The notes under the pieces were generated by a model. The model searched no databases. It was not told where the DNA came from and saw only the letters and a program-made list of their open reading frames with translations. Shown here in pieces: positions 1 to 64,000 of a DNA stretch of 64,000 nucleotides. The DNA is taken from assembly GCA_000146465.1 (NCBI GenBank), contig CP001944.1; one strand, given 5' to 3'. Position 1 is the first letter of the stretch, and each line of letters begins with the position of its first letter. The position numbers and the translations under genes are program-made.

Positions 1-497
1 GAGGAGATAAATTGTATCTAATAGACTACGGGCTAGCGAAAGAGTTCCGGAATCCAATGACATTCAAGCACAGAGAGATGAGAACAGATAAGTCGTTGAC
101 GGGGACAGCGAGATACGCTTCACTGAGGACACATCAGGGATATGAGCAAAGTAGAAGAGATGACTTGGAAAGCATTGGATTCTGTCTTGTGTATTTTCTT
201 AAAGGAAGGCTTCCTTGGCAAGGGTTGAAGGCCAAGACAAAGCAGGAGAAGTATGACAAGATACGGGAAAGCAAAGAGGGGATATCGTTGTATGAGCTGT
301 GTATGGGGCTCCCGAAGGAAATTCATTCTTTTTGCTTCTATGTGCGGAACCTTGGGTATGAGGATATGCCGAATTATGCATATTTAAGGACACTGCTCAG
401 CGATGCGCTTCGGCAAAGAGGCCTAAGGAACGACGGGGTGTTTGATTGGGTGGCCAGAACGCCCTCTGACTCCTTGGCGGATCTGGAGATCCTGTGA
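1..497 (+). CDS. Casein kinase I, C-terminal part. The gene begins upstream of the window.
   Basis: The ORF runs in frame from position 3. It carries kinase subdomain motifs (LIDYGLAKEF, SLTGTARYAS, HQGYEQSRRDDLESIGFCLVYFLKGRLPWQGLKA) typical of the CK1 family. Confidence 0.85.
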   Translation, partial: GDKLYLIDYGLAKEFRNPMTFKHREMRTDKSLTGTARYASLRTHQGYEQSRRDDLESIGFCLVYFLKGRLPWQGLKAKTKQEKYDKIRESKEGISLYELCMGLPKEIHSFCFYVRNLGYEDMPNYAYLRTLLSDALRQRGLRNDGVFDWVARTPSDSLADLEIL

Positions 498-857
498 ATA
501 GGTGAATAAAAGGATACTGCTGTTTGGTTGGGGAAAATGTTTTTAGACGGTGGATGGGTTTGGCCATGGAGACCCATCGGGAAAAGAGAGAGACTTTGAA
601 AAGGATGTTTCAAGAAGAAGGGTTTGTTGTTGGAGACGGACTGAAGTATGGGGTTGATCTCCTGCTATACACAGACAGCCCGTCGAAGGTGCATTCGAAG
701 TATGGGGTTCTTATAGACAGAAAACACAGTCTTTTGGACATTGTTGGGGTTCAAAGAACATGCACGTCTGTCAACAAGATTTTAATTGTGGTGTTCTTTG
801 ATGGGGCTGAAGTTCGAATGGTAAGTGTTGAGAGGATGGAACTTGGGGGTGGAGGAC

Positions 858-3800
858 ATGAATTTTCAGCAGACGAGCTCGATGTTTGAGAGCGGAGCAA
901 GTCTTGTAAAAAATAAGGTTTCTAGACCCCAAATGAAAAACAATGAAGAGGTTGAGATAGACGAGTCCTTGTATTCTAGGCAGCTTTATGTTGTTGGGAA
1001 GGATGCAATGAAGAAGATGATGAATAGCAGGGTGCTTGTGATGGGACTAGATGGGCTTGGGCAGGAGGTTGCAAAGAACATATGCTTGGCAGGAGTAAGC
1101 AAGGTGACTCTGTTTGACGACAGGATAGTTGAGGAGGAAGATCTGTGCACGGGATTCTATCTTCGTAGGGAAGACATAGGAAAGGCAAGAGATGCCAGCG
1201 TCGTAGAGAAGTTCAGATCAATGAACGAGTATGTGGATGTGAGTGTAGCCAGCGAGGTGAACAACTTTGAAGGATATGATGTTGTTGTAGTGTGCAATGA
1301 GGGCTATGGAGAGCAGATAAAGCTGAATGAGATGGCTAGGAAGGACAAGTGTATGTTTGTTGGATGCCAGGTAAGAGGGCTGTTTTCACAAGTATTTTGC
1401 GACTTTGGAGCAGAATTTATCTGTGTTGACAGGACTGGGGAAATACCGATGAGTGGAATGATCAACGACATAAGTGAAGATGGAGTGATGACGGTTGTTG
1501 ATGGGCAAAGGCATAATCTGGAGGACTACGACATAATCAAGATAACCCAGTGCGAGGAGTATGAGGGCAAATACTTTCGAGTTAAGGTGATTTCTCCCAC
1601 TCAAGTGATGCTGCAGGGTGTTGATGGAGTGCGGATGTTTGAGGAGGAAGCCGAGTTCAAGGCGGAGAGATTCAAGAGTGTGTATGGAGGAGATTTTGAG
1701 CAGCAGAAGAAACCGAGCATGATATCGTTCAAGCCTCTTGGGCGGACAATTGATGAGCCAAGGATCCTGGGTTTCAACTATGAAGTTGAGGAAAGGAACC
1801 TTGTTATTCACAAGTGCTTTGTTGCTCTTGGAGAGTATATGAAACAGAGTAAACAGACCCCGAGTGGAGAAGAATTTCTGTCGTTCTTTGTTAGGAAGTA
1901 CAAGAGCCATTTTGAGTTTGAAGCGCTAATAAGATCTTTTGGAAGGCAATGTGGGGGGACTCTTATGCCAATGTGTTCTGTGGTTGGAGGATTTGTGGCT
2001 CAGGAAATCTTGAAAGCTGTGGGAAGCAGGTTTACACCCTTACACCAATTCTTCTATTTTGACGCAATGGATGTTGTTCCTGGAGATCCCAAGGATGATG
2101 GGAAGGACTACGGAAGATATGGGCCGATGGTAAGATGCCTTGGGAAGGAATGTGTTGAGAAGCTCTTCAATCTCCACGTCTTCATGGTTGGAGCAGGAGC
2201 CATTGGATGTGAACACCTGAAGAACATGGTTATGTGTGGAATTGGAAGCAGGGGAAGAGTAAGTGTGACAGACATGGACGCGATCGAGCAGTCGAATCTG
2301 AACAGGCAATTCCTATTTAGATCTGGAGATGTTTCAAGTATGAAGGCTGAGATTGCTGTTGGAAAAGCCATCGAGCTGAACGAAGATTTCCTGAAGATTC
2401 CCTTGGAAAGAGGCGAGGAGAAGCTTGAAGGAAAAGATGTTTCTGAAATGACAAATGGAATGTCAGGGTCGGGGCTTCCGTATTCTAACCTTGTTTACTA
2501 CAATCTGAAAGTGGGAAAGGAAACGGAATCAGTATTTAGTGACAGGTTTTTTCAGTCTGTAGATGTTGTAGCAACTGCACTTGACAACGTGGATGCAAGG
2601 ATATATGTTGATGGAAGATGTGTTGTGAATAGAAAGTTCATGGTGGATGCAGGAACATCTGGAACAAAGGGGAATGTGCAAGTTGTTGTTCCGTTTCACA
2701 CAGAGAGCTATGGATCCAGTCAAGATCCACCCGAAAAATCGATTCCTCTGTGTACCATCAAAAACTTTCCATATGCCATTGAGCACACCATTGAATGGGC
2801 AAGAAGTGAGTTTGAGTTCAAGTTCCATGACGAGATACTCCTGATAAAAGAATACCTAGGAAGAGAGAAGAAGAATGGAGGAGAAGGAAAGGAAGAAGCA
2901 AGCAATGAGACGATGGAAGACATTGTTGAGAAGACACCCAGAAGCGCCAAGGAATGTATTCGGAACGGAATCCTTCTTTTTGTCAAGCTCTTCCATACAT
3001 CTATTAAGAACCTTATAACAGCATTTCCTCCGGACTCAAAGACAAAGGAAGGGCAGCCATTCTGGATGCCTCCAAAGAGGTCTCCGGTGACAATTAGCTT
3101 TGACGTTAATAACAGCCTTCATGTCCTGTTTGTCCAGAGCACTGCAAATATATTCAGCTTCAACTTTGGAATTGGAGAACACATATCAAGAGAGATGGTT
3201 GTGGATTTTGTAAAGAACGAAATCCTAGTGGAAGAGTTTTCGAGTGCGGTAGACAATATTTGTGTAGAAGAGTCGCCACGGCCGCCCGTTGACCCGTCTG
3301 CCATAACACCTTGCACATTTGAAAAAGACGACGACTCGAACTTCCATGTGGATTTCCTGTATGCTGCAGCCAATCTAAGGGCAATGAACTACAAGATAAA
3401 GCAAGCAGACAGACTTACTGTGAAGGGGATTGCCGGAAGAATCATCCCAGCCATAGCAACCACAACCGCCGTTGTCTCTGGACTTGCCATCCTGGAGATG
3501 ATCAAATATGCTCTAGGCGTGGAGCATACAAAGCATAAGAACTCATTCCTCAATCTAGCCCTTCCCTTCTTTGCAAGCACGGATCCTGTGGAACCTATGA
3601 AGCAGCTGTATAAGATCGAAAACAAGAAATATACATTTACACTATGGAACAGGCTGGAGTATAAGGATTCCAAGCTGGGGACAATCCTCAAAGCTTTTGA
3701 AATTCAATTCAAGAAGAAGATATCGATGGTCACTGCCGAGAATGCCTTGATCTACTGGGACTTCGATTCGAAGTATGCAGACAATCTGGAAAAGACTGTT

Positions 3801-3905
3801 GGAGAACTGGTCGGCAGAAAGCCGGATGAGCTGTTTGTCATGCTGGATGTGATAACAGACGACGAAGAAGGAGAATTCCCCAGAATAGTAGTTGTCTTTG
3901 AATAA
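858..3905 (+). CDS. UBA1: Ubiquitin-activating enzyme E1.
   Basis: About 1015 aa. The N-terminus has YSRQLYVVGKDAMKKM..VLVMGLDGLGQEVAKN, there are two ThiF/adenylation repeats (GAGAIGCEHLKN), and the catalytic Cys lies in PLCTIKNFP. The ORF track starts at GTG 825; the first ATG is at 858. Confidence 0.9.
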   Translation: MNFQQTSSMFESGASLVKNKVSRPQMKNNEEVEIDESLYSRQLYVVGKDAMKKMMNSRVLVMGLDGLGQEVAKNICLAGVSKVTLFDDRIVEEEDLCTGFYLRREDIGKARDASVVEKFRSMNEYVDVSVASEVNNFEGYDVVVVCNEGYGEQIKLNEMARKDKCMFVGCQVRGLFSQVFCDFGAEFICVDRTGEIPMSGMINDISEDGVMTVVDGQRHNLEDYDIIKITQCEEYEGKYFRVKVISPTQVMLQGVDGVRMFEEEAEFKAERFKSVYGGDFEQQKKPSMISFKPLGRTIDEPRILGFNYEVEERNLVIHKCFVALGEYMKQSKQTPSGEEFLSFFVRKYKSHFEFEALIRSFGRQCGGTLMPMCSVVGGFVAQEILKAVGSRFTPLHQFFYFDAMDVVPGDPKDDGKDYGRYGPMVRCLGKECVEKLFNLHVFMVGAGAIGCEHLKNMVMCGIGSRGRVSVTDMDAIEQSNLNRQFLFRSGDVSSMKAEIAVGKAIELNEDFLKIPLERGEEKLEGKDVSEMTNGMSGSGLPYSNLVYYNLKVGKETESVFSDRFFQSVDVVATALDNVDARIYVDGRCVVNRKFMVDAGTSGTKGNVQVVVPFHTESYGSSQDPPEKSIPLCTIKNFPYAIEHTIEWARSEFEFKFHDEILLIKEYLGREKKNGGEGKEEASNETMEDIVEKTPRSAKECIRNGILLFVKLFHTSIKNLITAFPPDSKTKEGQPFWMPPKRSPVTISFDVNNSLHVLFVQSTANIFSFNFGIGEHISREMVVDFVKNEILVEEFSSAVDNICVEESPRPPVDPSAITPCTFEKDDDSNFHVDFLYAAANLRAMNYKIKQADRLTVKGIAGRIIPAIATTTAVVSGLAILEMIKYALGVEHTKHKNSFLNLALPFFASTDPVEPMKQLYKIENKKYTFTLWNRLEYKDSKLGTILKAFEIQFKKKISMVTAENALIYWDFDSKYADNLEKTVGELVGRKPDELFVMLDVITDDEEGEFPRIVVVFE

Positions 3906-4010
3906 AGCCTTTTCTTTTCCCTGGCACAGAGCTCATCTATGAAGAAGGCTTACGAGATATGTTCTTTAATAATCACCCGGAACAAGAAAGAGCTTCTCAT
4001 TCCTCGGGAT

Positions 4011-4658
4011 TCAGGCCGCTTGGTCATCATGGTAGTGCTTTATATGGTATTTGAGGCCATTATTGTTCTTGTATTTCTTGTCGCATCCGCCAAATGGACA
4101 AACATAGGGCTTGAATATGTTCATCTTCTCTTCGGAGTGGCCTTCTTTCATGTGATACTTGAGGCCGAAGGAAGACGTGTATTTCTTGTTGCACCCCTCT
4201 ATCTCGCATGCATACACCCTCGTTTTTGCCTTCTGTGCCCTGGAAGACGAACTTCCAGCCCTTTCCTCTCTGCAAGGGGACTTGGGCCCAGAAATCCCAC
4301 GGACGTCTATTAATCCATTTCCTGAGACTCCCTTTCTCCACTCCCTGTCTCTAACACTCTTGTGGATGAATTCATAGTCGAATCCCAGAGTATCCTCCTC
4401 CCAAAGCTCTTCTGTGCTTTGAGTCGATAGGGCGTATTTGTAAAGGATCTCCTCTCTCTTCAGTAAGACATCCTCCAAGTAAAACTGATGCATGTCCATC
4501 ATATATCCTATGTCTTTATATCTCTTTACCCTCTCCTCAAATCTTTTTTCCTCTATCTGGTACAACTTTTTCAGTCTACTTGAATCGTTCATTCTCATCA
4601 TATGGTTCCTTGGACGGTTAATTATTTTCCTAAATGTTATTGATCCCGCAATATTCAT
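4011..4658 (-). CDS. C2H2 zinc-finger protein with two C-terminal fingers.
   Basis: The C-terminus reads YACEIEGCNKKYTSSFGLKYHMKEGH and YVCPFGGCDKKYKNNNGLKYHIKHYH, classic C2H2 spacing. The ORF has an ATG start. Confidence 0.6.
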   Translation of the reverse strand: MNIAGSITFRKIINRPRNHMMRMNDSSRLKKLYQIEEKRFEERVKRYKDIGYMMDMHQFYLEDVLLKREEILYKYALSTQSTEELWEEDTLGFDYEFIHKSVRDREWRKGVSGNGLIDVRGISGPKSPCREERAGSSSSRAQKAKTRVYACEIEGCNKKYTSSFGLKYHMKEGHSEEKMNIFKPYVCPFGGCDKKYKNNNGLKYHIKHYHDDQAA

Positions 4659-4816
4659 TTGGATGTCTCCAGAAGGCTGCCATATAAGTATATGCTACAA
4701 TCGTGCTCTCCTCTGTCCTCCTAGCCCAGACATCCAGCTCTAGCATTTTGCAAGTTGTCTATATTGGCGAAGTAAGAAAAGTCTTTCCGTATTAGCTAAA
4801 TAAGCCCAATCGTTTA

Positions 4817-5536
4817 TTAAATCATCCTCTTGAGGAGATTCCCCAGCAGGTCCTGGTGATTCCCAACAGACCCTCCATCGTTGAAGTTCCTGGATTTCTT
4901 ACCTTTGAATCCTCCGCGCGGCGGGCTAAGGTGGAACGGGTACAGGAAATTGTTGACGTCTCTGAACATCTCGGTCCCATTGTAGATGTGGTAAACAAGC
5001 TCCTCGATGCACTTGATCTTTCCATCAAACATATCCTCAATAAACTCGTTTGTGAGCTTGACACGAGCATTTCCGTTCCTCCCCGTTCCCCTTGTGTACA
5101 TCAGCTTCCTCAGTAGCTCCATATCAATTGTTCCAAATGCAACATAATCCTTGATTATATGAAGCATCCTCTTTGTCGACTTGTTGTTTTTGACGAACAT
5201 GCAGGTATTGGTCTTCTTCAGTCGGAAAAGCTGTAGAACCTTCTTGACCTTTGGAGGACATCGGAGCTTTGATCTTATCAGGATCACCACAAAGAACTCT
5301 GCCTCCTTTGGGACATAAAATCCTTCTTGAATGCTTGCCTTCTTCTCAAGGATTTCTCTTTCCTGCTGGTAGTATTTATCTAGGAGCTTCTCGGTAGTGG
5401 CCTCGGCATACTTTGCATTCTCCTTCTTCCTCTCCATAAACTCTTTCTCTTGTCTCGTCTTTATCCCTGCCATCTTGGCCTGGTATTCCTTCTTCCTGAT
5501 AGACGACTGCGGAGCCTCCCTCATTGCTACTTCCAT
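4817..5536 (-). CDS. RPL7: 60S ribosomal protein L7 (uL30).
   Basis: ATG-started ORF. The signature PKVKKVLQLFRLKKTNTCMFVK..., then NFLYPFHLSPPRGGFKGKKSRNFNDGGSVGNHQDLLGNLLKRMI, matches eukaryotic L7 end to end. Confidence 0.9.
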   Translation of the reverse strand: MEVAMREAPQSSIRKKEYQAKMAGIKTRQEKEFMERKKENAKYAEATTEKLLDKYYQQEREILEKKASIQEGFYVPKEAEFFVVILIRSKLRCPPKVKKVLQLFRLKKTNTCMFVKNNKSTKRMLHIIKDYVAFGTIDMELLRKLMYTRGTGRNGNARVKLTNEFIEDMFDGKIKCIEELVYHIYNGTEMFRDVNNFLYPFHLSPPRGGFKGKKSRNFNDGGSVGNHQDLLGNLLKRMI

Positions 5537-5615
5537 TTTCAGGGCAAATTTTTACTTGAAATTCTAATACTCCATCCACGCTCATTCCCCTTCAAAGCCA
5601 TAAATCTGCTTATTC

Positions 5616-7010
5616 TTATTTATTTATGGTTTTCCAGTACTCCTCCATCTCTCTAAAAAAGATAATAAAGTCCTCCTCAACATTCCACAGCCCGTTGTTT
5701 TTCACGTCTTCCAGGCTGCAGCCTTCGGAAACATAGAAGTCCGTTAAAAACATGCATTTTCCCTTAGGAATCTTCTCGACAGTCATCTTCTCAAACAGAT
5801 AACTGCATCGTGTTCCCAAAAGAGAATGAAAACTGTTGCTTGCATTTGTTCCAATTATTTTCCTCTCCTTAAGTTCTAGGAGTATCACCGATTCTTTGAG
5901 AGACCTAGCCAAATCAATAGCATCGACAACATGTGCCAGATTTCCAACACTTATGAAATACTTAATGCTTTTGTTTAGATCATTTACACATTCTTGGATA
6001 TTGTCAATTGCTTCTTTCCTCTTCCAATTATCTTCTATTCCCTTAGCAAAAAGTATATCCGACCATATAAACGACAGGTTTGGGACTTGAGCATTTCGGA
6101 CATTCATCAAGTCCAAACACTTGAGGACATGTGGATAGAAGCAAAAGTATCTGCACAAAAACACAAATATTAGAAATATCTCATAATTCTCGGGGAAGTC
6201 TTTCCTGTGCTTGAAGGATAAATACAGGGCCAGTCCAAGATATGAAGCCTTTCTAGACGATATCAAAACAGCAATGATCATCTTTGTGTTGAGTACTGAC
6301 TTGTTCTTGGTGTATATTTCATATGCCCTCCTTAGAACTTCCTCGTCAAATCCCTTCCTTGCCAACTGTATTAAGCAATCGATGGTTCCGTCGGGATGGT
6401 TTTCTAGCCCAACCATTCCGCTAATGAACTCTATTTCCTTAAAGCATATCCTCGACCTTAGTAGCTCAATAGCCTTGTCTTTTTCTTTGAACCGATGGAG
6501 AAGGTAGTACTCGTAGTTCAGGCTTTCTCTTCGAGGAAGCTCTATATTATTGTTCAATGCATGCTGATATAAATCCCAATCATCTAAATGGTCTAGGAGA
6601 AACGCCATACATTCCAGATCGGTCTCCTTTCCAAGAAGCTTAGGATGGCCATGTATGTACGCCTCTTTGAGAGTGAGATAATAAAGAAAGTCCTTAAAAA
6701 CAATTCTCTGGACATAATGGTCCATTTCCTTTATCAGCAATCCTCTCTTGTACAGCATCCAAATGAGATTGCTCTTGATGGTGGAATTCTTCAGAGATTG
6801 AAGGAGAAGATTCTTCTTGGCCTCATCTTCCGGACTCCCCAGGAAGTCGAGGAGCAAGGAAGTCATAAGGAACATGGGGTTTCTTGGAAAGAGCATTCTC
6901 CCGAGTTCGATACTATCTTGTATATCTCCAGCAAGAAGCTTCTCCACAAAGGTCTTTTCCAAATCTCTCTGGCCGGATACTAATCTTTTCAGGAAGCCTA
7001 GCTGTTTCAT
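5616..7010 (-). CDS. Hypothetical protein, 464 aa, helical-repeat-like, no recognisable family.
   Basis: Long ATG-started ORF with protein-like composition, packed tightly against neighbouring genes. I recognise no motif. Confidence 0.5.
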   Translation of the reverse strand: MKQLGFLKRLVSGQRDLEKTFVEKLLAGDIQDSIELGRMLFPRNPMFLMTSLLLDFLGSPEDEAKKNLLLQSLKNSTIKSNLIWMLYKRGLLIKEMDHYVQRIVFKDFLYYLTLKEAYIHGHPKLLGKETDLECMAFLLDHLDDWDLYQHALNNNIELPRRESLNYEYYLLHRFKEKDKAIELLRSRICFKEIEFISGMVGLENHPDGTIDCLIQLARKGFDEEVLRRAYEIYTKNKSVLNTKMIIAVLISSRKASYLGLALYLSFKHRKDFPENYEIFLIFVFLCRYFCFYPHVLKCLDLMNVRNAQVPNLSFIWSDILFAKGIEDNWKRKEAIDNIQECVNDLNKSIKYFISVGNLAHVVDAIDLARSLKESVILLELKERKIIGTNASNSFHSLLGTRCSYLFEKMTVEKIPKGKCMFLTDFYVSEGCSLEDVKNNGLWNVEEDFIIFFREMEEYWKTINK

Positions 7011-7187
7011 GTGCCTAGGGTTTCAAATTTTGCAGCCTATTTCTACACAAAGACAAGCTTCTTCCGAAGACATCACTGCTGGATATCCAGCCATGTCCTC
7101 TTTCCAAAGCTCCAAACCTTTCTGCTCAATAATCACTATTGCAAAATTTTTAAATAAAAACAAACAGAAGAGAAGGAAAGACCAGAC

Positions 7188-8492
7188 ATGGGAGAAGCAG
7201 GGAATGGAGGCCTTCTTTCCTCGGCCGAGGCCAGGAAGAAAAGGAGGAGACTAATAGAGCATATTGCATCGGAAATGAGGCTAATTCGGAGGGAGATTGA
7301 GAGGCCAAGAGCAATGAGGGATGCACCAGGATTTCTTTATGACTTTGAAAAGCAAATACCTTTCAGGCACCAAGAAATTAGATGTGCAAGTATTCCCGCC
7401 AAAAAGGCCGATAGCAAGTCTGGGGATGAGTTAGGGAAGATAAGGATGGCAGCAGAGTATGCTGCAGAATCTGGGGTTCTGATGCTAATAGACGTCCTGA
7501 AGCAGTCTAAGAAGATTGTATTTAGTAAGGATTGGGAGATTGGATATAGGGAAAATAACGTTATTAACATTCTTCGCCAGATCGAAAAGAAAAGAAGAAA
7601 AGGAGATCTGTTGCAGAATCCAAGAGAACACAGGATTGAGAGAGCAGATGTAGAAAAGACGTGGAAGATGATGGTTGAGGAAGAGGCCCGGAGAAAGGCA
7701 CAACTGGATTCTATAGTGCATGAGATTTCTCTTGCAAAAAGAGACAGAGTGATCCATGTGAATACCTTTCTGTCCTCCTTTATTGGAACTCTAAATGAAA
7801 GGACTACGGATCTAGAAGGGAGAGGTATATCCGATGGGGAAGGGGAGGGAGACGGAGTGATTTACAGTAGAAGACGACTGTCTAAGATGTTTATCGGGGG
7901 AGAGGTGAGTTACGAAAGTGTTGTGCTCCCTACGGTGGGAGACGACAATCCCCCGCCTATATTTGGCCGAAGGTTATATATTCCTTCCGAAAAGATCGAA
8001 AGTGTGACTCCAAGGACTCAGATAAGCGAGAGGTATAAGAAATATCTTGCCAACTTTTCAAAGCTTAACTCTGCTCAATCGGGGAGAAGCAACTTTAGTA
8101 TGCCGCAAGGATCTGTGGCAAGTCATCCGAGTAGCCAGCACATCTTTAAGAAGGTGTCTATGGAGTATCTACGATGTAAAAGTGCTAGAGATATTGTTAG
8201 CCATAAATATAGGAATGTGGTTATTGATAGAACAGTAGACTTGCCCAAAAGACCAGAGGGAAGATATCCGAAGATTCATCTACAGGATGGTTTGGGTGGA
8301 GATCTGTGCTCGAGTGGGAGCGATGATGCAAATGTCGGATATACCTTTCTTATTGAGGCAGCACTAGGAAAGGTCCCGAGTTCTGGGCAAAAGGGAGAGT
8401 TAGAGCCAACCATGGGATCCGAGAATCTTCCTAGTGGCAGCAATGGGACGACTGGGGATGAAATTGAAAATGGAAGAGATAAAGAAACATGA
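7188..8492 (+). CDS. Hypothetical protein, 434 aa, basic N-terminus and Ser/Gly-rich C-terminus.
   Basis: ATG start at 7188. Long ORF with coding-like composition and no recognised domain. Confidence 0.5.
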   Translation: MGEAGNGGLLSSAEARKKRRRLIEHIASEMRLIRREIERPRAMRDAPGFLYDFEKQIPFRHQEIRCASIPAKKADSKSGDELGKIRMAAEYAAESGVLMLIDVLKQSKKIVFSKDWEIGYRENNVINILRQIEKKRRKGDLLQNPREHRIERADVEKTWKMMVEEEARRKAQLDSIVHEISLAKRDRVIHVNTFLSSFIGTLNERTTDLEGRGISDGEGEGDGVIYSRRRLSKMFIGGEVSYESVVLPTVGDDNPPPIFGRRLYIPSEKIESVTPRTQISERYKKYLANFSKLNSAQSGRSNFSMPQGSVASHPSSQHIFKKVSMEYLRCKSARDIVSHKYRNVVIDRTVDLPKRPEGRYPKIHLQDGLGGDLCSSGSDDANVGYTFLIEAALGKVPSSGQKGELEPTMGSENLPSGSNGTTGDEIENGRDKET

Positions 8493-8756
8493 GGGAAGAG
8501 AATAGAAAATTCGTTATGGAGCTGATTTGTTACCTGATATTTAAATTAAATCCAAAGAAAGTGTATATATGTATTCGCTGGCTTCTTTAAGGACTGGACA
8601 TTTAGAGTACCTGGGCTCGGATTGGTTTCAGAAGCACCTATTAGCTTTGGTAGCACTCTGGAGAGTCCAGTAGGAAACCAATTGGAGGAAAGATTGGACG
8701 GGGTGTGGTTGAGAAAGGATTGGAGAATAAATACTAAGAAGTGGAAGAGAAGAGCA

Positions 8757-10457
8757 ATGAAGTATAAGGAGGAGACTCCGAGCTACATGTACTCAGAGAT
8801 AGAAGGGACTGAAGAAGAAATAATTAGTCTTATGGATGAGTCTGAGGAAATCAACCCTTCTCAGGAAAGAGAGATGAGAGGAATGATAGGAGACTTCGAG
8901 TACATAGAAAACAAATGGATAGGAAATTACCGATTTATAAGGCAGCTGGGAACTGGAAGTAGTAGCAAGGTTGTGCTTGGATGCGATCCACAAAGCGGGG
9001 AAAAGGTTGCAATCAAAATAATTCCCAAAAGGATGAATGGCACGGAGACTAGCGAGGTTGAGATGAGATGCGACCAGAGGATATTCAGAGAAGTTATTAT
9101 ATCATCTGTGGTAAATCATCCGCATATTGTTCGGTTGAAGAACTTTCTGTATAGCCCTACACACTACTTTCTAATATTCGAGTATGTGAAAGGAAGGCAG
9201 TTGTACGATATTATCATTAGTAACGGGCCTCTGAAGGAGAAGGAGGGGCAGAGGTACTTCAGGCAGTTACTTTCTGCAGTTGACTACATCCATAAGAATT
9301 CGATTGTCCACAGAGACCTGAAGATAGAAAACATCCTGATTGACGACAACGACAATGTCAAGCTGATCGACTTTGGACTATCGAATTTTTACGACAACAA
9401 AACCCTGCTGAACACATTCTGTGGAAGTCTGTACTTTGCAGCGCCAGAGCTTCTTCAGGGGCAGAGATACTGTGGACCAGAGATAGACATCTGGAGTCTG
9501 GGGGTTGTTCTATATGCGACTCTGTGCGGATGTGTTCCATTTGATGACGAAAATGTTCAGGGACTCCAGGAAAAGATAAAGGATGGAGACTTCAAGTTCT
9601 GCAAGACGATTTCAAGAGAGGCTCAGGAGCTAATCCGAGGGATGATTGTTGCACAGCCATCCTCTAGAATGGGGCTTGACCAAGTGATTGGAAGCGAATG
9701 GGTAAACGGAGATCAAAAAGGCAGAATCAACAGCTATACAGCAAAGAGATATCCAATAATGAAGATCAACGAGAGGTACATAGAGTTGTTGTCGAGAGCA
9801 ATCCGGTTCCAGTTCCCCAACATTGAAAGAGAGATTAGAAGATTCCACAGAATATGCAAGGAAGACATGGGGACTTTAGAGCAGATCTATTGGTCGAGAA
9901 GGCCTGTGGTGTCTCTCTATTATCTTGTTTCTGAGAACCTTGGAGAAGACAACGAAAACAGAATCTACGAAGAAGAAGATGAGACAGAACTGCCACAGGG
10001 GCAACCAGAAGCCATCCATGACTTTGTAAGGTTTATATTTTCTGGAGAGAGAACCTGTACTCGAAAACACGTTAAAAAGGAGGTGCTTCTGGAATCTGCA
10101 AGCCAAGACACCCTGGTGTCCCTGAAGGGAAAGGACAACGGGCTTCCACGAATCAGACAGACATACTTGAAGGGGTTCTTCAGGGGGATAAGGGTAAAGC
10201 ACATCGGAAGCCACAATGCACTCAAAAAGATACTCCTTGACATATTCAATGCAAATAGTATTATCTACGAAGTTACCGATAAGAGCTACTTTTGCTCTGC
10301 ATACTACGAGGATCTGGAATGTCTTTTCAAGGTATCGATGTATTTTAATGTGCTTCTTAACGAATATTATCTTACTGTGACACCTCTGAACAGCGAGAAG
10401 AAGCTTTTTAAGAATGTATATGAATGGATTTCCTCTGGATTGAGGAATAGAACGTGA
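8757..10457 (+). CDS. Ser/Thr protein kinase, CAMK group (Kin1/MARK/Snf1-related), with a long C-terminal extension.
   Basis: Kinase motifs include LGTGSSSKVVLG, AIKII, HRDLKIENILID, DFGLS and GSLYFAAPE. The ORF track starts at TTG 8622; the first in-frame ATG is at 8757. Confidence 0.85.
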   Translation: MKYKEETPSYMYSEIEGTEEEIISLMDESEEINPSQEREMRGMIGDFEYIENKWIGNYRFIRQLGTGSSSKVVLGCDPQSGEKVAIKIIPKRMNGTETSEVEMRCDQRIFREVIISSVVNHPHIVRLKNFLYSPTHYFLIFEYVKGRQLYDIIISNGPLKEKEGQRYFRQLLSAVDYIHKNSIVHRDLKIENILIDDNDNVKLIDFGLSNFYDNKTLLNTFCGSLYFAAPELLQGQRYCGPEIDIWSLGVVLYATLCGCVPFDDENVQGLQEKIKDGDFKFCKTISREAQELIRGMIVAQPSSRMGLDQVIGSEWVNGDQKGRINSYTAKRYPIMKINERYIELLSRAIRFQFPNIEREIRRFHRICKEDMGTLEQIYWSRRPVVSLYYLVSENLGEDNENRIYEEEDETELPQGQPEAIHDFVRFIFSGERTCTRKHVKKEVLLESASQDTLVSLKGKDNGLPRIRQTYLKGFFRGIRVKHIGSHNALKKILLDIFNANSIIYEVTDKSYFCSAYYEDLECLFKVSMYFNVLLNEYYLTVTPLNSEKKLFKNVYEWISSGLRNRT

Positions 10458-10496
10458 AATAAATTGTTAACTTTTGGTTGGGTGCAAGAGCAGCAT

Positions 10497-10715
10497 ATGT
10501 CATTGCTCCGTGATTTCCAAGACATTGTGGCTGAAACTAATAATTGCGGTAGATATTTTCTTGTTTGGAATTACCCTGGATCCGTGGCTAATACCATGGA
10601 TTCCAAAAGAGCCAGAATTGCTCCCTTGAGCCTGATGGTTCCAAGGTTCGTAGATGGCTACATTTTGATGGGATGTCTTCTTTCTATGATGTTTTCTGTT
10701 TCAAGGCTGTTTTAA
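10497..10715 (+). CDS. Possible small tail-anchored membrane protein, about 72 aa. Speculative.
   Basis: It lies in a 312-bp gap between two genes. An ATG at 10497 opens an ORF ending in a hydrophobic C-terminus (YILMGCLLSMMFSVSRLF). I find no homolog by eye. Confidence 0.2.
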   Translation: MSLLRDFQDIVAETNNCGRYFLVWNYPGSVANTMDSKRARIAPLSLMVPRFVDGYILMGCLLSMMFSVSRLF

Positions 10716-10769
10716 GCTGTTTTGGAATCTCTATAAACAGAAACGGCTTTCGGTCCATACCAAGGCCAG

Positions 10770-12488
10770 ATGACTCCTATTTGGTTATTTCTAGGATGTG
10801 CTCTCTGTTCTCTTGAAAGTGACATGCTGAGATACACAAACAAATTCAGGAAGGAGCACAACATGGAGGAACTATACAACCTACCTTCCTTGCAGAAGGC
10901 TGCGGATCTGCAAGTGCTGCACATGTGTAAGAAATCCAAGCTTACACATGACGGACCAAGCGGAGAAGGATTTAACCTTGCAGGAAGGTTGAAAAAGTTT
11001 GATTTTGTCGGACTCAACATAGGAGAGAATATAGCTAAGCAAGAGAATGATGACTATAAGGAGGTGGTTAAACTTTGGATGAAGTCTGAAGAGCATAGAA
11101 ACAACATTCTCGGAGACTATGTATACTCTGGGGTTTCCACATGTATTGGGAAGGATGGGAACAGATATTGGGCCCAGGTCTTCGGGAAAGACATCAGTAA
11201 CACAAAAATTGCCAAGATGAGGAATGAGGGGAAGCCACTGATTTGCCTGGAGTGCAATATGAAAGATGAAGACAAATCGGATAGAGAAAGAAAAACACAT
11301 GAAGAAGGAGAAGACCTCGGAGTCGGAGACTACATAATGGTGGTTCCTCCGGAGTATGGAAAAGAACCAGAAAAAAGAGAAGGATCTTTTGGAGGAGTTT
11401 ATGAAGATGCTCGGAATGAAAATGTTGGTTCTATCGAAACTCAGCCGGATGTAGAGAGTCCTAGCAGAGGAGGAAAACGGATACCTGAAATAAGCTTAGG
11501 TAGAAAGAGGTATCCGGGACAGAACATTGTTCGAAGACCTAAGTATTCGTCCTCCCACGAGCGCAATACTAGGAAGGAGGAAAGAGAATTGTTAAGTCTA
11601 GGAGATTATCTTATTCCACCACAGAGCGAAAGCACCGAGCATCCAAAAACTAGCACTTCGACTTCAGAGAGTTTGTATTCAACAACGACTCAAAAAACAG
11701 TCTCCACCGTCACTCCAAGCACCAGCATCCGAACCTCAACAATACCAATCTTCACACTTGTATTCAAGGACTCGGGAAATTCCACTGTGGTTCCTGCACT
11801 TCAATCTTTGATTGATGCAATCAAAGGAACATCTTCTCAGGAGAAGAGTAGCAGTAGCAAGACTGTCTTCTCTGTGGGGTCGACACTTTATTCTACTTCG
11901 GGGATAAGCACTTTCAGTTCAAGCATTCAGTCTCCTTTGTCTAGTACTACACAAACATCCTCATCTTCACTAAGCAGCAAAGAAGCAATATCCACAGTTA
12001 CAGTCACTTCAACCGCTCGTGAGTCCGTCACAGTGTATCTCCCCAAATACCAGATAACGACAACGACAACGACCGTGCCATCGGAAAGAAAGGATTCCAA
12101 GGCCCCACAGAACAGAGATGGGTCTTTCAACCAGGGAGGTCTAAGGATTGAGTCCCCAAAGCATCTGGAGTTCATTGGGGGAGCTGGAAGCGGAGGAAGC
12201 ATAAGCCCTGTTGTAAAGTTGGATGACAGACATAATGCAGGACAAAACGAAAAGGAAAATGACTCTGGCAACGAGGGAGGATGCAAGGAAGGATACAACA
12301 ACGACGGAAGCTGTATACTTTCCAAGTCGCTGGATGATTTGAAGCTCAAGGATACCCTCGAGAATCTGGTTCGAAAGGGAAAGATCCATCTTCATATTCT
12401 GTCGGACGAAGACTGCGGAGACAAGGAGGAATGTTATGAAAGCAAAAATAGAGTTGACATAGGAATTCCGTTTTCTTATAAACTTTAA
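10770..12488 (+). CDS. Secreted CAP/SCP/PR-1-domain protein with a long Ser/Thr-rich mucin-like stalk.
   Basis: The N-terminal segment MTPIWLFLGCALCSLES is hydrophobic and signal-like. CAP-domain motifs follow (HMCKKSKLTHDG, SEEHRNNILGDYVYSGVSTC, YWAQVFG). The region of roughly 11640-12080 encodes near-pure S/T low complexity (STSTSESLYSTTTQKTVSTVTPSTSIRTSTIP..., TTTTTVPSERK). Confidence 0.7.
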   Translation: MTPIWLFLGCALCSLESDMLRYTNKFRKEHNMEELYNLPSLQKAADLQVLHMCKKSKLTHDGPSGEGFNLAGRLKKFDFVGLNIGENIAKQENDDYKEVVKLWMKSEEHRNNILGDYVYSGVSTCIGKDGNRYWAQVFGKDISNTKIAKMRNEGKPLICLECNMKDEDKSDRERKTHEEGEDLGVGDYIMVVPPEYGKEPEKREGSFGGVYEDARNENVGSIETQPDVESPSRGGKRIPEISLGRKRYPGQNIVRRPKYSSSHERNTRKEERELLSLGDYLIPPQSESTEHPKTSTSTSESLYSTTTQKTVSTVTPSTSIRTSTIPIFTLVFKDSGNSTVVPALQSLIDAIKGTSSQEKSSSSKTVFSVGSTLYSTSGISTFSSSIQSPLSSTTQTSSSSLSSKEAISTVTVTSTARESVTVYLPKYQITTTTTTVPSERKDSKAPQNRDGSFNQGGLRIESPKHLEFIGGAGSGGSISPVVKLDDRHNAGQNEKENDSGNEGGCKEGYNNDGSCILSKSLDDLKLKDTLENLVRKGKIHLHILSDEDCGDKEECYESKNRVDIGIPFSYKL

Positions 12489-12552
12489 GGTTATTTTTTA
12501 AAGGAAGTTGTTTTAATCTTGGAAAACCTAAATTATTTATTCTGTCTGAGCT

Positions 12553-14199
12553 CTATTCCAACACCAGCCCCAAGTCGCGGATGAAGCCATACAGAACTAT
12601 CAAGAATGCGTCTTCCTGTGCTTTCAGGGTCTTTATGTCCTGATTTTGGATCCAGAACACAACGTCAATATTTATCCCTATTGAGGAGTTGTTCTTCAAG
12701 TCATACCCGTACACACTAAACTTTCCTGTGTATACATTAGGATCCGAGGCCACCTCCTTTTCGATTGCAGAGTTCAGCTCCGCCATCTTGTCTTTAAATT
12801 CCAGAGAGTTTAAAAATGTAAACTTAAACTGTTTCAGTGACGTCCTTGCCTTTCTGAGGTTGACTATGGTCTTGTCCATGATCTTGGCATTGGGAATCAC
12901 TGTGACTTTCTTGTCAACTACAAACGAGGTGTAGAGAAGGCCCATGTCGTACACCTTGTGAAGGTGGCCGTCTATAAGGATTTTGTCTCCAACATCAAAT
13001 GTCTTGACGAGAAATATGAACACCAGAGACCTGAACATCTCTGTGAGAATCGAAGCAAAGATCGCATTGAGGGAAAGGAGTGTACCAAACTGGATGGGGA
13101 TGAAGTTGACAAAATTAACCTCACTCTCCACTATTGGAATGGTGGCCGAAATCCCAAACGGAATGAGTATGCAGGAGAGAACAATGTCCAACTTCTCGAC
13201 AATCGTGACCTTCTGAGCCATTCCCATAGTGATTCTCTTATCCTCGTTTAGAATGTCCTGATACACAAGGACAAAGCTACTTCTTGTCACCCTGCCATCC
13301 CCGTATATATCGAAGCGCTCAAATATCTTTCGTGCACTATCGGTTCCAAAGAAGTATTCGAGGGTCTGAATGTCAACAGTATCCTTTTCCGGAGAAACTG
13401 TCTTGAATACAAGACTTCCCCAGCTCTCGACATCTGGATCCGACTCCATCTTCTTGCCAGTTATTCTGTTCAGCTCCTCGAGCATCTTCATGTCCTCATA
13501 GTTCTTCTGGATTCTATCCTCATAGTTTTCAAAGAGCATCTTGTAGTTTATCCTCTCCATAAGAATGGTCTTTGCCAGAATTATCCCAAGAAACATAGAG
13601 CTTGCAAGAAGAAGCCTGCTTAGTTTGTCTATAAATGGAGTCTTTGTCTCAACTAGCCTGGCAGAAGAGCTTCCTGACTCCCCAGGATGGGTCTCTTCCT
13701 TTGGTAGCTCTGCGTTCCCCTCTTCGCCAGTCCTGGCACTCTCTCCGTCTATGATCTCTGTTCCATGGTTGTAGCTTCCCATGACAAAAGAGAGAATCAA
13801 CAGTGTGAGAACAAGACTTATAAGCCATCCATTCCTTATTAAAGTGCTCTGAAGGAATCTTTGCTTCTCGTCAATCTTCTTGAGAGTGATCGAGAAGTAT
13901 GTCAGTATAAGCTCAAGCATAAACCAAATCATAATACCAATGAGAAGGCACAGAAGAAGTTTTTCGGTTGCCAATGGGGGCTGGGCCTTTCCATTAGGTT
14001 CTATCTTTGATAGAATAAACGAATAGTGGCATATGTATGCTAGGATCCCGGAAATAATGGATCCCCCAAGGTAGATAAGGATCCATACCGATGAGGGAGG
14101 ACTTGGATCGTCCACGTGTCTCTTCCCCGACGGCTTCTTCTCCACAAAGAAGTCGGACTCCTCAACCTGCTGTATGCTTTCAATTTTCTCGGTTCGCAT
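12553..14199 (-). CDS. MscS-family mechanosensitive channel (eukaryotic Msy-like) with an EF-hand.
   Basis: Several TM segments precede a conserved MscS core (FDVGDKILIDGHLHKVYDMGLLYTSFVVDKKVTVIPNAKIMDKTIVNLRKA). An EF-hand-like loop (FERFDIYGDGRVTRSSF) lies upstream of that core. ATG start. Confidence 0.8.
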   Translation of the reverse strand: MRTEKIESIQQVEESDFFVEKKPSGKRHVDDPSPPSSVWILIYLGGSIISGILAYICHYSFILSKIEPNGKAQPPLATEKLLLCLLIGIMIWFMLELILTYFSITLKKIDEKQRFLQSTLIRNGWLISLVLTLLILSFVMGSYNHGTEIIDGESARTGEEGNAELPKEETHPGESGSSSARLVETKTPFIDKLSRLLLASSMFLGIILAKTILMERINYKMLFENYEDRIQKNYEDMKMLEELNRITGKKMESDPDVESWGSLVFKTVSPEKDTVDIQTLEYFFGTDSARKIFERFDIYGDGRVTRSSFVLVYQDILNEDKRITMGMAQKVTIVEKLDIVLSCILIPFGISATIPIVESEVNFVNFIPIQFGTLLSLNAIFASILTEMFRSLVFIFLVKTFDVGDKILIDGHLHKVYDMGLLYTSFVVDKKVTVIPNAKIMDKTIVNLRKARTSLKQFKFTFLNSLEFKDKMAELNSAIEKEVASDPNVYTGKFSVYGYDLKNNSSIGINIDVVFWIQNQDIKTLKAQEDAFLIVLYGFIRDLGLVLE

Positions 14200-14316
14200 A
14201 GCGTCCCAAGCTCACTTAGAATTATGCTTGAAAAGGAGAACAAACCATAACGGCTGAAGGGTTTTTAGTAATTCACATTGGAGGAAGGGCCTTGTGTCCA
14301 ATAGAGGCTTTAATGT

Positions 14317-15096
14317 TTAATTTTCGTCGGGATGATCCCCTTTTCCTTCGTCCCCCATTACATTCCCCTCCTCCCTGGAAGCCCAGAGGGTAAGGTTGTC
14401 CCTAAGAAGTTGCATGATTAGAGTTGAGTCTCTGTAGCTTTCCTCAGAAAGAGTGTCCAGCTCCTTGATGGCTTCATCAAAGGCATTCTTGGCTATAGAA
14501 CAGGCTTTTTCAGAGTCATTGAGGATCTCGTAGTGAAACACAGAATAATTCAATGCAAGGCCCAGCTTTATGGGATTTGTGGGTGTAAGGGTCCTTGCCT
14601 TCTCTGTGGCCTCCTTGTAGGACTCTGCCGCATGCTTCGACACCTCCTTGTGCTCTGCCCCTGTGATGACTTCGGCCTTGTATCTGTAGTAGTCTCCCTT
14701 CATCTTCAGAAAGAAAATAAAATACTCAACATTCTTTCTTGCCTCCTCCAGGCTCAGTATGTATGTTGTGATGATGTCCAGGACCTCATCGCAGAACTTC
14801 AGAAGCTCCTCTTCAACAACCTTTATCTTTTCATCGATGACATAGACCACATTCTGGTCCTTCCCTTCAAGTTTCTGTCTTTCAGAGCATAGCATTCTCC
14901 AGCTCGATCTTCTTGAACTCACAAGGTTCTTGTATGCAACGGAAAAGAGGTTTCTTGCCATCACATTGAGAACATGCTTGTCCTCATGTGCGAGCACCAC
15001 AGCTTGCTTCATCTCCTTTGCCATGTCGTCATATCTTTCTGCCATGTCACTAAGATTTGCCTTCTGTAACGCCTCTTCATACTGCTTGGATACCAT
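14317..15096 (-). CDS. BMH1: 14-3-3 protein.
   Basis: Near full-length match to 14-3-3 (MAKEMKQAVVLAHEDKHVLNVMARNLFSVAYKNLVSSRRSSWRM, YYRYKAEV, NPIKLGLALNYSVFHYEILN, LIMQLLRDNLTLW). Confidence 0.95.
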   Translation of the reverse strand: MVSKQYEEALQKANLSDMAERYDDMAKEMKQAVVLAHEDKHVLNVMARNLFSVAYKNLVSSRRSSWRMLCSERQKLEGKDQNVVYVIDEKIKVVEEELLKFCDEVLDIITTYILSLEEARKNVEYFIFFLKMKGDYYRYKAEVITGAEHKEVSKHAAESYKEATEKARTLTPTNPIKLGLALNYSVFHYEILNDSEKACSIAKNAFDEAIKELDTLSEESYRDSTLIMQLLRDNLTLWASREEGNVMGDEGKGDHPDEN

Positions 15097-15188
15097 TTCT
15101 TAAGCCCCCATCTATTTTTATTTTTATTTTTATTCAATAGGAGACGTCAGCAGATTTAGAGAGGATAAAAATTAACCCAGTAGGGCTG

Positions 15189-16208
15189 ATGGACTGGTAT
15201 CTAAAGAAGTATCCAGACGCCAAGATCCTTGCCGACAGGCTCTCCATGCTGGCACAAACCGATGGGGAGGACATGTCGAAGTACCTTGATTCCGAAAACC
15301 TATCTCTAGCAGATTGCATATACACAGAAAGATTGTACAGATCTAGGGATGTCAAAAGGACATTGAGAAGGGTTGCAGCAAAAGAAGGTTCAAGGATAGA
15401 AAAGATTGTTTATGAAATGCTCTGCAAGAGAAAGATTGTTTTCGACGACTATCTGCTGAAGCTGTCTTTTATAAAGAGATTTGGAAGGTTTAAGAGGTTT
15501 TTTATTGATGGGAAGGAACCTGAATACCGGATGGAGATGATGGTCCACAAACTCCTCTATCTCGGGGAAAATGTTGTTGAGGAAGTTGAGAAAGAGATTG
15601 TAAGAGTTCCGGGTGACAAGGCATGGGTTTACATGGGTTTTCTTGGATCTTCTGTGGGGCGGGATGTGATTATGGAGGTTATGAGCCGTGTGAGTATTGA
15701 GTTCAAGCCCTTTGTCGGCTCTTTCCTCCAAAAGGAAGATTACTACAACAAGATGTGCAGTGTGATTCTGAAGTCCCCTTCCGAAGAAAGAGGGGCCGTA
15801 ATCTTGTCAATGGGAGTCCTTGACAAGGCCCAATTCTACAGGTCACTTCTTCATGTATGGTTTTCCGAGAGTGGAGGGAAGAGAAGATTCAACGACCTTA
15901 TTGAGATAATGAGGGAAGTGAAGGTAGACAGGAGAATGAAGACGGAGATTATTGATGGGTATCTAAACGGGCTTATCTACCAGAGGAGGGTAGGGGAGTT
16001 TATGAAGCTATTTAAGCTTGCAAAAAGAATGAAGATCTGCAGAGATGAACACAAGCTGTTTGAAAAGCTTTATAATGCTGTCCGTAAGTACAAAAGAGAA
16101 GGGAAGCTGGACCTAAGAAGGTTTCTAGATGGATGCAAGGAAAGAAAGAAGAAGGATTTGGTGTCTCCGTACAGCTGGGAAAGTATACATGAAATGTACA
16201 GAGAATGA
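15189..16208 (+). CDS. Hypothetical protein, 339 aa.
   Basis: ATG-started ORF with coding-like composition. No recognisable domain. Confidence 0.5.
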   Translation: MDWYLKKYPDAKILADRLSMLAQTDGEDMSKYLDSENLSLADCIYTERLYRSRDVKRTLRRVAAKEGSRIEKIVYEMLCKRKIVFDDYLLKLSFIKRFGRFKRFFIDGKEPEYRMEMMVHKLLYLGENVVEEVEKEIVRVPGDKAWVYMGFLGSSVGRDVIMEVMSRVSIEFKPFVGSFLQKEDYYNKMCSVILKSPSEERGAVILSMGVLDKAQFYRSLLHVWFSESGGKRRFNDLIEIMREVKVDRRMKTEIIDGYLNGLIYQRRVGEFMKLFKLAKRMKICRDEHKLFEKLYNAVRKYKREGKLDLRRFLDGCKERKKKDLVSPYSWESIHEMYRE

Positions 16209-16270
16209 TTGGAAGGCCTGGGGTTTCCTTTCTGCATGGAGGATAAATTTTGTGGGCTCTCATCCTTGGG

Positions 16271-17314
16271 ATGGTAGTGGTAGGAAGAGAAGAGGAGTAC
16301 TTGAAGCTGGAACGCTATCTAGACATGTTTTTTAGCACAGAGACAGGAGGGATTGTCTACATAAGTGGGGTTCCGGGATCTGGGAAGACACACACGGTGT
16401 TGAGACTGATGGAAAAAAGACAGGTCAAGCATCTGTTCTTGAATGCAGCTGGGTTGAGGTTAAAAAGGGATGTTTATAAGTGGATCCTCACAAATCTATC
16501 CTGCTGCACCGATCCAAAGCGTATGTATTTAAAAAGTCTCCAGAAACACTTTATGGAATGTATTTCTCACCATGTGGTTGTGATTGATGAAGTGGATATT
16601 CTTATAGGAAGGAGCCAAGAAGTGTTATACAATTTGTTTGATATGCCATACCTGGAAAACAGCAAGCTTCTGCTGTTTGTAATTTCCAATACAATGAATC
16701 TTCCCGAGAGACTGTTTGAGCCTAAGGTTTGTAGCCGGATAGGAGGGAGAAGAGTTAACTTCACGCCATACACATCTGCACAACTGTGTGAGATGGCTGG
16801 AAGTTGCGGAGTGAACAAGGGTTGTGTTGAGCTTGTTTCAAAGAGAATTGGGGGAGTCAGTGGAGATGCTCGAAAGGTAAGGGATGTGATTGAGAGGGTT
16901 AAAGAAAGTGAGAGGGGGAGTGAGGCAGGGATATTAGATGTGGACGATATTATGAGAAAAATGTATGTTCCTGTATACACCTACTACCTTCAAAACCTGT
17001 CTTCTTATCAAAAAACCATTATATTTCTGGTTAGCGGAAGCGAGCAGGACAGAATGAAAACCAATGAACTTTACGATGAGTTTGTCTCTTTCTGCAGAAG
17101 ATCTGGAATGAAAGAAGTGGGGTTTTTTGAGTACTTGGATCTCCTCGAGGTGTTAGTGGACTACGGGCTCCTTGGAGTTAGGAGCTTGGGGAAAGAGATT
17201 CAATGTATGGTTCTGCGGGAGGAGGTTGAAAAGAGCCTTGGGTCGGACAAGGAGTATCTGGAAATAACCGGGAGGGCGGGGAGTAGAAGATGTTTTTTGA
17301 AGAACTCTGGTTAA
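16271..17314 (+). CDS. CDC6: Cdc6/Orc1-like AAA+ replication initiation ATPase.
   Basis: Walker A GVPGSGKTHTV, Walker B VVVIDEVDIL, sensor region LLLFVISNTMNLPERL, and a winged-helix-like C-terminus. First in-frame ATG at 16271; the ORF track starts at TTG 16250. Confidence 0.75.
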   Translation: MVVVGREEEYLKLERYLDMFFSTETGGIVYISGVPGSGKTHTVLRLMEKRQVKHLFLNAAGLRLKRDVYKWILTNLSCCTDPKRMYLKSLQKHFMECISHHVVVIDEVDILIGRSQEVLYNLFDMPYLENSKLLLFVISNTMNLPERLFEPKVCSRIGGRRVNFTPYTSAQLCEMAGSCGVNKGCVELVSKRIGGVSGDARKVRDVIERVKESERGSEAGILDVDDIMRKMYVPVYTYYLQNLSSYQKTIIFLVSGSEQDRMKTNELYDEFVSFCRRSGMKEVGFFEYLDLLEVLVDYGLLGVRSLGKEIQCMVLREEVEKSLGSDKEYLEITGRAGSRRCFLKNSG

Positions 17315-17339
17315 AATCCGAAGAGAGAAGACCCATCAA

Positions 17340-17822
17340 ATGGATCAAAAACTCAAGCACTTTCTTGACAACTCGAACTTCCGAAGAGACAGGAGAAACA
17401 AGAAAAAGAAAGTTGAGACGTCTGGGGGAAAGAGAGAAGCAGGACAGGAGGAGATCTTGATGATTAAGAACGGGCAGATTGTTGTCAATGATGCAAACAT
17501 GTATGTGGACACACATCGGGATGTGGAGATGGAGGTGATGGAAGACGACCGGATTGTGACATCCTCGACCTTTAGCAAGAAGAAAGGAGCACTAAGGTGG
17601 AGCAAAAAAGAGATAGAGCTGTTTTATAAGGCGTTAGAAATCTGTGGGATTGAATTTTCATTAATAAGCTCCCTTTTTCCGAACAAGGAGAGAAAGCACA
17701 TCAAAGCGAAGTACATAAAGGAAGCGAAGGTCAACCCCGAGAGGATCAACGAGGTACTGAACGAGTATAAAACATTTGATCAGGTGGCATACAACAAGCT
17801 CCGAAGCTATCTTCTTGAGTGA
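17340..17822 (+). CDS. BDP1: SANT/Myb-domain protein resembling TFIIIB B'' (Bdp1).
   Basis: RWSKKEIELFYKALEICGIEFSLISSLFPNKERKHIKAKYIKE matches the Bdp1 SANT consensus (W..E...F..AL...G.DF..I...FP.R.R..IK.K). The N-terminus is basic. Confidence 0.5.
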   Translation: MDQKLKHFLDNSNFRRDRRNKKKKVETSGGKREAGQEEILMIKNGQIVVNDANMYVDTHRDVEMEVMEDDRIVTSSTFSKKKGALRWSKKEIELFYKALEICGIEFSLISSLFPNKERKHIKAKYIKEAKVNPERINEVLNEYKTFDQVAYNKLRSYLLE

Positions 17823-17859
17823 AAAAGTTTAATAAATCTGTTCTATCCTCCTATAGGGT

Positions 17860-18549
17860 TTAGAGTAACTTATCCTTGGCAGTTGATGAGTGGATCTTTG
17901 CATTGATGATCCTGGAGATCTGAAGGAACAGCTTGTAATAAGCAAAGACAAGTAAGGTTGCAGCAGCAACCAAGGCCATTCTCATCGATATCGACATATA
18001 TCCTAGAAAAGGGTACACCCAGGAGTTGTTGAGTCTTTGGAAGTAATGGATTACCATAAAGTAGACAAACCCAAAGATGGCAAAGGTCCAGTAATGTCTT
18101 CTTGCTCCATAGATATTGACGCCTACTTGATCTATCAGAAGGAGAATAAATGGGAACAGATGGATGGACATCTCCGATATTAGCGGAGTCCTAACACCTG
18201 CCATATAAAGATCCTTATTCTTGAGAAGTGTCGGATCTATGGCATTAAGTGTCCAGAATACTGTTGTCACTAGTCCCTCCAGAGGAAGAGTAATGGAAAG
18301 AAAGTCTCTGTACACCTCTTTAATTCTTGAGGCTCCAAAATGTTTTACGCAGTAACTTAGAGACAACGTCATTATTGTCATGTAAAGACTTATCTGGGTG
18401 ATATAAATGTGGCTTCTTCCAGCAAGCTTGTCGATGAACTTCACCCACTCCTTTGGCTGGGAGTAGTCTGTTGCCCCGTAGATACAAAGTACGAAGAGGA
18501 TTATCTTGAAGATTTCCTTTGAAGCCAAAAGACGGCTAGAACTTTCCAT
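17860..18549 (-). CDS. AIG1/FAR-17a-family multipass membrane protein, tandem copy A.
   Basis: Six predicted TM segments. Motifs resemble AIG1/ADTRP (HLFPFILLLID, WVYPFLGYMS, VFWTLNAIDPTLL). Start taken at the in-frame ATG at 18549; the track uses TTG 18594. Confidence 0.6.
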   Translation of the reverse strand: MESSSRLLASKEIFKIILFVLCIYGATDYSQPKEWVKFIDKLAGRSHIYITQISLYMTIMTLSLSYCVKHFGASRIKEVYRDFLSITLPLEGLVTTVFWTLNAIDPTLLKNKDLYMAGVRTPLISEMSIHLFPFILLLIDQVGVNIYGARRHYWTFAIFGFVYFMVIHYFQRLNNSWVYPFLGYMSISMRMALVAAATLLVFAYYKLFLQISRIINAKIHSSTAKDKLL

Positions 18550-18651
18550 AAGATTATGTGGCTTTGAAGGATAAAAAGAATCTAGGAGTAACAAACTTTT
18601 AATGTATCAATGAAATGAGGAGATGTGATAATCAATGGGTCCCCGACCAAT

Positions 18652-19341
18652 TCAAAAGGATCTATTATCCTCTTTCACTGGCTCATACTTCCCATGAACC
18701 AAATCGTTAACTCCAAGAAGGCCTAAGTAACATCCAGTACCGATAAGACATGCCATAAAAATGAAGAGTATCCTCCCAATAGTGTTCATTTTCTTGAAAA
18801 TTGGATAGGGCCACTTGCCATCTACCGTGTAGAAGTACCAGGTTTCTAGGAAGTATAGAATGCCGAATCCAAATACAAAGGAAATGCATCTCTTCCGTTT
18901 TTTTAGCCTCACATCTATTTGGCATATCAGTAGGAGGAGAAGAGGAAACAAATGCTGGGAGAGCTCTGTTAATAAGCTTTCCTGGATTCCCTCACTATAA
19001 AGTTTCCTACTTTTCAGGAGAGTTGGGTTAATGAAGTACAAAATCCAAAACAGTAAGGTCACTATGCCCTCTAAGGAGAAGGAAAGAGCCAGCAAGTCTT
19101 TGTAAGTGGTTTCCAAACTCTTTCCGACTTTGGTTCTTGTGAGATACCCGATAACTGTTGTAATGATGGTTAAATACAGCGATAGTACAGTAAGGTATAC
19201 AAATTTTCCCCCAGAAGTTCGATTTATAGACTGAACTACTTGTTCCGGTAAGGCATAGTCCAACGTCCCGTACACACAAAAGCCCAGAAGTGTTACTTTC
19301 AATATCTCTTTTAGCATCCTTTTTATCTTTTCCTTTTCCAT
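18652..19341 (-). CDS. AIG1/FAR-17a-family multipass membrane protein, tandem copy B.
   Basis: It aligns by eye along its length with copy A (FCVYGTLDYALPEQV vs LCIYGATDYSQPKEW; FSLEGIVTLLFWILYFINPTLLKSRKLY vs LPLEGLVTTVFWTLNAIDPTLLKNKDLY; HLFPLLLLLICQ vs HLFPFILLLIDQ). Start taken at the ATG near 19341; the track uses TTG 19470. Confidence 0.6.
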   Translation of the reverse strand: MEKEKIKRMLKEILKVTLLGFCVYGTLDYALPEQVVQSINRTSGGKFVYLTVLSLYLTIITTVIGYLTRTKVGKSLETTYKDLLALSFSLEGIVTLLFWILYFINPTLLKSRKLYSEGIQESLLTELSQHLFPLLLLLICQIDVRLKKRKRCISFVFGFGILYFLETWYFYTVDGKWPYPIFKKMNTIGRILFIFMACLIGTGCYLGLLGVNDLVHGKYEPVKEDNRSF

Positions 19342-19500
19342 AAGGGGACGTTGTAAAACTCGAAAAATAATTAAAGCAAAGAGGGTGTGGGGATCTTTTT
19401 GTTTTGAATTTTGGAAGAGGGCGAGTAGGGATTCCTTTGGAGAGATGTTGATGGGGCCCGGATAAAACAATAAAAAAGAAGCCCTTCCAAACCTCTGGAA

Positions 19501-19971
19501 ATGTTAAAGATCTATGAGGATATAATCAATGAGGTTATATCCAGGCTTGAGCATGCCGAGGACGAGGCCAGCATTAGTAAGTCTGCTATCCATGAACTCC
19601 GAAACGAGTGGAGGGAAAGGCTTATTGAGTACACACAAGGGGAATGGGACGAGGACAGGATTGTTCAGAGAGGCGGAGAACAGGGATATCGGCACGTAAG
19701 GCCTTCAGAAGGGTCTGGAAGTGTTTTTGGGGGGAATCCCACGATGGAGAAGGAGCCTGGGATGTTTGAGGACTACGAGAGCTTGAGCGGATCGAGTGGA
19801 GACTCGGAGATAATAGGAAAGAAGGTTACCGCTGGGAACTGTATGGTCTGTCTGTATGTGAAGGTCAACATGTCAAAGGGGAAGTGGAAGTGTACATTTA
19901 AGCAGGGTTTTATCAGCATAGGGAAGATAGACTTTGTGTTTAACTCCGCCCAGGGGGAGCTTGAGTGGTGA
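19501..19971 (+). CDS. TOA1: TFIIA large subunit (Toa1-like, reduced).
   Basis: The N-terminus YEDIINEVISRLEH...ELRNEWRERL resembles the TFIIA-alpha helical N-terminus. The C-terminus CMVCLYVKVNMSKGKWKCTFKQGFISIGKIDFVFNSAQGELEW matches the TFIIA beta-barrel (C.YDKV.R.K.KWKC.LKDG......D..F.KA.G..EW). Confidence 0.6.
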   Translation: MLKIYEDIINEVISRLEHAEDEASISKSAIHELRNEWRERLIEYTQGEWDEDRIVQRGGEQGYRHVRPSEGSGSVFGGNPTMEKEPGMFEDYESLSGSSGDSEIIGKKVTAGNCMVCLYVKVNMSKGKWKCTFKQGFISIGKIDFVFNSAQGELEW

Positions 19972-20044
19972 AGAGATTTTATTTAATAAAGGATCCCTGT
20001 ATATTTGGTAAACGTTTGAGAAGTTGGCAGGATAAGCCCTGGAA

Positions 20045-21082
20045 ATGGGGATCAAGCAGTTATCCAAGCTCCTGAAAGAGAATTGTGCGAAAGGAATTAA
20101 AGAAAGGCCTTTGGCATACTACTCGTCGAAGAGAATAGCAATTGACGCTTCGATGTCGATGTACCAGTTTCTGATAGCTGTTAGATCTGATGGATCATCA
20201 CTGGGAAACGAAGACTCCCCAACATCGCATCTTGTAGGATTTTTCTACAGGACTATCCGGATGGTGGAGCTAGGAATAATACCTGTGTATGTATTTGATG
20301 GAGTACCTCCCGAGGTTAAGATGAAGGAGCTAGAGAAAAGAAGCGAAAGAAGAGCAGCAGCTGATAAAGAGTACAAAGAGGCGTCTGAAATGGGGGACAA
20401 GAAGCTTATGGAGATGTACGACAAGAGAAAGACAAAGGTGACTGGGATGCATGTTGAGGAGTGCAAGAGACTTCTTGGGCTGATGGGGATACCGTTTGAA
20501 ACAGCACCCAGCGAGGCAGAGGCATACTGTGCTTTCCTATGCAAGAAGAAGGCTGTGTACGGTGTTGCAACAGAGGACATGGATGCTCTGACATTTGGGT
20601 CACCTGTGGTGTTGAGAAACTTCAGTGGCTCCCAGAGCAGAAAGCTTCCTATTGTAGAATACAACCTCCCGGAGCTATTGGAAAGCCTTTCCTTGGAGCA
20701 CGAAGAGTTTATTGACTTGTGCATTCTCCTCGGATGTGATTACTGTGGCACATTGAAAGGAATAGGGCCTAAGAGAGCACTGGGGTTGATTAAAAAGCAT
20801 GGGGGCATTGAGAAGATTCTCCAGAGCGAGAATTTGGAGGTTCCCGACGGCTGGAGATATAGGGATGCCCAGAGGATATTTGGAAGTCTTCCGGAAATTG
20901 GAGATGCAAGAGAGTTTAATATTTCATGGGGGTCGATAGACAGAAATGGGATTGTGAGCTTCCTTGTTGAAGAGAAGGGATTTGACTTGGAAAGAGTCAA
21001 CAGAGGGATTGAAAAGCTTGTGAACTCTCGAAAGAAAGGGGTCCAAGGGCGTCTAGATGGGTTCATAGCAAGGAGCAGGTGA
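20045..21082 (+). CDS. FEN1: Flap endonuclease 1 (FEN1/Rad27).
   Basis: MGIKQLSKLL, IAIDASMSMYQFLIAV, and XPG-N/XPG-I motifs (GIPFETAPSEAEAYCAFL). ATG start. Confidence 0.95.
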   Translation: MGIKQLSKLLKENCAKGIKERPLAYYSSKRIAIDASMSMYQFLIAVRSDGSSLGNEDSPTSHLVGFFYRTIRMVELGIIPVYVFDGVPPEVKMKELEKRSERRAAADKEYKEASEMGDKKLMEMYDKRKTKVTGMHVEECKRLLGLMGIPFETAPSEAEAYCAFLCKKKAVYGVATEDMDALTFGSPVVLRNFSGSQSRKLPIVEYNLPELLESLSLEHEEFIDLCILLGCDYCGTLKGIGPKRALGLIKKHGGIEKILQSENLEVPDGWRYRDAQRIFGSLPEIGDAREFNISWGSIDRNGIVSFLVEEKGFDLERVNRGIEKLVNSRKKGVQGRLDGFIARSR

Positions 21083-21096
21083 GTCTTCTATGGCAG

Positions 21097-21948
21097 TTAC
21101 AGGTTTTTATACATCAAGTTCCTCAGATACAATGGCCTACAACCAGACACGTGCTTTTTGAAGCTGGACATATCCACAAGTAGAACACCCTCCCTGTCTA
21201 TGAGACCGAAGTCAAGAATGTCAAGGAAGTAAAATAGGATTTCCATGTTAGTTACTCCCCTGAGCTCGTTGGCATCTGATGTAAAGGCCCGAAACTCTGG
21301 CACACAGCTGATATACTTTATTCTTCTTTTGAATGCCATCATTGTAAGGGCCACATGGACAGGGTTCAGTAAGGAGTATAGAGTTTCTATGGAGTATTCT
21401 GGAATGGAGTACTTTTTCAAGACTATTTTCTTCAACAGAACTGAAATGCTTGGATCGATATTGTATTGTCTCTGGATTTCTTCTTCATTGTCTGTGGCGG
21501 CAAGTTGCATATGCAGAGTTCTGTATAGCTCAAAAGGAAGAAAACCTGTGAAAAATATCCGGTGATTGAATCTTGACTTGATACGCCTTTCCAGTCTGTC
21601 CAGAGAAGTGCACGAGTTCGATACAAGAAGCAGGCAGCAGGGATGGGTCCTGGTCTTTTCAAGATAATGGTATACGTGCAGCTGACGGGAAATGGGCATT
21701 TCTCCCTCTATATCAATAAAAAAAACCTTTCCGTCGGGACTTTCGTCTTTTGGAGTGGTTGGGAGGACTTTAACCACTGTTCTGCTTATCTTTTCTGCAT
21801 GGCTCTTCACCACCCCAACGATTGCTTGAAGTATTTCTTGGTCTGGCCCACACAGGAGAAGATGCTCCCCATTTTTGTCAATCAGACGTGTTATCTCGCA
21901 GATGGTTTCCTTGAAGCACTCTCCGACAATCTTTGCTGTGCCATACAT
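21097..21948 (-). CDS. Degenerate AAA+ protein, ORC subunit-like (possibly ORC4/ORC5).
   Basis: Walker-A-like LLLCGPDQ lacks the GKT. The box-VII region (HVYHYLEKTRTHPCCLLLVSNSCTSLDRLERRIKSRFNHRIFF) resembles ORC4 (LDILE..EKRVKSRFSHR). The family assignment is tentative. Confidence 0.45.
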   Translation of the reverse strand: MYGTAKIVGECFKETICEITRLIDKNGEHLLLCGPDQEILQAIVGVVKSHAEKISRTVVKVLPTTPKDESPDGKVFFIDIEGEMPISRQLHVYHYLEKTRTHPCCLLLVSNSCTSLDRLERRIKSRFNHRIFFTGFLPFELYRTLHMQLAATDNEEEIQRQYNIDPSISVLLKKIVLKKYSIPEYSIETLYSLLNPVHVALTMMAFKRRIKYISCVPEFRAFTSDANELRGVTNMEILFYFLDILDFGLIDREGVLLVDMSSFKKHVSGCRPLYLRNLMYKNL

Positions 21949-21979
21949 CGGGGACGCAAAAAGAGTTGGTCTTGAACAG

Positions 21980-21985
21980 AAAAAA
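21980..21985 (-). terminator. Pol III terminator T-run for tRNA-Phe.
   Basis: Six A on the plus strand (TTTTTT on the minus strand) lie immediately 3' of the tRNA. Confidence 0.6.
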
Positions 21986-22057
21986 TGCTAGATCCCGGGT
22001 TCGAACCGGGGACACCTAGATCTTCAGTCTAGTGCTCTTCCACTGAGCTAATCCAGC
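21986..22057 (-). tRNA. tRNA-Phe (GAA).
   Basis: The reverse complement reads GCTGGATTAGCTCAGTGGAAGAGCACTAGACTGAAGATCTAGGTGTCCCCGGTTCGAACCCGGGATCTAGCA. It folds as a cloverleaf with a 7-bp acceptor stem, anticodon loop CTGAAGA (GAA), and T-loop GGTTCGAAC. I see no intron. Hand-read coordinates, about 1 nt uncertainty. Confidence 0.9.
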
Positions 22058-22132
22058 TATAAAGTCCATCCCACCAATACTTCCAGACTCTGCCCCCACA
22101 TAATCATCGTTCTGTTTACCTTGAGCCCAGGA

Positions 22133-24268
22133 ATGGATCACGATCCCAACAACGCCTCTTTAAGAGATCTCCTCTCTTCCCCACACACAGATCTTCTTCA
22201 GATAATGCAGTACATGCATGAACATCCATCTGTAGGCGTCTGGCAATACATATGCAGTAGAATTAGACATTCCAGTCCCCAGATTCGATACCTTCCTCAG
22301 CTTGTCCATGTGTTTCTCTACAACAAAGATAGAATGTCTAGCAAGCCAATGCACGCTCTCCTTAGTCACTGGGCTGGAAAAGATAGGGAGTTTTGCTGTG
22401 CACTATACTTCCATCTGAGAAGCGCTCTTGAAAGCAACAGCGACATAAGATCTATATCTTGCTACTTTCTGATCTGCGACATATTCGAGACCGAAAGAAA
22501 GAGGATGTGCCGGAACACAAGGATCCTGGAGCTGCAGTATAGATACAAGACAAAAACCGGTAGAACCCTTGGAACACTTGTTGCAAGAAAGGGATATCCT
22601 CCCCTTCGAGGAATCCTCCTGTTCTTTGTGAAAGCCGTGTCATGGATGGTTCATCCAAGACTCTTTAAGAGAATCCATGATTATGAAGAAATGTTCCTGG
22701 AAACAAGAGAGGTATGTAACATCAATGTGAAAAGGGATTTAAGATTTGGGAATGCATTCGATGGCCCCGGAGTAAGCTCAAGCATCTCGTTTCTCGAGTC
22801 CCTAGTTGAGATCCCAAGTAGGTTGAAGAAGCTCCCTCGGCACTTAAGGCAAAGAGGACTAGACATGGAGATCAAGCTTCTAAACCATAACCTGCCTGCA
22901 AAGGTATCTCTTCCATTCCATTCGGGAAGGTTTGTGCTGACTGCTAGAGTCGAGGAATCGTTTCTACTAGATTCGGCAGAAAACTCTCCTTTTCTCGTTG
23001 TATTTGAGACTGCACTAGAAGTGCCAAGAAGAAGTTGTGCAAAAGAGGAGATCAAAGATGCATTGTTTTTGAAGCAACAGCTGGACGCAGTCAATGGGCT
23101 TTCCTCTCTAAGCGAGATAAATGTTGTTAAGGAGAATGTGATGACCTCTATAGAAAAGATTCTGATGACCGAAAGATACGAAAATACTTCTCTTGAGAAC
23201 TCTCCAAACTTGGAGGCTTGGAGAAGTGATGAAGAAAAAATAGACAAACATCTAGATGACATTCATGTTCAGCAGAAGATTTCTAAGAATTCTGTTGATG
23301 CAGGAATGCTTTTTATGAACCATAGATCGTACTCTGCAGGACAGTTAGCAGAAGGAAATAGCTCCTTTGGAAAGAGCGAGGAGGAAAAGAAGCTTGGAGG
23401 CTCGGCAAGCTATAGGCGCCATAGCGGATGGATACTTAAGAAAGCTGAACTTAGAAGAACCTCTTTGTTCAATGATGTTGCTGGATGGACGGCAGAGTCC
23501 GTGATTGTAAAGACAGGAAACTCTCTAAGACAGGAGCTAATGGCCCACCAGGTTCTTCAAGAAATGAAGAAAATCTGGAGAAAAGAGAATAGTCCTATTT
23601 GGGTCCAAGCTTATCAGATCTACCTTGTAAGTGACACTAGTGGAATAATAGAGACGGTGGTGGATGCTTTGTCAATACACAAGATCAAGAAAAAGATGAT
23701 GTCGGAAAATAAGAATTACTCTCTGAAGAACTACTTCACAGAGTCCTTCGAGCCAAACAGCGAAAAGTACAGGAGCTGCTTGCGAAACTTCCTCTACTCT
23801 CTTGTGGGATACTCCCTAGCCACATACATTCTACAGGTCAAGGACAGACATAACGGAAACATAATGATTGATGGGCAAGGGCATATCATCCATGTTGACT
23901 TTGGATTTATAATGGGAAATCATCCGGGTTTCTACTGTGTCGAAGCAGCGCCATTCAAATTCTCAAAAGAGTATCTTGAGCTCCTCGAGGGTCTGATGGA
24001 TGAGTTCAAGGACCTGTTTCTTCAGGGGTACATGGCACTGAGAAAGCACAGCAGCAGTCTTTTCAGGATCATGGAGACGATGCCAGGAAGCTCTAGTGTA
24101 GAGTGCTTCAACAGGAGAGAGCTTCAAAACTTCAAGGATAGGTTTCGGATGGATCTCAACGAGGAGAGGGTTGAGGAACACGTGACATACTTGATAAATA
24201 AGAGCCTTAACAGTATGGGAACGGGGCTGTACGATTCCTACCAATACTTTTCATATGGATATCTTTAG
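22133..24268 (+). CDS. PIK1: Phosphatidylinositol 4-kinase, Pik1/PI4KIII-beta type.
   Basis: C-terminal PI3/4-kinase catalytic domain (GYSLATYILQVKDRHNGNIMIDGQGHIIHVDFGFIMGNHPG). First ATG at 22133; the track starts at TTG 22121. Confidence 0.9.
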   Translation: MDHDPNNASLRDLLSSPHTDLLQIMQYMHEHPSVGVWQYICSRIRHSSPQIRYLPQLVHVFLYNKDRMSSKPMHALLSHWAGKDREFCCALYFHLRSALESNSDIRSISCYFLICDIFETERKRMCRNTRILELQYRYKTKTGRTLGTLVARKGYPPLRGILLFFVKAVSWMVHPRLFKRIHDYEEMFLETREVCNINVKRDLRFGNAFDGPGVSSSISFLESLVEIPSRLKKLPRHLRQRGLDMEIKLLNHNLPAKVSLPFHSGRFVLTARVEESFLLDSAENSPFLVVFETALEVPRRSCAKEEIKDALFLKQQLDAVNGLSSLSEINVVKENVMTSIEKILMTERYENTSLENSPNLEAWRSDEEKIDKHLDDIHVQQKISKNSVDAGMLFMNHRSYSAGQLAEGNSSFGKSEEEKKLGGSASYRRHSGWILKKAELRRTSLFNDVAGWTAESVIVKTGNSLRQELMAHQVLQEMKKIWRKENSPIWVQAYQIYLVSDTSGIIETVVDALSIHKIKKKMMSENKNYSLKNYFTESFEPNSEKYRSCLRNFLYSLVGYSLATYILQVKDRHNGNIMIDGQGHIIHVDFGFIMGNHPGFYCVEAAPFKFSKEYLELLEGLMDEFKDLFLQGYMALRKHSSSLFRIMETMPGSSSVECFNRRELQNFKDRFRMDLNEERVEEHVTYLINKSLNSMGTGLYDSYQYFSYGYL

Positions 24269-24309
24269 ACAAGGATTAAACAACTTTTTGGACGAAGGGG
24301 ATCTTTATT

Positions 24310-25143
24310 ATGTTGCTTAGAAGAGTTCGGCTACCAAACAAGCCGCTGGTGATATTGTCTTGGAAGAACTCTGTATACATTGGAGATGCCCACGGAGTTG
24401 TGTATGAGATGAAGCATCCGTATATTGCTCCAGTGGCCATATTCCAATCTCCAGGACCGGTATCTGCGTTGGATGGAGCAGAATGCCTGTACTATGGGAA
24501 TTGGGATGGAGACATAGGAATAGTTGGCGGAGGAAAGATTAATCTGGGAAACCATATGGTGAAGTGCATGGTTGTTCACGGAGACACAGTGTATGCCTCG
24601 GTGGGTTTGATGGTATATGGTCTAAGTCTTGAATTGAAGATAAAGTGTTCTTACGAGGTTAAGCACAAGGTTTTGTGTATGACTTCCTTCCAAGGGTCGG
24701 TCTATTGTGGCATGGGAGTGTCATTTCTATCACGCATTCATAATGGGCTTGAGATTGTTGGAAGGAGTTTGCATGATACCTCGATCTTTTGCATTTCAGG
24801 AGAGTATACCGGATCTGCAGACGGAAAAGTCCTAAAGCAGGATTACGATGAATTAGAGAATGCTAAAGAGATCTACAGAGGGAAAAACTGGATCAGATCA
24901 ATGTACAACCAGCATTTATTTTCTGATGGAAGAGATGTAATGGGTGACATTGATGGTCTGAAGGGAAGCTTGGGGAGCGGAGTAAAGCTCATGTATTCTC
25001 ATGAAGAAGATGTGGTGGGAGTGGTTAGAGTAGGAGGCATGATTATCTCGATTGGACTGGACTACTGCTGCACCATCCTTGAAGTGGAGCCAAGCCTCAG
25101 CATGGAGGAAGAAAAGGAACTAGCGGAGCTTATGAACGGATAG
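24310..25143 (+). CDS. Hypothetical protein, 277 aa, possibly beta-rich or propeller-like.
   Basis: ATG-started ORF. No recognisable motif. Confidence 0.5.
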   Translation: MLLRRVRLPNKPLVILSWKNSVYIGDAHGVVYEMKHPYIAPVAIFQSPGPVSALDGAECLYYGNWDGDIGIVGGGKINLGNHMVKCMVVHGDTVYASVGLMVYGLSLELKIKCSYEVKHKVLCMTSFQGSVYCGMGVSFLSRIHNGLEIVGRSLHDTSIFCISGEYTGSADGKVLKQDYDELENAKEIYRGKNWIRSMYNQHLFSDGRDVMGDIDGLKGSLGSGVKLMYSHEEDVVGVVRVGGMIISIGLDYCCTILEVEPSLSMEEEKELAELMNG

Positions 25144-25222
25144 GGTGTTCTGTTTAACAGAATGTGGAAGCCTATTTGTTATGACAATGCTTAAGGCCTA
25201 GGAAGTCGTAAACAAAGCCAAA

Positions 25223-25477
25223 ATGTTTCTGCCTCCTGAAGCAAACACAAGGGAGAGAAGAAGATTTGATCTGGACGACCTCCGGGTTTACTATCTAATA
25301 TGTGAGGAGCTTGGGATAGCTGAGGAGGAGCACATCCAAAAATCTTTCTATTACCTTATGAAATGGGCAGGGCAAGATAAGTTTGATGGAGAGGTGGGGC
25401 TTCTTAGGAATTACATAATGAAGATTAGAAAAGAAAAGCAAAATAAGCCTGGTGAGTGGAGCATGCTAAGGATGTAA
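25223..25477 (+). CDS. Hypothetical small protein, 84 aa.
   Basis: ATG-started ORF filling an otherwise empty 430-bp interval. Charged helical composition; no family recognised. Confidence 0.3.
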   Translation: MFLPPEANTRERRRFDLDDLRVYYLICEELGIAEEEHIQKSFYYLMKWAGQDKFDGEVGLLRNYIMKIRKEKQNKPGEWSMLRM

Positions 25478-25570
25478 GAGAAGATGCTCCTTATACCCTA
25501 AATAAAAAAATCCAGATGGCTTCAGTCCTCCTTTCGCCAATTTGATTCCCCAATACTATTTTATTTATCA

Positions 25571-26080
25571 CTATCCACGAGTCTGGTAGACCATCAACAA
25601 GGCACATGAGAGAACAACAATTATAACAAACTCTATCATGCCGAACAGAATGATCAGGATCGGCAGAAAAGAAGGCTTTTCCGATAGAATTCTGAATCCT
25701 CGTTTTCCAAGGGCCGAGCAGACCTTCCCGGATATGGCTGCCGTCATCCCTACCATCATACATGCCGAGAAGTATGAAATGCTCTTTCCCATGTCTAGCT
25801 TTTCATCGATGTTGGTCGCGATGATTAAGGCAACAAGGAAGCTGCTGAAAAATATTGTTGATATCATTATCATGATAAAGTATGTGGGCCCGAGTATGGA
25901 TCTATTCTGACTGCATAGAATCGATGCTGCTCCCGAGGAAACCATGCCTTCGCATGCACCATAAACTGCAAGGGCTATCTCAATGGCAAGGCCCAAGGAG
26001 ACAATCGAGAGAGCTGTATCACTGTCACTGCCTGCCTCCATCGGAATGATGGGTCCCACCAACAAAAACATCAAATTCAT
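25571..26080 (-). CDS. VMA3: V-type ATPase proteolipid subunit c (16 kDa).
   Basis: Four hydrophobic helices with Gly/Ala-rich faces (SIVSLGLAIEIALAVYGACEGM, MVGMTAAISGKVCSALGKRGF). The conserved TM4 Glu lies in FLPILIILFGMIEFVIIVVL. Confidence 0.75.
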   Translation of the reverse strand: MNLMFLLVGPIIPMEAGSDSDTALSIVSLGLAIEIALAVYGACEGMVSSGAASILCSQNRSILGPTYFIMIMISTIFFSSFLVALIIATNIDEKLDMGKSISYFSACMMVGMTAAISGKVCSALGKRGFRILSEKPSFLPILIILFGMIEFVIIVVLSCALLMVYQTRG

Positions 26081-26112
26081 TCACTTTGAAAACAAGATCC
26101 CCGACGCTTTCA

Positions 26113-26721
26113 ATGGGGTTGCTTAAGTACCATGGGGTGACCGAGCTGTCGGGAAAGCCTGGATCTGGAAAGACTGCCATTGCCATCGAGGAGTCGAAGG
26201 AGTTTCCAACCATATATCTGACAACAACAGCGTTCTGCATAGAGAGATACAAGGGGTCGTCTAAAGAGGTGATGGATCGTGTGGTTATAAAGTACATCCC
26301 GACTATCGGGCATCTGGCATCTTTTGCTATGAACTCGATAGAGAGGATTGTTGTGGAAAGTAACACCAGGTTGATTATCATAGATAGCTTGGATCATCTT
26401 CTTGCCACAGAAGGCATGGGGATGTCGCGGGGTGTTCTTTTTGGAATCATCAATAAGCTCAAAAGAGTGAGCCAAAAGCATTTGGTGAATATTTTGGTCG
26501 TTACATGTCACTACGGGACCTGGACTGTTGGGTCCTTTTGCATACCCAATCCTGTCCTTGGGCTTCAATGGATGTATATGGTGAACACGAAATACATTTG
26601 CAGCAGAAACGGAGAGAAAAGAACGCTTAAGCTTGTTCGTTCTCCTTTGGCAAGCTCTGGGACGTGGGAGTTTGAGATTGGGCCGTCTAGGGTATATATT
26701 GTGTCGGAAGCCTTTGAGTAA
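26113..26721 (+). CDS. Short RecA/Rad51-family paralog (XRCC2/Rad55-57-like).
   Basis: Walker A GKPGSGKTAIA and Walker B LIIIDSLDHLL. At about 200 aa it is too short for Rad51 or Dmc1 themselves. First ATG at 26113; it sits 32 bp from the divergent VMA3 start. Confidence 0.6.
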   Translation: MGLLKYHGVTELSGKPGSGKTAIAIEESKEFPTIYLTTTAFCIERYKGSSKEVMDRVVIKYIPTIGHLASFAMNSIERIVVESNTRLIIIDSLDHLLATEGMGMSRGVLFGIINKLKRVSQKHLVNILVVTCHYGTWTVGSFCIPNPVLGLQWMYMVNTKYICSRNGEKRTLKLVRSPLASSGTWEFEIGPSRVYIVSEAFE

Positions 26722-26777
26722 GGCCTATCTCACTGTCTCTAGTAAATATTTTATGCTTCTTAAACCGTTTATATTCC

Positions 26778-27149
26778 ATGACAGACAGAACAGGACCTCC
26801 TCTCAGGATCCTCTCGGATTCGCTCAGGAAGTTTAGATATATCTCTGGTGCCATGTTTTACGGCAGAAGGGAGGTGTCTCTCATAGAGGTTGCTGGAGTG
26901 TGTGTCCATAGAGATGGGAAGCTTGCTCGGATGCTAGATTTCTGTGGAGAGGTCCTGATTGAAACAGGAGGCCAAGAGATCTTCTTGGACTTGGCGTATC
27001 TGTTGGTGTGTAGAGTGTACATGAAAGATGGAAGAATGAACTTGTGTTGCAAATCCGCAAGGAGGCTGGGAATTTTTGAAGAGATGTTCTTTTGGGCAGA
27101 GGCTTCTAACCTAAGAAGATCATTAAAATACAACCGAAACAGACATTGA
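26778..27149 (+). CDS. Hypothetical small protein, 123 aa.
   Basis: ATG-started ORF. No recognised motif. Confidence 0.35.
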   Translation: MTDRTGPPLRILSDSLRKFRYISGAMFYGRREVSLIEVAGVCVHRDGKLARMLDFCGEVLIETGGQEIFLDLAYLLVCRVYMKDGRMNLCCKSARRLGIFEEMFFWAEASNLRRSLKYNRNRH

Positions 27150-27158
27150 AATTTAATA

Positions 27159-27677
27159 TTAAAGATTGCTTGTCTTCAGGTCCTTTGAGACGTTGGAAAC
27201 AATCTTGTTTTCAGGTTTTTCAAGTAGCTCCGGGTCCGAATACCCCATTTGGAGATGGACAGCATATTTGCTCCTGTCAAGAACCTCTTTACTGAATTCA
27301 ATCTTGGATTTGGTGGCAAGAGCAGGCCCAATAAATGGCCCTTTAAATATCTTTTCCTTTTGCAACTGCCTGCTTAGTGCATAAAGACATATGACAACCT
27401 GTTTCAGATCCTTTGCTTCAAATAGGTCGTTGGTCTGAAATAGCTCGTATTCATTCATCTTGAGTTTTTTAAGTCCGTTAATAAACGAGCATATGTTTTC
27501 CCTTTGCACAAATATTTGCTTGGACTCCTTATACTTGACATCGAGTTTTGAAACCTTATTAAGGAATCTGCAGAGCCTTACTCCATCCTTGAATAGGTCA
27601 TGGAATGTCCCAGCTTCAAACTTCTCTCCAAGGACAGTCTGGATCCATAGTGTCACTTCCTCTTGTTGCTTATCCAT
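27159..27677 (-). CDS. Calponin-homology (CH) domain protein, transgelin/Scp1-like.
   Basis: The N-terminal CH domain reads LWIQTVLGEKFEAGTFHDLFKDGVRLCRFLNKV. A C-terminal calponin-like repeat reads KYAVHLQMGYSD. Confidence 0.7.
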   Translation of the reverse strand: MDKQQEEVTLWIQTVLGEKFEAGTFHDLFKDGVRLCRFLNKVSKLDVKYKESKQIFVQRENICSFINGLKKLKMNEYELFQTNDLFEAKDLKQVVICLYALSRQLQKEKIFKGPFIGPALATKSKIEFSKEVLDRSKYAVHLQMGYSDPELLEKPENKIVSNVSKDLKTSNL

Positions 27678-27781
27678 TCCAGGGCATCTGTTTTATGATT
27701 TACTTATCAAACCAGCATCAACAAAAATTAAGGTTCAATAATATAGCCATCCAAAAGGGGAATAATTGAGACATGGAGATT

Positions 27782-29335
27782 TTATTGGGTTGCTCCCTTG
27801 GGCTTCTGGATAAGGAAGTCTAAGAATACAATCATGGTTACCACTGTTACAATGGAGGTGACCAATGTACTAAAGAGAAGCGACAGAACAAAAATCCCTG
27901 TCACTGCCCATGAGGCTGTGCAAGTGGTTAGAAGGAGGAATAAGAAGATTGTCTTAATGGCTCCCATTCGGTCTCTATGGAGATTGACTTTCTTTCCTTC
28001 AAGATCTGTGGTAAGGATTTCATATGTAACTTGTAAGCTCCCATGGCAAAGTCTGTTTATGAAGTATCTCTGTAAACCTATTGCTGAATCTCTTAATGTG
28101 TCAATGGGCCTTTGCTTTCTTCTGGAAAGGAAATGGCTCTTCAGGGCAAACGATCCTGAGTATTGCATCGAGAGAGAGTTCCCATTTTTGTACCACAGGT
28201 ACTTCATCTGGTCGTAGATATTCTCCTTATTTCCAATGTCGAAGTGGGAAAGTTGTTTGGAAAGAACATGCTCTCCAATGATGAACTGAGATATGTTTGT
28301 TCTGTCCAAGCAATCAATACAATTTGTACGAATAACACCATTTTGAGAACTTTCTGGCCCTTTGTATCCAAATAGGGAAAGAGTTTCGTCTACTAGACCC
28401 AGAAATCTCTCCTGAGTATCACCTTCGAAAATCCCTCCTTCCTCAAAGAAATTGAAGTGTACTCCCTTCTTGTTGTTTCCAAGCAATTCACTTTCATATG
28501 CATCGTGTAATTCTCCTTCGTATCCAGAGCTTCTTATGAGGTTCAGATATAAAACATCGCCATACTTGCTCCTCATTATGTCGTCGGCTAGGTGAAGTAT
28601 TTTCCTATTGCTGATAACTATCTTTGGATTGTATTCTCTCCCAAGAACATGCTTCCACATCAAAGGAATCGACCCTCGAACCTGTAGGTGCGATGTGGTC
28701 TTCTCCCCCTCATAAACAATCTGCTCCGTCTCAACATAGTTCGAGACATATCCCGATGAATCCGATCCTCTGGAAAAGTATCTTGCTCCTGCTCTTCTCC
28801 AAGACCTTCTTGAAATCAGTCTCAAACATACTGCTCCAACATCTATGGACCCAAAAAACCCCTGTATGCAGCTCAGAGAAAACAGAGATCCTTGATCTCC
28901 AACATGTTTTAGGAACCTCTCAAGTGGCAGGGAGTTGAAGAGGAAATCCAAGTCGTCGTCCTTCTTTATACTTATCGACTTGTGAAGGGGATATGTGCTG
29001 AAATAAATCCCTGTATTTCGGAGAAACTTTCTTACCTCTTTCATCTCACTTGAGAAGTTCTCTGTCTTCGACCTCTTTAGCCGAATGATTTCTACATCTT
29101 GGATCTCGTAGACAGCATGTTCATACATCATTCCTCTTAAAACAGCATCTACAACCAGAATGAGATAAGAGGACTTGGAAATCGTAACTATTCCATAAAC
29201 TCCGTATGAGTGATAAACAGACTTTCCCGAGTCCATCTTTTGTCTCTTCAAGATCAGAGTTGTGTTCTTATCGATATTCTCGAGCATGATTTCCTCTGGA
29301 GAGGTAGAGACTTTCAAACTTGTTCCCATATTCAT
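27782..29335 (-). CDS. SAC1: Sac1-type phosphoinositide phosphatase with a C-terminal TM anchor.
   Basis: Sac-domain catalytic motif RTNCIDCLDRTN (CX5R(T/S)). A C-terminal double-TM region follows (IFLFLLLTTCTASWAVTGIFVLSLLFSTLV). ATG start. Confidence 0.9.
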   Translation of the reverse strand: MNMGTSLKVSTSPEEIMLENIDKNTTLILKRQKMDSGKSVYHSYGVYGIVTISKSSYLILVVDAVLRGMMYEHAVYEIQDVEIIRLKRSKTENFSSEMKEVRKFLRNTGIYFSTYPLHKSISIKKDDDLDFLFNSLPLERFLKHVGDQGSLFSLSCIQGFFGSIDVGAVCLRLISRRSWRRAGARYFSRGSDSSGYVSNYVETEQIVYEGEKTTSHLQVRGSIPLMWKHVLGREYNPKIVISNRKILHLADDIMRSKYGDVLYLNLIRSSGYEGELHDAYESELLGNNKKGVHFNFFEEGGIFEGDTQERFLGLVDETLSLFGYKGPESSQNGVIRTNCIDCLDRTNISQFIIGEHVLSKQLSHFDIGNKENIYDQMKYLWYKNGNSLSMQYSGSFALKSHFLSRRKQRPIDTLRDSAIGLQRYFINRLCHGSLQVTYEILTTDLEGKKVNLHRDRMGAIKTIFLFLLLTTCTASWAVTGIFVLSLLFSTLVTSIVTVVTMIVFLDFLIQKPKGATQ

Positions 29336-29646
29336 TCCAGGGGTCTTCAGGGTTGGGAAAATATTGATTATATGAAATAATGATTTATCTCATCATAGAC
29401 CAAGAATTTTGAAAGTAGAGGAGATATGAAGCGAAAGGGTAGTATAAAGAACAAGAAAAAAAGAAAGGCGAAAATTATATCTTCTACAAGCAATGGCATG
29501 CAGTGTCCATTGGTCGATCCCATTATACAAGAGAGATAAGTAAGTCTCCTTGCAGCAGACCTAGCAGTTTCCTCTCCCTAATTAACTTGTTAAAGAAATA
29601 TAATTTATCTTTCGGTCTCTTAAATAATTCGAAAATTGTTGGGGGT

Positions 29647-30330
29647 ATGGACAACTTTGGAGGCAACTTCTTTAATTCTTATAACAATAACTCTACCAGA
29701 GAGACAGAAGGAAGCCAATACTTTGATCCTTACTTTGTCAAGCATCGAAAAAGAACAACGAAAGCACAGCTCAAGGTTCTGGAGGAAACCTTCGAGACCA
29801 ACATCCGGCCGGATGCAAACATGAGGAAGAAGCTTGGGGAAGAGCTAGGAATGACGCCTAGAAGTGTCCAAGTATGGTTCCAGAACAGAAGGGCAAAAAT
29901 CAAAAAGCTCACACAGAAGAAGATGATGCAGCAAGAAAACACAGACAACACCAAGGGCCAGGAGACAGCCCATACACCAAGCCCATCAAAAGAAAGCAAA
30001 TACAACGGCTATCACCCATACATGCCCATCCAGGGACCTTTAGAAGAGTTCAATGTATATCCAAGAGATAACAGCATCTATAAACATGCAATACCGCAAG
30101 GAATGGGATCTCCGGTGATGTATGAGGGCTTTGGATACAGAGGGCATGAAGAATACGGATATCCCTATGTACAGAGATATGGAAACGGAGAGTACTATCA
30201 AATGCAATATCCGTATGGGATGATGCAGGCTCAATGGCACCAACCTCCAGGATTCCGTGACGAAGATTACTATCGCTCTACTAGAAAACAGCAATATAGA
30301 GGAGGCGCACCCAATCCTGAAAAGATGTAG
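29647..30330 (+). CDS. Homeobox protein with a Tyr/Gln-rich C-terminal tail.
   Basis: Homeodomain KHRKRTTKAQLKVLEETFETNIRPDANMRKKLGEELGMTPRSVQVWFQNRRAKIKK. The tail reads YPYVQRYGNGEYYQMQYPYGMMQAQWHQPPG. First in-frame ATG at 29647; the track starts at GTG 29503. Confidence 0.85.
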   Translation: MDNFGGNFFNSYNNNSTRETEGSQYFDPYFVKHRKRTTKAQLKVLEETFETNIRPDANMRKKLGEELGMTPRSVQVWFQNRRAKIKKLTQKKMMQQENTDNTKGQETAHTPSPSKESKYNGYHPYMPIQGPLEEFNVYPRDNSIYKHAIPQGMGSPVMYEGFGYRGHEEYGYPYVQRYGNGEYYQMQYPYGMMQAQWHQPPGFRDEDYYRSTRKQQYRGGAPNPEKM

Positions 30331-30845
30331 TCTTCGCTGGGGTATGTCCATAAATTCACGGCCTGCAAGAATTAGACTTGCCACAGAATTTTATATCTTT
30401 AATAATATTAAAACTTTAGGTAAATGCCTTGGTCTTGGTAAGACCATTTTTGCAATTTATCTACTTACATTTGTATTAATAAAAAGGAGAAATTCAGGAA
30501 GAAAACGAAATAAAGCGTAGAAGGCCCATTTAATACCAGGCATTACTTGTATCGGCATAGACATCCATGGGATCCGCTTTTTGAGCACTTGGAATCTTCT
30601 TTTCTGTCCGAATCCGAGCACCTACACTTTTCCATCTCTCCCGATGAGCAGGGGGGACATTTGCATGAGTTATCAACGCATTCACTGTTCTTACAAGTCT
30701 TATTTCCCTTCATAGAGCTTTGTTTTTTTGTCTATAAAAGCTTTCAGATGACCATTGAAACAACTCCAACTCATTTCGATAGCTGTCATTATGAATGGTG
30801 CCATCTGACAAATGATTGTGGTCTTCCACTACACCCAAGCTCAGG

Positions 30846-32438
30846 TTAAAACCTATCCATTGGAGGATCAAAGAGAATGCTATCTTCGTGAGCCTCCCCT
30901 CTCCTTCTGAAATAACGTATTCCAATAAAGATGAGATATGACAAGATGAAGATGGCAAGGAAAATGAATACAATTGTGATAACATCGCTAGGAAATCCCC
31001 AAAAGTGGAAAATAGATCGTTGAGAACGGCTTCCACATTCCAAACGAGGTATCTTTAGCACATTGTATGATCCTCTGCTATTCCAGAATGAGTTCTGATT
31101 CAGATATCCCCAGATTTGAGAGAATGTAGCTCTTGGAGATGTTTCTAGGAAAAGAGCAATCGAGCTTGCAACTATTGCTGCCGATAGGCTAGTCCCTGCA
31201 GCACTGTTTTCTCGAAGAACCTCCTCTCCCAGTGCAAATATCCTCACACAATCTCCATGATTTGAGAATTTGGATACTCCAGCATACTTGTTTACAGACC
31301 CGACGTTGATGACTGACTTCGAGCTTCCAGGAGAGTAATTGCAGGACTGGTCGTGGAGATTTCCAGCGGGTGTGACAACTACCATTCCTCGACTAGATAT
31401 ATGGTCGACAACAGCGTTTAAAGCCTCGGAATAAGGCCCGGAAACCCCAAAAACAAGAATCCCTGGCCCTCCTTTGCTTTCAAGGCTTTCTAATCCGTAA
31501 ATCATGTCAGAAAGCATAACCTTTCCATCGCACCCGACTACATCAAGGACATTCAGATGACTGTCCTTGGCAAATCCAGTATCTCTTCCCACCAGAAGAG
31601 AGGCCATCGTGTCTCCGTGCGTGTTGCATGATTCGAGACGTCCACTTAGATTGCAGACGTTGTTTACAGGTTTGACTGTTGTATCCAGGAGAAATATGCT
31701 TACTCCCTTTCCAGTATGATAATATTCGTAGAACCCAAAAAAACTTGCCATCATTCTTTTGATCTGAAGTACTCGGAAGATCCAGTTGTCATAAAAGTAG
31801 TTGTTGAAGATGATATTTTCATAATACTTCATCAGATACATGTAGTTTGGAATGCTATTCTGAAATGCAGACACACCGTATATCTTGTCTTCCTCTATAT
31901 GCATGCCAATCCCACTACCTTTTTTCATCACATTCTCATTGTTTGAGCAAAAGGACACACCTGTAACATTCTTAGTATATTGTCTCTTGATCTTCCCGTT
32001 CTGTCCCTCTACAAAGGCAGAGATGTTTGACAGGTCTCCATCATGTACGTCCTTCGTCAAGATATAACACCTCTCCCTTCCAAAAGTGTAATTGTCGTTG
32101 CCTTTACATTGAGTATCGTCCAGGTTACTACCTGTCTTTATCTGTCCCTCATATCGGGCTACAGAGGGAATCTGAGCATCTTTCCTGGGCTCTTCAACTT
32201 CTACCACAACCTCCTTGACCACAGTTCGAACTTCAGTCTGTACCTCTATAGAGGGTATGTCTGTAGGATTTCCCGCTTCGTATGAGTCTTTGTTTCCTTG
32301 AAAAAGAATTCCAGGTGGGTTTTCCTCCTGACCTTCTTGGATAGACTTCTCCAGTCCTATAATCTCACCTGTACTCACATCTTCACTACCCCACACCCTT
32401 TGTGATACTATTAGAACCATAATTCCCATTAGAAACAT
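30846..32438 (-). CDS. Subtilisin-like serine protease with a signal peptide and a C-terminal TM anchor.
   Basis: The N-terminal MFLMGIMVLIVSQRVWG is hydrophobic. Subtilase His block (THGDTMASLLVGR) and Ser block (GTSLSAAIVASSIAL) are present. The C-terminus is hydrophobic (VITIVFIFLAIFILSYLIFIGI). Confidence 0.85.
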   Translation of the reverse strand: MFLMGIMVLIVSQRVWGSEDVSTGEIIGLEKSIQEGQEENPPGILFQGNKDSYEAGNPTDIPSIEVQTEVRTVVKEVVVEVEEPRKDAQIPSVARYEGQIKTGSNLDDTQCKGNDNYTFGRERCYILTKDVHDGDLSNISAFVEGQNGKIKRQYTKNVTGVSFCSNNENVMKKGSGIGMHIEEDKIYGVSAFQNSIPNYMYLMKYYENIIFNNYFYDNWIFRVLQIKRMMASFFGFYEYYHTGKGVSIFLLDTTVKPVNNVCNLSGRLESCNTHGDTMASLLVGRDTGFAKDSHLNVLDVVGCDGKVMLSDMIYGLESLESKGGPGILVFGVSGPYSEALNAVVDHISSRGMVVVTPAGNLHDQSCNYSPGSSKSVINVGSVNKYAGVSKFSNHGDCVRIFALGEEVLRENSAAGTSLSAAIVASSIALFLETSPRATFSQIWGYLNQNSFWNSRGSYNVLKIPRLECGSRSQRSIFHFWGFPSDVITIVFIFLAIFILSYLIFIGIRYFRRRGEAHEDSILFDPPMDRF

Positions 32439-32584
32439 CTACTTCTCCTTCACATCGGGCAGAAAGTAAATCCTTGTTCCCAAAGATATGATACCCATGT
32501 TTCACTTTCCATCTGCAGTAGAACTCAACAAATGAAATCAGCCGACAATCGTCTTTGTTACATAAACAACCCATAAAATAGACT

Positions 32585-33121
32585 TTAATGGTTATTCATC
32601 TTTTTTTTCCATTCAACAGGACATATCTCCCCATTTTCGTCGTTGAAGGTGATAGCATCAATTAAACGGAGGATCTCGCTAACCGACCTTCCAACTGCAT
32701 GGTAATTGATGCTTAGGTGTTTAACATCCAGATCCTTGGAGAGTATTACCGTGCCTCGCATGGGGTGTCCGTTCTCCTCATCAAACATCTCAAACTGATT
32801 GCAGAGTTCCCTCTTCATATCCCATATCATTGGCCATGAAACACCTAGGATCCCGCCATTTTCCCTTGATATTGAGGCCCATGCACGATGTGAGTAGACC
32901 GAGTCGCAGGAAACAAACAGAACTAAGGCATTCCTTTTGAGAAACTCCTCTTTGAGATCGCAAAATCTGTTGACCTCTGTAGGACATACAAAGGTGAAAT
33001 CTAAAGGGTAAAAAACAATCACAACATATTTCCCTCTGTAGTCTTCAAGAGAAATCTCCTTGATTTCTCCATCAACCAGTGCCTTGTATTTGTTACTAGT
33101 AAGAACTTTAGGAAATTTCAT
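32585..33121 (-). CDS. 2-Cys peroxiredoxin (thioredoxin peroxidase).
   Basis: Peroxidatic Cys in FYPLDFTFVCPTEV and resolving Cys in GEICPVEWKK. Start placed at MKFPKVL (33121) because the longer track ORF to 33217 would overlap the upstream gene. Confidence 0.9.
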   Translation of the reverse strand: MKFPKVLTSNKYKALVDGEIKEISLEDYRGKYVVIVFYPLDFTFVCPTEVNRFCDLKEEFLKRNALVLFVSCDSVYSHRAWASISRENGGILGVSWPMIWDMKRELCNQFEMFDEENGHPMRGTVILSKDLDVKHLSINYHAVGRSVSEILRLIDAITFNDENGEICPVEWKKKMNNH

Positions 33122-33194
33122 TAGGGTTGAGTTAATCTTTCTACAAATATAGGGGAAGACATTCCATATCTGGATCATTAAGAGACCTAATCCA

Positions 33195-33614
33195 TTAGGC
33201 CTTTGGATACCATTCATTGTTTAATAGCTCTTCCAGCTCATACAATTCGTTGCAGAAGAAGCCTTTCTCTCTTGCAAGATTAAGAAGCTTCCTAGCCTTT
33301 ACAAAGTTTTCTTTTTCCATGATGTTTCTTCTTGCCATGATGAACACCGACTCCTTGTACTCCAGCAGCTTGTATCTTTCCATGTTCAACTCAATCTCCT
33401 CGAGAGTCTTTTTAATAGCATAGTTGGATATCAGATATCCCGATGCCCTTTTGTACAACCCAAGATTCACATCATGCTTCACTCTATACTTTAGAAATGA
33501 ACCTATGTCTAGCGTCTTAAGGGCTTTGGTGTATTCCAAGAGAATCATACCTTTCTCATGGTCCTCGGACTTCCTAATGACTTTGTTATCTATCGAGTTT
33601 ATTGCCTCGAACAT
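33195..33614 (-). CDS. Hypothetical helical protein, about 140 aa.
   Basis: The track ORF begins at GTG 33692; the first ATG is at 33614. It runs divergent to RPL3. No family recognised. Confidence 0.4.
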   Translation of the reverse strand: MFEAINSIDNKVIRKSEDHEKGMILLEYTKALKTLDIGSFLKYRVKHDVNLGLYKRASGYLISNYAIKKTLEEIELNMERYKLLEYKESVFIMARRNIMEKENFVKARKLLNLAREKGFFCNELYELEELLNNEWYPKA

Positions 33615-33743
33615 TTCAAGAAAGAGTGGGGTGCGAGGGCCTTTGGTGTGTGAGTTTAGTCTTTGTAACGTCAATTTGATATATACACCCACGACTTAAT
33701 TCTCAAGGAGACTGCTTAATGGAAAAATTTGTGCCCTTGCCAA

Positions 33744-34895
33744 ATGAGCTGCAGGAAGTTCAACGCACCGAGACATGGATCTTTGCAGTTCTGCCCAAGG
33801 AAAAGATCGAAGACAATCAGGCCGTCTGTAGGGGCGTTTCCGGCTGACGATATCTCCCAGCCTGTGCATCTGACTGGATTTATGGGGTACAAGGCAGGGA
33901 TGACACATGTGATAAGGACTAAGACCCAGGTTGCAAAGAACAAGCAACTTTCTAGGGAGGTGATGGATGCAGTGACTGTGGTTGAAGCACCGCCGATGGT
34001 TGTGTATGGGATTGTGGGATATGAGAGGACTGTGACTGGACTGCACAGACTCCCGATTGTCACGGCATCCTATGTGAACGATGGAGTTCTCCGCAGGATG
34101 TTTGGTAACAAGTACATGGAGAAGGAGGCGGCGGCCCAGTTCTGCCGAGGAGAAGTGACGGAGTCCCGGGTTGAAGAGATCAAGAAGAGGGCAGAGTGTG
34201 TGCGAGTGCTTGTTCAGACACAGCCGGAGATGGTGAAGACACTTGGGCTGAAGAAAGCACACATCGCGGAGATACAGTTGAATGGAGGAAGCATCTGCGA
34301 GAAGGTTGAGTGGGCTCTGGAGAGGCTTGAGAAGGAGATCCAGATTGCAGAGGTGTTTGGAGAGAATGAGAACATCGATGTGATTGGGGTGACGAAGGGA
34401 AAGGGATTCCAAGGAACAGTGAAGAGGTTTGGAGTACGAAAGCAGCCGCGCAAGTCTCGAAAGGGGATCCGAAAGGTTGCATGCATTGGAGCATGGCATC
34501 CGAGCCGTGTGATGTACTCTGTTGCACGAGCAGGGCAGATGGGGTTCCATAGAAGAACAGAGAAGAACAAGAGGGTGTACATGATTGGAAATGGAAGCAC
34601 CAAGATCAAGACTGAGTTTGACCTAACCGAGAAGGCGATTTCGCCGATGGGAGGATTCCCTCACTATGGAGAAGTGAAGAACGACTTCATCATGGTGAAG
34701 GGGGCGGTTGTCGGGCCACGGAAGAGGGTTGTGACGCTTCGAAAGAGTCTTACACAGCAGAGGCCGAGCGAGGAGCTTGTGATCAAGTTTGTCGACACAT
34801 CGTCGAAGATAGGACATGGGCGGTTCCAGACAAGTGCAGAGAAGAAGGCATTCTACGGAGCAAAGAAGGCAGAAACAGTCGCCGAAGTCCATTAA
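33744..34895 (+). CDS. RPL3: 60S ribosomal protein L3 (uL3).
   Basis: [21 protein letters not shown]..., [40 protein letters not shown] and [19 protein letters not shown]. Collinear with eukaryotic L3. ATG at 33744. Confidence 0.95.
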
Positions 34896-35016
34896 ACTCT
34901 TCAATATTATATATGTCCTTACTTTAGATGACTCTGATTTGTATTTCCATTCTAATTGGCTTGGGAAATATTCGCCTTTTCTTTTGATTATTTATTCATA
35001 TTTTTAACCGCTGAAT

Positions 35017-35997
35017 ATGATAAGCTCAATCGGCTTTCTTCCTGGTGGAGTTTCAATAGAGAGACTCAAGGAGTTTGTGTATGACGAGGACATCCATCGA
35101 GCATTGGACTATCTTGGAATTCCGGTTGTCGACAAGTCGAAAATGGCTTGCGACGATGACATCGACGAGTCGGAGGAGATAGTAGAAAACGACATTATAG
35201 TCTTCTGCACTCCAAACGAGGATGATGTGAGTTTCTTGCAGTTTTATGTACAGAACAGAGAATGCACAAACATTTTCCTCCACCACGACACATATGTGTT
35301 CAGCACTATTTGCGATTCTACCCAAGCCGTCATTGGAGGAGAGACGTATGTTGCACTGGCCACATTTGAGAAGGACATTATGGTGTTTGATCCATTTGTG
35401 AGAAACCCGGTGCTTCCTCAAGTTCTTCTTAAAGGACATGAGGAAGCAGTTCTGTCAATAGAGTGTTCCAATGGAGTGCTCTTTAGTGGAGGTCTTGATT
35501 CAACGATTATTGAATGGGATACTGAAAAGGCTCTTCCCAAAAATAGAATACAGGCCATGGGACCTGTGAATAAGCTTGGAACCTTGAATTCATCGGTGAT
35601 TTATTCTGTGGAAAACTCTCTGTATTGGACAGATAGAGAGATTAGGTTTGATGGAGAAGTTGAAAGAATAAGGATTATGGATAATAAAATGCTTGTATCG
35701 GACTCCACAGGGATCTTGAGACATTATGACCTAAGAAATGTATCTGATCCGGTTATGGAGAAGAGAATCCACGAAGACTCTATTACAGGAATCGATGTGC
35801 TTGGAAGTAATGTGTATACAGGATCTCTGGACGGAAGCATAAAGATTGTAAGCCTTGAAACGTTTGATGTTATGAACAGTGAAGACGTCGAAGAGAAGAT
35901 ATTTTCTCTAAAGGTGCATGAAGACGGGTTTTATGTGTATGGAGGAGAGAAGAACGAGCCCGAGCTTAGATACATCGACTGCTCTAAAGACGAGTGA
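35017..35997 (+). CDS. WD40-repeat protein, specific family uncertain.
   Basis: Repeated WD-like units (GHEEAVLSIECSNGVLFSGGLDSTIIEWD; ITGIDVLGSNVYTGSLDGSIKI) follow an acidic N-terminus. Confidence 0.65.
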   Translation: MISSIGFLPGGVSIERLKEFVYDEDIHRALDYLGIPVVDKSKMACDDDIDESEEIVENDIIVFCTPNEDDVSFLQFYVQNRECTNIFLHHDTYVFSTICDSTQAVIGGETYVALATFEKDIMVFDPFVRNPVLPQVLLKGHEEAVLSIECSNGVLFSGGLDSTIIEWDTEKALPKNRIQAMGPVNKLGTLNSSVIYSVENSLYWTDREIRFDGEVERIRIMDNKMLVSDSTGILRHYDLRNVSDPVMEKRIHEDSITGIDVLGSNVYTGSLDGSIKIVSLETFDVMNSEDVEEKIFSLKVHEDGFYVYGGEKNEPELRYIDCSKDE

Positions 35998-36065
35998 TTT
36001 CCAATAAATCATCTTAACAGATGTTTAGTAGAGATTTTGAAAGTTATTAGCTTGGATCCCTGGAA

Positions 36066-37016
36066 ATGGCATGCACAAGATGTGGGGTGTCCCAAGCCAT
36101 AGTCATCCGGCCTAAGGATAAGAGTAAAGTCTGCAAGGCATGTTTTTTCAATGGTTTTGAGGAGGATGTCCATGAAACAATAACATCCTCAAAGATGTTC
36201 AAAGAAGGAGACAAGATTGGAATCGGGGTGAGTGGGGGAAAAGACAGTACGGTGCTGGCCTATGTATTGGACCTTCTCAACAAAAGGCATAAGTATGGGA
36301 TAGAGCTTATACTACTCAGTGTAGATGAAGGAATAGCAGGATACAGAGACCACTCCATCGAAACGGTATGCAAGAACAGCAAAAGCTTTGGATTGAAGCT
36401 TAGGATAGTGTCATTTGAAGAGATATTTGGAGTGACGATGGATGGGATTGCTCATAAAACAGGGAAGAGAGGAAATTGCACATACTGTGGGGTGTTCCGT
36501 AGGCAGGCTCTAGAAGAGGCGGCAAGGGAAATGGGAGTAGATATGATAGCAACAGGACACAATGCAGATGACATGGCCGAAACAGTTCTGCTTAATGTAA
36601 TTCGAGGAGACATTTCCAGGCTTGGAAGATGCACTCGGGAAAAGACAAAAGAGCAGAAAAATGGAGACGGAAAAGTGATATCGCTTTCGAGACTCAAGCC
36701 GTTTAAGCACATTTATCAGAAGGAGATAGTTCTTTATGCATTTTACAAAAAGCTGGAATATTTTTCAACGGAATGCACATATTCTTTTGGAGCATCTCGG
36801 GGAGACCTCAGAATGCTGGTGAAGCAGCTGGAAAGGGAAGATCCGAGAGTGATACTGGAAGTGATAAGAAGTGGGGATCTGCTTCAGCAGAAGGAGTGCA
36901 TGGACAGAACACCTGGAGAGTGTGTGATGTGCGGGCATTCGACATCCTCCGGGGATACCATATGCAACGGATGTACTCTGATCAAGAGATTGGGTAATAC
37001 AAAACCTAACTATTGA
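36066..37016 (+). CDS. NCS6: Cytoplasmic tRNA 2-thiolation protein 1 (Ncs6/CTU1).
   Basis: N-terminal Zn ribbon CTRCGVSQA..CKACF, PP-loop GVSGGKDSTVLAYVL, and C-terminal CxxC pairs (CVMCGH..CNGC). Typical of the Ncs6/TtcA family. Confidence 0.85.
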   Translation: MACTRCGVSQAIVIRPKDKSKVCKACFFNGFEEDVHETITSSKMFKEGDKIGIGVSGGKDSTVLAYVLDLLNKRHKYGIELILLSVDEGIAGYRDHSIETVCKNSKSFGLKLRIVSFEEIFGVTMDGIAHKTGKRGNCTYCGVFRRQALEEAAREMGVDMIATGHNADDMAETVLLNVIRGDISRLGRCTREKTKEQKNGDGKVISLSRLKPFKHIYQKEIVLYAFYKKLEYFSTECTYSFGASRGDLRMLVKQLEREDPRVILEVIRSGDLLQQKECMDRTPGECVMCGHSTSSGDTICNGCTLIKRLGNTKPNY

Positions 37017-37855
37017 GGTTTACTTGAACAGGCTGCTTTTCTATCGAGATCCTTTTCAAGAAGCCAGACTGATATGTGGGAGACCCAATACACAAATGTG
37101 ACAATACAACTATATACACAAAATATTCTGACGTCTGGAAGAAACGTCATGATAGACACAAAGACATATACCAAGGCTGTTGCCCACGTGCTCCTATGAA
37201 TTCCAAGGCGTTCAATGTGATTTAATAGGATTATGTATCCCATGAATGTTGAACACAGAAGATTGAAGACCGAGGATGGCTCATTGAACCTCGACGAAAG
37301 AAGGATGAATCCTAGGAAATAGGATGTCAAGCCAAGTATTTGGTTGCTTGATGTTCTCTTTGGTATGTTTATACTTTCTTCAAGAGAAAGAGGAGTCTCT
37401 TCATCTTTCACTTCGATAGGAGATCCTGTATTATATATGGATGCGGACACAGAGTCTATAATGAAGAATAACTGTGTTATTGTGAAATATACATATAGCG
37501 TAGTGGGATGTATTTCAAGGGTTAGAGTTCTTATTAAAGGAGATAACAAGTATGCAAATGTTAGAAGCATGAAGTTTGGCTTTAGATTGATTCCTGTGTC
37601 TTCTCTATTCTCTAAAAAGTTTTCTATAAATGTGGAAATGAAAGAGAACCATGACGACTTTGGCATCCCAGGCTTATCCTCCAGCATCATAACCTTGAAA
37701 AGAGAGAGGGATAGCATTACTATGGATATTCTAATGACCATTCTATTTATGTCTTCGTAGATCTCATTCACACCTCTCCTCTTGCACACCTGATGAACTT
37801 CCATGTAGTTTATTGGGTATTCCTGCTGTAAATACAGACATCTCTTCCAAAGCAT
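37010..37855 (-). CDS. Hypothetical multipass membrane protein, 281 aa.
   Basis: ATG-started ORF with at least six hydrophobic segments. Its 3' end overlaps the NCS6 3' end by about 7 nt in convergent orientation. Confidence 0.5.
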   Translation of the reverse strand: MLWKRCLYLQQEYPINYMEVHQVCKRRGVNEIYEDINRMVIRISIVMLSLSLFKVMMLEDKPGMPKSSWFSFISTFIENFLENREDTGINLKPNFMLLTFAYLLSPLIRTLTLEIHPTTLYVYFTITQLFFIIDSVSASIYNTGSPIEVKDEETPLSLEESINIPKRTSSNQILGLTSYFLGFILLSSRFNEPSSVFNLLCSTFMGYIILLNHIERLGIHRSTWATALVYVFVSIMTFLPDVRIFCVYSCIVTFVYWVSHISVWLLEKDLDRKAACSSKPQ

Positions 37856-37923
37856 TCAAATACCCTTCAGAACCACCAAGAATTTAACTTTGTTCTTTTA
37901 TTTTATGTGCATAGATAGATCCT

Positions 37924-38151
37924 TTATGGATTAAGTTTTATGCATCTCGACAGATGCTGCGTAAACTTGGCTGCCATCACCTGTTTCCGGCAAGATGGGC
38001 ATTTTAGCCTTGGAACTGAGGTACAAGGCACCGTTGCATAGTTTCCAGGCTTTCTTATATATTTCTGTGTGCATCTTTCCTCCACCACCTTTAGGAGGTA
38101 TTTCTCAAGAACATAGCGAAATACAGACTCCATGATTTCCCCGTTCTTCAT
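37924..38151 (-). CDS. SGF11: Sgf11-like SAGA DUB-module zinc-finger protein, 75 aa.
   Basis: The C-terminal KCPSCRKQVMAAKFTQHLSRC has C-x2-C-x11-H-x3-C spacing. It resembles the Sgf11/ATXN7L3 zinc finger (CPNC...A.RFA.HLEKC). Start at an in-frame ATG. Confidence 0.5.
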   Translation of the reverse strand: MKNGEIMESVFRYVLEKYLLKVVEERCTQKYIRKPGNYATVPCTSVPRLKCPSCRKQVMAAKFTQHLSRCIKLNP

Positions 38152-38174
38152 AAACAAAAAACAATCTCCCCCTC

Positions 38175-40694
<2,520 letters not shown>

Positions 40695-40740
40695 CAAGGG
40701 ATTTTAGAGTTGTATTTTGGGGACTCCAAACCCATAAAAA

Positions 40741-41871
40741 ATGGTTTTTGAATCCGATCTTCCAGAAGCAACTCTGGAGCGCTACTCCAGGCAGATCATT
40801 GTCCCGGGAATACATGTGAAAGGACAGAAGAGCCTTGGAAGCTCGGGAGTATTAGTGGTAGGATGCGGAGGATTGGGGTCTCCGGCCATCCTGTATTTGT
40901 TATCGTGTGGAATAGGGAGAATAGGACTGGTGGATTTTGATAAGGTTGAGATCCACAATTTACAGAGACAGGTTATATACACCGAGGCAGATGTATCTCA
41001 GTACAAGGTCACGGCTGCGTTATCCTTTGTCAAAAGAGCGAATTCTTTGATTAAGGCTGTGGGGTACAACGAGTTTCTGGGAAGGGAGAATGTCGAAAGA
41101 ATTGTTGCCCCGTATGATATTGTTCTGGATTGCACAGACAGCATATGCACAAGATATCTTTTGAGTGACTGTTGCCAGGCTCTTTCCAAAAGTCTTATCT
41201 GTGGATCGGTTCTCAGATGGGAGGGGCAGTTGTACAAGCTTACTCCAGATGGTCCCTGCTATAGATGCCTGTTTCCAGACATGAGGGAAAGAACCCTTAC
41301 ATGTGAGGATGCAGGTGTTGTGGGGCCGATTTGTGGAATTATTGGATCTCTTCAGGCTTTGGAAGCAATCAAAACGATTATGGGAAATACCGAGCCTAAG
41401 ATGACAATCTATAACGGTATAACATCAAACTTTGTAGACTCCAAGCTTAGGAGTTCAAGGAATGACTGCATTGTTTGTTCAAGAAAATGTATCCCAGAAG
41501 ACCTCTACTTTCCCACAGCTAAGTGTACGGCCGTCTCTGATGACAAGGCAACGAATCAGAATGTGGAGACAATTAACTGGGAAGACATTTTGAATAATCT
41601 CGACTCCTATCTTCTTATAGACGTTAGGCCACCAATACAACACGAGATGTTCAGGATAAAAGGTTCTGTGAGCATTCCGCTTGCGGATCTACCAGATAAG
41701 ATTGGAGATATCGAGGCGTCTGGAAAAAAGATAGGAGTTGTATGCAAAAGAGGAATATCGTCTCGAAAGGGAGCTTGGATACTGAATATGAATGGGATTG
41801 AGGCCTTTTCTGTTAATGGAGGAGTCGACAGGCTCAAAAGTCTCCTGAGAAAAACAGGAGCTGGTCCTTGA
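40741..41871 (+). CDS. UBA4: URM1-activating enzyme (Uba4/MOCS3), E1-like with a C-terminal rhodanese domain.
   Basis: RYSRQIIVPGIHVKGQKSL, GVLVVGCGGLGSPAILYL, and CxxC motifs (CYRC, CIVC). The C-terminal rhodanese domain reads LLIDVRPPIQHEMFRIKGSVSIPL with the catalytic Cys in GVVCKRG. Confidence 0.9.
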   Translation: MVFESDLPEATLERYSRQIIVPGIHVKGQKSLGSSGVLVVGCGGLGSPAILYLLSCGIGRIGLVDFDKVEIHNLQRQVIYTEADVSQYKVTAALSFVKRANSLIKAVGYNEFLGRENVERIVAPYDIVLDCTDSICTRYLLSDCCQALSKSLICGSVLRWEGQLYKLTPDGPCYRCLFPDMRERTLTCEDAGVVGPICGIIGSLQALEAIKTIMGNTEPKMTIYNGITSNFVDSKLRSSRNDCIVCSRKCIPEDLYFPTAKCTAVSDDKATNQNVETINWEDILNNLDSYLLIDVRPPIQHEMFRIKGSVSIPLADLPDKIGDIEASGKKIGVVCKRGISSRKGAWILNMNGIEAFSVNGGVDRLKSLLRKTGAGP

Positions 41872-41902
41872 ATAATTTTTTCCAAAAGTCAAGTCCATAC
41901 AG

Positions 41903-42403
41903 ATGTCGGGGAAGTCTTTAAAGGAAGTTCTGAACTTGGAGATCTTTAGAGATAAGAAGATATGTGTAGATGAGGTTCTCCCTCAGAATGTGGATTTTCT
42001 TATTGTTGATCTTTCGGATGCCTTGGGACTCTCTATATCTGCATTCAGCGAAGAGACAGATCACTACAGAAAGATTGCAAAAAGCCGCAATAAACAAGTT
42101 TCTGTAAATTCGGCCTATGATGGAGATTGCATGGAGCCAGACATCATGGATGATGTATGGAGTGCAATGAACATATGGGGAATAGATGGATGTGGGAAAA
42201 TTCAAGTATATAGGTCAGGGACCTGCAAGAAGTCGGACTGGTACAAATACGATATCGTCATTAGGGTTCAGCCACTGGATAGTGGAATATCCACCGACAT
42301 TGATGGAAAGATTCTAATTTTTGGAAGGGGGAGAAAGTATCTTGAGCTTAGATACAAGATATTAAGAGACAGAGTTGACTATTACACTCAACAGTTTGAA
42401 TAG
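41903..42403 (+). CDS. Hypothetical protein, 166 aa.
   Basis: ATG-started ORF. No recognised motif. Confidence 0.45.
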   Translation: MSGKSLKEVLNLEIFRDKKICVDEVLPQNVDFLIVDLSDALGLSISAFSEETDHYRKIAKSRNKQVSVNSAYDGDCMEPDIMDDVWSAMNIWGIDGCGKIQVYRSGTCKKSDWYKYDIVIRVQPLDSGISTDIDGKILIFGRGRKYLELRYKILRDRVDYYTQQFE

Positions 42404-42489
42404 GCAATAAAAATCCCAAGATTTCTATTTGTTTATAGGAATATAATTTTCATCAAGCAAAAGCTTCTGGAGGAAAGGGGAAAGCAGCA

Positions 42490-42562
42490 GCCCCTGTAGT
42501 GTAGTGGTTATCACGCATCCTTTACACGGATGAGGTCCTTGGTTCGATCCCGAGCGGGGGCA
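42490..42562 (+). tRNA. tRNA-Val (UAC).
   Basis: GCCCCTGTAGTGTAGTGGTTATCACGCATCCTTTACACGGATGAGGTCCTTGGTTCGATCCCGAGCGGGGGCA. Seven-bp acceptor stem, anticodon stem CATCC/GGATG with loop TTTACAC (TAC), T-loop GGTTCGATCC. Confidence 0.9.
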
Positions 42563-42568
42563 TTTTTC
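42563..42568 (+). terminator. Pol III terminator T-run after tRNA-Val.
   Basis: TTTTT lies immediately 3' of the discriminator base. Confidence 0.6.
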
Positions 42569-42612
42569 TACTGTAGATGAAGAAAGAACTTCTTTTTAAG
42601 AGGATTTCCTTG

Positions 42613-43548
42613 TCAGAAAATGATATAATTTCTCTTTTTTCCTTCTAGCATATTTATCACCACAGATAGTTCATAATATGCATACCAAATAAACAATATT
42701 ATTAGCACAACAGATATGGCTATGTTGCACGAACTAGCAAACTCGTCGGAGATCTCCAGTTCCCTTCGAAAAAAGGGATAAATCCTTTTGGTAAGTTCTA
42801 AAAGGTAGAACATGATCATGATATAAAAAAAAGGAGTAAGGACTAATGCTATAGCAAAATTAACGGGCTTTGGGAAGTTTAGAAGATTTTCTACAATGTC
42901 CTGATTTTCGTGGGAGACAACTACGTTAACCACCCAGCATCCCATAACCTCTGCAAGTATCTCAATAAATGTAATACTTTCTATATTCTCCAGAAGACTC
43001 CAAGCCGAAGAAAAGAAATATTGTGCTTTTACAAAACGAATAACATGCTCTGGCCCCAGATTATCTTTCATCTTTTTTTCGTTTTTACCTTTCAAGAGAA
43101 TCACTAGAATAGAGACCCGAACAATAAGCATCAAAACTTTCCGGAGGTCAATGGTCTTCATCTTAAACACACTAATAACACTTTTGAAGAAGAATCCAAG
43201 AGTGATGTTTGCGAATATAAGAAGTGTATAAATAATACAGAAAGCCTTTCTAATCTCTAGTACCATTTTGACTTCTTCTATTTTTTTGGCCTGCTTCTCT
43301 ATGTTACTCCAAACTAACCCGAACTCTAGAAACCTCTTGAAAGGCCATAGAATATATCGGCTTGGAGGAAAAATCCTATAGATTGCATTAAAGATAAAGT
43401 CCCACCGAATTAATCCTAATATAACGATCACTATGCAAGTCCACGTAAGCCAGAAAAAAGTCCAGAATACTCCCCTTTCTCTTTTTTTTGAATATCTGTC
43501 TTTCCTTTTAGTACCATCTACATCCTGAGACTTTTTTAAAGTGTCCAT
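42613..43548 (-). CDS. Hypothetical multipass membrane protein, about 311 aa, AT-rich and K/I/F-rich.
   Basis: ORF with several hydrophobic segments. ATG at 43548; the track starts at TTG 43560. No family recognised. Confidence 0.5.
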   Translation of the reverse strand: MDTLKKSQDVDGTKRKDRYSKKRERGVFWTFFWLTWTCIVIVILGLIRWDFIFNAIYRIFPPSRYILWPFKRFLEFGLVWSNIEKQAKKIEEVKMVLEIRKAFCIIYTLLIFANITLGFFFKSVISVFKMKTIDLRKVLMLIVRVSILVILLKGKNEKKMKDNLGPEHVIRFVKAQYFFSSAWSLLENIESITFIEILAEVMGCWVVNVVVSHENQDIVENLLNFPKPVNFAIALVLTPFFYIMIMFYLLELTKRIYPFFRRELEISDEFASSCNIAISVVLIILFIWYAYYELSVVINMLEGKKRNYIIF

Positions 43549-43731
43549 TACAAATATCAAGGCACTGTCTTTTTTTGAGTATTTGCATCTGGCTCCCTGG
43601 AAAGTAATTGCATAAAACTGATGAATATTGAAACAAAACCGATTAGTTAATTACAGATTTAAAGGAGAAATAGAAAATGACATCCAAAGAGGAATACATT
43701 TACTAAGATGTTATCTATCTTATAATCTTCC

Positions 43732-44592
43732 TTATCTAAAACGAAAGGACAAAAACCTAGAAGATAAAAAAGGTTTCTGGCCTAATTCTTTTGCCATATC
43801 TATACCCTTCTCGAACACGAAAAAGCTCAACAAAAAAAGGATCAATCCACAAGCTACAGTAAGAATCTTCCTTGGGAGTTTAAAGTTCTTCAAGAGCTTT
43901 TTCTCAAACTTCATAAAGATTCCTATGATTATCATAACAAAGAATGATATGAAGAAGACTGGAAATACCACTTCCAGGGCCTTAAGTATATCTTTCTTTG
44001 CACTTACATCGGGAATCCCACGGCTAATAAAGTCAATAGCAATTTTCAAAAGTGATTGAAATTTTTGAAACTGTTTTTCTTCTATAATGGTAACAGTCTT
44101 TGTCAATATCCCTCCGCTTAGAATAGCTGTAATTGAACCCGATTCAAAGTCCTCGGAAAGTATTTGAGACAAGAACAGGACGTAAGATATAAGGATTGCT
44201 GATCCTGTCTTTTCTGAAGTCATTTGAAATTTCTTAGATCTCCATTCTTGGATTACAAACATCATTAAAACTAGATCTACTAATGCCTTTGCACATTGTA
44301 GAATTTCTAATTTTCTAAAATCTTCGGAGGAGGAGTCCCAAACCTTATACATCAGAATTGTATAGGCCATTTTAATGCACGGAAGTGCCATAGATACATT
44401 AGATATTATTCGAAACACCATCTTTTTAGTTGAGGTCTGGAGAGGGAAGACTTCAAGGAATTGGATTAATATATACGCCATAATAGTTATGTAGAAAAGG
44501 AATACTATTTTCTGTATCTTTTCCTTGTTACTGGGCCTAATCAGAAATCTATCCTCCTCCTCGCCATCTTTTACATCGATGATGGAGTTCAT
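43732..44592 (-). CDS. Hypothetical multipass membrane protein, 286 aa.
   Basis: ATG-started ORF with several hydrophobic segments and an acidic N-terminus. No family recognised. Confidence 0.5.
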   Translation of the reverse strand: MNSIIDVKDGEEEDRFLIRPSNKEKIQKIVFLFYITIMAYILIQFLEVFPLQTSTKKMVFRIISNVSMALPCIKMAYTILMYKVWDSSSEDFRKLEILQCAKALVDLVLMMFVIQEWRSKKFQMTSEKTGSAILISYVLFLSQILSEDFESGSITAILSGGILTKTVTIIEEKQFQKFQSLLKIAIDFISRGIPDVSAKKDILKALEVVFPVFFISFFVMIIIGIFMKFEKKLLKNFKLPRKILTVACGLILFLLSFFVFEKGIDMAKELGQKPFLSSRFLSFRFR

Positions 44593-44724
44593 ATGCCTCC
44601 TAAAGCTAAATTATTTATATAAAATCCACCAATAAAGTCACCAATCATGCTAGGCCAGTCCAAAATCAGAGAATAAGCTAAGATTCTTTGTTTGTTGAAA
44701 TTGTTTGGTGAGCAGAGCCCTTTA

Positions 44725-45972
44725 ATGAACGGGCAGAAGCAAGAGAACATCATTGAGGAAAAGGATGTGGGATTTATCCTAAGCTATGGAAGAAACTATT
44801 ACGCCGAAGGAATAATGGAAAAGGAAGCAGAGATAAGGAGGTTATTTGAACAGGTGAGCCTGAAGCTTGGGACTAAAGAGGTGGAGACGGGTCTTGCACC
44901 TCCGATGTGCTGGGATCTTCTTGGAGATAGAAATAGAATTCAGAGCGAGCCCAATCTCCAGGTTGCCAGGGTTTGCAAGGTGCTTGAGGGATACCAGGAG
45001 CCAAGATACATGATAGGAATTAAGATGATAGCCAAGTTTATTGTTGGAAAAGGAAAGCGTGTGGATGCTAGCCTTATACAAGAGGGGATGAGAGTTGGGG
45101 TTGATAGAAACAAATACCAAATTATCCTACCTTTGCCTCGGAAAATAGATGCATCTGTGACTCTGATGCAAGTTGAGGAAAGACCCGACGTCACCTATAA
45201 TGACATTGGGGGATGTAAGGAGGAGATTGAGAAGATAAGAGAGGTTGTTGAGGCACCTCTTCTGAACCCCGAGAGGTTTATTGCGCTAGGGATCGACCCT
45301 CCCAAGGGGGTTCTTTTATATGGCCCCCCTGGAACTGGAAAGACTCTTTTGGCAAGAGCTGTAGCCAACAGAACAAATGCATGTTTCATAAGAGTCATAG
45401 GATCGGAGCTTGTACAGAAGTATGTTGGAGAGGGGGCAAGAATGGTTAGAGAGATATTTGCTATGGCGAAGGGAAAGAAGGCTTGTATTATTTTCTTTGA
45501 CGAGGTTGATGCATTTGGAGGAACGAGGTTTGATGACGACGATGACAATGAGGTTCAAAGAACAATGCTTGAACTAATCAACCAGTTGGACGGGTTTGAC
45601 CCACGAGGAAACATAAAGGTTCTGATGGCAACAAACAGGCCAGACACCCTCGATCCAGCACTTCTCAGGCCTGGAAGACTGGACAGGAAAGTCGAGTTTG
45701 GGCTGCCAGACCTTGAGGGAAGAACATCTATTCTGAAGATCCATGCAAAGACGATGAGCGTCGACAAGGACATCCGCTTTGATTTGATTGCAAGACTCTG
45801 TAACAACGCAACAGGTGCAGAGCTGAGGAGTGTCTGTACAGAGGCAGGGATGTTTGCCATAAGAGAAAGAAGGAAGATTGCAACTGAAGCAGACTTTCTG
45901 AAGGCTGTTGATAAAGTCATCAAGGGATACGCAAAGTTCTCCTCTACCCCAAGATATCTGACCTATAACTAA
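44725..45972 (+). CDS. RPT1: 26S proteasome regulatory ATPase subunit Rpt1 (S7).
   Basis: [49 protein letters not shown]...[30 protein letters not shown]...ATPRYLTYN is near-identical in pattern to PSMC2/Rpt1. ATG at 44725; the track starts at TTG 44692. Confidence 0.95.
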
Positions 45973-46026
45973 AGCAATAAACATGTTATGTCCTGTGTAC
46001 CTTTCTTGAACCACATAAATCTTTGA

Positions 46027-48615
46027 ATGGATAGTAGTTTTGGATTTGGAAGCCCTGGAATGGATGGAAATGTTTTGGGGGTTCTAGGAATACCATTAGA
46101 GCTTGTTTTTGAGGAAGGGTTAGATGCTGAGAAGCAAGCAAGTGTGATTCGTAGAGTAGAAGAAAAGACATGCTTCCGCCTCAAAAGGGAAATGGACATA
46201 GACATCTTGATATCTGAAGTGGCAAATGACGAGACTTCAACCATGGAGACCTTAAAGAGTTATCTAGGAAAGGGTCTTTTTGGAGGGAAGTTTGGTTTTC
46301 TGGATGCAGTTAGTGTGATTGTATGCTCTGAAAAGATTAGTGTTGACGAGATGTCCAAGCATTATGTGCCAATTGATGAGATCATGGGGGAAGAGGTTGA
46401 GGAGGTGTTTAGAAGAATTGCAGACCTTGAGGGAAGGAAACGGATCGAAAGACAGGCCAACCGATGGAGCTTGAAGTCTTTGAAGGACATTTTCAAGAGC
46501 AATCCCGACGAAGACAAAAGGTTTGCTGATGGGCTCTTTGTTTTGGAAAGATACAAGGAGGCCTATAGAATATACTCAAGATACAATGGAGTTGACGAAT
46601 TTTCATGTTATTGTATCGAAATGTCTATCTACTGCCTGATTTTGTCAAAGAAATCGGTTCCATCAAGTATAGTAAATAGCCTTGGGATGTTCGGGAGTGA
46701 GAAGGTATGTCTAGTTAGGATAACGAGTATAGCCATAGGCTTTTCGGACATTCTTGCCTTAGAGATGTTGGCTCTACTTCAGGAAAAATCGCTTTTTAAG
46801 GCTCTTGCCCAGGAAAGCTTGGCTCAGGTCTTAGATGGGAAGAAGTACCATAGAAAGAAGATAGAAATGTGGTTTAACTCGAGTTTAGAATTCCGAGAGA
46901 TGAAATATATCGGCCGATCGATAAGATGCTGCGAATGTTATCTTGACCTTAGCAACTTCAACTTTATTAATGGAATCTTACCTGAACTTGAGAGAAATAT
47001 ATTGCTCTCTCCCAATAGATATATTAAGGAAACTCTTGAGTTAATGAAGGGAAACTGCAGTCCTGGCTTGGAGGATGGAGTAATAGAGAAAAGTAAGGAA
47101 GAAATAGTCATATGGAGAGAATATCAAGGATCGATGTGCAATTTTCAAGGAGTTGCGAATGTTGTGGAATCGATTTTTGTGCAATTCAAGGGAAGAGGCC
47201 TTGTAAGTATCTTGCAGAAGGGAGAAGAGACTCCAAAAACCTACTGGACAAATCAAAAGGTTACCTTTGATGGGCCAGGAGAGTTTATTATCGAGGATAT
47301 TACTTTTAATGCCTGGGAAGTTGAGTACAAAGTGAAGCTTGGAATTCCAATTGATATTAGAGAGGATACACCCTTTATGCATGTGGAAATGAAAGACGTC
47401 CATGAAGTTCTGTGCGGGGAATTATACTTTCTTTCTTGCAAGATAGTTAGAAACCATAATTCAAGAGTCAAGATTCTCTTTGATAACAGAGAGTTCACAA
47501 CTAGTAGCAATATGTTTGGCTTTGAGATGGTATTTCAGGCCGTAGGCGTCTATAGTTGTAGAATAATCTTGGAAGCTGAAGGAGTCATTACATACAAAGA
47601 TGTAATGTTTACAGTTATTCCGTCTTTTTCGATAGATACTTTTAACTACAAGTATTGTCTTCCTCTGGTATTTCTGAAGATCGAGAGCCATATTGAAGAG
47701 AATTCAAGAGTAAGATCCTGTTTGGCACTTAGCAAGGATCTTGAGGTTTCTGGTCTGGACACTACTACTGGGTCATTTTATTCCTACAAGGAATATGCCA
47801 TTGAGTATTTCAGAAAAAACATTGTTGGTGTAGGAAGTGGAGATCTTGGACAGACTCTTGGAGTTGAGAAGGAGAAGCCGATACTACCAGAAAATCTCCA
47901 GAAGCTGCTACATGGTATGGACAAATCTCCACCAGTGACATCTGATCTACTTTTCAGCGACCTGATTCCTGTAATGGAAAAGAAGATGATTATACCAGGA
48001 GAAGGAACCTACTCCTTTTGCACCTTCCTCCAGGGGAAAAAACCTCTAAGAGAACTCCTGAGCCCAAGGGCTAAAGAACCTGACAAAGTATCAAAGAGAG
48101 AAACCAACGAAGTAATCCTATACAGTTTGAAGAATGAAAGCTTAGGGACGATTTTTGATGGATCCTTAGAAGAACAACCAGGAAAAATATCTATGAGAAT
48201 AGAGATTGAAATACCACCTAAAAGAGTGTGTGTGTTTGTGGTTAAAGGGATATTCGAGGCCCTGTTCTCTCCAGAGGGTTTATCTGATGAGGGAATAATC
48301 AAACCTATCTGTCCATTTGTCTACATAACACATTTCTCACCAGCACGGTTGAAGGAACCTACAATAATATACTTATGTGTCAGCAATTACTATGAGCAAC
48401 ATGTTCTGGATGTGGAGATTTCGTCTCCTACCATAGCCATATGTAGCTCAGATTCCAAATTCAGAGTTGAAAAACTTTCGTTCTCCCTTTTCGAGGTCCG
48501 ATCTGCATTCAAAAAGAGAAAGAAATATGAAGAAAGCGACATCAAAATTAGTATAAAGGTTGAAAACGAGGAGATTGATCATGAATGTTTGGTAGAGCTT
48601 CCACTTGTTTCATGA
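46027..48615 (+). CDS. Large hypothetical protein, 862 aa.
   Basis: Long ATG-started ORF with no recognised catalytic motif. One guess is a trafficking-complex subunit (for example TRAPP Trs85/Trs120-like), but that is speculation. Confidence 0.55.
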   Translation: MDSSFGFGSPGMDGNVLGVLGIPLELVFEEGLDAEKQASVIRRVEEKTCFRLKREMDIDILISEVANDETSTMETLKSYLGKGLFGGKFGFLDAVSVIVCSEKISVDEMSKHYVPIDEIMGEEVEEVFRRIADLEGRKRIERQANRWSLKSLKDIFKSNPDEDKRFADGLFVLERYKEAYRIYSRYNGVDEFSCYCIEMSIYCLILSKKSVPSSIVNSLGMFGSEKVCLVRITSIAIGFSDILALEMLALLQEKSLFKALAQESLAQVLDGKKYHRKKIEMWFNSSLEFREMKYIGRSIRCCECYLDLSNFNFINGILPELERNILLSPNRYIKETLELMKGNCSPGLEDGVIEKSKEEIVIWREYQGSMCNFQGVANVVESIFVQFKGRGLVSILQKGEETPKTYWTNQKVTFDGPGEFIIEDITFNAWEVEYKVKLGIPIDIREDTPFMHVEMKDVHEVLCGELYFLSCKIVRNHNSRVKILFDNREFTTSSNMFGFEMVFQAVGVYSCRIILEAEGVITYKDVMFTVIPSFSIDTFNYKYCLPLVFLKIESHIEENSRVRSCLALSKDLEVSGLDTTTGSFYSYKEYAIEYFRKNIVGVGSGDLGQTLGVEKEKPILPENLQKLLHGMDKSPPVTSDLLFSDLIPVMEKKMIIPGEGTYSFCTFLQGKKPLRELLSPRAKEPDKVSKRETNEVILYSLKNESLGTIFDGSLEEQPGKISMRIEIEIPPKRVCVFVVKGIFEALFSPEGLSDEGIIKPICPFVYITHFSPARLKEPTIIYLCVSNYYEQHVLDVEISSPTIAICSSDSKFRVEKLSFSLFEVRSAFKKRKKYEESDIKISIKVENEEIDHECLVELPLVS

Positions 48616-48660
48616 TATTTAGGAATAGCTTCTTAATAAAAACAGAAGAGAACCCTGGAA

Positions 48661-49728
48661 ATGGAGGAGAAACATAAATTCTGGAATACACAGCCCGTTG
48701 GCAAAAATGGATTGGGAATTATATCTAACGAAAGATCTGTATCTCTGGAGAAGCCAAAGCTTCCTGGGGGATTTCGGCTTGAAGAACTAGAAAGTATTGA
48801 GGAATTAGCCAGGTTTCTTGAGGAAAATTATGTAGAAGATGTCCATTCAGGACATATGCTTAAATACTCTAAAGATTTCTTGGAATGGGTAATTGGGAGT
48901 GATGAGGCAAGAAAGAAATATTCTGTTGTACTCCGATTGTGCGGACGGATGGTAGGATTTATATTTGCTCAGGAACATTGGATAGTTATCCGGGAACAGA
49001 AGAACCGTGTGGTTGGAGTGAACTTTTTATGTGTTTCGCAGGAAATGCGCGGGAGGGGATTAGCACCCATACTTATAAAGGAAGTTACAAGACAAGCAAA
49101 TGTGGATGGGATCTTCCAAGGAGTGTTTACAAACGGAATAGAACTATTTTTCAATATTTCTCACGGGAGATATTACCACCGGCCTCTGAATGGAGAGAAT
49201 CTGTTCATGAGTGGGTTTAGCGACCGGATTATAAAGTCCCGAAAGACTCATGTGAGAGAAGGAACAAGGGTAGCAGAGGAAAAAGACATGGTGGACATAG
49301 AAAAGCTGTATCTGCAAGAGAGTGAAAAACACATGTTCTATGAAGAAATAAGATCTTCGAATATATCATCTACATTTAAAACTGTGAAGAATGTGATACA
49401 TACATATGTCCATGAAAGCGGTGGAAAGATTGACGGGTTTGGATCGTTCTTTATAATTGACACTATTGAAAAAAAGTCCAAAAGAAAAGTCCAAGGAGGA
49501 TATCTGTACTACAGAGGAGGAAGGGATATCAAAGAAATGGTTGAGGATCTTATATATTTCGCAGAAAAAGAGGGATGCGATGTATTCACTTGCCTCGATA
49601 CAATGGGAAACTCCTCATTCCTGGCAGACCTAGGGTTTTTTCCTGGAAGTGGAGAAATCCGATATTATCTGTACAATTGGAGCACTCGGGAAGTACCGAA
49701 AGATAAGGTCTTCTTTATTCTTCCATGA
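48661..49728 (+). CDS. NMT1: Glycylpeptide N-tetradecanoyltransferase (N-myristoyltransferase).
   Basis: N-terminal KFWNTQPV. The domain order is collinear with NMT (FLCVSQEMRGRGLAPILIKEVTRQ). ATG start. Confidence 0.9.
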   Translation: MEEKHKFWNTQPVGKNGLGIISNERSVSLEKPKLPGGFRLEELESIEELARFLEENYVEDVHSGHMLKYSKDFLEWVIGSDEARKKYSVVLRLCGRMVGFIFAQEHWIVIREQKNRVVGVNFLCVSQEMRGRGLAPILIKEVTRQANVDGIFQGVFTNGIELFFNISHGRYYHRPLNGENLFMSGFSDRIIKSRKTHVREGTRVAEEKDMVDIEKLYLQESEKHMFYEEIRSSNISSTFKTVKNVIHTYVHESGGKIDGFGSFFIIDTIEKKSKRKVQGGYLYYRGGRDIKEMVEDLIYFAEKEGCDVFTCLDTMGNSSFLADLGFFPGSGEIRYYLYNWSTREVPKDKVFFILP

Positions 49729-49816
49729 GTACTGTGAAAGAGATAAGTAAAGAAAATGACTTCATAAAATCTTTTAAGATGGTTTAGAAATATTTGGCGT
49801 GTTTTCTTGAGGCCCA

Positions 49817-50734
49817 ATGAAGCTAGTGACTCACAATGAGAGGTTTCACTACGATGAAATTCTCGCATCCTGTGTGCTTCTTCGTATATATCCGGATGCT
49901 GAAGTGATAAGAACAAGAGATGACTCGATCATTTCTCAGGGAGACATCGTTTACGATGTCGGAAGGGTGTTTGATCCTCAGTCAGGAAGATTTGACCATC
50001 ACCAAAGAACATTTTCCGAAACATTTTCCCCAAAATACAGGACTAAGCTTAGCAGTAGTGGACTCATATTCAAATATTTCCATAAGAAGCTCTTGGCCTT
50101 GTACGGAGTGGAGGAGTCGTGCAGAATATACGAGCTTGTGGTAGACAAAATATATTCGGAATTCTTTCTTTACGCCGATGCCATAGACAACGGGATTGAT
50201 ATATACGGGGAAATAAGGCCTCGAAGTATTGCCGACTTGGTAAGTCTGTTTAATTCTGACGAGCCAAACGAGGACTTGGAAAATCAGAGGTTCCTTGAGG
50301 CGCTAAAGATTGTAGATAAAGATCTAGACAATTACTTAAAGAGAATCAGAACATGGATTGACAGCTATGAATACGTGGAAAGTAAAATAAAAGAAACCAA
50401 CGGCCCAATTCTTGTACTTGACAAGCACTATAGCACTGACCTGGTTTTGGAAATTGAAGGTAGCCATCAAAAAGATTTCAAGTTCATGGTATTTCCTTTG
50501 AGAAATGCTTACAGAGTAATGGCAATACCTAAATGCAAAGGGTCATTCGAGACAAAAAACCCTCTGAAGAAGGAATGGCGCGGGCTAGTAAACGAGGACT
50601 TAGTGCGGGTATCTGGAATTGAAGGTTGCACTTTTGTCCATTCTTCAGGGTTTATGGGGATTAACAGTTCTCTTGAAAATGCCTTGAAAATGTGTTCGGA
50701 GTCTCTTCCAAACAACAGAAATCTAAATCAATAA
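49817..50734 (+). CDS. MYG1: MYG1/UPF0160 family metal-dependent hydrolase.
   Basis: VTHNERFHYDEILASCVLLRIYP and IVYDVGRVFDPQSGRFDHHQRTF match MYG1 signatures (THDGTFHCDEALA...DVGG.YDP...RYDHHQR). Confidence 0.8.
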   Translation: MKLVTHNERFHYDEILASCVLLRIYPDAEVIRTRDDSIISQGDIVYDVGRVFDPQSGRFDHHQRTFSETFSPKYRTKLSSSGLIFKYFHKKLLALYGVEESCRIYELVVDKIYSEFFLYADAIDNGIDIYGEIRPRSIADLVSLFNSDEPNEDLENQRFLEALKIVDKDLDNYLKRIRTWIDSYEYVESKIKETNGPILVLDKHYSTDLVLEIEGSHQKDFKFMVFPLRNAYRVMAIPKCKGSFETKNPLKKEWRGLVNEDLVRVSGIEGCTFVHSSGFMGINSSLENALKMCSESLPNNRNLNQ

Positions 50735-50758
50735 AACAACAATTTATTCAATACGAAC

Positions 50759-52003
50759 TCATGGATCTTCCTTTGAATCGAACGTTTCGTAGTCGTCGGA
50801 GTCTTCTCCTTCTTTTTTCTTGGACAGCTCTTCGTCGTCGCTCTCATCACTTATAAAAGATGGCGGAATGTCGATCATTTGTACCGACGGCGCATGAGAT
50901 ATTCCTCGAAGATTCTCATACACCGATGCTATAATGCTATCCAGACTTTCTCTGGTGTTCTGATTAGCTATATTTGATGTAGGGACATCTATCTTATATG
51001 TTGGAGCATAATAGTCAAAGTACTCATTGTAGGGTATCTCTTTTGGAATATCCACATCCAGAACAACACTTGTCCCATAAGCCCATGCTTTTGAGACATT
51101 CCCGATAGTGTATCCTCCACCGCCGAGGAGAATAAGAGGGATATTAAAGCTCTGCACAAACTTGATACATCTAGAATGTCCCAGGTGCGAAAGATTGAAG
51201 CATCCTAATTTATCTCCAGAAAGTGAGTCTGCTCCCGACTGGAGTACAATTGCATTCGGCCTATAAACTTCTATAACCTTACTAACAACCGGCTTGAAAA
51301 TGCTAAAGTAACTTTCGTCGTCAATTCCATCTTTTAGAGGAACATTGACAGAATAACCTCTTCCCTTTGCTAACCCAATGTCCGAGACCATTCCGGTTCC
51401 TGGGAAGTAGTCTCCATACTTGTGAAAGGAAACAGTCATCACTCTGTCTGTGGTATAGAATGCCTCCTCAACCCCGTCTCCATGATGCACGTCTATATCT
51501 ATGTATAGAACCCTCTTGTTATACTTCAGAAGCTCAAGAATTCCTAGAACTATGTCATTTACATAACAAAACCCCGAAGCTTCGCTTCTCTTGGCATGGT
51601 GCAATCCCCCAGCCCAGTTGATTGCAACGTCGTATTTCCCAGAGCTAATCTTCTGAGCCGCATAAATGCTTCCTCCTGCAGTAAGTTTGCAGTAATCATA
51701 AAGCCCTGGAAACACAGGGCAGTCATCTCTAATGTTGAACTTGTGAAGGTCTTTAATCATTTCCTCCATGTTTTCACTGGAAACACTTGAAAGGAAGTTT
51801 ATATAATCCACTGAATGGAAGTTTGTTAGGTTTTCATATGATGCCTGAAATGGCCTGAGGATATCCATGTACTTGTAAAGTTCATATCCAACAAGAAGAG
51901 TATGTGTCATCTTTACTCTCAGAGGTTTCATAGGATGTCCCATTGCATAGCTGAAGTTCCCTATTTCGGGATCGTAAAAGTATACCACTCTCTTACTACT
52001 CAT
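50759..52003 (-). CDS. RPD3: Class I histone deacetylase (Rpd3/HDAC1-like).
   Basis: [87 protein letters not shown] and [16 protein letters not shown]. Acidic C-terminal tail. Confidence 0.95.
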
Positions 52004-52082
52004 CCGGGGTTAAAAATTTCGGTATCAAATATCATAGGTGTACTTTCAGGCCTTCGGATCTTATAGGATATGGTTTCCTCCA

Positions 52083-53126
52083 TTATCTATAGCTAAACTT
52101 CAGGAGCCCACAAATTCCTCCCATCTCCTTCAGCTTCTCCCCAGAGAAATGTGCAACAGGGACAATAGATATCTTGCAGTTCATCCCTTGGATCTCTCGG
52201 CAGAACAATTCCATCTCTCTTCTTTTCTCAACATCATTAGGCCTCATTTTTTCATCGGTGATCATGAGCCGGTCTAGGGCTCCGTAGTCCATTGCTTCCC
52301 TAATACTTTCCATTCCGATGCAGACCAGGTCAGACCCTTTTGCGAACTTGACAAAAAAGTTGTCCACCTCCCTTAGATCGTCAATATACTGAACTCCCTG
52401 AAAAGTCTTGGAGAGATCTTTGTCTGTGAGTATTGTATTGATGACCTTTGAATTAGAGCATCCTCTGCATTCAGGAGGGACCTTAACCACACAGAAGCTG
52501 CTCTGTATCTTCTTTAACTCCTTCGAGTTCACCACAGCCTTGTAAAACTCGTTTCTTATCTCGAATGCACTTGCAACCACAAATAGACTTATCTTATCAG
52601 CATACTTCTCCAATGTCTTAATGACATTGGTAAATTTCTTGTTTTTCATCTCCTGCTTTAATACTATACTAATTTTACTACGGGTTACTATAGACACAAC
52701 ACATTCTTTTTCGTAAAACACTACAAAAGCTGTTTCAAGCTGGGGCTTTGCAGCCTCTTTGAGTAATCTTATAGACATCTCCTGCCATTCGTCTTTTTCC
52801 AATGAAAAAGGCTGCCCAAGAGTTATATCTATCGTATGGTACGACCCAAGCTTGACATATTCATTAATTAGAACGGTCTTTCCCTTAAGATATATGGTAG
52901 AGCTTTCCAAGTCCACATTTATGGCTTCCACTTTTATTTTTAGTGTGAGTGTTACTCTATGCTGCGTCTTTCCATCAATTTGGATTTTACGTGTTGTCAC
53001 CGACGTCACCATATCACCCACTTCTATGACAGAACTTAGAGTGTATATGTCTTCTTGATGCTCTGGAGTCATTTTTATGCTTCCTGATCTGCATTTTTGG
53101 TCTATTTTATTCTTCTCGAGCTTCAT
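52083..53126 (-). CDS. DOM34: Pelota/Dom34 ribosome-rescue factor.
   Basis: N-terminal beta-barrel (GSIKMTPEHQEDIYTLSSVIEVGDMV), a central domain, and a C-terminal eRF1-like domain 3 (MDYGALDRLMITDE). ATG start. Confidence 0.85.
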   Translation of the reverse strand: MKLEKNKIDQKCRSGSIKMTPEHQEDIYTLSSVIEVGDMVTSVTTRKIQIDGKTQHRVTLTLKIKVEAINVDLESSTIYLKGKTVLINEYVKLGSYHTIDITLGQPFSLEKDEWQEMSIRLLKEAAKPQLETAFVVFYEKECVVSIVTRSKISIVLKQEMKNKKFTNVIKTLEKYADKISLFVVASAFEIRNEFYKAVVNSKELKKIQSSFCVVKVPPECRGCSNSKVINTILTDKDLSKTFQGVQYIDDLREVDNFFVKFAKGSDLVCIGMESIREAMDYGALDRLMITDEKMRPNDVEKRREMELFCREIQGMNCKISIVPVAHFSGEKLKEMGGICGLLKFSYR

Positions 53127-53234
53127 TTCCAGGGCCGTTTGCCTCGCATTTGATAAGGAATTCGGCCTGTTTTAAAACACCCGTCATTTGAATTCTGCTA
53201 CAAAGGAATAAGTTAGATTATTGATTTCCCAGAC

Positions 53235-54035
53235 ATGAACAAAGAACTCGAAGACGTAGTTTCCTCTATAAAGTCCAAACTCCAAGCACTAACGAGCAAC
53301 AAAAAGGGAGACTCGGGGACAGTGCTTATAATAGGAGGAAGCAGACTCTACACAGGGGCACCTTACTTTGTCTCTTTAGCAGCGTTCTATACTGGATGTG
53401 AGCTAGTATATGTATTCTCCGAGGAAGAGTCCATCATTCCTTTGAAAATATTGCTCCCCGAATCTATAGTTTGTGGCATTGAGTATCAGGAGTGGCTCCT
53501 TGAAAAGGTTTCTGCGTGTGTAATTGGCCCTGGACTTGGGAGGCCATCGGAGGAAACACAAGAAGAAATAAGAAAGATACTACTACACCTAAGCCGAAGA
53601 AATGTTCCTGTGGTTGTAGATGGAGATGGAATAAGGTTGGCGGAGAAACTTGGAATCGAAAATTTTGGAACTGTCATCATTACACCCAACATCAACGAGC
53701 GAAAACATGTCGAAAAGATTGAAAAAAGATTTTTCTATGTTCTGAAAGGCTCTACCGATGTGATCTTGTGGTCAGGTAGGGAAATAAAAATCGAAGACGA
53801 AGGATGTCCAAAGAGAATAGGAGGACAGGGAGACATCCTAGCAGGCACTATAGCATCACTTGTTTCAAAGTGTAAGGCACCTGCTATGGAGATAGATGTA
53901 CTTGGATCTATATTACTTGGATGTATGATGGTTAGAAAAGCAGGAAGACTTGCATATCAAAAGTACAAGAGAGGTTTAATAACCAGAGATATACTGGAAG
54001 AGCTCAAAACCATCTTTAAAATTGAGTTTGAGTAA
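53235..54035 (+). CDS. ATP-dependent NAD(P)H-hydrate dehydratase (YjeF-C/Nnr2 family).
   Basis: GTVLIIGGSRLYTGAPYFVSLAAFYTGCELVYVF, IGPGLGR, VVDGDGI and GGQGDILAGTIASL match the YjeF C-terminal carbohydrate-kinase fold. Confidence 0.8.
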   Translation: MNKELEDVVSSIKSKLQALTSNKKGDSGTVLIIGGSRLYTGAPYFVSLAAFYTGCELVYVFSEEESIIPLKILLPESIVCGIEYQEWLLEKVSACVIGPGLGRPSEETQEEIRKILLHLSRRNVPVVVDGDGIRLAEKLGIENFGTVIITPNINERKHVEKIEKRFFYVLKGSTDVILWSGREIKIEDEGCPKRIGGQGDILAGTIASLVSKCKAPAMEIDVLGSILLGCMMVRKAGRLAYQKYKRGLITRDILEELKTIFKIEFE

Positions 54036-54423
54036 TTATCTATGGGCCTTTCTTCAAACGAAGGGCTTCTCCCTTAGTAAGCTATTTGTTGTTCGAATAA
54101 TAGTACTAGATTAGATATTATATGATCAAAATATATTACAATTATAAGGTATGAAAATATTTTAGATCTAAATTTTTCCATATAGCGATTTCAAAATAGA
54201 TTATTTTCTAAGTGCAATAAATTGAAAATATCATGGCCACAAGTTATACAGGGATGATATATTGAACAGAATTGTCCTTAATTTCCAGGGTATAATAGTC
54301 ATCTTATTTATTCTGGTCATTAATATAGTATTACTTTTAAATATATCAACAGTGTTTGACATATATTGAAAAGGTGCATTAATTCAACATAAAACGTTAA
54401 AAGAGGATTCAAACAACTTAAAA

Positions 54424-54708
54424 ATGAAAGGAAGATACAAGTTGAGCAAAAAGTCAAGATTATCGAGGGCTCAAAGAGATTTTCTTAATGCTTACTTCGA
54501 AATGAATCCAAATCCAAATGCTCAGGAGAGGGAATCCATTGCATCCCAATCGCTGATATCCAAAGAAAAGGTTAGAAACTGGTTTCAAAACAGAAGATCC
54601 AAAGAAAGAGGAGACGATAAGGTATCTTCTTGTCTGAGCATTTCCGATGCAAATTTTACCGAAACCGGAGTTCATCCGATGTCAAATGACCTTTATATTC
54701 GGAGGTAG
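54424..54708 (+). CDS. Minimal homeobox protein, 94 aa.
   Basis: Homeodomain KKSRLSRAQRDFLNAYFEMNPNPNAQERESIASQSLISKEKVRNWFQNRRSKER. It is preceded by a 388-bp AT-rich gap. Confidence 0.8.
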   Translation: MKGRYKLSKKSRLSRAQRDFLNAYFEMNPNPNAQERESIASQSLISKEKVRNWFQNRRSKERGDDKVSSCLSISDANFTETGVHPMSNDLYIRR

Positions 54709-54839
54709 CTTGATAGATCATGTCTGTATGAGGTTGTGTTTCAATAAATATTGGTTTATTTGTTTTCTGGAGAAGGCTTTCGTCTTAAATACCGGTGAGA
54801 AATTTCGCAAGCAGCCAAGTAAGTAATAGTGGGCTGTTC

Positions 54840-56381
54840 TTATTTGGGCTTTCCGGCGGGAGTAAGCGAAACATGTGTCCGAGAGTCTATTCTTTTTATC
54901 AAGGATTCGGCCAGGTCTCCGATCCTAACGTTTCTCATAAGTGCAGACTTCACTTCGTTTTCACACAGAATTTTGTTCTCAACAAGATACATTACTCCAT
55001 CCTCCAATCCTTCAAAAGAATCCACTCTTTCCAAGGAATACTTTATCTCCTTAGGAATGTTGTATTTGATCGACATCAGGAAATATGCCTCCATCACATT
55101 TTGATCATACATAGATGCCTTCTTGAGGCTAATAAGACCGTTCTTGATGTCCTGGAGCTGGATTCTGCACATGGCTAGGTTCCTCAGAAATACTGCATTT
55201 CTTTGATCATCGGCCACCAGTCTTTCATATACTACTTCTGCTTCCGAAAACCTTTTGGCAGATGTAAGAGCAGATGCATATAAAAACTGTATTTCAGTAT
55301 TCCATGGGACTATTTCAAGCGCCTTTTTAAAAGAAATTATTGCTTTTTCGGTGTCTCCGGCTTTAAGAAAGTAAACTCCTTTTGCTCTTAATGGTTCGTA
55401 CGAGTGGTATATGCTGAGAGCCCTATCAAAATAATTCTCCTCTCCGGTTATGATCCCAAGAATTATGTTCATATTGCACAGTCTCACCTTTGACTCGTGG
55501 CTTGTGGGATCACCGATACTTCTTACTTCCTCGAGAGCCCTTTCTACAGCCTCATCATTTCTATTAAGTTTTACTAGACAATTGATGATCTTTGTATTAC
55601 ACCTATATTTCTGAAAGTATACAAGAGCTTTTGAATATGCAGAGCAGTTGTAATAGGCATCACCTAGAAGCTTTTCCCACTCACTATGAAACACAAATGG
55701 GATTTCAAATATTGAGTCTGTTATTCTTTCATGGGTAAACTCCAAGTCGTATGGTTCTAGATTGAGCATCATGAGGTAATAGTGTGCTGTCATCTTCACT
55801 ACTTCGCTTTTTTCATTCCATGGAAACAGCACTCTGTCTATGTACGCTTGGACTTTCAACCTTCTGAGATCCGGGCAAATTTCCGTATTAAAGACCCTTA
55901 TCATTTCCACCAAAAGTATAGACTGTTCTCCCACGCTTAGGCTCGGAACAATTTCGTTTTCAAACTTGTATTTTTCGGTGCTATAGACATGTTTCTTTTC
56001 GTTGCTTGTGCCATTACATCTCACAATCAGTATGGAATTTCCATAAGCCCCTTCATTTGTAGGGACACATCCAACCAGTTCGTACCGGAAACCATACATA
56101 GAAAGATCAATTTTCTCGTATTCTTTAAACGACAGCATCATGCATGCTCTTTCCAAACCGCTCAATTCCCTAGGTATACAAAACGGCTGGGGATCCTTGA
56201 GACATAAGTTCATCATATAGTTCAAGCGGCTCTTCTCAATTTCATTGGCTGGTTTAGCATTCTGCAGGAGATCTAGAAGTACAATTCCACTCTTGAAAGC
56301 TCCGGAATTCTCTAGACTCGGCATTTCCGAACAGTAGGCCGAAAATACATTTGATGCAATAAACGTCCTTAAATCTTCCAT
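54840..56381 (-). CDS. TPR-repeat protein, possibly an APC/C subunit (Cdc16/Cdc23-like).
   Basis: Several TPR-like units (YFLKAGDTEKAIISFKKALEIVPWNTEIQFLYASAL...). The family assignment is tentative. First ATG at 56381; the track starts at TTG 56429. Confidence 0.55.
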   Translation of the reverse strand: MEDLRTFIASNVFSAYCSEMPSLENSGAFKSGIVLLDLLQNAKPANEIEKSRLNYMMNLCLKDPQPFCIPRELSGLERACMMLSFKEYEKIDLSMYGFRYELVGCVPTNEGAYGNSILIVRCNGTSNEKKHVYSTEKYKFENEIVPSLSVGEQSILLVEMIRVFNTEICPDLRRLKVQAYIDRVLFPWNEKSEVVKMTAHYYLMMLNLEPYDLEFTHERITDSIFEIPFVFHSEWEKLLGDAYYNCSAYSKALVYFQKYRCNTKIINCLVKLNRNDEAVERALEEVRSIGDPTSHESKVRLCNMNIILGIITGEENYFDRALSIYHSYEPLRAKGVYFLKAGDTEKAIISFKKALEIVPWNTEIQFLYASALTSAKRFSEAEVVYERLVADDQRNAVFLRNLAMCRIQLQDIKNGLISLKKASMYDQNVMEAYFLMSIKYNIPKEIKYSLERVDSFEGLEDGVMYLVENKILCENEVKSALMRNVRIGDLAESLIKRIDSRTHVSLTPAGKPK

Positions 56382-56451
56382 TAGATATCGGGGATGAAAA
56401 GACGTACAAAATAGACATAAAGAGTCCAAAGCCCATATTTAATTCTAGGTC

Positions 56452-58488
56452 TTACTGGAAAGAGACGTCGGGCTCGTCAAGGAGAGAGAGAAGTTGTTTG
56501 ATTGACATGGGCTCTTCGTAACATATGTCGGAGAAGCAAGGATTCTGATTGCATAAGATCTCATAATCGGGAAACCCAATTTTTTCAACTTCATATGAAG
56601 ACTGGAAACATTCATAGATACCACATTCCTTCATGACCTCAATCGAGCTTGTAGTACCAAACACAAACATCTTCTTTTTGCTCTCTTCCTTGATGAATAT
56701 CTTCAGTGCTTGCAATACGGCGTTACTAAACCTAGGTCCTATGTTTACAAAGTCAATAAGTCCTTCAATATCGTCCAGGATTACTATGGCCTCTTCAGAC
56801 TTATATGCATCCATAAACTTCCCTTTTATATAGTTCACCTTCTCGTACTCGCTTAGTCCTATGATGTCTCTTGGCGAAATAATCTTTATAAACGGAAACA
56901 TCGAAGATCTTGCTGCTTTCACAGCTAGCGTTGTTTTACCTGTTCCTGGAAATCCATGGAACAGCAGAGAAGATGTGGAGTAAAGATTTGTCTTTCTTAG
57001 CTTTTGAAGGAGATTCTTGCCATGTTCGATTCCCTGGGTGAATATAGGAGTCTCGTAAAAGGTCTTTTCGAATCTGTAGAAATCCTGCTCGTTTATCCCG
57101 AAGGAAGGCTTAACCTCATCGAGTGCTTGAATAAAGTCATTCATATAGACCTTGATATTCTTGTCTCCGACAACACTCATTCTTTCTTTATCGTCCTTCT
57201 CTCCATGGACCTTTCTCTCCAAAGCAAAGGAGACAGCACTCTTTACAACTGCTGTTATCTCCGCTCCTGTATAGTTTTTCGAAAGTTTGGCTATTTTGTT
57301 TAAGTCAACGCTTTTGTCCAGGTAGTCGTGGCTTTCCATCGTTTTTGTATGTATCCTAAAGATTTCAATTCTGGATTCTTCGTCAGGAAGGGAAATCTCC
57401 AGATGAATCTCAAATCTCCCTGGCCTGAGTAGAGCCTCGTCAATCAGGTCCAGCCTATTAGTCATCCCGATAACCAGGATGTTTTCTATCGACTCCACTC
57501 CATCCATCTTACTAAGAAGTTGATTGACTACTTGGTCTCCAACTCCTGCTCCACTGCTGTTTCCTCTTCTTCTACAGATCGCGTCAATCTCATCGAATAT
57601 TATGATATGAAGATTGCTGTCCTCCTTCTTTACTTTCCATTCCTCTTCAGCATCCTTAAACAAGTTCCTAATGTTTTCTTCGCTCTGCCCAACATATTTG
57701 TTGAGAATTTCCGGGCCATTTACTATCTTTGGTGGCCTGGCATTGAGAAGAGATCCAAGTTTCCTTGCAATTAATGTCTTTCCTGTCCCTGGAGGCCCGT
57801 ACAGGATTATTCCCTTTACATGAGGTATTCCAAACTTTTTGATCACATCTGAGTCAAATGCCCTTTGTACAAATGCTCTCCTGAACATCTTTCCAAACTC
57901 CTGCTTTAGTCCTCCAATCCCAAGAGATTCAAAGTTGAAGTTTGGATCCAACAGCATGTTTTCTCTAGAGTTGTTTGACAAAACCAGCCTCTCCGAGACA
58001 GAGTTGATAAAAACTTCCGTGTTCTTCAGAAGAATTCCATACCTCTTATCCAGAGCAGTGAACATCTCCCGAACAAACACCTTAAATCCTAGGTCTCCAA
58101 TGTACAAGTAAAACTTTTGATCGATGTTAAATGGAAAGGATACATAAATGTTCTTGAACTTCTCAACAAGCTCTTTTGCATCGAGATCAACCTTTTCCAG
58201 ATTGATGATCTCTATGTCGAGCTTTAAGAGAGAGATTGGATCGCATTCAACAACATTCAGGTGTTTGACACTTATCTCATCTTTCCCAACACTTTTGTTT
58301 AGAAATTCCCTTTGAATCTTGCTCAGCTGGGCATTGCATCCATCGGTAAAGTCAAACTTAAAGGCATACTTACTGTCCACCAATATAAACTCTGAAGGAT
58401 CTAGCCCAGATGTCCTTGGGATGTATATCTTATTTATTTTTCCCCTTTCCACCTGTTCAATCTTGATGCTCCCTACAACATATTTCAT
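56452..58488 (-). CDS. SEC18: N-ethylmaleimide-sensitive factor (NSF/Sec18), a double-AAA ATPase.
   Basis: D1 domain [59 protein letters not shown] matches NSF closely. A second AAA domain (FHGFPGTGKTTLA) and an N-terminal substrate domain are present. Confidence 0.9.
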   Translation of the reverse strand: MKYVVGSIKIEQVERGKINKIYIPRTSGLDPSEFILVDSKYAFKFDFTDGCNAQLSKIQREFLNKSVGKDEISVKHLNVVECDPISLLKLDIEIINLEKVDLDAKELVEKFKNIYVSFPFNIDQKFYLYIGDLGFKVFVREMFTALDKRYGILLKNTEVFINSVSERLVLSNNSRENMLLDPNFNFESLGIGGLKQEFGKMFRRAFVQRAFDSDVIKKFGIPHVKGIILYGPPGTGKTLIARKLGSLLNARPPKIVNGPEILNKYVGQSEENIRNLFKDAEEEWKVKKEDSNLHIIIFDEIDAICRRRGNSSGAGVGDQVVNQLLSKMDGVESIENILVIGMTNRLDLIDEALLRPGRFEIHLEISLPDEESRIEIFRIHTKTMESHDYLDKSVDLNKIAKLSKNYTGAEITAVVKSAVSFALERKVHGEKDDKERMSVVGDKNIKVYMNDFIQALDEVKPSFGINEQDFYRFEKTFYETPIFTQGIEHGKNLLQKLRKTNLYSTSSLLFHGFPGTGKTTLAVKAARSSMFPFIKIISPRDIIGLSEYEKVNYIKGKFMDAYKSEEAIVILDDIEGLIDFVNIGPRFSNAVLQALKIFIKEESKKKMFVFGTTSSIEVMKECGIYECFQSSYEVEKIGFPDYEILCNQNPCFSDICYEEPMSIKQLLSLLDEPDVSFQ

Positions 58489-58551
58489 ACAATAGGGTCT
58501 GCCTCTCTCTGTTTACAAAACAGCTTACAACATTGGCTTATTTCTCGGAAG

Positions 58552-60426
58552 TTAAAGATACAGAAAAATCAGGAAGGCCGGGCCCCCGATTAGAGTTAAT
58601 AGAAACAGGATATCCATTCCGTCCTTGCCATCGCATATTCCCTCTAATGCACATACACACCATTTTGGAGGCATCTCAGACCGGTTCTGCGGCCCTGCCT
58701 CTGTAATTTCCCGAATAGATTCAACTACGGAGTCCTTGTCAGCACTCAACCAAAACAGAAAGGCTCTTTCGTTAACATAAATATCCACCATGTCTTTTCG
58801 CTCCGAAAACTCTAACAGACCTGTAATGTTTTCCAAGAGCCTGCTCATCATCTTTATGTAGCTAAAAAACATACCTTTCTCAACCTTTCTTTTCGTCAAG
58901 TGATCGAAGTCGTCATACACAAATAATATCTTGTTAAATAAGTTTGAGAACACAGACATCTTTGCATTAACTCTTGTGTCCATCATGGATTTGACGTACA
59001 GCCTTAAAATCTCTGCGATATATTCACTCTCTTTCAAGATAGCCCCTAGCTGGCTTTCAAGACCATTAGCCTTGGATACTACTTCAAGCCTTGTAACTCC
59101 TCCAATGTGCGTTGACGTGAAGCTACATCCTTTGATAGACCCTGACTTGCAGCTTCTATCAAGCATTTGTCCATTGAGAAGGAACGGAACACTTGATAGA
59201 GTCACTACTATAAGGCCCACAGACACAATAGGCTTTAGAATGGAAGTGATGGCTTCAAGCCTTGCCAGGGCTGCAAGAAATAAAACCAGGCAGAGAACCA
59301 TCTGGACTCCAAGAAAAAACATTATTTTGTTTTCGTATCGGATTACTGGACGTATGTCTCCGCCACCAGTGTTTTCGCTGTCTTGATAATTCCTTGCTAG
59401 CGTCGAAAGGTAGTTTAGAATCTCCTGGCTGGCCCTAGCATTTGGAAGATTAGAAAAATATTTCTTGATTTCCATCCTTAGCTCGTTTAAAGATATATTC
59501 AAATACCTTGTAGAAGCATTGAATTCAACCATTTCATCTTCAATTTTCTCTGCTTCCTTCATAAATAACTTAAACACGTTAGTAAACTCCTCTAGGATTC
59601 TCTCTACTTGTATTTCAATGTTCCTTAGATTCAAGACATGCCTCTTCAAATTTTCATCATTTTCTGCCTTGAACTGGAAAATTTTCATAAGATTCCCAAG
59701 AAAGACTTTTCTCTTTTCGCCATTTCCGGCATTTCTATTAATTGTTGACTGTCCTTGAGCCTTGAACACCATGGAAACCTGGTGGCCTCCCCCGGAAACA
59801 CCTTCCGAGTAAGTCCTTTCTTTTACCGAAGATTTTTTTTCTACAGGAATGCTAGGACTTTTCCTCTCCAGAGTCGCAAGAGTGGTTTTTTTTCTGATAT
59901 CTCGTCCCTTAGTGCTAGGATTTTCCTCTTTCTGTCTTTCTTCTTCTGTCCCAAGATTTTTATACAAAGCCAGATGAGATGCTGTAGATTCCTTTTCAGA
60001 GTGTCCCGTAAGGCTTATGTGAGAGAGAAGATTAGAAAGATGGCTCCTTTCAAAGGAATCCCTGAACTTAACTCGCCAAGGATTTCCCCATGCACTCCAG
60101 AACCATGTACTGGAATTTGAGTTGGGCAGGGATTTACCAAGCATTCTATTAGCCTCTATGACCTTTTGCAGATTGTACGAGCAGAATATAAGGAGAAACC
60201 CAATGGTGTATAAAAGAACATTACCTCCATCTCTAGAGCTCCTGAAGAATATCAAAGCAAGGCCAAAGCACGTTATCAACAGTAGGAGAAACAGGTATAT
60301 ATCAAACCTTAAATTTGTTTTTGTCTCTTGAATGAACAACCGGAATGGGGATTGCTGAGGCGGCCTTAGCAAGGGTTCTTTAAGTATAAGAAGCCTTAGC
60401 CTAGATGCTAGAAACATTTCTCCCAT
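58552..60426 (-). CDS. Hypothetical membrane protein with central coiled-coil, 624 aa.
   Basis: ATG start. N-terminal and C-terminal hydrophobic segments flank a charged helical middle. No family recognised. Confidence 0.5.
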   Translation of the reverse strand: MGEMFLASRLRLLILKEPLLRPPQQSPFRLFIQETKTNLRFDIYLFLLLLITCFGLALIFFRSSRDGGNVLLYTIGFLLIFCSYNLQKVIEANRMLGKSLPNSNSSTWFWSAWGNPWRVKFRDSFERSHLSNLLSHISLTGHSEKESTASHLALYKNLGTEEERQKEENPSTKGRDIRKKTTLATLERKSPSIPVEKKSSVKERTYSEGVSGGGHQVSMVFKAQGQSTINRNAGNGEKRKVFLGNLMKIFQFKAENDENLKRHVLNLRNIEIQVERILEEFTNVFKLFMKEAEKIEDEMVEFNASTRYLNISLNELRMEIKKYFSNLPNARASQEILNYLSTLARNYQDSENTGGGDIRPVIRYENKIMFFLGVQMVLCLVLFLAALARLEAITSILKPIVSVGLIVVTLSSVPFLLNGQMLDRSCKSGSIKGCSFTSTHIGGVTRLEVVSKANGLESQLGAILKESEYIAEILRLYVKSMMDTRVNAKMSVFSNLFNKILFVYDDFDHLTKRKVEKGMFFSYIKMMSRLLENITGLLEFSERKDMVDIYVNERAFLFWLSADKDSVVESIREITEAGPQNRSEMPPKWCVCALEGICDGKDGMDILFLLTLIGGPAFLIFLYL

Positions 60427-60542
60427 CAGAACACATAGTTTTATCCTTCTCCTGAAGCACCTGTTTCATGAATCCGGTTGTATCATATCCCATCTAAGTC
60501 TTTCCAATTTTTAAGAATAAAAGAAAGGAAAACAAGAGGGGT

Positions 60543-61148
60543 ATGGACTCCGAATGTAAATACCTATTCAAGATAATCTTGATTGGGAATAGTGGAGTTG
60601 GAAAAACCTGCCTCATGAAGAGATACACGGACGAGACATATAGCTTTACTCAATCCAGCACAATAGGTGTTGATTTCAAAATAAAGTCTCTTGAGGTTGA
60701 GGGGGAGAGAGTGAAGCTTCAGATATGGGATACGGCAGGACAGGAAAGATTCAGAGCAATTATATCCAATTATTATCGAGGAGCACATGGGATTATAATA
60801 GTGTTTGATATGGGAAGTAAGGAGTCGTTTAATAATCTCGGAGATTGGCTAAGTGAGGTTAGAAAGAATACAAATGAAAATGTTGAGATAATTATTCTGG
60901 GAAATAAGGTCGATGATAAGGAAAAAATTGTGATTACTGAAGAAGAAATAGAAAGGTTTCTGGGGGAAAACAACATTGAAAAGTCGTCGTTTTATATGAC
61001 AAGTGCAAAGGATAACATTTGTGTCAACGATAGCTTTGAATATCTAACGAGAAAACTTATTGATAAATACAAGAAAATAGGTTTTGGCACTGGAAAGGAG
61101 TCTTTCAAGCTTAATGTAGGAGATCCAAAAAAAACTTGTTGCCTGTGA
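60543..61148 (+). CDS. Rab-family small GTPase.
   Basis: GNSGVGKTC, effector TIGVDF, WDTAGQERF, GNKVD and a C-terminal CCL prenylation motif. Confidence 0.9.
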   Translation: MDSECKYLFKIILIGNSGVGKTCLMKRYTDETYSFTQSSTIGVDFKIKSLEVEGERVKLQIWDTAGQERFRAIISNYYRGAHGIIIVFDMGSKESFNNLGDWLSEVRKNTNENVEIIILGNKVDDKEKIVITEEEIERFLGENNIEKSSFYMTSAKDNICVNDSFEYLTRKLIDKYKKIGFGTGKESFKLNVGDPKKTCCL

Positions 61149-61169
61149 TTTAATTGATTAAAGCTCTTT

Positions 61170-62552
61170 TCAATTCACATTCCTCGAAGTTTTTATTCTT
61201 CTTAGATAATTGATGATCTCCTCAGGTTCTGACGTTCTATTAAGGAGTTGATATACAACACTTTCCTCAATGTAGAATCCTGTATCGGACTTTGGGATTC
61301 CTAGAGTTTCAGCCAGACACCTTGTATCTATGATAGGCTTGACGAGATAGCACTCTCCAATTTCTTGTTGTATAATGCTGTACACAACTCTTAGTCCATC
61401 CTCATACTTTTCATGATTGTCTTCAATGTATTCAATTGCAGAATATATCACTAACGATTCATACCATGTCTCCCCCATAAATCTCACTATCCTAATTAAG
61501 TCTTCATCTCCTATCTTCTTCATATCATATCCAGACAGAAAAACAAGACTCTCCTCGATCTTGTTTATCGTTTTGACAAATCTCCTAGAAGATGGAAGTG
61601 AAATCTTCATGATATAAGCATTTGAGAACAGCAGACTTTTCCCATTTGGAACAGTCGATCTGCTAAAGAAGCATAACACAGTGTATAGATTTAAAATCTC
61701 CCTTCTGTATGTCCTTCCCCACAAATTTGTGATCTTTTCTACAGTCTCGCAAAACATTAGACCTTTTTCGTAAGGTGTCTCCCTTTCCACAGGTGGCTTA
61801 AACACAGGACTTACATATCCTCTTCTAACTATCTCCAGGAGCCCGTACTGCCCTCTTGGATAGTGGAGAATTTTAAATATCTCTATGTGAATTCTTTCGT
61901 TGGAAACCTTCTTTCCAAGCGCTCTTTTGATTCTCTCGTCCATCAACGCCTCTTCGATCTTCCCGTCGATTTTGAATCCAAGCTTAGAATGAAATCTGAA
62001 GATTCTCACAAGCCTTAGAGGGTCATCAAAGAGGGTTGTCCTTGGATCTAGAGGTGTTATTAGAAGCTTGTTCTTTATGTCATCAATACCCCTCCCGGTG
62101 TAGTCTTCAACTTCCTTGGTAAACAGATTGTAGAATAGCGAGTTTATGGTTAGGTCTCTACGGAAAGCATCTTCCTGAGGAGTTCCCGGATTCACATTGG
62201 GAATCCTCGTTTCAGAATATGTTTCGTTCCTTAGATTTACAAAGTCAACACAGAATCCATTTATCCTTACAACTGCTGTTTCAAGATGCTTGGACTTTTC
62301 AGGGTTGTCCTTTATCACATGGACTTCTGTGAGTTTCTGGCCTGTCGAGGATTTCATTAGTCCTGCTGCAAACTTGTATCCGCTAATATTTTCCAACGCT
62401 ATATCCATGTCGAAGCTGGGATGGCCCATTATCTTATCTCTAACCCATCCTCCTGCAACTCTTGGAGTTACATTTCCAAACTCTTTGGCATGACTTCTTA
62501 TTAGGTTGAAGATATCCTCCTCGGCTTCTGTGCAATTTATCTGGACGCCCAT
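61170..62552 (-). CDS. CCA1: tRNA nucleotidyltransferase (CCA-adding enzyme).
   Basis: Class II nucleotidyltransferase head (RVAGGWVRDKIMGHPSFDMDIALEN, AFRRDLTINSLFYN, PLRLVRIFRF). ATG start. Confidence 0.85.
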   Translation of the reverse strand: MGVQINCTEAEEDIFNLIRSHAKEFGNVTPRVAGGWVRDKIMGHPSFDMDIALENISGYKFAAGLMKSSTGQKLTEVHVIKDNPEKSKHLETAVVRINGFCVDFVNLRNETYSETRIPNVNPGTPQEDAFRRDLTINSLFYNLFTKEVEDYTGRGIDDIKNKLLITPLDPRTTLFDDPLRLVRIFRFHSKLGFKIDGKIEEALMDERIKRALGKKVSNERIHIEIFKILHYPRGQYGLLEIVRRGYVSPVFKPPVERETPYEKGLMFCETVEKITNLWGRTYRREILNLYTVLCFFSRSTVPNGKSLLFSNAYIMKISLPSSRRFVKTINKIEESLVFLSGYDMKKIGDEDLIRIVRFMGETWYESLVIYSAIEYIEDNHEKYEDGLRVVYSIIQQEIGECYLVKPIIDTRCLAETLGIPKSDTGFYIEESVVYQLLNRTSEPEEIINYLRRIKTSRNVN

Positions 62553-62634
62553 GAGGGACCAAACAAAACACCTTAAATACAGATCGACCTCGCTTCGAGA
62601 GAAACAAAGATCAAAAAGTCATGAGAGCCAACCA

Positions 62635-63543
62635 CTACAATCCAAGCCCCAATCTTCCTTCTTGGGACTCTTCAAACTTAATAAAGAAGAGAATTAGAAA
62701 GTAGATACTTAGGTGGAATAGCGTATCTTCGGCCCTCCAAATCCGCTCGAGTCCCGTAAAGCTCCTTAAGATGATAAAATAGATATAGTTTGATATCTTG
62801 GTTGTATTATATGCAACTATCCCAAACCTCTGTATATAGTATGCGCTCAAGACCCTGAGTAGAAGAGAGGTGATCAAAAGAAGAATTGATTTGGAGGTGT
62901 TTTTTTCTATAAACACATGGATATCATTGTATCTCAATCCAGAGTCGACCAATATAATAAACGAATATATCCAGATGTAAAATGAGCTTGCCAGGAGAAA
63001 CTTTGGTAGTCCGCTTCGATTTGTCATACAAACCGTCATGAAGTCTGAAGAAACACTAAAGATTACATAAAGTGACAGGTAAATGATTCCAAAGAGAACG
63101 TCGAAGAATCCGTCATTGCTATATTGAACAGATTTATACACATTCATTAGAACTACCAGAACAAAACTGAAATTCCTTAAGATATTCTCCTTAGCTGTTC
63201 TTGACAGCATGAACATAAGCAGCACAGATAATGGATAGCATAGGCCCCTTGCAGCCATTGCTGTTTTCAAAGACGTCATTCCTGCGCCTCGATACCAAGA
63301 AGAATACTCTCCAAATGCAAATAGTCCGAGCGGAAGATATTCTGGTTGTATTTGGACGGCTTCTTTGAAAGTGGTGTTTTTAATTGCAAACGGAACGGAC
63401 ATCATTAAAACAATGAGAGACGACAGAAAATTTTCTATGGTAAGTATCACCATAAAATGGGCCTCCAGATGGTCTGAGGATAAATATAGCTGGAGAGCCC
63501 CCAAGAGAGACAGAATCTCTCCGATGTAGAGTTTCTTTTTCAT
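62635..63543 (-). CDS. Hypothetical multipass membrane protein, 302 aa.
   Basis: ATG-started ORF with 7-8 hydrophobic segments. Family not recognised; a lipid or GPI-pathway integral membrane enzyme is one possibility. Confidence 0.5.
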   Translation of the reverse strand: MKKKLYIGEILSLLGALQLYLSSDHLEAHFMVILTIENFLSSLIVLMMSVPFAIKNTTFKEAVQIQPEYLPLGLFAFGEYSSWYRGAGMTSLKTAMAARGLCYPLSVLLMFMLSRTAKENILRNFSFVLVVLMNVYKSVQYSNDGFFDVLFGIIYLSLYVIFSVSSDFMTVCMTNRSGLPKFLLASSFYIWIYSFIILVDSGLRYNDIHVFIEKNTSKSILLLITSLLLRVLSAYYIQRFGIVAYNTTKISNYIYFIILRSFTGLERIWRAEDTLFHLSIYFLILFFIKFEESQEGRLGLGL

Positions 63544-63926
63544 TTGGCAAAGGGGTGAAGTTTGAATTTATGGATGAAGAAAAGGGGTGTTCTCCCGGAT
63601 AGAGGAAAAACTTGTAGAGAGATAAGATATTGTTCCTAGGCAGAGAAGTGTCTAGGCATCACAATACATAGATGTTAATAACATCCTCGAAAAAAAGATT
63701 TTCAGGTGACACCGCGGAATACCTAAAAAGGAGATTTTATTGTGTATACGCCACAATAGAAAATAAATTGGATCAATTCTATATTAATCTGATAAAAAAG
63801 GGTATATTTAAAATAAATAGGGTATAAGTTTCATGGATTGTTTTAAGGAAAATCTTTAGAACGGATCTAACTATGTTATTTGTCGACCCAATTTTATCAA
63901 TCAAATTCGAAACAACAAACCTCCCT

Positions 63927-63934
63927 TCGATTTG
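63927..63934 (+). promoter_or_regulatory. TATA box (TATAAAAG) upstream of histone H3.
   Basis: A canonical TATAAAAG lies about 31-38 nt upstream of the H3 ATG. Confidence 0.45.
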
Positions 63935-63964
63935 GTTATAAAAGACTCAAAAATTTACCCCAAA

Positions 63965-64000
63965 ATGGCTAGAACAAAACAATCCGCTAGGAAAACAACA
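63965..64000 (+). CDS. Histone H3, N-terminal 12 codons. The gene continues past the window edge.
   Basis: ATG followed by ARTKQSARKTT, the invariant H3 N-terminus. Confidence 0.8.
   Translation, partial: MARTKQSARKTT

What the first reader, a model, noticed from the sequence alone, without database searches (positions are those of the whole stretch)
17860..19341. Tandem duplicated AIG1/FAR-17a-family membrane proteins.
Two adjacent same-strand genes encode multipass proteins that align with each other along their length. Both carry AIG1/ADTRP-like blocks (HLFP[FL]ILLLI, WVYPFL, FW.L....PTLL). Tandem paralogs are uncommon in such a compact genome. The AIG1/ADTRP family has been reported as lipid (FAHFA) hydrolases, and retaining two copies hints at a lipid-scavenging or remodelling role.
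Basis: partly seen in the sequence, partly recalled or inferred. Interest (0 to 1): 0.5.

Follow-up and report, generated by a model that had tools for sequence, protein, structure and literature searches.

The report
Tandem AIG1-family membrane enzyme genes
Two neighbouring genes of the microsporidian parasite Encephalitozoon intestinalis encode old duplicate copies of an AIG1/ADTRP-type six-helix membrane enzyme with both catalytic residues intact; the finding is real but ordinary, because both genes already carry this family label in public databases.

Summary
The window is E. intestinalis ATCC 50506 chromosome III. The two minus-strand genes are Eint_030940 (17860-18549) and Eint_030950 (18652-19341). 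Each encodes 229 aa, and they lie 102 bp apart.

- **Family:** both match Pfam PF04750 Far-17a_AIG1 far above threshold (91 and 141 bits; cut-off 24.5).
- **Paralogy:** they are 34% identical over 226 aa (E 6e-45). A shuffle that keeps the transmembrane layout still gives z = 16.
- **Catalytic residues:** T51 and H130 in both copies align with human AIG1 T43/H134. They are invariant in all 16 close microsporidian homologues.
- **Age:** the same pair, in the same gene order, occurs in three other named Encephalitozoon species, two unnamed relatives and Ordospora colligata. The Vairimorpha apis locus examined has one copy.
- **Selection:** both copies are under purifying selection (ω about 0.07 and 0.28).

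They are most likely Thr/His acyl-ester lipid hydrolases or transacylases. FAHFA specificity and a lipid-scavenging role are untested. This is an uncharacterised member of a known family, of low interest.

The parts
17860..18549 (-). Gene A = Eint_030940. 229-aa AIG1/ADTRP-family (PF04750) six-TM protein; stop codon included. This is the slower-evolving paralogue.
   Evidence: ATG ORF. 100% identical to Eint_030940. PF04750 E 7.7e-26, 91.3 bits. AF2 model pLDDT 87.4, pTM 0.83.
18652..19341 (-). Gene B = Eint_030950. 229-aa AIG1/ADTRP-family (PF04750) six-TM protein; stop codon included. This is the faster-evolving paralogue.
18397..18399 (-). Codon ACC = Thr51 of gene A, the predicted catalytic nucleophile on TM2.
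   Evidence: Codon verified. Aligns with human AIG1 T43 and ADTRP T47. Invariant in 16 microsporidian homologues. Thr in 147 and Ser in 7 of 154 aligned family members.
18160..18162 (-). Codon CAT = His130 of gene A, the predicted catalytic base on TM4.
   Evidence: Codon verified. Aligns with human AIG1 H134 in the 28-sequence alignment. His in 161 of 163 aligned family members.
19189..19191 (-). Codon ACT = Thr51 of gene B, the predicted catalytic nucleophile on TM2.
18952..18954 (-). Codon CAT = His130 of gene B, the predicted catalytic base on TM4.
18550..18651 (-). 102-bp spacer between the stop codon of gene B and the start codon of gene A.
   Evidence: Sequence read directly. Spacer length computed. 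No function tested.
19342..19500 (.). 159-bp divergent intergenic region between gene B and the TFIIA gene on the plus strand.
   Evidence: Sequence read. TFIIA Pfam hit for 19501-19971. The same arrangement is seen in all related species.

Best explanation
Eint_030940 and Eint_030950 are two functional paralogues of the AIG1/ADTRP family (Pfam PF04750), which belongs to the 'ATGY' superfamily of six-TM membrane enzymes.

**Shown:**
- Each is a 229-aa protein with six transmembrane helices.
- Each keeps the family's Thr (T51, on TM2) and His (H130, at a Pro-kinked point of TM4).
- The two genes arose by a tandem duplication that predates the split between Encephalitozoon and Ordospora.
- Both copies have since been kept under purifying selection, in unchanged gene order.
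- Copy B accumulates amino-acid changes about four times faster than copy A.

**Inferred by homology to AIG1/ADTRP and TMEM164:**
- The His activates the Thr hydroxyl, which attacks the ester carbonyl of a membrane lipid to form an acyl-enzyme.
- The acyl group then passes to water (hydrolase) or to a lipid acceptor (transacylase).
- The two copies have probably divided up substrates or cellular locations.

**Speculative:** a role in processing host-derived lipids in a parasite with reduced lipid metabolism, and any specificity for FAHFAs.
For: - **Family:** PF04750 at 91 and 141 bits against a cut-off of 24.5, covering nearly the whole 206-position profile.
- **Paralogy:** 34% identity, E 6e-45; z = 16-52 against shuffles.
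- **Catalytic pair:** human AIG1 and ADTRP sequences were verified as exact database entries. T43/H134 and T47/H131 are the residues on which hydrolase activity depends (PMC8123165). In a 28-sequence alignment T43 = T51 and H134 = H130 for both copies. Both residues are invariant in the 16 microsporidian homologues.
- **Age of the pair:** the same order, FEN1-TFIIA-B-A-Myb-Cdc6, is seen in E. cuniculi, E. romaleae, E. hellem, two unnamed relatives and Ordospora colligata. In NJ bootstraps the A and B groups separate in 288 of 300 replicates, and V. apis falls outside both in 275 of 300.
- **Selection:** the only pair with unsaturated dS is E. romaleae versus the SRR23946965 species. Copy A: dN 0.029, dS 0.40, ω 0.07. 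Copy B: dN 0.112, dS 0.40, ω 0.28. Of 216 ungapped columns, 75 are invariant in A and 44 in B, with 10 fixed A/B differences.
Against: - No biochemical, expression or localisation data exist for any microsporidian member, and none turned up in the paper library. The yeast member YHR140W also appears only in large-scale screens.
- Identity to human AIG1 is only 22-26% over partial alignments, so substrate cannot be transferred.
- I could not measure the Thr-His distance, because model coordinates are not exposed.
- Small alignments put the microsporidian His two residues away from human H134. The H-to-H match rests on bridging sequences.
- The microsporidian proteins carry Glu91 and Glu126 where human AIG1 and ADTRP have Gly or Ser and Asn. 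The active-site chemistry may therefore differ.
- The NJ phylogeny uses a simple distance model. Support for one clade holding all A-type sequences is only 59%.
Confidence: 0.72

Rival explanations
1. The proteins are acyltransferases or transacylases like TMEM164 and GPC1, not hydrolases. The acyl-Thr intermediate would be resolved by a lysolipid acceptor, remodelling phospholipids taken from the host.
For: - The closest solved structure by fold is TMEM164, caught as an acyl-enzyme intermediate (PMC12830759).
- The superfamily contains both hydrolases and acyltransferases on one scaffold.
- The conserved acidic residue four positions before the His (E126-x3-H130; E, D or N in 148 of 165 relatives) has the same spacing as TMEM164 Y177/H181. 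Both of those residues are needed for TMEM164 function. Whether the two positions are structurally equivalent was not tested.
Against: - The sequences sit in PF04750 with a Thr nucleophile, as in the characterised hydrolases AIG1 and ADTRP. TMEM164 and GPC1 use Cys.
- Identity to TMEM164 is only 10%.
- No acceptor-binding features could be assessed.
Confidence: 0.2
2. Copy B (Eint_030950) is a relaxed, degenerating or non-catalytic duplicate, and only copy A is a working enzyme.
For: - B evolves about four times faster at non-synonymous sites: ω 0.28 against 0.07.
- B has fewer invariant columns, 44 against 75.
- B carries lineage-specific indels: a 7-aa insertion in E. hellem, and an internal repeat plus a C-terminal extension in the SRR21633403 species.
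Against: - ω is still well below 1.
- The ORF is intact in all seven species.
- T51, H130, E91 and E126 are invariant in all B orthologues aligned. The Ordospora B copy, aligned, keeps T, H and E91 but has Asp at position 126.
- In E. intestinalis, B scores higher against the Pfam model than A: 141 against 91 bits.
Confidence: 0.05
3. The proteins have a mainly non-enzymatic membrane role, for example as a scaffold, regulator or transporter. The conserved Thr and His would then be structural.
For: - Vertebrate AIG1 and ADTRP also have reported non-enzymatic roles, such as the Pirh2 interaction and TFPI regulation.
- No activity data exist for any fungal or microsporidian member.
Against: - Near-universal conservation of exactly the two residues whose mutation abolishes AIG1 and ADTRP activity: Thr or Ser in 154 of 154 and His in 161 of 163 aligned relatives.
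- The binding partners of the vertebrate proteins have no known microsporidian counterparts (my own knowledge, not tested here).
Confidence: 0.05

Closest known systems
Human AIG1 (Q9NVV5) and ADTRP (Q96IZ2): atypical integral-membrane threonine hydrolases of FAHFA lipids, Pfam PF04750
   Same: - Same Pfam family, well above threshold.
- Similar length (229 aa against 238 and 230 aa) and six-TM layout.
- The catalytic Thr (T43/T47) and His (H134/H131) are conserved and aligned.
- The FW motif of TM3 and the W-x-Y-P motif before TM6 are shared.
   Different: - Only about 20% identical overall.
- The His lies three residues before the conserved Pro (H-L-F-P), against five in the human proteins (H-T-T-V-L-P).
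- The microsporidian proteins have Glu91 on TM3 and Glu126 four residues before the His. Human AIG1 has Gly98 and Asn130 at those positions.
- They lack the second His of the animal N-H-x-x-H motif.
- Substrate and activity are untested, and no androgen-type regulation applies.
Human TMEM164 (PDB 9lw1; Pfam PF14808): Cys/His acyltransferase that remodels polyunsaturated ether phospholipids
   Different: - 10% identity.
- A Cys nucleophile rather than Thr.
- Seven TM helices, a dimer and a bound metal ion.
- A different Pfam family.
- Foldseek did not detect the relationship.
Saccharomyces cerevisiae YHR140W (P38842): the yeast PF04750 member
   Same: It is cited as the fungal representative of the AIG1/ADTRP branch with the Thr/His pair. 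Like the microsporidian proteins, it is functionally uncharacterised.
   Different: I did not align it here because the sequence was not retrieved. From memory, which I did not check, it is single-copy in yeast; the genes here form a conserved tandem pair.
Other microsporidian PF04750 proteins: Ordospora colligata CWI42_030980/030990, Vairimorpha apis EQB62355, Spraguea lophii SLOPH_1866/1693/EPR79565, Pancytospora philotis, Hamiltosporidium, Astathelohania contejeani
   Same: Same family, and the same T...H-L-F-P signature. Ordospora has the identical tandem pair in the same gene order.
   Different: The V. apis locus has a single copy beside the 14-3-3 gene, with no second copy within 6 kb. 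Spraguea, Pancytospora and Hamiltosporidium have several copies, but I did not establish how they relate to the A and B clades.

Membership tests
AIG1/ADTRP family (Pfam PF04750 Far-17a_AIG1) | Full-length match to the PF04750 profile above the gathering score | tested here: met
   Gene A scores 91.3 bits (residues 15-210, profile 4-203 of 206). Gene B scores 141 bits (residues 14-212, profile 3-205 of 206). The cut-off is 24.5.
AIG1/ADTRP family (Pfam PF04750 Far-17a_AIG1) | Integral membrane protein of about 230 aa with six transmembrane helices | tested here: met
   AF2 models have pLDDT 88.8 and 87.4. The long helices are 2-26, 45/50-67/71, 72/74-104, 123-141, 150-174 and 187-217/221. A crude hydropathy scan agrees in part.
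AIG1/ADTRP family (Pfam PF04750 Far-17a_AIG1) | Catalytic Thr on TM2, equivalent to AIG1 T43 and ADTRP T47 | tested here: met
   T51 of both copies falls in the same alignment column as T43 and T47 in every alignment made. It is invariant in 16 microsporidian sequences.
AIG1/ADTRP family (Pfam PF04750 Far-17a_AIG1) | Catalytic His on TM4, equivalent to AIG1 H134 and ADTRP H131 | tested here: met
   H130 of both copies aligns with H134 in the 28-sequence L-INS-i alignment. Sequences with N-H-x-x-H-T-x-P bridge the two forms: Strongyloides P0183 and Spraguea P0096. A 9-sequence MAFFT run and hmmalign anchored on the Pro instead and shifted the His by two residues. The call therefore depends on the alignment. 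His is present in 161 of 163 relatives.
AIG1/ADTRP family (Pfam PF04750 Far-17a_AIG1) | Thr and His side chains adjacent in the folded protein | not testable with these tools
   Structure prediction returns no coordinates. I only know which helix each residue lies on.
AIG1/ADTRP family (Pfam PF04750 Far-17a_AIG1) | FAHFA hydrolase activity and fluorophosphonate reactivity | not testable with these tools
   This needs biochemistry. No report for any microsporidian or fungal member was found.
ATGY superfamily (AIG1/TMEM164/GPC1/YwaF/YpjA) | Shared six-TM core fold detectable by structure comparison | tested here: met
TMEM164 / GPC1 acyltransferase branches | Cys nucleophile on TM2 and a match to PF14808 or PF10998 | tested here: not met
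   The nucleophile position is Thr. No PF14808 or PF10998 hit appears even at E up to 10.
Tandem gene duplicate | Adjacent, same strand, homologous beyond chance, and shared with related genomes | tested here: met
   The genes are 102 bp apart on the same strand. Similarity is E 6e-45, with z at least 16. The pair is present in the same gene order in six other genomes.

The most novel reading that the evidence does not exclude
The microsporidian AIG1-like proteins may not be FAHFA hydrolases. They could be a specialised A/B pair of Thr/His transacylases that re-tailor host-derived phospholipids.

Three observations leave this open:
- They carry two membrane-embedded acidic residues, Glu91 and Glu126, that vertebrate AIG1 and ADTRP lack. 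Glu126 lies four residues before the His, the same spacing as the functionally required Y177/H181 pair of TMEM164.
- TMEM164 is a dimer with a metal-assisted active site. A similar metal-assisted or charge-relay site, and possibly an A/B heterodimer, cannot be excluded.
- The family is kept in several copies in a number of highly reduced microsporidian genomes, which would fit a core role in lipid salvage.
Probability: 0.12. Interest if true: 0.5.

Novelty: new member of a known kind. Interest (0 to 1): 0.2.

Why it matters
As it stands this matters little. It confirms an existing automatic annotation and adds three points:
- Both copies keep the catalytic Thr/His pair.
- The duplication is old.
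- The two copies evolve at different rates.

The modest wider interest is as follows. From general knowledge, not tested here, microsporidia have lost most lipid biosynthesis and depend on host lipids. Yet this family of unusual membrane-embedded threonine enzymes is kept, often in more than one copy, in genomes of about 2,000 genes. No fungal or microsporidian member has a known substrate. These small intron-free genes would be convenient for working out what the non-animal branch of the family does, and for asking whether the enzymes could be drug targets, since covalent AIG1 inhibitors exist (my own knowledge).

Tried and rejected
- **Sequence search of PDB chains** with gene B found nothing meaningful; the best E was 0.98.
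- **The afdb50 fold library** was not available, so I could not compare directly with the AlphaFold models of AIG1 or YHR140W.
- **A 9-sequence MAFFT alignment and an hmmalign run** to the microsporidian profile both placed human H134 opposite Ser128 and the microsporidian His opposite T136. I briefly considered that the His had moved. I rejected this once a broader alignment, with nematode and Spraguea sequences carrying N-H-x-x-H-T-x-P, put His on His and Asn130 on Glu126.
- **dN/dS between the two paralogues** is uninformative. The NG86 dS is undefined and the YN00 dS is 1.7.
- **Most between-species comparisons** are also saturated (dS above 1 or undefined). Only E. romaleae against the SRR23946965 species is usable.
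A full copy-number census across Microsporidia was therefore not possible.
- **Literature searches** for microsporidian AIG1 or FAR-17a proteins and for the locus tags returned nothing.
- **The longer TTG-start ORFs** of 244 and 272 aa were rejected as artefacts of the bacterial start rule. The deposited proteins and all orthologues start at the ATG.
- **A second V. apis copy** near the single gene was sought with tblastn and not found within about 6 kb on either side.

Full report
**Where the window comes from and what is at the site**

Read from their ATG codons, they run 17860-18549 and 18652-19341 and encode 229 aa each. Both products are 100% identical to deposited proteins of Encephalitozoon intestinalis ATCC 50506: Eint_030940 (called gene A here) and Eint_030950 (gene B). 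UniRef already names both 'FAR-17a/AIG1-like protein'. The window is therefore part of chromosome III of this microsporidian. The longer TTG-start ORFs are artefacts of the tool's bacterial start rule.

The neighbouring genes are ordinary housekeeping genes:
- a Cdc6/Orc1-like AAA protein (16250-17314, +);
- a Myb-like protein (17340-17822, +);
- TFIIA (19501-19971, +);
- FEN1 (20045-21082, +).

Gene A ends 37 bp from the convergent Myb gene. A and B are 102 bp apart. B shares a 159-bp divergent spacer with TFIIA.

**Checking the observation**

The two proteins align over 226 residues with two gaps, 34% identity and E 6e-45. The local alignment score is 374. Whole-sequence shuffles average 36. 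Shuffles confined to 5-residue windows, which preserve the hydrophobic layout, average 70 with a maximum of 126, giving z = 16. The quoted motifs are present with minor differences between the copies. In an all-against-all comparison of the 81 ATG-ORFs of at least 100 aa in the window, this is the only tandem paralogue pair. The other strong pair is two AAA ATPases about 10 kb apart.

**Family membership**

Both proteins match Pfam PF04750 (Far-17a_AIG1) over almost the whole 206-position profile, at 91.3 and 141 bits against a cut-off of 24.5. A profile of 16 microsporidian homologues, searched against 1.84 billion representative proteins, found 666 relatives at E ≤ 0.001 and 215 at E ≤ 1e-10.

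**Catalytic residues**

The literature states that hydrolase activity depends on T43 and H134 in AIG1 and on T47 and H131 in ADTRP (PMC8123165). I confirmed that the human sequences I used are the exact database entries NP_057192.2 and NP_116133.1.

The Thr is unambiguous. T51 of both copies falls in the T43/T47 column in every alignment.

The His needed care. A 9-sequence MAFFT alignment and an hmmalign run both anchored on the conserved Pro. They placed the microsporidian His two residues away from H134. In a 28-sequence L-INS-i alignment, H130 aligns with H134 and Glu126 with Asn130. Two sequences bridge the forms: a Strongyloides ADTRP-like protein (N-H-S-I-H-T-L-P) and a Spraguea lophii protein (N-H-C-I-H-T-I-P). 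The human proteins simply have two extra residues between His and Pro.

Across 165 aligned relatives, the nucleophile position is Thr in 147 and Ser in 7 of 154 aligned sequences. The His is present in 161 of 163. T51 and H130 are invariant in all 16 close homologues of both paralogue groups.

**Structure**

AlphaFold2 models built from the 16-sequence alignments are confident: pLDDT 88.8 and pTM 0.85 for B, and 87.4 and 0.83 for A. The two models have the same architecture, with six long helices. T51 sits near the start of the second helix. H130 sits at a break in the fourth, just before Pro133. This is the layout described for the AIG1/TMEM164/GPC1/YwaF/YpjA ('ATGY') superfamily: a variable nucleophile on TM2 opposite an invariant His on TM4 (bioRxiv 10.1101/2022.07.06.498872).

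**History of the duplication**

The same tandem pair sits in the same gene order (PI3/4-kinase, unknown, FEN1, TFIIA, B, A, Myb, Cdc6, unknown, 14-3-3, MscS-like) in six other genomes:
- E. cuniculi;
- E. romaleae;
- E. hellem;
- two unnamed relatives assembled from SRR23946965 and SRR21633403;
- Ordospora colligata.

All 14 ORFs are intact.

In neighbour-joining bootstraps the B group is recovered in 253 of 300 replicates. The A group, without one divergent metagenomic sequence, is recovered in 262 of 300. A is separated from B in 288 of 300. Vairimorpha apis has a single copy beside its 14-3-3 gene, with no second copy within about 6 kb. It falls outside both groups in 275 of 300 replicates.

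The duplication therefore predates the Encephalitozoon-Ordospora split. It may postdate the split from the Vairimorpha lineage, but that second point rests on a simple distance tree and on one locus.

Other microsporidia also hold several family members: Spraguea lophii has three, Pancytospora philotis has at least two distinct ones (one under two accessions), and Hamiltosporidium magnivora has several. Keeping more than one copy is therefore not special to this genome.

**Selection**

Synonymous sites are saturated between the paralogues and between most species. The one informative comparison is E. romaleae against the SRR23946965 species:

| Copy | dN | dS | ω |
|---|---|---|---|
| A | 0.029 | 0.40 | 0.07 |
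| B | 0.112 | 0.40 | 0.28 |

Both copies are under purifying selection, and B changes about four times faster. In line with this, 75 of 216 ungapped columns are invariant among the seven A orthologues against 44 among the B orthologues. There are ten fixed A/B differences, for example H47/F47, P89/S89, N102/Y102 and H152/C152.

**How it most likely works**

Two things are shown: membership of the AIG1/ADTRP family, and an intact Thr/His pair on the expected helices in both copies. By analogy with AIG1 and ADTRP, and with the acyl-Cys intermediate seen in TMEM164 (PMC12830759), His130 would activate Thr51 to attack a lipid ester. The resulting acyl-enzyme would then be resolved by water or by a lipid acceptor.

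I favour a hydrolase because the nucleophile is Thr and the family is PF04750. A transacylase is a serious rival, which I put at about 0.2. FAHFA specificity is not supported by anything here. Division of substrates or locations between A and B is inferred from their long co-retention and unequal rates.

**A difference from the animal enzymes**

The microsporidian proteins, and most of the 165 relatives, carry Glu at position 91 on TM3 (129 of 165). They also carry Glu, Asp or Asn four residues before the His (148 of 165). Human AIG1 and ADTRP have Gly or Ser and Asn at these positions. In TMEM164 the residue four before the His (Y177) and a Glu (E106) are needed for function and lie at a metal site. 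Whether the microsporidian acidic residues play a similar part is unknown.

**Verdict**

The genes are already labelled with this family in public databases, and the biology remains inferred. I rate this an uncharacterised member of a known family, with low interest (0.2).

Noticed in passing
window 18277-18279 and 18172-18174 (gene A); 19069-19071 and 18964-18966 (gene B): Two membrane-embedded Glu residues, E91 and E126, are invariant in the 16 close microsporidian homologues and common in the wider family. E91 is Glu in 129 of 165 relatives. Position 126 is Glu, Asp or Asn in 148 of 165. Human AIG1 and ADTRP have Gly or Ser and Asn at these positions. E126 lies four residues before the catalytic His, the same spacing as Y177/H181 in TMEM164.
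   Followed up: partly
window 18943-18954 (gene B) and 18151-18162 (gene A): The catalytic His lies three residues before the conserved Pro (H-L-F-P) in microsporidia and most relatives, but five residues before it in human AIG1 and ADTRP (H-T-T-V-L-P). Small alignments therefore misplace the His by two positions.
   Followed up: yes
L009:3001-3807 (B orthologue in the SRR21633403 assembly): This B copy is 268 aa long. It has an N-terminal extension, an internal 7-residue repeat (LGYLTRILGYLTNL) in the loop after TM2, and a C-terminal extension that looks like an extra hydrophobic segment.
   Followed up: no
L008:3001-3699 (E. hellem B orthologue, EHEL_030960): The E. hellem B copy has a 7-aa insertion (DPQGSAF) before the last helix and a 2-aa deletion in the TM3-TM4 loop. 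It is only about 50% identical to the E. intestinalis B copy. The A copies of the same two species are 64% identical.
   Followed up: partly
L004:6001-6669 and L005:5684-6352 (Vairimorpha apis): The single V. apis family member lies a few kb from a 14-3-3 gene, as the pair does in Encephalitozoon and Ordospora. This suggests the locus is ancestral, although the FEN1, TFIIA, Myb and Cdc6 neighbours are absent there.
   Followed up: partly
window 44725-45972 (+) and 56452-58488 (-): These are the only other strong paralogue pair in the window: 38.5% identity over 244 aa. Both are AAA ATPases, one a proteasome Rpt-type subunit with a PRS7 OB domain and the other a two-domain Cdc48-like protein. 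They are ordinary ancient paralogues, not a tandem pair.
   Followed up: yes
window 16250-21082: The gene order Cdc6/Orc1-like, Myb-like, A, B, TFIIA, FEN1 is packed very tightly, with spacers of 25-159 bp. It is conserved without rearrangement from E. intestinalis to Ordospora colligata.
   Followed up: yes
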